Part shown: positions 1-22,815 of the stretch, in pieces
How the letters are laid out: each line of letters begins with the position of its first letter
How positions within the stretch are numbered: position 1 is the first letter of the stretch
IMG/VR virus record: IMGVR_UViG_2609459792_000001
Origin: a virus
Lineage: Duplodnaviria; Heunggongvirae; Uroviricota; Caudoviricetes
Length of the DNA stretch: 22,815 bases
Reading direction: 5' to 3' (one strand)
Notes under the pieces: model-generated
Database searches by the model: none
What the model saw: only the letters and a program-made list of their open reading frames with translations
What the model was told of the DNA's origin: nothing
Program-made: the position numbers and the translations under genes

Positions 1-699
1 CGCAGCTTCTGATGCCTTCGTGGTCGCGGTGGATGCAGATGTGGCTGCTGATTGTTGTGACGCTGAAGCATTCGTTTCTGACGTTTTCGCGGCACTGGCA
101 CTGGTAGCTGCCGCGCTTTTTGAGGACTCTGCAGCGGCAGCACTTTTTGATGCTTCAGTGGCCTTTGTTGATGCCGTTCCTGCGCTGGAAGACGCTGACT
201 GAGCCGACGACGCGGCCTGTCCGGCTGACGTGCTGGCTGCGCGTGCTGAGCCTGCAGCATCAGTCGCATGGGTTGCCGCCTCACGGGCAGATGTGCCGGC
301 ATCGCCGGCTGACTTCTTCGCGGCTGCCGTGTTCTGTGCCACTGCGGACGCGTTACGCGCCACCTCTTCCACCATCAGTTCAAAACGGCGCAGTGCCTCT
401 GGCCGGACATCATCCTCCGTCATTGCACCGAGGAAATCATTCAGTGTGCCCGGCTTTGAGTCCTCATATACGGTGATAATCCCGGCGTGTGACGGCGGGA
501 ATCCCTCCACCAACAGACTGACGCTGTACTGACCATACTCGACGTCCATTGTGTAACGCCCGGCTTCATCCGGGTTTTCTGAGGCCACTGTGTTCACCAC
601 CACCGTGGTGCTGTTGCGCCTGGCCTTTAGCTGAATGGTGCAGTTTTGTATCGGCTTACCTGCGCCATCTTTCAGTACACCTGAAATCCGTACTGCCAT
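1..699 (-). CDS. stf: Side tail fibre protein Stf (lambda orf-401-like), N-terminal 233 codons; 3' end lies beyond the window
   Basis: ATG at 699..697 with GGGGGG Shine-Dalgarno just upstream, open to the window edge. Translation starts MAVRISGVLKDGAGKPIQNCTIQLKA... and runs into an Ala/Ser-rich stretch, as in lambda Stf. Sits about 65 nt downstream of lom, as in lambda. Not in the ORF track because it has no stop in the window. Confidence 0.85.
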   Translation of the reverse strand, partial: MAVRISGVLKDGAGKPIQNCTIQLKARRNSTTVVVNTVASENPDEAGRYTMDVEYGQYSVSLLVEGFPPSHAGIITVYEDSKPGTLNDFLGAMTEDDVRPEALRRFELMVEEVARNASAVAQNTAAAKKSAGDAGTSAREAATHATDAAGSARAASTSAGQAASSAQSASSSAGTASTKATEASKSAAAAESSKSAAATSASAAKTSETNASASQQSAATSASTATTKASEAA

Positions 700-763
700 A
701 TTCCCCCCACAAAAAAGCCCGCCTGAACCGGCGGGCTGTCATAACACTGTGTTACCTGGCTAA

Positions 764-1363
764 TCAGAATTTATAACCGACACCAACGATGAAACTGTTG
801 GTACGCCAGTCACCGCTGCCGGAGCCTTCATAAGCGACGTCAACGGCCACGGATTCGGTCGGGTTAAACTGCACGCCAGCTCCCCACGCCAGAGAGGTGT
901 TACTGTGGCGAGCGTCATCACTTCCGGTCAGCACGTCGTGCGTTTTTCCCTTGTTGTCAGTTACGCGGAGATAATCCCCGGAGAAAGTCGAAACACGGCT
1001 GTAAGCCATACCCGCCATCGCATACGCGCTGAACCATTCATTCACGCGCACAGACGGCCCCGCCATCACGCTGAACCAGCGGTTACGCACGGAATCCTCA
1101 TGCCAGCGGGTATCGCTGTAATGCGTTTTTTGCTCATCTTCAGCGTTGGCATAACTGAACGACGTCACCATCCCCAGTGTGTCCGTAAACTCATAACGGT
1201 ATTTCACGTTAATCCCGTTCAGATCATCACTGCCGGGAACGTTCGTCCGGGCATGAAGATACCCCGCGCTCAGCGTGGACTGATGTTCAGACGCCCATAC
1301 AGGCGCACCGGATACGGCCAGACAGATGGCTGCGGACAAAATGGCTGCACAAACTTTACGCAT
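764..1363 (-). CDS. lom: Outer membrane protein Lom (Ail/Lom family beta-barrel)
   Basis: 199-aa ORF; signal peptide MRKVCAAILSAAICLAVSGAPVWA, C-terminal ...FIVGVGYKF beta-barrel signature; GAGG Shine-Dalgarno; lambda position between J and stf. Confidence 0.95.
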   Translation of the reverse strand: MRKVCAAILSAAICLAVSGAPVWASEHQSTLSAGYLHARTNVPGSDDLNGINVKYRYEFTDTLGMVTSFSYANAEDEQKTHYSDTRWHEDSVRNRWFSVMAGPSVRVNEWFSAYAMAGMAYSRVSTFSGDYLRVTDNKGKTHDVLTGSDDARHSNTSLAWGAGVQFNPTESVAVDVAYEGSGSGDWRTNSFIVGVGYKF

Positions 1364-1385
1364 AATTACCTCTCGCTTTTCTGCA

Positions 1386-1411
1386 ATAAAAAAGGCGCCA
1401 TTTCTGGCGCC
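1386..1411 (-). terminator. Rho-independent terminator between J and lom (lambda tJ-like)
   Basis: On the minus strand, a GC stem GGCGCCA / loop GAAA / TGGCGCC (1394..1411) followed by TTTTTT (1393..1388). Confidence 0.6.
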
Positions 1412-1430
1412 CGTATATGGGTTATAAAAT

Positions 1431-4880
<3,450 letters not shown>

Positions 4881-4940
4881 TCGTCATGCTCCATAAACGA
4901 CAAAACCGCCCGGAGGCGGTTTCACATAAAACATTTTGCA

Positions 4941-5597
4941 TCAGCGACCAATCACCACAACCTGACCACCATCCCCTTCGTCTGCCGTGCTGATCTCCTG
5001 AGAAACCACCCGTGACCCCACGCGCATTTCACCGTACAGAACAGGCAGAACATTGCCCTGGGCAACCATGTTATCCAGTGAGGAAAAATAGGTGTTCTGT
5101 TTGCCGTTATCCGTTGTCTGTGTGCGGGGAGTTCTGGCTTTCGGTGCCAGCATCTGCGCCACACCGCCAAGTATCATACTGGCACCGAGAGAAAACAGAT
5201 ACCGGTATACACGCCGCAATGGCTGCCCCCCAGCTGCAAGGGTTCCGGCATATAGCAACCGCAATGACGGCCGCCCCCAGCACAACCTGAAACACACCGC
5301 CACTTTTGGCCCCGGCAGACGCGGCACGATATGGATCACGGCACCATTTGCCAGCGGCTCATTAAGACGGGCAGATAATTCGGTTTCACCTGCATCACGC
5401 CCGGCAATGCGTACCTGATACCAGCCGTCGCTCAGTTTCTGACGAAACGCCGGGAGCTGTGTGGCCAGCGCCCGGATGGCTTCGGCCCCCGTTTTCACAC
5501 GAAGGTCGATGCGGCGGCCAAATCGTTGCAAATCCCCGTAAAGGCAGATGCGTGCCATGCCCGGTGACGCCAGAGGGAGTGTGTGCGTCGCTGCCAT
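4941..5597 (-). CDS. I: Tail tip assembly protein I (internally frame-scrambled but open)
   Basis: 218-aa ORF with lambda gpI-like N-terminus (MAATHTLPLASPGMARICLYGDLQRFGRRIDLRV...) and C-terminus (...VLPVLYGEMRVGSRVVSQEISTADEGDGGQVVVIGR). Overlaps the K 3' end by 103 nt, exactly as in lambda. The middle segment (about 5150..5320) reads as out-of-frame Arg-rich sequence while the Gly/Ala-rich hydrophobic segment is in another frame (ORF 5107..5295). Confidence 0.8.
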   Translation of the reverse strand: MAATHTLPLASPGMARICLYGDLQRFGRRIDLRVKTGAEAIRALATQLPAFRQKLSDGWYQVRIAGRDAGETELSARLNEPLANGAVIHIVPRLPGPKVAVCFRLCWGRPSLRLLYAGTLAAGGQPLRRVYRYLFSLGASMILGGVAQMLAPKARTPRTQTTDNGKQNTYFSSLDNMVAQGNVLPVLYGEMRVGSRVVSQEISTADEGDGGQVVVIGR

Positions 5598-6237
5598 TTG
5601 TCGGTATACCTCTCTCGTTTGCTCAGTTGTTCAGGAATATGGTGCAGCAGCTCGCCGTCACCACAGTAAATGGCGGCATGATTCGGCACCGATGAACCAA
5701 AACAGCACAGCAGCACATCGCCCGGCTGCGCCGCTGACAACGGCACCTGATACAGCCCTGTGGCCTCCAGATTATCCAGATAGAGATTCTGACCGTGACG
5801 CCACCAGTCATCCTCGCGATGAAAATCCGGCATCTCAATCCCCGCCAGATGGTAAGCATCCCGGAACAGCGTGTAACAGTCCGTCACCCCGTGCTCAAAG
5901 CGCCGCCCGGTGAGATGCGGCACACAGCGGAATTTATGAATCGTCCCCCGGCAGACCAGCCACCACGGCAAATCACTCTGCACCTGCAGCCGCCGGTCGG
6001 CCTCACTCAGCCAGGGCAGACCACCGGGGTGGCTGTGGACCAGCGCCACAATCTCACCCTGCATTTCTGCCTCAGCCAGTCCTCCGGCGACATACGGAAA
6101 TACGCCTCCGGCTCACCGGAGATATTCACGCAGGGAAAATATCTTTCCCCCTCCGGCGTGCTCACCACGAAGCCGCACGACTCCGCTGGCGCACATCGCC
6201 GGGCGTGCGCCAGAATCGCTGATTCTGTCTCTGTCAT
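5495..6237 (-). pseudogene. K: Tail tip assembly protein K (JAB/MPN + NlpC/P60 peptidase), frameshifted near the 5' end
   Basis: C-terminal ORF 5495..6064 (189 aa, MQGEIVALVHSHPGGLPWLSEAD... with JAMM HxH..S..D and NlpC/P60 Cys/His). An upstream ORF 6007..6237 in a different frame (MTETESAILAHARRCAPAESCGFVVSTPEGERYFPCVNISGEPEAYFRMSPEDW...) starts 6 nt after L. The frames are offset by one nucleotide near 6070; the lambda-type start MSPEDWL (ATG 6093) is in the upstream frame. Confidence 0.75.
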
Positions 6238-6242
6238 GGGAT

Positions 6243-6941
6243 TTACTGCGAAAGTTTGTTAATGGAAAGGAAGCCGCCAAAGTTGCCGACGTTATTGCGA
6301 AACTTACAGCCACTCAGGCATTTGCTGCATTTATCCTTCGTGATATCGGACGTTGTCTGGTCATATTCATCCGCGACCGCCGGACCGTGATAACCGCACT
6401 CATCGCCGCGATAGGTCCAGGTGCAGGTGTTGGCCAGCATGATACGTCCCGGAAAAACAGCGCCATCTGTTTCCGTCGGCGTGGACAGTACAAAGGAGGC
6501 ACTCACCGCGCTCAGTTCGCTGCACTGCTCGATGCGCCAGCGGCTGATCACCTCCTGCTCCGGATCGGCGTCACTGTTTCCGTTGACGAAGTTCACCGCA
6601 TCCAGAAAACGGGCATAAACCTTACGCCTGACCACCGTTCCGCCGACCAGACTCTGCAGATCTTCCGCCATCCCGGTGACCATGCCATACAGGTTAGAAA
6701 CCGTCAGCGTGGGGCGCGTACTGGTGCCTTTGCCATTCAGTTCGAAACCACTCCCCTGAATGGGATACGCCTGATACTGTCGCCCCTGCCAGGTGACCGG
6801 CTCACCTTTTTCGTTCTGCTCATTACAGAAAAAATAACGTTCTCCACCGACCTCTGTCAGGTCGATTTCCCATAGCACCACGCTGGCCGACTGCTCCGCA
6901 CGGGTGCATTCATTCAGTGTTTCCTGCCGGATATCCTGCAT
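6243..6941 (-). CDS. L: Tail tip protein L
   Basis: 232-aa ORF, lambda gpL length; ATG shares one base with the M stop codon (TGATG) at 6941, as in lambda. Confidence 0.93.
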   Translation of the reverse strand: MQDIRQETLNECTRAEQSASVVLWEIDLTEVGGERYFFCNEQNEKGEPVTWQGRQYQAYPIQGSGFELNGKGTSTRPTLTVSNLYGMVTGMAEDLQSLVGGTVVRRKVYARFLDAVNFVNGNSDADPEQEVISRWRIEQCSELSAVSASFVLSTPTETDGAVFPGRIMLANTCTWTYRGDECGYHGPAVADEYDQTTSDITKDKCSKCLSGCKFRNNVGNFGGFLSINKLSQ

Positions 6942-7270
6942 CAGTTCACCACCTGTTCAAACTCTGCGCTGAACTCAACACGCAACATACTGACCCGCGA
7001 CGACCATTTTGCGCAGGTCACCTTTATCTGCCGCCACTCATAAGGCGGCGTCCACAGAAAGGCTTTCCAGCCCCCGTGCTCTTCCAGAAACGACTCCAGT
7101 ACCGTGGCCTCCTCACGGGGGACAGAAAGCGTCACGCTGTACGTTTTCAGGTTGGCATTCAGCCCGGCAGGCGCTCGCTGAGAATAGCCATCACCAAAGC
7201 GCACCTTTCTTACAGAAGGGACCGAAGCCACATCCATACCGGGTTTCACTTTCCAGCGGAAGGTCTTCAT
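6941..7270 (-). CDS. M: Tail tip protein M
   Basis: 109-aa ORF, lambda gpM length; ATGA overlap with the H stop. Confidence 0.93.
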   Translation of the reverse strand: MKTFRWKVKPGMDVASVPSVRKVRFGDGYSQRAPAGLNANLKTYSVTLSVPREEATVLESFLEEHGGWKAFLWTPPYEWRQIKVTCAKWSSRVSMLRVEFSAEFEQVVN

Positions 7271-9846
7271 CGTCCACCTCCGGAGAACAGGCCACCATCA
7301 CGCATCTGTGTCTGAATTTCATCACGGGCACCCTTGCGGGCCATGTCATACACCGCCTTCAGAGCAGCCGGACCTATCTGCCCGTTCGTGCCGTCGTTGT
7401 TAATCACCACATGGTTATTCTGCTCAAACGTCCCGGACGCCTGCGACCGGCTGTCTGCCATGCTGCCCGGTGTACCGACATAACCGCCGGTGGCATAGCC
7501 GCGCATCAGCCGGTAAAGATTCCCCACGCCAATCCGGCTGGTTGCCTCCTTCGTGAAGACAAACTCACCACGGTGAACAATCCCCGCTGGCTCATATTTG
7601 CCGCCGGTTCCCGTAAATCCTCCGGTTGCAAAATGGAATTTCGCCGCAGCGGCCTGAATGGCTGTACCGCCTGACGCGGATGCGCCGCCACCAACAGCCC
7701 CGCCAATGGCGCTGCCGATACTCCCGACAATCCCCACCATTGCCTGCTTAAGCAGAATTTCTGTCATCATGGACAGCACGGAACGGGTGAAGCTGCGCCA
7801 GTTCTGCTCACTGCCGGTCAGCATCGCCGCCATATTCTGTGCAATACCATCAAAGGTCTGCGTGGCTGCACTTTTTACCTGCGACATACTGTCCGTGGCG
7901 CTCTCTTCCCACTCACTCCAGCCGGACTTCAGGCCTGCCATCCAGTTCCCGCGAAGCTGGTCTTCAGCCGCCCAGGTCTTTTTCTGCTCTGACATGACGT
8001 TATTCAGCGCCAGCGGATTATCGCCATACTGTTCCTTCAGGCGCTGTTCCGTGGCTTCCCGTTCTGCCTGCCGGTCAGTCAGCCCCCGGCTTTTCGCATC
8101 AATGGCGGCCCATTTTGCCCGTTGCTGCTGTGCGAATTTATCCGCCTGCTGCGCCAGCGCGTTCAGGCGCTCCTGATACGTAACCTTGTCGCCAAGTGCA
8201 GCCAGCTGGCGTTTGTACTCCAGCGTCTCATCTTTATGCGCCAGCAGGGATTTCTCCTGTGCAGACAGCTGGCGACGTTGCGCCGCCTCCTCCAGTACCG
8301 CGAACTGACTCTCCGCCTTCCACAAATCCCGGCGCTGCTGGCTGATTTTCTCATTCGCTCCGGCATGCTTCTCCAGCGTCCGGAGTTCTGCCTGAAGCGT
8401 CAGCAGGGCAGCATGAGCACTGTCTTCCTGACGATCGCCCGCAGACACCTTCACGCCGGACTGTTTCGGCTTTTTCAGCGTCGCTTCATAATCCTTTTTC
8501 GCCGCCGCCATCAGCGTGTTGTAATCCGCCTGCAGGATTTTCCCGTCTTTCAGTGCCTTGTTCAGTTCTTCCTGACGGGCGGTATATTTCTCCAGCGGCG
8601 TCTGCAGCCGTTCGTAAGCCTTCTGCGCCTCTTCGGTATATTTCAGCCGTGATGCCTCAGACTCGGCCCAGTCCTTTGCTGCCATCTCTCTGGCCTTTTC
8701 AAGATCGGCCTGCAACGTGGCGGCTGAAAGCCCAAGTTGCGCATTCGCTCTGTCCTCCCATGCTCCCCGGAGATTGGCAAGAAATGCTGAGGTTTTACCG
8801 CGCCGGTGGCTCCGGCTCTGATACCACTGCCATTTTTTGTCCGCCTCATCAAAAGCCTTTTCTGCTTTCTCCAGCATTCCCTGGGCAGTGTCCGGGCGAC
8901 CAATATCCAGCACCGAATCCCACATGGATTTGAATGCCCGTGCTGTCCTGTCTGCCCAGGTCTCCAGCGTGCCCATGTTCTCTTTCAGGCGGCGGGTCTG
9001 GTCATCAAACCCTTTCGTTGCGGCCTCGTTCGCCGCCTGCAATGCCCCGGCTTCATCTCCGGAACGCTGCAACTGAGCAACATACGCAATCTGCTCCGCC
9101 GTCACGTTATGGAACTGACGTGCCATCGCTGTCAGTCCCGACGTCGGGTCTGTGGTCAGCTTCCCGAAGGCTTCAGCGACCTTGTCCACCTCCACGCCGG
9201 ATGCAGAGGAGAAACGCGCCACACTCTGGCTGATCGCCTCAAACTGCTCACCACCACGCACACCGGCATTCACCAGCGCCGTCAGTGACTCGCTGGTCTG
9301 GTTAAACGTCAGCCCTGCCGCCTGCCCGGCTCTGGACAGGACCAGCATACGATCTGCCGTCAGTCCCGCCTGATTGCCGGAAAGGACCAGCGTTTTGTTG
9401 AAATCGGACAGGGTTGAGTTGCCCTGATACCAGGCATACGCCAGCGCACCGGTCGCCACCGCCAGCGAGGTGGCCCCCACCATCGGCAGGGTGATCGCAC
9501 CGGCAAGCCCCCTGAACATGGGGATCATCCCGCCGAAGGAGTCCTTAACCTGACCCCCCTGTTGCAGCAGGATCAGCCACGGGCTTTGCCCGCCTGCAAG
9601 CTGCGTGGCCACGTCGGTGAACTGTGCAGGCAGCATACGCATGGCGGCTTTATACTGCCCGACGGAAATCCCCGCTTTCTGTGCAGCCAGCGCCTGTCGG
9701 CTCAGCGACTGTTCAACGACTGCCGCTGTTTTTTTCGCATCAGTTTCCGTACCGGAAAAATGACGCCTGACTCTGGCCATCTGCTCGTCAAATCTGGCCG
9801 CATCCAGACTTAAATCAACGACCAGATCGCCTACCGGTTCAGCCAT
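7267..9846 (-). CDS. H: Tail length tape measure protein H
   Basis: 859-aa ORF starting MAEPVGDLVVDLSLDAARFDEQMARVRRHF, with long coiled-coil central part and Gly-rich C-terminal region; overlaps the T stop by 8 nt as in lambda. About 6 aa longer than my recollection of lambda gpH. Confidence 0.93.
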   Translation of the reverse strand: MAEPVGDLVVDLSLDAARFDEQMARVRRHFSGTETDAKKTAAVVEQSLSRQALAAQKAGISVGQYKAAMRMLPAQFTDVATQLAGGQSPWLILLQQGGQVKDSFGGMIPMFRGLAGAITLPMVGATSLAVATGALAYAWYQGNSTLSDFNKTLVLSGNQAGLTADRMLVLSRAGQAAGLTFNQTSESLTALVNAGVRGGEQFEAISQSVARFSSASGVEVDKVAEAFGKLTTDPTSGLTAMARQFHNVTAEQIAYVAQLQRSGDEAGALQAANEAATKGFDDQTRRLKENMGTLETWADRTARAFKSMWDSVLDIGRPDTAQGMLEKAEKAFDEADKKWQWYQSRSHRRGKTSAFLANLRGAWEDRANAQLGLSAATLQADLEKAREMAAKDWAESEASRLKYTEEAQKAYERLQTPLEKYTARQEELNKALKDGKILQADYNTLMAAAKKDYEATLKKPKQSGVKVSAGDRQEDSAHAALLTLQAELRTLEKHAGANEKISQQRRDLWKAESQFAVLEEAAQRRQLSAQEKSLLAHKDETLEYKRQLAALGDKVTYQERLNALAQQADKFAQQQRAKWAAIDAKSRGLTDRQAEREATEQRLKEQYGDNPLALNNVMSEQKKTWAAEDQLRGNWMAGLKSGWSEWEESATDSMSQVKSAATQTFDGIAQNMAAMLTGSEQNWRSFTRSVLSMMTEILLKQAMVGIVGSIGSAIGGAVGGGASASGGTAIQAAAAKFHFATGGFTGTGGKYEPAGIVHRGEFVFTKEATSRIGVGNLYRLMRGYATGGYVGTPGSMADSRSQASGTFEQNNHVVINNDGTNGQIGPAALKAVYDMARKGARDEIQTQMRDGGLFSGGGR

Positions 9847-10677
9847 ACCGGACTCCTCCTGCGATCCCTTCTGATACTGTCATCAGCATTACGTCATCCT
9901 CCGTCATGTCCGCCACATCCGGGGAAGTAGGGATAACTTCATTCCCGTCCGGGCCAAAGCGGACACCTCCGGCAAGCCCTGCCGCTTTCTGCATCAGCAC
10001 ATCATCTTCAGGCTCTTCGTCAGCCTCACGCCGGTTCAGCAAACTGAAATCCAGCGGATGCATATCCGGATCGCTGAAAAACAGGCTGAGCACGGTGTAC
10101 GTCAGCCCGGAAAAGTGCATATCCAGCAGAACATCATGAAAATAATGGGTACTGTAAAAGCGGTGCCAGTCGGCATACTCCGTGGATGACATCCCGGCAA
10201 GCATGGCACGCCAGTCGGGTCGCCCCATCTCACGCGCCAGTTTCAGGGCAAAACTCAGCTCACCGTCGAACACTTTCCCGCAGAAACAGGCTCTGCGGGC
10301 CCGGCGTCCTCTGTCTGTTCAGGGGCATTATTCACCACAAACTCATACATACCAGACAGCCGGTACACCACGTTTTCAGCATGAGAAATTGCCTCCGTGG
10401 GCCAGGTGGTAAGCACTTCCTGCTCAATCTGTTTAACGGCTTCATTCATGGACGGCATCTGCGTCTTCTGCGGATGGTTATGCCACAGGGACATCGCCAC
10501 CAGAAACGCGCCGGTTCTGATGGCGTCTTCCACAGTAAACTTCCGGTTGCTGTCTGACTCCGCCTGTTCTGCCTGCCGTTTCATCAGGGCGAGATGCTCA
10601 ATACGCTGCAGGGCTGACAGTTCAGAAAGCGTGACGGTCACACCGTTATGTTCAAATGATTCGGTTTTCAGGAACAT
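9839..10677 (-). CDS. T: Tail assembly chaperone G-T fusion, made by -1 programmed ribosomal frameshift
   Basis: T-frame ORF 9839..10273 has no independent start and lies in the -1 frame relative to G; the G GGA AAG slippery heptamer is present. Total span 839 nt equals lambda G-T. Confidence 0.85.
10255..10677 (-). CDS. G: Tail assembly chaperone G
   Basis: 140-aa ORF, lambda gpG length; ends ...AGKCSTVS with the slippery heptamer in its last codons. Confidence 0.93.
   Translation of the reverse strand: MFLKTESFEHNGVTVTLSELSALQRIEHLALMKRQAEQAESDSNRKFTVEDAIRTGAFLVAMSLWHNHPQKTQMPSMNEAVKQIEQEVLTTWPTEAISHAENVVYRLSGMYEFVVNNAPEQTEDAGPAEPVSAGKCSTVS
10273..10279 (-). promoter_or_regulatory. -1 programmed frameshift slippery heptamer G GGA AAG (G to G-T)
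   Basis: Minus-strand sequence gcG GGA AAG tgt..., with GGA and AAG in the G frame, 5 codons before the G stop. Confidence 0.8.
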
Positions 10678-10692
10678 CGCTGACTCTCCGGA

Positions 10693-11433
10693 TTAACTGG
10701 CGGTGACGTTGATTTCTGCAACCGCAGCAAACTCACCATTACCGGATACAACCGGAATGTTGACCTTGCCTGCAGCAACACCTTTCACGGTGATGGTCAT
10801 ACCACTGACCGACACGGTGGCTTTTGTTTTATCCGCAGACACCGCACGGAAGCTCTTGTCGGTTGCGCCCTCCGGCTGGAATGCCACGGTCAGCGTGGTG
10901 CTCTGCCCTTTCACTACGGAAGCACTGGCGGGTGTCACCGTCATGCCGGTTGTCGCCGTCACCGTGCTGCGATCTTCTGCCATCGACGGACGTCCCACAT
11001 TGGTGACTTTCACCGTGCGGGTGATCACTTCCTTCGCCGTCACCGCCTTACCGATACTGCTGACCCAGCCGCGGAACACATCGACCGTGCCGTTCGGGAA
11101 GCGGATTTTATAGGCACGGGTATCGCCTTCATTAAACCACGCCAGCAGCGCCTGCTGCCCCTGCTCTCCGGGCATCCACGCCAGCGTGAAGCTGGTATCT
11201 CCGGCAGATTTCTGCCCCTGCCCGGTCGCAGTCCAGTCTGCATCTTCATCATCGAGATAGCTGTCGTCATAGGACTCAGCGGTCAGTTCGCCGGGCGTCA
11301 GGTCTTTAACTTTTGCCAGACGCGACCAGTCAACGTCTGAAAGCGGATTCGCATAAGGGTCACCGCTCCCCTTATAAACCCACAGGGTGGTCCCGGCACC
11401 TTTCACCGGCATTACAGGATTTGGTACAGGCAT
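10693..11433 (-). CDS. V: Major tail tube protein V
   Basis: 246 aa from ATG 11433 ([31 protein letters not shown]...), preceded by GAGGA Shine-Dalgarno; C-terminal Ig-like domain. The ORF-track start at 11463 would remove the lambda-like 7-nt gap after U. Confidence 0.92.
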
Positions 11434-11440
11434 AGCGTCC

Positions 11441-11836
11441 TCACATTTCATAGGTAATGACATACGTCAGATCGGCTGAACTCCACAGGCCCGCATCATC
11501 GTCGCGCCGGTAGTCATAGCCGCTGGCCACCATACTGGTGATCAAATCTGACAGTGCCGGGATATCGCTCATCACCGGATAAATCCGGGACTCCATCCAC
11601 GCATCCAGCTCTGAATCCGGCACCTGAGCAGGCAGGAAAACTTCGATATGCAGCTCCGCCTGCCAGGTATCGCTGTCCAGCTCTTCGCCCGTGTATTCAG
11701 CGCCGGTGAGATAAACGGCAACTGCCGGAAAATCCGCCTCATCAAAAACAGCGGGGCGACCATCAAAAAGCGTCGCCCCGGTGTCATGCTTCTCCAGTGC
11801 ATCCAGTACGGCTGCACGGAGTTCAGTATGTTTCAT
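11441..11836 (-). CDS. U: Tail tube terminator protein U
   Basis: 131-aa ORF, lambda gpU length; 4-nt overlap with Z. Confidence 0.93.
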
Positions 11837-12411
11837 CGCTTTATTACCATTCTCAGTTGATGCTGCAGCGCATAGCCCAGCTCTTTCGGAAGACGTTCAC
11901 GCCGTATCCGTTCAATATTCTGTTTAAACGCCGTGGTAAGCGGCACCGCCATCGGGATTTTCACCACATCAATGGGGTAACGGTTTTTCCCGGCCACACG
12001 CTGCATGACATGCCACCGGCCATTTTTCAGTTGCTGAATAAACGCGCCGGGAATACGACGGTTTCCCACCACAAGCACGCTGCCGCCACCTTTCAGGGAT
12101 GAACGCTGCCCCTTTTTACGACGTCTGCGGCGGGAAAGGACAACCCGCGCGTTACCCAGCTTGATTACGGGCAAATCCCCCCGGTTAACCCTGATTCTGG
12201 CCTGCGGATTTTTGATCGTGGCCCTTTTCAGCCTGGCCCTTTCCTTTACCAGTTTCCGGCGTACCTTTGTCTCACGGGCAACCTGTGCCACCGACTGCGA
12301 TATCGCGGATGAAGCAACGCGGTTAATGGCCATTGCGGCGGCACCGGGCACCGCCGTTCTGCTGATACGGCTGAGGTTTTCAACGGCCTGCTCAAGACCT
12401 TTTATGGCCAT
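11833..12411 (-). CDS. Z: Tail completion protein Z
   Basis: 192-aa ORF, lambda gpZ length and position. Confidence 0.92.
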   Translation of the reverse strand: MAIKGLEQAVENLSRISRTAVPGAAAMAINRVASSAISQSVAQVARETKVRRKLVKERARLKRATIKNPQARIRVNRGDLPVIKLGNARVVLSRRRRRKKGQRSSLKGGGSVLVVGNRRIPGAFIQQLKNGRWHVMQRVAGKNRYPIDVVKIPMAVPLTTAFKQNIERIRRERLPKELGYALQHQLRMVIKR

Positions 12412-12422
12412 ACATCCCCCTT

Positions 12423-12776
12423 TCAGCGGCGACGGTTAACGGCAGGCGGTACGCCCCGCCCAAGCCAGAGATGACAGCTTCCGCCATCATCCGGCGAAAT
12501 CCGGTCTATCCAGAAGTTTTCCTCACCGATGGTCAGCGTGTCGCCGCGCCGCAGCTGCCGCACATCATCAGTCCGGACAAACAGGGACGGGCTGGAGCCT
12601 TCAACGCGCACGCCCTGTCCGGCATAGCTGATATTTTCAGGGTCATCAAAAACACCACGTATCACAGCACCGGACTGCTCACCGGATGTCATGGTGGCTG
12701 ACGTTCCCATGTACCCGCGTATCGTTTCATCGGCGCAGGCAATGGCAGCATCGAACAGGTTATCGAAATCAGCCAC
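12423..12776 (-). CDS. FII: Head-tail joining protein FII
   Basis: 117-aa ORF starting (GTG) MADFDNLFDAAIACADETIRGYMGTSA...; 11-nt gap after FI as in lambda. Confidence 0.92.
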   Translation of the reverse strand: MADFDNLFDAAIACADETIRGYMGTSATMTSGEQSGAVIRGVFDDPENISYAGQGVRVEGSSPSLFVRTDDVRQLRRGDTLTIGEENFWIDRISPDDGGSCHLWLGRGVPPAVNRRR

Positions 12777-12787
12777 AGCGCCTCCCG

Positions 12788-13183
12788 TTATTGCATTCTG
12801 GCCAGGCCGCGCTCTGTCATTTCAGCTGCCACACCGGCAGAGACACGGAACGCCGTTCCCGGCAGCACAAATGCCACAGCCTCATCCCGCGTGGCGTGAA
12901 GTGCATCAGTATGCAGCGTCACCAGTGCCACAACCGTGACCAGATCAGCCGTATCAGTCACGGTATCCGGCTGCGCTGATACAACCTCATTTTCATGTCC
13001 GGTCAGCACATTTTCCGGGCTGAGAGGGGTATCCTGATCGGCAGTGTCGCCCGTGTCATCAAGCTCTTCTTCCAGCTCTGCCACACGGAGCGCCAGTTCT
13101 TCTTTCGTCCCCGTCAGGCTGATATCACGGTTCAGTTGTTCACCCAGCGAGCGGAGACGGGCAATCAGTTCATCTTTCGTCAT
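12788..13183 (-). CDS. FI: DNA packaging protein FI
   Basis: 131 aa from ATG 13183 (MTKDELIARLRSLGEQLNRD...), GGAGGAG Shine-Dalgarno immediately upstream; 41-nt gap after E as in lambda. The ORF-track start at 13222 overlaps the E stop and lacks a ribosome-binding site. Confidence 0.9.
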   Translation of the reverse strand: MTKDELIARLRSLGEQLNRDISLTGTKEELALRVAELEEELDDTGDTADQDTPLSPENVLTGHENEVVSAQPDTVTDTADLVTVVALVTLHTDALHATRDEAVAFVLPGTAFRVSAGVAAEMTERGLARMQ

Positions 13184-13224
13184 GGACTCCTCCACAGAGA
13201 AACAATGGCCCCGAAGGGCCATGA

Positions 13225-14250
13225 TTACGCCAGTTGTACGGACACGAACGCATCAGGGTCAGCCAGCAGCATCAGCGGTGCTGACTGAATCATGGTGAAC
13301 TCACGCGCCGGATCGCCGGTGGTCACCCAGTTTTTCGGGTAGCGGGCAGAGGCGTTAATACCTTCGCGCTGTGCGTCCGCATCCTGAATGCAGCCATAGG
13401 TGCGCAGACCGCGTGCCTGAGTGTTCCCCAGCACCATCGTGTTGTCCGGCAGGAAGTTCTTTTTGACGTCGTTTTCCACGTACTGTCCGGAATACACGAC
13501 GATCGCCGTATCGCCATACATCCCCTTATAGGACACCGCTTCGCCCAGGTCTTTTACCGCTGTCTCCAGCTCGGAATTAGAGCCGCGACGGGTATCCAGC
13601 TTCTCCCTGACGGCTTTGAAGGAACGGAACAGCGCCCAGCCTTTCGGGTCAAACACGATGATATTCACCACGCCGCTGGCGTTCAGCGCGTAGGCTTCGA
13701 TATCGTCGGTCGGGTCATACGTGGACTTGTCACGCTTGCTCCACTCCGTGCCGCCGGACTGCGTGATATTGTTCGCCGCACTGCGGCCCATATCCACCTC
13801 AACCGGATCGAAGGCTTCACCGGTCATGGTGTATTTGCCCTTGAGCACGGCAGAAACTGCCTGCATCTCTTCGACCTGAGCAATGGCCAGCTCTTCGTCA
13901 CGCATGTTCTGCATGATGATGCGACGGCGGCGGTAAGCCGGGTCCGCCAGATTCTGCGGATCTTCATCCGGCAGGCGACGCAGGGTCATCTGCGGATTCA
14001 CCTCATGCTTGGGTTTGACATATCCCGGCGTAAATTCAGAGGTGGAGCCGCCACGGGAACGGATAACCTCACCGGAAACAATCGGCGAAACGTACAGCGC
14101 CATGTTTACCAGTCCCGGAATTTGTGAGAGATAGACTTTCTCCGTAGTGAAGGGATAGCTCTCACGGAAAAAGAGACGCAGAAACAGCGGATCAAACTTA
14201 AATTTCTGCTCATTTGCCGCCAGCAGCTGGGCGGTTGTGTACATCGACAT
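13225..14250 (-). CDS. E: Major capsid protein E
   Basis: 341 aa from ATG 14250 (MSMYTTAQLLAANEQKFKFDPLFLRLFF...), lambda gpE length; 55-nt D-E spacing as in lambda. Confidence 0.93.
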   Translation of the reverse strand: MSMYTTAQLLAANEQKFKFDPLFLRLFFRESYPFTTEKVYLSQIPGLVNMALYVSPIVSGEVIRSRGGSTSEFTPGYVKPKHEVNPQMTLRRLPDEDPQNLADPAYRRRRIIMQNMRDEELAIAQVEEMQAVSAVLKGKYTMTGEAFDPVEVDMGRSAANNITQSGGTEWSKRDKSTYDPTDDIEAYALNASGVVNIIVFDPKGWALFRSFKAVREKLDTRRGSNSELETAVKDLGEAVSYKGMYGDTAIVVYSGQYVENDVKKNFLPDNTMVLGNTQARGLRTYGCIQDADAQREGINASARYPKNWVTTGDPAREFTMIQSAPLMLLADPDAFVSVQLA

Positions 14251-14305
14251 AAAAAAATCCCGTAAAAAAAGCCGCACAGGCGGCCTTTAGTGATGAAGGG
14301 TAAAG

Positions 14306-14638
14306 TTAAACGATGCTGATTGCCGTTCCGGCAAACGCGGTCCGTTTTTTCGTCTCGTCGCTGGCAGCCTCCGGCCAGAGCACATCCTCATAACGGAACG
14401 TGCCGGACTTGTAGAACGTCAGTGTGGTGCTGGTCTGGTCAGCAGCAACCGCAAGAATGCCAACGGCAGCACCGTCGGTGGTGCCATCCCACGCAACCAG
14501 CTTACGGGTGGATGTGTCCAGCATCAGCGGGGTCATTGCAGGCGCTTTCGCACTCAATCCGCCGGGCGCGGTTGCGGTATGAGCCGGGTCACTATTGCCC
14601 AGCGGCTGGTAATGGGTAAAGGTTTCTTTGCTCGTCAT
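14306..14638 (-). CDS. D: Head decoration protein D
   Basis: 110 aa from ATG 14638 ([27 protein letters not shown]...); 9-nt gap after the C/Nu3 stop with AAGGG ribosome-binding site. Confidence 0.93.
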
Positions 14639-14647
14639 AAACATCCC

Positions 14648-15253
14648 TTACACTGGTGTGTTCAGCAAATCGTTAACGGCATCAGATGCCGGGTTACCTG
14701 CAGCCAGCGGTGCCGGTGCCCCCTGCATCAGACGATCCAGCGCAGTGTCACTGCGCGCCTGTGCACTCTGTGGTGCAGCTGCCAGAATGCGGCGGGCCGT
14801 TTCCACGGTCATACCGGGGGTTTCTGCCAGCACGCGGGCCTGTTCTTCGCGTCCGTGAGCCTCCTCACAGTTGAGGATCCCCATAATGCGGCTGTTTTCT
14901 GCCGCAACCGCAGCGGTGATCTGCGCGTTCACGTCCGGCTGCGCCGCGCTGGCGTTTTCGCCCTCCGTCGCTGGCACTACGTCAGTAACGTCAGCCTGCG
15001 AAGCAGTGGCTGAAACAGTTGTTGATTGAGTCTCTTTGGTCATTCGCCCTCCTGAGAGACGGGATTTACGTGCATCCAGTGCATCACGCATAACGGTGAT
15101 CGCATCGGTGCTGTTGACAAGTTCATCAGCCAGTCCGGCATCAATGGCCTCCTGACCGCTGTACACTGCAGCCTCGGTATCCAGCACAGCCTGCACGGAC
15201 AGGCCGGTATATGCCGACACCTTCTGTGCAAACATCCGGCGGGTTGCATCCAT
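14648..15253 (-). CDS. nu3: Capsid scaffolding protein Nu3 (in-frame internal start within C)
   Basis: ATG at 15253 in the C frame (MDATRRMFAQKVSAYTGLSVQ...); 606 nt to the shared stop, identical to lambda Nu3 length. Confidence 0.8.
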   Translation of the reverse strand: MDATRRMFAQKVSAYTGLSVQAVLDTEAAVYSGQEAIDAGLADELVNSTDAITVMRDALDARKSRLSGGRMTKETQSTTVSATASQADVTDVVPATEGENASAAQPDVNAQITAAVAAENSRIMGILNCEEAHGREEQARVLAETPGMTVETARRILAAAPQSAQARSDTALDRLMQGAPAPLAAGNPASDAVNDLLNTPV

Positions 15254-15947
15254 CCGGGACTGCAATGTTTCCCGGACATCATCCGGTAGATGGCTGTAGG
15301 GGTTGCCATCCACCTTATGGCTGCCGCTGTAAATCAGCGTGATTTCCACGCCCTGTTTCTCCAGTGCAGCGCCGTAATTACTGTGAGCCATCATGACGCC
15401 GATGGAGCCTGTCCGGGCGGTCTGCGTGACCAGACGCCGGGAGGCGGCGCTGGCAAGCAACTGACCTGCACTGCAGTTCATGTCGTTGGCCAGCGCCCAT
15501 ACCGGCTTTATGTCACGCACACGGGCGATGATGTCAGCGCAGTCAAATGCCCCTGCCACCATCCCGCCTGGCGTATCCATATCGAGCAGAATGCCGTCCA
15601 CCATCGGGTCGCTGGCAGCCTGTTGCAGACGGGCGATAATGCCGTTGTAACCGGTCATCCCCGAATACGGCTGCAGCGCTCGCGTCCGACTGACCAGCGT
15701 GCCGGACACCGGCAGCACGGCGATGCCTTTCATGACCTGATAACTGCGGGCCTGTCGTGGTCCGTCATCATCAACGGATAACGCCAGCGCCGCGGGTGCC
15801 TCTCCGGCAGTCAGGCTGTCGCCGGATACCGCATCCGTCAGGCGGCTGATCCCAAGCTGGCCTGCAAGCGCACAAAAGAAAACCCGCGCATAGGCGGGTT
15901 CAAGCATCAGCGGCTCATTAAAGGCCATACTGGCAATATGCGGGAGA

Positions 15948-15967
<20 letters not shown>
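14648..15967 (-). CDS. C: Capsid assembly protease C (S49/ClpP-like head maturation protease)
   Basis: Probable GTG start at 15967 ((M)TAELRNLPHIASMAFNEPLMLEPAYARVFF...) with GAGGAGGAG Shine-Dalgarno 6-8 nt upstream, giving 439 aa and the lambda-like 20-nt overlap with B. The ORF-track ATG at 16114 would overlap B by 167 nt. Confidence 0.88.
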
Positions 15968-19648
<3,681 letters not shown>

Positions 19649-19674
<26 letters not shown>

Positions 19675-20194
19675 TCAGCAACCCCGGTATCAGTTCATCC
19701 AGCGCGGCTGCTTTGTTCATGGCTTTGATGATATCCCGTTTCAGGAAATCAACATGTCGGTTTTCCAGTTCCGGAAAACGCCGCTGCACCGACAGGGGGA
19801 TCCCGTCGAGAATACTGGCAATTTCACCTGCGATCCGCGACAGCACGAAAGTACAGAATGCGGTTTCCACCACTTCAGCTGAGTCTCTGGCATTCTTCAG
19901 TTCCTGTGCGTCGGCCTGCGCACGCGTAAGTCGATGGCGTTCGTACTCAATAGTCCCTGGCTGGAGATCTGCCTCGCTGGCCTGGCGCAGTTCTTCAACC
20001 TCCCGGCGCAGCTTTTCGTTCTCAATTTCAGCATCCCTTTCGGCATACCATTTTATAACGGCGGCAGAGTCATAAAGCACCTCATTACCCTTGCCACCGC
20101 CTCGCAGAACGGGCATTCCCTGTTCCTGCCAGTTCTGAATGGTACGGATACTCGCACCGAAAATGTCAGCCAGCTGCTTTTTGTTGACTTCCAT
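19649..20194 (-). CDS. nu1: Terminase small subunit Nu1
   Basis: 181-aa ORF (MEVNKKQLADIFGASIRTIQNWQEQGMPVLRGGGKGNEVLYD...) with N-terminal winged HTH; ATG lies 178 nt from cosN. Confidence 0.96.
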
Positions 20195-20214
20195 TGTTCA
20201 TTCCACGGCCAAAA

Positions 20215-20333
20215 ACAGAGAAAGGAAACGACAAAGGCCCAAAAGCTCGTTTTCAGCACCTGTCGTTTCCTTTCTTTTCAGGGGGTATTTTAAATAAAAA
20301 CATTAAGTTACAACGAAGAAGAACGGAAATGCC
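20215..20333 (-). other. cosB: terminase (gpNu1) binding-site region with R1, R2 and R3 repeats
   Basis: Three copies of the CGTTTCC(T/G)TTCT-type element between Nu1 and cosN: about 20215..20236, about 20261..20278 (inverted) and about 20311..20333. Confidence 0.7.
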
Positions 20334-20371
20334 TTAAACCGGAAAATTTTCATAAATAGCGAAAACCCGCG

Positions 20372-20383
20372 AGGTCGCCGCCC
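20372..20383 (-). other. cosN: 12-nt cohesive-end sequence GGGCGGCGACCT
   Basis: Plus strand reads aggtcgccgccc, the reverse complement of the lambda cohesive end, followed on the minus strand by CGCGGGTTTTCGCTATTTATGAAAATTTTCCGG, as at the lambda left end. Confidence 0.9.
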
Positions 20384-20582
20384 CGTAACCTGTCGGATCG
20401 CCGGAAAGGACCCGCAAAATGATAATAATTATCATCTGCATGTCACAACGTGCATCTACGCCATCAAACCACGTCAAATAATCAATTATGACGCAGGTAT
20501 CATATTAATTGATCTGCATCAACTTAACGTAAAAACAACTTCAGACAATACAAATCAGCGACACTGAATACGGGACAACCTC

Positions 20583-20816
20583 ATGTCAACGAAGAACAGA
20601 ACCCGCAGAACAACAACCCGCAACATCCGCTTTCCTAACCAAATGATTGAACAAATTAACATCGCTCTTGATCAAAAAGGGTCCGGGAATTTCTCAGCCT
20701 GGGTCATTGAAGCCTGCCGCCGGAGACTGTGCTCAGAAAAAAGAGTTTCTCCTGAAGCAAACAAAGAAAAGAGTGACATTACTGAATTGCTCAGAAAACA
20801 GATCAGACCAGATTGA
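20583..20816 (+). CDS. Ribbon-helix-helix DNA-binding protein, YlcI/YnfO (DUF3950)-like
   Basis: 77-aa ORF MSTKNRTRRTTTRNIRFPNQMIEQINIALDQKGSGNFSAWVIEACRRRL...; basic N-terminal tail then a beta-strand/helix pattern typical of Arc/CopG RHH proteins. Resembles small proteins found just before cos in lambda and E. coli cryptic prophages, by recollection. Confidence 0.8.
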   Translation: MSTKNRTRRTTTRNIRFPNQMIEQINIALDQKGSGNFSAWVIEACRRRLCSEKRVSPEANKEKSDITELLRKQIRPD

Positions 20817-20872
20817 AGCAATTTAGATAATCGTGCAGACTACACCCCTCATATCACATGGAAGGTACTACA

Positions 20873-21283
20873 ATGGCTCAGGTTGCCATTTTTAAACAAA
20901 TATTCGATAAAGTGCGAAATAATTTAAACTATCACTGGTTTTATTCTGAACTAAAACGTCACAATGTCTCACATTACATTTACTATTTAGCCACAGAGAA
21001 TATTCATCTTGTTCTTGAAAACGATAATACGGTTTTAATAAAAGGACAGGGTAAGGTTGTAAATGTAAGATTTTCAAAAAATAAATGCCTTATAGAAGCC
21101 ACCTTAAAAGGATTCAAATCAGGAGAGTTATCATTTTACGAATACAGGAAAAATCTTGCTACAGCAGGGGTTTTCAGATGGATTACAAATATCCACGAAA
21201 ACAAAAGGTATTACTATACCTTTGATAATTCATTACTCTTTACTGAGAACATTCAGAACACTACACAAATATTTCCGCACTAA
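20873..21283 (+). CDS. DUF1398 family protein (YbcV/YdfO-like)
   Basis: Start preferred at ATG 20873 ([43 protein letters not shown]...), with GGAAGG Shine-Dalgarno upstream; 136 aa. Strongly AT-rich compared with neighbouring phage genes. Confidence 0.8.
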
Positions 21284-21804
21284 ATCATAACGTCCGGTTT
21301 CTTCCGTGCCAGAACCGGCCTCGCTGGCATGATGAAATATGTGTACCCGGTAACCCCGGTGTGCATCGTTTTTGATTATTCCCACACACTCGCGCAGAAG
21401 GAGTTCCCCGTCGGGCTACGGTCTCTGTTAATACGGGAATACGGCGACGATACAGCGCATGATGTGTCAGGCTTGAATACCTTTATCCTTTAAAAGGGAT
21501 ATCAGTTAAGTTATCCCGTGTAGGGTATAAGCCATTATCAAAGCCACTCTGTAGGAAGTGGCTTTTGTAATGGCAATAAAAAGCCCCGCGAATGCGAGGC
21601 TAAATCCTGGTATTTGTAATGACTGGCTCTTATCTCAACGCAGCCCCTTACCGCGCGCAAAATGCTCAATATCAAGCATCAGCAATGAGATGTTTAATCT
21701 GGATTCACTCCAGAAGTGAGCACCACCCTGTCTACAGAGCCAGATGTGAAGGATGATGAGTAAAATTATCGCTATCATCGAAGGCATTGCGTCCTGATGT
21801 ATTC

Positions 21805-22242
21805 CTAAAGCGTTCTCAGTGCTGTTTGGTCGCGGATAATTCCGTCCCGGATACCGAGAACGTTTCGTCCAGCAACTGGAGAGAGTTCGACGGTGGCATC
21901 ATTGCCCATGCCGGAGGCGCTGGAGGTTTCGGCTGAGGATGGCACAGGGCATTTTCCTTTGACGAGCACCCGACCACCATTATCAAGCTTGCGCCGAAGA
22001 GCATCATTTTCAGCTTTCGCATCAGCTAACTCCTTCGTGTATTTATCATCGAGTGCATCAGCATCACGCTGGCGCTGCTGCATGTCAGTAATGGTGGCGT
22101 TCGCCTTCTCCAGTTCACTGGCCTTGTTATCGCGCTGTTCTTTGTAGGCGATTGCATTATCACGGTAATGATTAACAGCCCATGACAGGCAGACGATGAT
22201 GCAGATAACCAGAGCGGAGATAATCGCGGTTACCCTGCTCAT
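21805..22242 (-). CDS. Rz: i-spanin Rz (inner-membrane spanin subunit)
   Basis: ATG 22242 overlaps the R stop (ATGA); [29 protein letters not shown]... gives an N-terminal TM helix followed by a charged coiled-coil region; 145 aa. Confidence 0.88.
21816..22022 (-). CDS. Rz1: o-spanin Rz1 (outer-membrane lipoprotein), embedded in Rz in another frame
   Basis: 68-aa [42 protein letters not shown]...: signal peptide with VVGC lipobox followed by a Pro-rich segment, lying entirely within Rz. Confidence 0.8.
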
Positions 22243-22736
22243 TGTTGCCCCCACAAACAGACCTCACGCTCAATCTCACGACGAGTCATCAGGCCTTTCC
22301 ATTGCTTACCGCCAGCGTATGCCCAGCGACGTAGCTGGTCACATGCGCCCTTGATATCGCCCTGGTTTATTTTGCGAAGAAGAGTAGATGTTCTGAAATT
22401 GCCTGCGCCCACGTTATAGACGAACGAGTAAAGAGCGCCGCGCGTTGTTTCCGGTATATCGACTTTGATGTACGGGTTAATTTGTCTGGCTACCGTGGCA
22501 AGGTCTTTATTCAGGAGGGCTTTGCATTCTGCTTCGGTATACGTTTTACCGGGAATGATGTCTTTTCCTGTATGCCCGTGACATACAGTCCATACGCCAA
22601 CGATATCTTTGTATGGTATGTAGCTGACACCTTCCAGACCATCGTTACCACTTGGGCCAGTGATTAACACTGATGCTATAGCAATTGCTCCGCCACCAAT
22701 AGCAGCAGCAACGGCTTTTCGTAATGATGGAGGCAT
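22239..22736 (-). CDS. R: SAR endolysin (phage-type lysozyme, phage 21 R-like)
   Basis: 165-aa [63 protein letters not shown]...; Gly/Ala-rich N-terminal signal-anchor-release domain followed by a T4-lysozyme-like fold; ATG overlaps the S stop (TAATG). Confidence 0.92.
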
Positions 22737-22815
22737 TATTCACCTCTCGCAGCCTTGCGCTTATCTTCTTTAATCTTGAAATAAAGGTTTGTCAGGTACG
22801 TCAGCAGGCCAAATA
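22736..22815 (-). CDS. S: Holin S (phage 21 pinholin-like), C-terminal 25 codons; 5' end beyond the window
   Basis: Minus-strand frame ending ...[25 protein letters not shown] then TAA at 22738..22736, overlapping the R start; matches the C-terminus of the S21 pinholin by recollection. Confidence 0.75.

Follow-up and report, generated by a model that had tools for sequence, protein, structure and literature searches.

The scrambled middle of the gene I homologue described here is very probably a consensus or assembly artefact of a draft contig and not a biological feature, judging from a comparison with natural alleles of the tail genes involved. The middle of the gene consists of a patchwork of allele types, the adjacent genes K and J have lost bases, nearly all at sites where natural alleles differ, and the aberrant haplotype is found in one assembly. 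The window, by which we mean the whole stretch of 22,815 bp that was analyzed, makes up the entire contig JNRJ01000050.1 of the draft Escherichia coli assembly GCA_000704625.1.

Gene context and features

The window holds a module of lambda-like morphogenesis genes on the minus strand, with the terminase genes at one end and J, lom and the beginning of stf at the other. The tail genes follow the order L, K (JAB plus NlpC/P60), I, J, lom, so that K, I and J are neighbors as in lambda. The features that are relevant to the analysis are collected in Table 1. The I ORF that starts at the lambda-like ATG shares 103 nt with the end of K (5495-5597). In the public annotation of the contig the start of I was placed at an internal codon, and the deposited product is therefore the 185-aa protein P0001, 'bacteriophage lambda tail assembly I family protein [Escherichia coli 2-427-07_S1_C3]'. 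Among the complete genomes used for comparison, H, L, K or J is annotated as frameshifted or internally stopped in NZ_LR883006.1 (L001), EC93 (L008) and NCCP 15734 (L012), which may reflect either real decay or errors of long-read assembly. The record of phage Kati (L005) carries a deposited 1.5-kb plus-strand 'hypothetical protein' at 6112-7608, over K and L on the opposite strand, and this seems to be a misannotation.

Table 1. Features of the window on contig JNRJ01000050.1, with the evidence by which they were delineated
Feature	Position	Strand	Evidence
Gene I ORF, homologue of the lambda tail-tip assembly protein I, 218 aa	4941..5597	minus	ORF list; PF06805; allele comparison
Scrambled middle of gene I, fine-scale patchwork of types A (lambda/Kati), B (213 aa) and C (215 aa)	5198..5317	minus	column-by-column allele support
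Junction 1, one base lost between CGTCT and GCC; natural text leaves frame 1 and continues in frame 3	5316..5317	minus	B and C have G, A has C at this site
Junction 2, B-type patch GCGGTTGCTATA abutting A-type TGCCGGA; natural text back to frame 1	5250..5259	minus	allele alignment
Junction 3, GCAGC followed by TGGGGGG, the A seen in natural GCAGCATGGGGGG being absent; natural text shifts out of frame 1 into frame 3	5232..5233	minus	B and C gapped in the same column
Junction 4, GCGGCGTGTATACCG followed by GTATCTG, -5 gap relative to allele A, mixed A/B support	5198..5215	minus	allele alignment; three-frame translation
Alternative-frame ORF, 62 aa, carrying the displaced natural text FQVVLGAAVIAVAI...WGAAIAA	5107..5295	minus	ORF list; three-frame translation
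Gene J, encoding the tip attachment protein; interrupted, with ORFs of 687, 135 and 166 aa	1431..4880	minus	ORF list; alignment to E. coli GE3
Gene K, JAB/MPN plus NlpC/P60 tail protein; present as two ORFs of 76 and 189 aa	5495..6237	minus	ORF list; allele comparison

Intact ends and displaced middle of gene I

Both ends of the gene I product are intact. Residues 14-96 match the Lambda_tail_I domain (PF06805) with 82.9 bits against a cut-off of 23.8, and the C-terminal third (GGVAQMLAPK...GGQVVVIGR) is identical or nearly identical to that of natural alleles. In total, the first ~93 and the last ~85 residues are essentially the same as in natural alleles. At the nucleotide level, natural alleles account for positions 1-255 and 450-657 of the gene, leaving 0 and 1 odd columns, respectively.

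The situation between these ends is different. There, the product reads LPGPKVAVCFRLCWGRPSLRLLYAGTLAAGGQPLRRVYRY, the annotated middle running as ...IVPRLPGPKVAVCFRLCWGRPSLRLLYAGTLAAGGQPLRRVYRYLFSLGASMILGG, and residues ~94-133 represent out-of-frame text. Five natural in-frame types of the middle could be discerned, namely the lambda-like type A (223 aa), type B (213 aa), type C (215 aa), type D (216 aa), which is a B/A hybrid with a single switch, and type E (225 aa). A Gly/Ala-rich hydrophobic segment is common to all of them and is lacking from the annotated frame of the window. The first-pass annotation, which had described an I ORF with lambda-like ends and an Arg/Cys-rich middle, is borne out by the residue counts, as the middle contains 7 Arg plus Lys and 2 Cys residues in the window versus 1 and 0 in six natural alleles. 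It also asked for a hydrophobicity comparison, and indeed the mean Kyte-Doolittle hydropathy of the middle is lower in the window (0.51) than in the natural alleles (1.26-1.49).

The expected hydrophobic text had been noticed in another reading frame, and three-frame translation recovers it there. Frame 3 yields AGAKSGGVFQVVLGAAVIAVAI and WGAAIAA, frame 1 yields AGTLAA and LFSLGASMILGG, and frame 2 yields YTGI. The alternative-frame ORF that carries part of this text translates as (V)FQVVLGAAVIAVAICRNPCSWGAAIAACIPVSVF and is a by-product, not a gene. The reverse relation holds for allele B, where the +1 frame of KSGGVFQAVLGAA gives KVAVCFRLCWGR, which matches the scrambled text of the window.

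The gene resembles that of lambda in its location between K and J and in its overlap with the end of K; it differs in that the hydrophobic middle of natural types A to E is absent from the annotated frame. The difference in length with lambda gpI given in the first-pass annotation proved accurate, since the lambda-type protein counts 223 aa and that of the window is 5 aa shorter. The way in which this difference arises, however, is not through about five single-nucleotide indels, as was originally proposed. Aligned to the lambda-type allele A, the middle shows gaps of -1, -5, -3, -1 and -5 nt, 15 nt in total, which are located at the junctions between allele patches, and it is this series that produces both the frame path 1-3-1-3-1 and the shortfall of 5 aa. 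The alternation of frames with a net in-frame result was thus read correctly, but the frame was not 'restored' by any special means: no more than ~23 and ~11 codons are out of frame, and natural alleles read out of frame over such short distances contain few stops, so that an ORF that stays open is unremarkable. The open state of ORF I is a matter of chance.

Allele types in the middle of gene I

Nearly every base and every gap within the middle of gene I is backed by type A, B or C, yet the supporting type flips every few bases and the changes of frame are found at the junctions between patches of different type. The first event, at junction 1, is a dropout at a site where the alleles carry either G or C. 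The other four gaps relative to allele A (-5 GGATC, -3 GCC, -1 A and -5 ACCGG) are shared with B and/or C. The GGATC gap is identical to junction 2 and is followed by the in-frame GCC gap between 5243 and 5244, and at junction 4 the natural text is found in frame 2 (YTGI) before it resumes in frame 1 (LFSLGASM).

The extent of the mixing was quantified with a minimal copying model. For positions 255-450 of the gene this model required 8 switches and left 14 columns unexplained, given a panel that was confined to a small set of A, B and C alleles, while the remainder of the gene required 0 switches with 0-1 odd columns and natural control alleles required 0-1 switches. The fine-scale alternation of allele-specific bases is therefore present in the middle of the gene, and the pattern is far beyond chance. 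A model with two alleles only, the A-type of Kati and the C-type of N1286, failed to reproduce the middle, which implies that a third type (B) is needed, and even then the 14 columns are not accounted for.

Programmed frameshifting or recoding was considered and dropped, as four frame changes within 120 bp, with allele-specific patches in between, fit no such mechanism and all natural alleles use a single frame.

Considering that the ORF is open and that both conserved domains are intact, one could argue that the middle is a real mosaic allele, generated by recombination between prophage alleles and encoding a gpI with an altered, Arg/Cys-rich linker. Natural hybrids are indeed known. The 216-aa type (P0003, P0049), like the window, joins blocks of different allele types within the variable middle, but it does so via one in-frame switch from B to A by which the hydrophobic character of the segment is kept. 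The window would need 8 switches, plus the unexplained columns, within ~200 bp, its junctions are out of register, and the Gly/Ala-rich hydrophobic segment of all types is destroyed. Moreover, J and K on the same contig show the dropouts at SNP sites that are described below, and no independent genome with the allele was encountered in the protein collection, the 5,426 E. coli genomes or IMG/VR. A real mosaic allele is for these reasons extremely unlikely. A related reading takes the contig as correct and holds that out-of-register gene-conversion tracts from sister prophages turned the hydrophobic middle into the Arg/Cys-rich linker. We consider this highly improbable; if it were true, the open ORF would constitute a natural test of the need for the hydrophobic segment of gpI.

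Products of the B/A-hybrid type were recovered under several protein identifiers (P0003, P0049 and P0122). Odd middles were also observed in other singleton gene I products from public drafts and metagenomes (P0123, P0121, P0002, P0074, P0178 and P0197). P0123, which stems from E. coli p0305293.14, is chimeric between B and C, and the others carry internal duplications or short in-frame deletions. These singletons may be assembly artefacts of a like kind in a multi-copy prophage gene.

Base dropouts in genes J and K

The 3' region of gene J, on the same contig, was compared with its nearest natural relatives. These are found in E. coli GE3 and six others; they show 98.1% identity to the window and count 1,600 nt where the window has 1,570 nt. 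A deletion-only alignment of the region 1431-3000 to GE3 contained 0 mismatches. Its 27 gap events remove 30 nt from the window, and nothing is inserted. The 27 dropouts, of one to three bases each, all lie at 1973-2851. Their positions are anything but arbitrary: 24 of the 27 fall on sites that are polymorphic among the six other natural alleles, whereas 10,000 permutations gave an expectation of 2.75 +/- 1.6 with a maximum of 10. Likewise, 14 of the 17 differences between E18005 and GE3 coincide exactly with the position of a dropout. Over the codon positions 3, 1 and 2 the dropouts were distributed as 14, 9 and 8, and given that the excess at the third position is only weak, these counts were not used as evidence.

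The split of gene K into the ORFs 6007-6237 and 5495-6064 is the result of one missing base near 6070-6073, within the JAB/MPN domain. The site is a hypervariable codon that reads AGT, CAG or CGG in natural alleles. Thus, like in J, the K defect sits at a natural difference between copies.

Relative to phage Kati the unpaired indels of the contig cluster at 1973-2851 (the 3' part of J), 5198-5393 (gene I) and 6070 (K), and the remaining 16 kb contained no unpaired indel in this comparison. Compensated -1/+1 pairs were observed at 3297/3302 (J) and 13149/13155 (the gene at 12788-13222), and there is an extra A at 4928 in the spacer between I and J. Both natural variation and additional noise in the consensus may account for them.

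A straightforward reading of broken tail genes is that of a prophage in genuine decay, in which real frameshift mutations in K, I and J have accumulated within the host chromosome. It is common for E. coli to harbor defective lambdoid prophages whose tail genes contain frameshifts, the complete genomes that were fetched include annotated cases in H, L, K or J, and the fact that three adjacent genes are affected would agree with it as well. A frameshifted pseudogene should display an ordinary mutational spectrum and be inherited by relatives, however, and what we found were deletions only, located at SNP sites, in a sequence shared by no other genome in the collections searched. The loss of 30 bases with zero substitutions or insertions over 1.5 kb of J corresponds to no mutational spectrum, and mutation has no reason to target the natural inter-allele differences on which 24 of the 27 events lie. 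Together with the absence of unpaired indels from the other 16 kb and the restriction of the haplotype to one draft contig, this makes decay very unlikely.

The same data bear on random errors in base calling or homopolymer length within a stretch of low coverage, which would involve no mixture of alleles. Such errors might explain that the events in J are clustered and are all deletions, as some platforms tend to give. Nevertheless, 17 of the 27 events are outside runs of identical bases, the preference for polymorphic sites is left without explanation, and what is seen in gene I are switches among allele-specific bases, which goes beyond the mere loss of bases. Errors of this sort are accordingly very improbable as the source of the pattern.

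Occurrence of the haplotype

A homologue that aligns colinearly with the annotated 218-aa middle had been put forward as the observation that would speak against a scrambled frame. A search of a collection of 5.8 billion proteins retrieved the scrambled middle in a sole protein, the one encoded by JNRJ01000050.1 itself (1 member, 1 contig), and all other gene I protein matches had one of the few natural in-frame types of middle. When the 116-aa segment was reconstructed by de-scrambling and used as a query, no protein above 85% identity was obtained, and hence the middle is not a single natural allele with a few indels.

The nucleotide searches agree with this. The 5,426 complete E. coli genomes that were searched contain more than 11,000 copies of gene I, and the best match among them was 90.9% for the 66-nt piece at 5251-5316 and 88% for the 91-nt piece at 5160-5250. 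None of the four junction sequences of gene I occurs in IMG/VR (2.9 million viral contigs), and scans of metagenome and genome collections for exact matches to the junction 20-mers gave 3 matches, all by chance and in unrelated GC-rich DNA. As a control for junction 3 we fetched 80 IMG/VR loci, all of which were A-type with 99-100% identity and which served for this single purpose; the A that is missing from the window was retained in 78 of these 80, and also in L003 and L005 (phage Kati). The aberrant haplotype is thus confined to one assembly.

Proposed origin of the patchwork

We propose that the patchwork and the dropouts were caused by a mixture of reads from different prophage copies combined with a consensus step that favored gaps. 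A consensus of two mixed alleles is favored on the ground that mutation does not drop one base per inter-allele SNP while sparing everything else. In this scenario, at least two lambda-like prophages would have been present in the sequenced DNA, one of them perhaps contributed by a second strain. They would have been close relatives, with tail genes that were nearly identical save for a few variable patches, and the assembler would have collapsed the copies into a single contig. At single-base differences the read alignment may have given each of the two bases a half-gapped column of its own, of which the consensus then kept neither, resulting in a dropout of one base. Where the alleles diverge in sequence and also in length, a case in point being the hypervariable hydrophobic middle of gene I, the same procedure would have given a column-wise patchwork of alleles with junctions out of codon register. 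After such merging ORF I would have stayed open by luck, and K and J would not.

Considering the fact that the dropouts are confined to ~1970-6075, this scenario requires that elsewhere on the contig the copies did not differ or escaped merging, which would be plausible for mosaic prophages.

Consensus errors that stem from the collapse of repeats, or the merging of paralogues, form a known class in draft genome assemblies. Judged by its sequence signature, the case presented here would belong to this class in that one contig appears to stand for several near-identical prophage copies. Its particular traits are that the defects are limited to natural differences between copies, that dropped bases are combined with chimeric patches, and that one assembly is concerned. 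A study on similarly sourced isolates employed Illumina 100-bp reads and the MaSuRCA assembler (PMC6060285), but since the strain of GCA_000704625.1 is absent from the list in that paper, platform and assembler were not used as evidence. Taken together, the alternatives to a consensus artefact that were discussed in the preceding sections remain improbable.

Implications

The practical value of the analysis lies in quality control and it reveals no new biology. The record of JNRJ01000050.1 carries consensus errors, which affect the 185-aa 'lambda tail assembly I family protein' as well as the truncated products of K and J, and in this way singleton chimeric proteins enter the protein databases, where they pose as natural variants. 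Two traits could be used to flag similar errors in drafts, to wit dropouts that coincide precisely with SNPs between alleles while substitutions are absent, and out-of-register allele patchworks within the variable patches of multi-copy prophage genes.

What the first reader, a model, noticed from the sequence alone, without database searches (positions are those of the whole stretch)
6007..6237. K has a one-nucleotide frame break and a 48-codon upstream ORF carrying the missing JAMM N-terminus
The C-terminal K ORF (from ATG 6064) begins MQGEIVALVHSHPGG, with the JAMM HxH..S..D motif followed by an NlpC/P60 Cys/His. The lambda-type start MSPEDWL (ATG 6093) is in a different frame, which points to a single-base loss near 6070 (ctgagg where ctgcagg is expected). 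That upstream frame is open back to an ATG 6 nt after the L stop and encodes a plausible JAB-domain N-terminus including candidate catalytic Glu residues (...APAESCGFVVSTPEGERYFPCVNISGEPEAYFR...). This suggests the intact K in this phage lineage is about 247 aa and starts right after L, and that the copy here is frameshifted.
Basis: partly seen in the sequence, partly recalled or inferred. Interest (0 to 1): 0.55.

Follow-up and report, generated by a model that had tools for sequence, protein, structure and literature searches.

The report
One missing base splits prophage gene K
The tail-assembly gene K of this lambda-like prophage is one base short and so reads as two pieces, but the intact 247-residue form is already well known and the missing base is most likely an assembly error, so the finding is ordinary.

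Summary
On the minus strand, K is 743 nt where all 29 full-length homologues I fetched are 744 nt. One base is missing in codon 56, between window positions 6073 and 6072. The gene therefore reads as a 76-aa ORF (6237..6007) and a 189-aa ORF (6064..5495).

Putting the base back gives a 247-aa protein with a Prok-JAB domain followed by an NlpC/P60 domain. It is identical to RefSeq WP_225096602.1 ("C40 family peptidase"). This architecture was described in 2006, so nothing here is new.

The break is probably not biological:
- The same window has about 26 more window-only gaps in the adjacent genes I and J.
- In the C-terminal part of J there are about 20 gaps but almost no substitutions against the best reference.
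- 11 of 14 single-base gaps in J fall on sites that vary between prophage copies (p = 3e-11).
- K codon 56 is itself highly variable (CAG, CGG, AGT, AGG).
- No clean assembly carries the gapped allele. The only other carrier is a contig missing about 170 bases.

Most likely cause: bases dropped from a consensus built on collapsed, near-identical prophage copies. A real pseudogene mutation is not excluded (about 17%). The "lambda-type start" MSPEDWL itself comes from a missing G in the 1982 lambda reference sequence.

The parts
6007..6237 (-). 76-aa ORF. Codons 1-55 (6237..6073) are the true K N-terminus, the first half of the JAB/MPN domain including the catalytic-type Glu19. From 6072 down to the stop at 6007 it is out-of-frame read-through.
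   Evidence: Pfam Prok-JAB profile positions 4-58, 27.8 bits; tblastn frame -1 for K residues 1-56
6070..6075 (-). Site of the missing base, in K codon 56. The window reads CTG AG|G CAG; homologues read CTG CAG, CGG, AGG or AGT followed by GCA. The gap lies between 6073 and 6072, or one or two bases 3' of that, depending on which allele is taken as the original.
   Evidence: alignments A1 and A2; allele table CAG x14, CGG x3, AGT x3, AGG x1, with 'AG' only in the window and L005
5495..6071 (-). Remainder of K in the second frame, codons 57-247 plus the stop: the JAB HxH...S..D motif and the whole NlpC/P60 domain. The mechanical ORF starts at ATG 6064.
6243..6941 (-). Gene L (232 aa), intact. 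Its stop lies 5 nt upstream of the K ATG.
   Evidence: 94% identity to GE3 L over 232 aa in a single frame
4941..5597 (-). Gene I. The ORF stays open (218 aa), but residues about 95-137 are scrambled by six window-only gaps at 5197-5322 that sum to 15 nt.
   Evidence: gap list; protein alignment A3
1434..4880 (-). Gene J. The first 687 codons (4880..2817) are intact. The C-terminal third is spread over frames -2, -3, -1, -2 by about 20 window-only gaps at 1972-2850.

Best explanation
This is the ordinary tail-tip assembly gene K of a lambda-like E. coli prophage. K is a 247-aa protein with an N-terminal JAB/MPN (JAMM-type) metallopeptidase domain and a C-terminal NlpC/P60 cysteine peptidase domain. 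It sits in the conserved order L-K-I-J.

The single missing base in codon 56 is most likely not a mutation. It looks like a consensus or assembly artefact. E. coli genomes usually carry several lambdoid prophages whose K-I-J modules are nearly identical. When reads from such copies are collapsed into one consensus, positions where the copies disagree can be dropped, either as gap-majority columns or as ambiguity codes that are later stripped. Codon 56 is one of the most variable positions in K.

What is shown: the gap exists, the repaired protein is known, the neighbouring genes carry many gaps of the same one-sided kind, and those gaps fall on polymorphic sites.

What is inferred: that the K gap arose by the same process, and the exact way bases were lost.

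The biochemical role of K is taken from the literature and was not tested here. K is needed for tail assembly, is not found in the virion, and is predicted to process the ubiquitin-like protein I.
For: 1. All 29 full-length K homologues fetched are 744 nt; the window is 743 nt. None of 6,668 K copies in 3,848 complete E. coli genomes has the gapped allele. Neither do the GTDB species representatives or the JGI metagenome contigs.

2. Against a clean scaffold (L066), window 6100-16244 shows only a 1-nt difference in the non-coding L-K spacer and two in-frame coding indels (9 nt and 3 nt). All frame-disturbing gaps are window-only and confined to K (6072), I (5197-5322) and J (1972-2850) (where all 33 internal indels are gaps in the window).

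3. For window 1400-2900, the best of 4,633 matching E. coli records aligns 1501 nt against 1531 nt at 98.0% identity. The difference is almost all gaps: about 20 deletion events and 0-4 substitutions. Natural decay does not produce this pattern.

4. 11 of 14 single-base gaps in J lie on sites that are polymorphic among three references, against a background of 6.6% (binomial p = 3e-11). With a six-reference panel the count is 12 of 14.

5. K codon 56 occurs as CAG, CGG, AGT and AGG. Five independent short-read contigs (four read here) start exactly at the ATG three codons downstream, which suggests an assembly-graph branch at this spot.

6. The only other carrier of the gapped allele is IMG/VR contig UViG_2531839332_000012 (L005). 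It has 8 further gaps within K and about 170 missing bases in 6.4 kb. Those gaps are also enriched at polymorphic sites (34% against 6.6%, p = 4e-25). It also differs from the window at a SNP 9 nt upstream of the gap.

7. One sample carries the identical K protein next to three different head modules. This shows the kind of duplication that such a collapse needs.

8. Domain assignment of the repaired protein: Prok-JAB residues 4-104 (E 6.7e-14) and NLPC_P60 residues 111-224 (E 5.8e-13). It is an exact match to WP_225096602.1, in a cluster of 12,883 members.
Against: - No reads or quality values are available, so the artefact is inferred and not observed.
- The K gap is isolated, about 750 nt from the nearest other gap. 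Unlike the J gaps, it cannot be tied to an otherwise identical reference: the closest K differs by 4 substitutions as well.
- In the six-reference alignment the gapped column itself is invariant (C). The variability is in the codon as a whole.
- A second contig shares the gap, which could instead mean a real allele inherited by descent.
- Frameshifted K copies do occur in real prophages.
Confidence: 0.78

Rival explanations
1. The deletion is real. This prophage copy carries a K pseudogene, a 1-nt deletion that separates the JAB catalytic Glu from the HxH/S/D motif and the NlpC/P60 domain. The prophage could then make tails only if another resident prophage supplied K in trans.
For: - The base is absent from the sequence as given.
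- The gap is isolated, not inside a gap cluster.
- A second contig with a different flanking SNP has the same gap.
- Truncated K products are common in databases: cluster 2 has 2,159 members.
- If the original codon was AGG, the loss shortens a GGG run to GG, a plausible slippage site.
Against: - The allele is absent from 6,668 K copies in complete E. coli genomes and from the GTDB and JGI collections.
- The exact 76-aa product is absent from a 15-billion-protein collection.
- The only other carrier is itself riddled with missing bases.
- The adjacent I and J genes in the same window carry about 26 gaps that are not natural.
- The other 16 kb of head and tail genes are intact.
- Many of the truncated K entries are contig-end truncations, not frameshifts.
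Confidence: 0.17
2. The frame break is functional. Either a programmed -1 ribosomal frameshift restores full-length K, as in the lambda G/G-T pair, or K is made as two separate polypeptides that work together.
For: - A -1 shift within 6115..6073 would in principle rejoin the two frames.
- The window does contain a real G/T slippery site, GGGAAAG at 10273-10279.
Against: - There is no X_XXY_YYZ heptamer in the upstream frame anywhere in 6237..6007.
- The GGGAAAG at 6143-6149 is in the wrong register and lies upstream of a stop in the target frame.
- The break is not conserved: 29 of 29 homologues are single 744-nt ORFs.
- The break would separate Glu19 from the metal ligands of a single JAB domain.
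Confidence: 0.02

Closest known systems
Lambda gpK / TAPK family (RefSeq 'C40 family peptidase', 247 aa; Pfam Prok-JAB PF14464 + NLPC_P60 PF00877; PHROG 30), e.g. WP_225096602.1, mEp460 YP_007112090.1 and the K of resequenced lambda PV340536.1
   Same: - Same position between L and I, and the same 5-nt L-K spacer as the closest homologues (some have 4 nt).
- 99.3% DNA identity to the closest copy.
- After one base is restored, the protein is identical to WP_225096602.1.
- Same JAB motif (E19, H68xH70, S78, D81) and same NlpC/P60 Cys121/His187.
. The domain architecture, and the predicted processing of the ubiquitin-like protein I, were described by Iyer, Burroughs and Aravind 2006 (PMC1779556).
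   Different: As written, the window's copy is 743 nt and is split over two frames at codon 56.
Reference lambda K (J02459 / NC_001416, NP_040598.1; 199 aa, 14276..14875)
   Same: - It also appears as a 76-aa upstream ORF (14133..14363) plus a shorter K starting at MSPEDWL.
- It has the same out-of-frame tail, RQKCRVRLWRWSTATPVVCPG.

   Different: - The missing base is a different one: a G in GGAGGC-TATTTCC, 31 nt upstream of the window's gap.
- Independently sequenced lambdas (PV340536.1, LC730321.1, KT232076.1, DE3, lambda imm21/imm434) have the G and a 247-aa K. The reference form is therefore most likely a legacy sequencing error.
Lambda G / G-T programmed -1 frameshift
   Same: Two overlapping frames in a tail-assembly gene. 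The true G/T site is present in this window at 10273-10279.
   Different: K has no slippery heptamer, and the frame break is not conserved in any homologue.

Membership tests
Lambda gpK / TAPK (JAB + NlpC/P60 tail assembly peptidase) | N-terminal JAB/MPN domain with the E...HxH...S..D motif | tested here: met
   The repaired protein matches Prok-JAB over residues 4-104, E 6.7e-14. E19, H68, H70, S78 and D81 were read directly from the sequence. It also aligns to the solved JAB protein 2kks_A over residues 7-105. In the window as written, the domain is split between two frames.
Lambda gpK / TAPK (JAB + NlpC/P60 tail assembly peptidase) | C-terminal NlpC/P60 (C40) papain-like domain | tested here: met
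   NLPC_P60 over residues 111-224, full profile 1-105, E 5.8e-13
Lambda gpK / TAPK (JAB + NlpC/P60 tail assembly peptidase) | Gene order H-M-L-K-I-J in a lambdoid tail module | tested here: met
   ORF map, tblastn with GE3 proteins, annotated homologous regions
Lambda gpK / TAPK (JAB + NlpC/P60 tail assembly peptidase) | One continuous ORF of about 247 codons | tested here: not met
   743 nt against 744 nt in 29 of 29 homologues. The frame changes from -1 to -3 at codon 56. This most likely reflects sequence quality, not biology.
Lambda gpK / TAPK (JAB + NlpC/P60 tail assembly peptidase) | Required for tail-tip assembly; peptidase activity, predicted to act on protein I | not testable with these tools
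   Literature only: PMC1779556, PMC10721106, PMC12617516
Programmed -1 ribosomal frameshift gene pair | Slippery heptamer X_XXY_YYZ in the zero frame within the frame overlap | tested here: not met
   None in 6237..6007. The GGGAAAG at 6143-6149 is out of register.
Programmed -1 ribosomal frameshift gene pair | Two-frame organisation conserved in homologues | tested here: not met
   All homologues are single ORFs
Real prophage pseudogene (natural decay) | The allele recurs in independent high-quality assemblies, and decay shows substitutions and indels in both directions | tested here: not met
   The allele is absent from complete E. coli genomes, GTDB representatives and JGI metagenomes. Gaps in the window's K-I-J are one-sided, with almost no substitutions in the C-terminal part of J.

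The most novel reading that the evidence does not exclude
The one-base deletion is real and tolerated. The prophage would then keep a split K: a 76-aa fragment carrying the JAB Glu, and a 189-aa fragment carrying HxH/S/D plus NlpC/P60. It would rely on a paralogous K from a co-resident lambdoid prophage for tail assembly. That would be an example of prophages sharing a tail-tip assembly enzyme in trans.
Probability: 0.04. Interest if true: 0.25.

Novelty: already known. Interest (0 to 1): 0.08.

Why it matters
It matters very little biologically. K as a 247-aa JAB + NlpC/P60 protein is standard RefSeq annotation and has been in the literature since 2006.

The practical value is as a quality warning. 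The K-I-J part of this window (about 1970-6075) is a damaged consensus. Frame breaks, odd ORFs or 'novel' peptides found there should not be read as biology.

One side point is worth knowing. The canonical lambda reference still carries a one-base gap that truncates K to 199 aa and removes the JAB catalytic Glu. Constructs or models built from NP_040598 / P03729 therefore lack part of the enzyme.

Tried and rejected
- Exact-pattern scans for the gapped 25-mer. There were 0 hits in GTDB genome contigs and 0 in JGI metagenome contigs. There was 1 hit in IMG/VR (L005), and that contig turned out to be full of gaps itself.
- Search for the window's own source. A 55-mer spanning J gaps found nothing in IMG/VR. 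A 49-mer from the stf region gave 52 loci, none identical to the window. The source therefore remains unknown and no read-level check was possible.
- Programmed frameshifting. Rejected: there is no slippery heptamer and the only GGGAAAG in K is out of register.
- The six gaps at 11716-12843 against STEC346 first looked like more window errors. They are homopolymer insertions in STEC346, whose U, Z and FI genes are annotated as frameshifted or carrying an internal stop. They disappear against L066.
- Literature searches for a published note on the lambda K reference error found nothing relevant. The Casjens and Hendrix review was not held.
- I did not run the large homology searches or a structure prediction. 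The exact-sequence look-up and Pfam already settle the identity of the gene.

Full report
**What is in the sequence**

The window is the late region of a lambda-like E. coli prophage, with the genes on the minus strand. The order is lysis genes, Nu1, A, W, B, C, D, E, FI, FII, Z, U, V, G/T, H (9846..7267), M (7270..6941), L (6941..6243), K, I (5597..4941), J (from 4880), lom (1363..764) and the start of stf.

Where K is expected there are two ORFs:
- A 76-aa ORF at 6237..6007. It starts 5 nt after the L stop.
- A 189-aa ORF at 6064..5495. It begins MQGEIVALVHSHPGG.

**The frame break**

I aligned the window with intact K genes from phages mEp460 and 2B8 and from E. coli strains STEC005 and STK77-E (A1), and then with lambda and strain GE3 (A2). 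Exactly one base is missing, between 6073 and 6072. The window has CTG-AGGCAG; the others have CTGCAGGCAG, CTGCGGGCAG or CTGAGGGCAG. tblastn puts K residues 1-56 in frame -1 and residues 57-247 in frame -3.

**What the gene is**

Restoring one base gives a 247-aa protein with two Pfam domains: Prok-JAB (residues 4-104, E 6.7e-14) and NLPC_P60 (residues 111-224, E 5.8e-13). The 76-aa fragment matches the first half of the JAB profile (positions 4-58). The 189-aa fragment matches the second half (positions 66-112) plus NlpC/P60.

The JAMM-type residues are E19, H68-S-H70, S78 and D81. The papain-like residues are C121 and H187 (read).

That protein is found on at least 13 contigs and sits in a 90%-identity cluster of 12,883 members. 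The R56 version also exists.

RefSeq annotates the homologues as 744-nt genes starting 4-5 nt after L. The JAB + NlpC/P60 architecture of 'TAPK', and its predicted action on the ubiquitin-like protein I, were published in 2006 (PMC1779556). Recent structural papers report that gpK is required for tail assembly but is not detected in virions (PMC10721106; PMC12617516).

**Is the missing base biological?**

Several independent lines say probably not.

1. *The gaps are one-sided.* Aligned with the closest full-length E. coli match (STEC346), all 33 internal indels are gaps in the window. Six of these, at 11716-12843, are homopolymer insertions in STEC346 itself, whose U, Z and FI genes are annotated as frameshifted or carrying an internal stop. 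Against a clean scaffold (L066), window 6100-16244 shows only a 1-nt difference in the non-coding L-K spacer and two in-frame coding indels (9 nt and 3 nt). All 26 frame-disturbing gaps are window-only and lie in J (1972-2850), I (5197-5322) and K (6072).

2. *J has gaps but almost no substitutions.* For window 1400-2900, the best of 4,633 matching E. coli records aligns 1501 nt against 1531 nt at 98.0% identity. Base by base this is about 20 deletion events and 0-4 substitutions. As a result J is spread over frames -2, -3, -1, -2. Gene I keeps an open frame, but its Gly/Ala-rich linker is translated out of frame (A3). Natural decay does not produce twenty deletions and no substitutions.

3. 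*The gaps sit on variable sites.* 11 of 14 single-base gaps in J lie on sites that differ among three reference prophages, against a background of 6.6% (binomial p = 3e-11). With six references the count is 12 of 14. This is what one expects when reads from two or more nearly identical prophage copies are merged and the disagreeing positions are dropped, either as gap-majority columns or as ambiguity codes later removed.

4. *The K gap sits in a hypervariable codon.* Among the fetched loci, codon 56 is CAG (14), CGG (3), AGT (3) or AGG (1). Only the window and L005 have 'AG'. Five independent short-read contigs (four read here) begin exactly at the ATG three codons downstream, which points to an assembly-graph branch here.

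5. *No clean assembly has this allele.* There are none among 6,668 K copies in 3,848 complete E. coli genomes, none in the GTDB representatives and none in JGI metagenome contigs. The exact 76-aa product is absent from a 15-billion-protein collection.

6. *The single other carrier is itself badly damaged.* IMG/VR contig UViG_2531839332_000012 (L005) has 8 further gaps within K and about 170 missing bases in 6.4 kb. Those are again enriched at polymorphic sites (34% against 6.6%, Fisher p = 4e-25). It also differs from the window at a SNP 9 nt upstream of the gap. Independent recurrence of the same artefact at a hypervariable codon explains this at least as well as shared descent does.

7. *The substrate for collapse exists.* E. 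coli genomes carry a median of three copies of this region. One sample carries the identical K protein next to three different head modules.

**Caveats**

I had no reads or quality values. The K gap is isolated, about 750 nt from the nearest other gap. Unlike the J gaps, it cannot be matched to an otherwise identical reference: the nearest K differs by 4 substitutions. A real one-base deletion, possibly GGG to GG if the codon was AGG, therefore remains possible. I put it at about 17%.

Programmed frameshifting is effectively excluded. There is no X_XXY_YYZ heptamer in the overlap, the only GGGAAAG in K is out of register and lies upstream of a stop in the target frame, and no homologue has two frames.

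**The 'lambda-type start'**

The lambda reference (J02459/NC_001416) annotates K as 199 aa starting at MSPEDWL, with a 148-nt gap after L. In that sequence the same 76-aa upstream ORF is present (14133..14363), with the same out-of-frame tail. The cause is a missing G in GGAGGC-TATTTCC, 31 nt upstream of the window's gap (A2).

Only J02459, NC_001416 and two other records have this allele.

**Verdict**

- Nothing is novel. Interest is low.
- The useful outcome is a warning that window 1970-6075 is unreliable at single-base level.

Noticed in passing
L008 (NC_001416) 1134-1364 and ~1267; lambda coordinates 14133-14363 and ~14266: The lambda reference sequence lacks one G (GGAGGC-TATTTCC) compared with all other K genes and with independently resequenced lambda. 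This is why reference K is annotated as 199 aa from MSPEDWL and lacks the JAB N-terminus, including the catalytic-type Glu. Only J02459, NC_001416, OR474059 and OR974322 carry this allele.
   Followed up: partly
window 5197-5322 (gene I, minus strand): There are six window-only gaps summing to 15 nt. The I ORF stays open, but residues about 95-137, the Gly/Ala-rich linker and hydrophobic segment, are replaced by out-of-frame, Arg-rich sequence.
   Followed up: yes
window 1972-2850 (gene J C-terminal third, minus strand): There are about 20 window-only gaps with almost no substitutions against E. coli GE3, so J is broken into frames -2, -3, -1, -2. 11-12 of the 14 single-base gaps sit on sites that vary between prophage copies.
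   Followed up: yes
L005 (IMGVR_UViG_2531839332_000012) 1-6376; also L012 (IMGVR_UViG_2531839454_000022): L005 lacks about 170 bases in 6.4 kb relative to clean references, preferentially at polymorphic sites. L012 shows 41 gap openings in 1.6 kb against the window; I did not check which sequence lacks the bases. Both come from the same IMG taxon-id series, so this may be a batch of low-quality assemblies, or loss of ambiguity codes during processing.
   Followed up: partly
L072-L075, position 1: Five independent short-read contigs, four of them read here (ENA, Logan, and NCBI Shigella sonnei GCA_014411625.1), start exactly at ATGCAGGG, the ATG of the 189-aa ORF. This produces '189-aa endopeptidase' entries that are contig-end truncations of K, not frameshifts.
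   Followed up: partly
L006 (E. coli STEC346, NZ_CP091044.1) 11987-13735: The RefSeq genes U, Z and FI of this prophage are annotated as frameshifted or carrying an internal stop. The differences from the window are single extra bases in homopolymer runs, which look like long-read homopolymer errors in that assembly.
   Followed up: partly
window 10273-10279 (minus strand): The canonical GGGAAAG slippery site of the lambda G / G-T programmed -1 frameshift is present at the G/T overlap (G 10677..10255, T 10273..9839).
   Followed up: no
PHROG families phrog_4199 and phrog_7305: phrog_4199 positions 236-311 match the whole 76-aa ORF, including its out-of-frame tail. phrog_7305 is a 76-position profile of the K N-terminus. 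Frameshifted K fragments therefore seem to have been deposited often enough to shape 'families'.
   Followed up: no
L064, L066, L067 (sample ERZ28569453, three scaffolds): The identical 247-aa K protein sits next to three different head and tail-shaft modules in one sample. This shows how the K-I-J tail-tip module is shared between co-occurring lambdoid prophages.
   Followed up: no

Follow-up and report, generated by a model that had tools for sequence, protein, structure and literature searches.

Two probably independent genes of the YnfO/YlcI and DUF1398 families between Rz and cos of a lambda-type prophage

Between the lysis genes and the cos site of a lambda-type prophage lie two small genes which are read against the late operon. 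The locus raises the question whether these genes form a dedicated module, as had been proposed, or whether they are independent of each other. We addressed this question for a stretch of 22,815 nt, in the following called the window. From the open reading frames and their Pfam matches, the gap between cosN and Rz was found to hold two plus strand genes. The features of the region are the following:

17749-19674, minus strand: terminase A
19649-20194, minus strand: Nu1, small terminase subunit, first packaging gene and left border of the island (Pfam Phage_Nu1, 9.2e-101)
20372-20383: cosN cohesive-end sequence, AGGTCGCCGCCC, read directly
20415-20439: AT-rich palindrome resembling a Fur box, ATGATAAT-A-ATTATCAT, situated after the cos region and before the RHH-like gene (from the Fur consensus)
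20583-20816, plus strand: YnfO/YlcI-family, ribbon-helix-helix (RHH)-like gene, 77 aa (Pfam DUF3950)
20797-20813: PdhR-box-like site at the 3' end of the RHH-like gene (from sequence and alignment)
20873-21283, plus strand: YdfO/YbcV-family DUF1398 gene, 136 aa (Pfam DUF1398)
21635-21787: small ORF after Rz
21805-22254, minus strand: Rz spanin, last recognised lysis-cassette gene and right border of the island (Pfam Phage_lysis, 2.2e-23)
22239-22736, minus strand: R

The sequence AGGTCGCCGCCC, which is the reverse complement of the lambda cohesive end GGGCGGCGACCT, is almost invariant in an alignment with lambda and the Qin prophage of E. coli K-12 and marks the right-hand end of the chromosome in the virion. 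The start codon of the RHH-like gene is situated 199 bp inward of this end. The DUF1398 gene has a GC content of 31.4% and the RHH-like gene one of 44%, whereas Nu1, A and Rz reach 52-54% and the window as a whole 55.6%. The gene contains the 411-bp segment with the lowest GC content of the 22.8 kb, and only 0.13% of such segments are equally low. The AT-rich island on the opposite strand between lysis genes and cos, as described in the original prediction, was thus confirmed with respect to its reading frames, strands, flanks and base composition. A permissive Rfam scan of positions 19500-22815 gave just two sub-threshold matches, neither of them within the two genes.

The 1.7-kb region is 98.9% identical to phage Kati, is also present in lambda and was matched in 4911 of 5426 complete E. 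coli genomes. Its recurrence at this position in lambdoid prophages, which had been claimed before, therefore holds for lambda, Qin, DLP12 and this large set of genomes. The locus is already known, with both genes functionally uncharacterised, and the observation is a correct re-identification.

The family assignments made from the sequence also stood up to HMM searches, both being above the cut-off. The RHH-like protein matches Pfam DUF3950 (4.9e-21, 74.8 bits, cut-off 25), the NCBIfam family YlcI_YnfO_N (NF041551; 35.7 bits, cut-off 30) and PHROG 949 (7.9e-34). The layout KNRTRRTTTRNIRFP-NQMIEQINIALDQ-KGSGNFS-AWVIEACRRRL corresponds to that of an RHH protein, in which a basic N-terminal arm leads into a short beta-strand and helix A, and a G-x-S/T/N turn connects the latter to helix B. 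In an AlphaFold2 (AF2) model, residues 13-18 are extended, residues 19-32 and 34-52 are helical and a further helix is predicted in the tail (60-72); no strand is called, as expected of a monomer model. A known parallel is the immI region of P22, where the small RHH-type proteins Mnt and Arc are likewise encoded in the late region of a lambdoid phage. The motif RNIRFP of the window protein is in register with FNLRWP of Arc and FNFRMP of Mnt, each followed by a helix, G-x-S and a second helix. With hhalign, the correct register was obtained for both proteins (Arc, E 0.025 at 2% probability; Mnt, E 0.27), but the similarity is not statistically significant, and in contrast to P22 the window has no ant-like target gene and no operator was identified. 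A profile search of the PDB and a comparison with CopG gave no match to the RHH-like protein. An RHH fold is nevertheless likely, and from its sequence the protein probably consists of an Arc/Mnt-like RHH core (codons 1-50) and a variable C-terminal tail.

The DUF1398 protein matches its Pfam family with 147 bits (3.3e-43, cut-off 22) and the PDB entry 2HH8, E. coli YdfO, with 1.4e-69 over residues 1-140. The RefSeq annotation of an identical prophage uses the second ATG as start codon, i.e., position 20873 of the window, giving 136 aa; starting at an in-frame ATG further upstream, at 20858, the protein would be 5 aa longer. Structure prediction, which had been suggested as a check, was successful for one of the two proteins. 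The AF2 model of the DUF1398 protein superimposes on 2HH8 (TM-score 0.72-0.76, Foldseek E 9e-13), whereas the model of the RHH-like protein is of low confidence and gave no Foldseek match. No fold match of the DUF1398 model besides 2HH8 was found with Foldseek, and profile searches of PDB sequences added none. Since only 2HH8 shares the fold, no biochemical function can be deduced for the DUF1398 protein.

We considered two alternatives for the relationship between the genes. First, they could form a dedicated two-gene module, possibly of the toxin-antitoxin type, in which the RHH-like protein represses the operon and/or neutralises a DUF1398 "effector" via its C-terminal tail; second, they could be two accessory genes that happen to be neighbours. 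The first alternative would fit the arrangement in the window and in Qin, where the genes are adjacent and co-oriented with a gap of 56 bp. It would also fit the antitoxin-like organisation of the RHH-like protein, in which the N-terminal core would bind DNA and the tail contains the predicted helix 60-72, and a weak match of this protein to a HicB-like antitoxin family of PHROG (E 0.007).

The distribution of the genes argues against a pair. In the phage collection the RHH-like gene was present in 155 records and the DUF1398 gene in 43, so that the former is about three times as common. All 68 records named as Stx-converting phages with an RHH-like gene lack DUF1398. In the E. coli genomes the RHH core was found at 9861 places and a prophage-type DUF1398 gene, counted at a query coverage of at least 80%, in 3011 genomes. 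Phages BP-4795 and Lys8385Vzw carry the RHH-like gene alone beside an HNH/TerS/TerL module. Conversely, diverged DUF1398 genes, including E. coli ycgX, are chromosomal singletons without an RHH neighbour. Such singletons have a lower GC content than their flanks in Citrobacter, Kluyvera, Raoultella, Salmonella diarizonae and E. coli (ycgX); the gene of Klebsiella pneumoniae is also a singleton, with a GC content that is not low (0.56 versus 0.58 in the flanks). In lambda and DLP12 the two genes are even separated by the oppositely oriented ybcW/lambdap79. The strict coupling across genomes that marks type II toxin-antitoxin systems is thus not observed.

The related loci were fetched with a six-sequence alignment, and matches of "76% identity" in unrelated taxa were left out as probable contamination with lambda control DNA. 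No diversity was gained from scans of viral contigs, in which all loci returned were near-identical, and a homologue search seeded with a distant DUF1398 protein gave just four proteins. Two apparent RHH-DUF1398 fusion proteins (P0010 and P0014) were rejected as evidence for linkage, as in these gene calls the TGA stop codon of the RHH-like gene is read through as tryptophan (RPD-W-SNLD), presumably owing to the genetic code used in the gene calling, and as in the window the two genes are not in one frame.

Protein and DNA alignments further revealed a mosaic (recombination) junction at 20727-20735, i.e., inside the RHH-like gene at about codon 50. Upstream of the junction the lambda-type phages are all nearly identical, whereas beyond it no fewer than six different C-terminal tails occur, together with differing cargo. 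In the DNA alignment with lambda a clean indel of about 560 bp containing ybcW/lambdap79 begins at this junction. In comparison with lambda, the RHH core of the window shows a synonymous divergence (dS) of 0.08 and DUF1398 one of 0.44. The RHH-like gene is both more conserved and more widespread than its neighbour, and its tail, which in a module would neutralise the effector, varies with the DNA that follows the junction. In addition, overexpression of YdfO has been published to be beneficial under peroxide, not toxic, and PADLOC gave no significant match for either protein, the best being a weak one of Csx23 to DUF1398 (E 0.023). The original prediction of a dedicated regulator-effector pair was therefore not supported: the counts of 155 and 43 records, the occurrence of each gene alone, the interposed gene and the junction within the RHH-like gene all speak against it, and we regard such a module as unlikely.

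Both genes could also be decaying relics or hitch-hiking sequences devoid of function. No function is known for them, the region is non-essential in lambda, and low-GC DNA is likely silenced. However, the reading frames are intact in thousands of genomes, and DUF1398 is a family of folded proteins with a solved structure. The differences between alleles are mostly synonymous with few non-synonymous ones. For the RHH core, dN/dS is 0.03-0.10 in comparison with BP-4795 and Lys8385Vzw; for DUF1398 it is 0.15-0.37. Judged by these ratios, each of the two genes is under purifying selection, and the relic explanation is extremely improbable.

The region was also compared with known prophages and phages. 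Qin, with nohA, a cos remnant, ynfO and ydfO, has the same gene order and orientation as the window and likewise lacks an interposed ybcW. Its spacer from cos to the RHH-like gene is nearly identical, Fur box included, and a PdhR-type box is found at the 3' end of the RHH-like gene as in the window. The RHH-like proteins are about 95% identical and the DUF1398 proteins about 76%, the Qin allele of DUF1398 having diverged with a dS of 0.67. In Qin the ynfO and ydfO reading frames are the same with one TGA between them, whereas in the window the two ORFs are in different frames; moreover, Qin is defective, in contrast to the complete lambda-like late region of the window.

The right end of lambda contains bor, lambdap78, lambdap79 and a ylcI-like ORF, which the lambda RefSeq annotation omits; DLP12 contains borD, ybcV, ybcW, ylcI and nohD. 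Both resemble the window in the position between Rz and cos, in having the RHH-like and DUF1398 genes on the anti-late strand, in an identical RHH core and in the same Fur box. They differ by the segment of about 560 bp with ybcW/lambdap79 on the late strand, by a shorter RHH tail (64 aa) and by bor downstream, and they do not have the small ORF at 21635-21787 that follows Rz in the window. ORF52 (DUF3950) of the Stx phage BP-4795 and its relatives have the same RHH core with a handful of substitutions in 50 residues, again on the anti-late strand, with the lysis genes on one side and the first packaging gene on the other. In contrast to the window, the packaging genes are of the unrelated HNH/TerS/TerL type, DUF1398 and the Fur box are absent, and the RHH-like gene stands alone with its own terminator.

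How the genes could be expressed was approached through candidate regulatory sites. Of the 19 bp of the Fur consensus, the palindrome at 20415-20439 matches 16, in overlapping registers; by chance, 0.18 matches of at least 14/19 are expected per window. Sequence correspondence identifies it as the orthologue of a Fur-binding site in the K-12 Qin prophage, the "nohA" site, which is located at -233 of nohA, was confirmed by gel shift and ranks among the genome's strong predicted Fur clusters (PMC2189734). The box is absent from loci of the BP-4795 type. Genomic SELEX in K-12 identified a PdhR site, AAcaGGTcagACCAgaT, at ynfO>ydfO and another one in the ybcV/ybcW spacer, and in a pdhR mutant the ybcV mRNA is 10-fold lower (PMC7660256). 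The PdhR-like box of the window differs from the Qin site by one core mismatch (GGT to GAT). Published K-12 data also report an approximately 100-fold induction of ydfO by the ionic liquid [C2mim]Cl and a higher resistance to oxidative (peroxide) stress upon YdfO overexpression; ybcV has been described among the genes responding most strongly to copper stress, and the lambda homologue lambdap78 is non-essential by CRISPRi. Regulation and phenotype are taken from this work on the K-12 homologues, and by analogy a host-controlled expression from the prophage is plausible for the window. Strong constitutive expression is unlikely since, according to classical work, cI, rexAB, lom and bor are the only genes expressed in lambda lysogens.

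Scanning the window for sigma-70-like promoters (at least 9/12) did not reveal a plus strand site upstream of the RHH-like or the DUF1398 gene, and no plus strand intrinsic terminator was found after DUF1398. Consequently, the textbook moron anatomy of promoter, gene and terminator is not demonstrated here. The RHH-like gene of BP-4795 forms a unit by itself, preceded by a promoter-like site and followed by an intrinsic terminator, and the gene order in lambda and DLP12 implies that DUF1398 needs a separate promoter there. On the minus strand a promoter-like site, GTGACA-16-TATCAT (10/12), reads from 20446 toward cos and Nu1. This site overlaps the Fur box, which is confirmed in the K-12 orthologue.

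The minus strand site bears on a further explanation, according to which the RHH-like protein would be an Mnt-like repressor of the packaging or late region, made by the prophage and silencing a secondary Q-independent promoter before the terminase genes, with DUF1398 as an unrelated passenger. This would be in line with the divergent orientation of the RHH-like gene and the first packaging gene in two unrelated packaging types, Nu1/A and HNH/TerS/TerL, with the extreme conservation of the RHH core across both, and with the gap to HNH of only 41 bp in BP-4795. Yet no minus strand promoter was found at the BP-4795 locus, and cryptic prophages without structural genes have kept the RHH-like gene. 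The regions upstream of the gene in lambda-type and BP-4795-type phages share 8- and 9-mers only at chance level, i.e., there is no common operator-like motif. We consider this explanation quite unlikely. A wider version, in which YlcI/YnfO would be a pan-lambdoid Mnt-like repressor, each resident prophage copy acting in trans, by virtue of the nearly invariant DNA-binding core, at the packaging border on a Q-independent promoter through cos into terminase and DUF1398 being unrelated cargo, is decidedly unlikely. If true, it would spare lysogens the cutting of cos by terminase or block the packaging of superinfecting relatives. The target promoter of this version would overlap a Fur-bound box in lambda-type phages.

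Finally, the genes could take part in phage-host immunity, acting against a defence, as a decoy or as a trigger, and may be made very early, since they lie at that end of the chromosome which is first to enter the cell, with their reading direction pointing inward. The terminal 199 bp, however, are without a promoter-like plus strand site. Comparisons with the window allele show a faster evolution in the middle of DUF1398 than elsewhere in the gene, with dN/dS up to 0.56, but overall the selection on both genes is purifying and not diversifying, and the PADLOC result given above offers no significant match either. The lambda neighbour lambdap79 (ybcW-like) has been published to activate the Vulcan NADase defence, and Vulcan escape phages lose lambdap79, reportedly by recombination with Qin, which leads to the arrangement without ybcW seen in the window. 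The trigger reported in the literature is thus ybcW/lambdap79, which is absent here. An immunity role of the two genes is very unlikely.

We therefore favour, as a fairly probable explanation, that the two genes are independent accessory ("moron"-type) genes in a permissive gap between lysis and packaging genes, read against the late operon. The moron status is supported because orientation against the late genes and deviant GC content are the usual marks of morons: the GC content is 31% versus 53% in the flanks, the position is between Rz and cos/Nu1, and lambdap78 is non-essential. The lambda morons bor and lom are likewise non-essential, of deviant composition and located on the anti-late strand or within late regions, and they are classically expressed from the prophage; unlike the two genes of the window, they have outer-membrane products and phenotypes that are known.

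The genes themselves, the selection acting on them, their independence and the mosaic history are results of the present analysis. Within this explanation of two independent genes we infer DNA binding by the RHH-like protein, promoters for the genes and a biochemical activity of DUF1398. YnfO/YlcI would be a small, very strongly conserved and probably Arc/Mnt-like RHH DNA-binding protein, whose gene would travel with the border of the packaging module and not with DUF1398, and which would most likely act alone as a transcription regulator. YdfO/YbcV would be a horizontally acquired low-GC cassette encoding a soluble cytoplasmic protein with an orphan fold. Its promoter would probably be its own, weak and activator-dependent, and be located just upstream in the segment with the PdhR-box-like site. 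The protein may thus be made by the uninduced prophage under stress or metabolic control of the host and could confer a conditional fitness effect, e.g., tolerance to oxidative stress.

Few ORFs of the lambda-type genome are still uncharacterised, and these two genes are among them. Most E. coli strains have both, frequently in more than one copy, so that a function found for either would apply very widely. They should be treated as separate units and not as a pair. The Fur site, confirmed in K-12, and the PdhR-type box nearby are testable regulatory inputs. Sensing by a defence system has recently been linked to whether the neighbouring ybcW/lambdap79, which the window lacks, is present.

The island lies between the lysis genes and the packaging genes of a lambda-type late region, which runs on the − strand of the window:

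17749-19674, − strand: terminase A, lambda-type late region
19649-20194, − strand: Nu1 (Pfam Phage_Nu1, 9.2e-101)
20372-20383: cohesive-end sequence AGGTCGCCGCCC, adjoining the packaging genes
20583-20816, + strand: RHH (ribbon-helix-helix) gene, 77 aa (Pfam DUF3950, 4.9e-21; NCBIfam YlcI_YnfO_N above cut-off)
20858/20873-21283, + strand: DUF1398 gene (Pfam DUF1398, 3.3e-43)
21805-22254, − strand: Rz, lysis side of the island
22239-22736, − strand: lysozyme R, lysis side of the island

The DUF1398 ORF also matches YdfO of E. coli, a protein of solved structure (PDB 2HH8, 1.4e-69). In an E. coli prophage that is 99.8% identical, RefSeq starts this gene at the second ATG, giving 136 aa, and this is also where all diverged homologues begin. 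With 31.4% GC, compared with 52-54% in the flanking phage genes, this gene holds the GC minimum of the entire 22.8 kb. The original prediction had placed both genes against the late operon, had called the DUF1398 gene AT-rich, and had assigned both to families recurring at this position in lambdoid prophages. The ORFs, their flanks, the families and the low GC are as described, and the recurrence was found in lambda, Qin and DLP12; the observation thus holds on all points.

Of the 5426 complete E. coli genomes, 4911 have a match to the 1.7-kb region; its identity to phage Kati is 98.9%. In Qin of K-12, nohA, ynfO and ydfO are arranged exactly as in the window. Lambda has both genes at this position. 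Its DUF1398 gene is lambdap78 (complement 47042-47575), its RHH gene is a ylcI-like ORF some 200 bp inside the right end (NC_001416, locus L235, 48110-48303, complement), and between them lies the ybcW-like lambdap79 (47738-47944, late strand); the arrangement in DLP12 is that of lambda. Alignment of lambda with the window showed a clean extra segment of about 560 bp carrying ybcW in lambda; this insertion is flanked on one side by RHH codon ~50 and on the other by a conserved GGTCAGACCAGATTGAA motif, which lies roughly 60 bp ahead of DUF1398. The finding correctly re-identifies a lambdoid locus that is already known, very common and of unknown function.

Several annotations of this locus call for comment. 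The RHH ORF of lambda has no feature in RefSeq NC_001416 despite strong purifying selection on it. RefSeq labels lambdap78 'head protein', as does PHROG 413; this label and 'putative envelope protein' on DUF1398 homologues were found to be without support. Lambda right-end DNA also occurs in unrelated assemblies (Kitasatospora, a Brevibacillus 'plasmid', Flavobacterium, Pedobacter, Arcanobacterium and others; loci L012-L033 and L044-L048), on contigs of about 3.5 kb or 48.5 kb, and in 'Campylobacter phage CJLB-4'. In the unrelated taxa it is most likely sequencing-control or spike-in contamination, and the many frameshifted protein-database variants originate from such contigs.

Further features were seen between DUF1398 and Rz. 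A 54-aa ORF (21329-21493, +), 45 bp past DUF1398 on the same strand, is kept in related prophages (1e-33) and in part in DLP12. Its GC is normal, it matches no family and RefSeq does not annotate it; either a third small gene or a remnant may be present here. Immediately past Rz, a 50-aa hydrophobic ORF (21635-21787, −; PHROG 11822, 1.8e-36; hypothetical in RefSeq) is followed by a good intrinsic terminator (21582-21601, −) and occupies the site held by bor in lambda. Rfam gave a weak, sub-threshold match to the Salmonella Hfq-binding sRNA STnc560 at 21512-21703 (E 0.36).

Both the RHH and the DUF1398 ORF are real genes. Compared with the phages BP-4795 and Lys8385Vzw, the RHH core differs synonymously in 12-20 codons and non-synonymously in 5-8 (dS 0.8-1.6, dN/dS 0.03-0.10), which is typical third-position wobble. 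For DUF1398 the overall dN/dS is 0.15-0.37; the central codons 57-92, also the low-confidence part of the structure model, evolve faster (0.27-0.56 in comparisons involving the window's allele). Among only four diverged phages, RHH codons 7-15 (20601-20627) show almost no synonymous variation; this stretch holds the direct repeat AACCCGCA...AACCCGCA.

The original prediction had further joined the two genes into a possible lysogen-expressed regulatory or fitness module. As a paired module or toxin–antitoxin system, they fail the co-occurrence test, and each is found alone. Searched at the protein level, 50,697 phage records gave 155 with the RHH gene and 43 with DUF1398; the 68 records named Stx-converting phages that carry the RHH gene all lack DUF1398. 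Among complete E. coli genomes, 4184 contain the RHH core, at 9861 places in all, and 3011 contain prophage-type DUF1398 (at least 80% query coverage); the chromosomal paralogue ycgX accounts for most other DUF1398 matches. The RHH gene is on its own in BP-4795 and Lys8385Vzw, where a 41-bp gap separates it from a divergently oriented HNH-TerS-TerL packaging module that is not related to the window's Nu1/A. The BP-4795 copy is preceded by a promoter-like site and followed by a good intrinsic terminator. Conversely, diverged DUF1398 genes (34-53% identity) are isolated singletons in Citrobacter, Klebsiella, Kluyvera, Raoultella, Pseudocitrobacter, Salmonella diarizonae and E. coli (ycgX), mostly with GC below that of their flanks, and none has RHH or phage genes within 5 kb.

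The internal structure of the locus also argues against a paired module. A mosaic junction lies inside the RHH gene, since in the alignment of homologues residues 1-49 are nearly invariant and the C-terminal tails beyond them fall into at least six unrelated types. Between the window and lambda, dS is 0.08 in the RHH core and 0.44 in DUF1398; the two therefore have different histories.

Apparent RHH-DUF1398 'fusion' proteins (database entries P0010 and P0014; locus L237, 3757-4458) were rejected as evidence of linkage, for in them the ynfO stop codon TGA is read as tryptophan. In Qin of K-12, ynfO and ydfO share a frame with a single TGA between them, whereas in the window the frames differ. 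On a Kluyvera chromosome (L070) a Bor-like lipoprotein gene (6264-6548) lies some 0.9 kb downstream of a diverged DUF1398 gene (5007-5381) in the same orientation, an order resembling lambdap78-bor of lambda with no phage genes nearby.

The DUF1398 model (pLDDT 74.6) consists of two helices and then two units, in each of which one helix is joined to three strands. Its match to 2HH8 reaches E 9e-13 (TM-score 0.72-0.76), and no other PDB entry does better than E 0.2. A search of 1.84 billion representative proteins returned only 189 clusters of relatives, mostly fragments. The predicted fold thus gives no readable function. The YnfO/YlcI protein is likely, not proven, to be ribbon-helix-helix: its sequence order is RHH-like (basic arm, RNIRFP, helix, KGSGNFS, second helix), and the AF2 secondary structure agrees with this layout. 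hhalign placed it in correct register on Arc and Mnt, without significance, and PHROG gave a HicB-like match (0.007); Foldseek and the PDB profile search gave no match.

On the + strand no sigma-70-like site of at least 9/12 was found upstream of either gene, and no terminator after DUF1398. In K-12, SELEX placed PdhR sites both within the ybcV/ybcW spacer and at the 3' end of ynfO, and in a pdhR mutant ybcV mRNA is down 10-fold (PMC7660256); the position of the PdhR box is kept in the window (20797-20813), but with GGT changed to GAT. Also in K-12, ionic liquid raises ydfO about 100-fold, depending on growth phase, and YdfO overexpression raises oxidative-stress resistance (PMC4077768). Under copper stress the K-12 gene ybcV is among the 12 strongest-responding genes (PMC13618251), and by CRISPRi the lambda DUF1398 gene is non-essential (PMC10695390). 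Because classical work names only cI, rexAB, lom and bor as lysogen-expressed lambda genes, expression of the RHH and DUF1398 genes, if any, is probably low or conditional.

Between cos and the RHH gene lies an AT-rich palindrome (20419-20435) within a Fur-box-like stretch (20415-20439), matching the Fur consensus at 16/19 positions (best match 20415-20433; 0.18 matches of at least 14/19 are expected by chance per window). Base for base it matches the K-12 'nohA' Fur site of Qin, which lies 233 bp before nohA and 156 bp before ynfO and was itself confirmed by gel shift; the site before nohB in DLP12 is among the genome's strongest predicted Fur clusters, and ynfO is not mentioned there (PMC2189734). 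Lambda also has the box, about 30-55 bp from its right end; BP-4795-type loci lack it. Close to where the ORF at 21635-21787 starts there is a second, weaker cluster (21752-21776, 14-15/19 on both strands). Overlapping the Fur box, a − strand promoter-like site (20446-20419, GTGACA-16-TATCAT, 10/12) is directed through cos to Nu1 and A; as a promoter it would allow the terminase genes to be transcribed independently of Q. That the RHH protein itself controls the packaging border is possible but unsupported.

According to a 2026 preprint, the Vulcan NADase defence is activated by lambdap79, and escape phages delete this gene, reportedly by recombination with Qin. Such a deletion yields the ybcW-less arrangement of the window. 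This shows that island content is shaped by host immunity, without speaking directly to the RHH and DUF1398 genes, for which roles in phage-host immunity are possible but unsupported.

Two independent accessory genes are the best-supported reading of the island, one that we consider fairly probable. The strongly conserved RHH gene would be autonomous, probably encoding an Arc/Mnt-like regulator and marking the packaging-module border, and the DUF1398 gene would be a facultative low-GC cassette expressed conditionally under host control.
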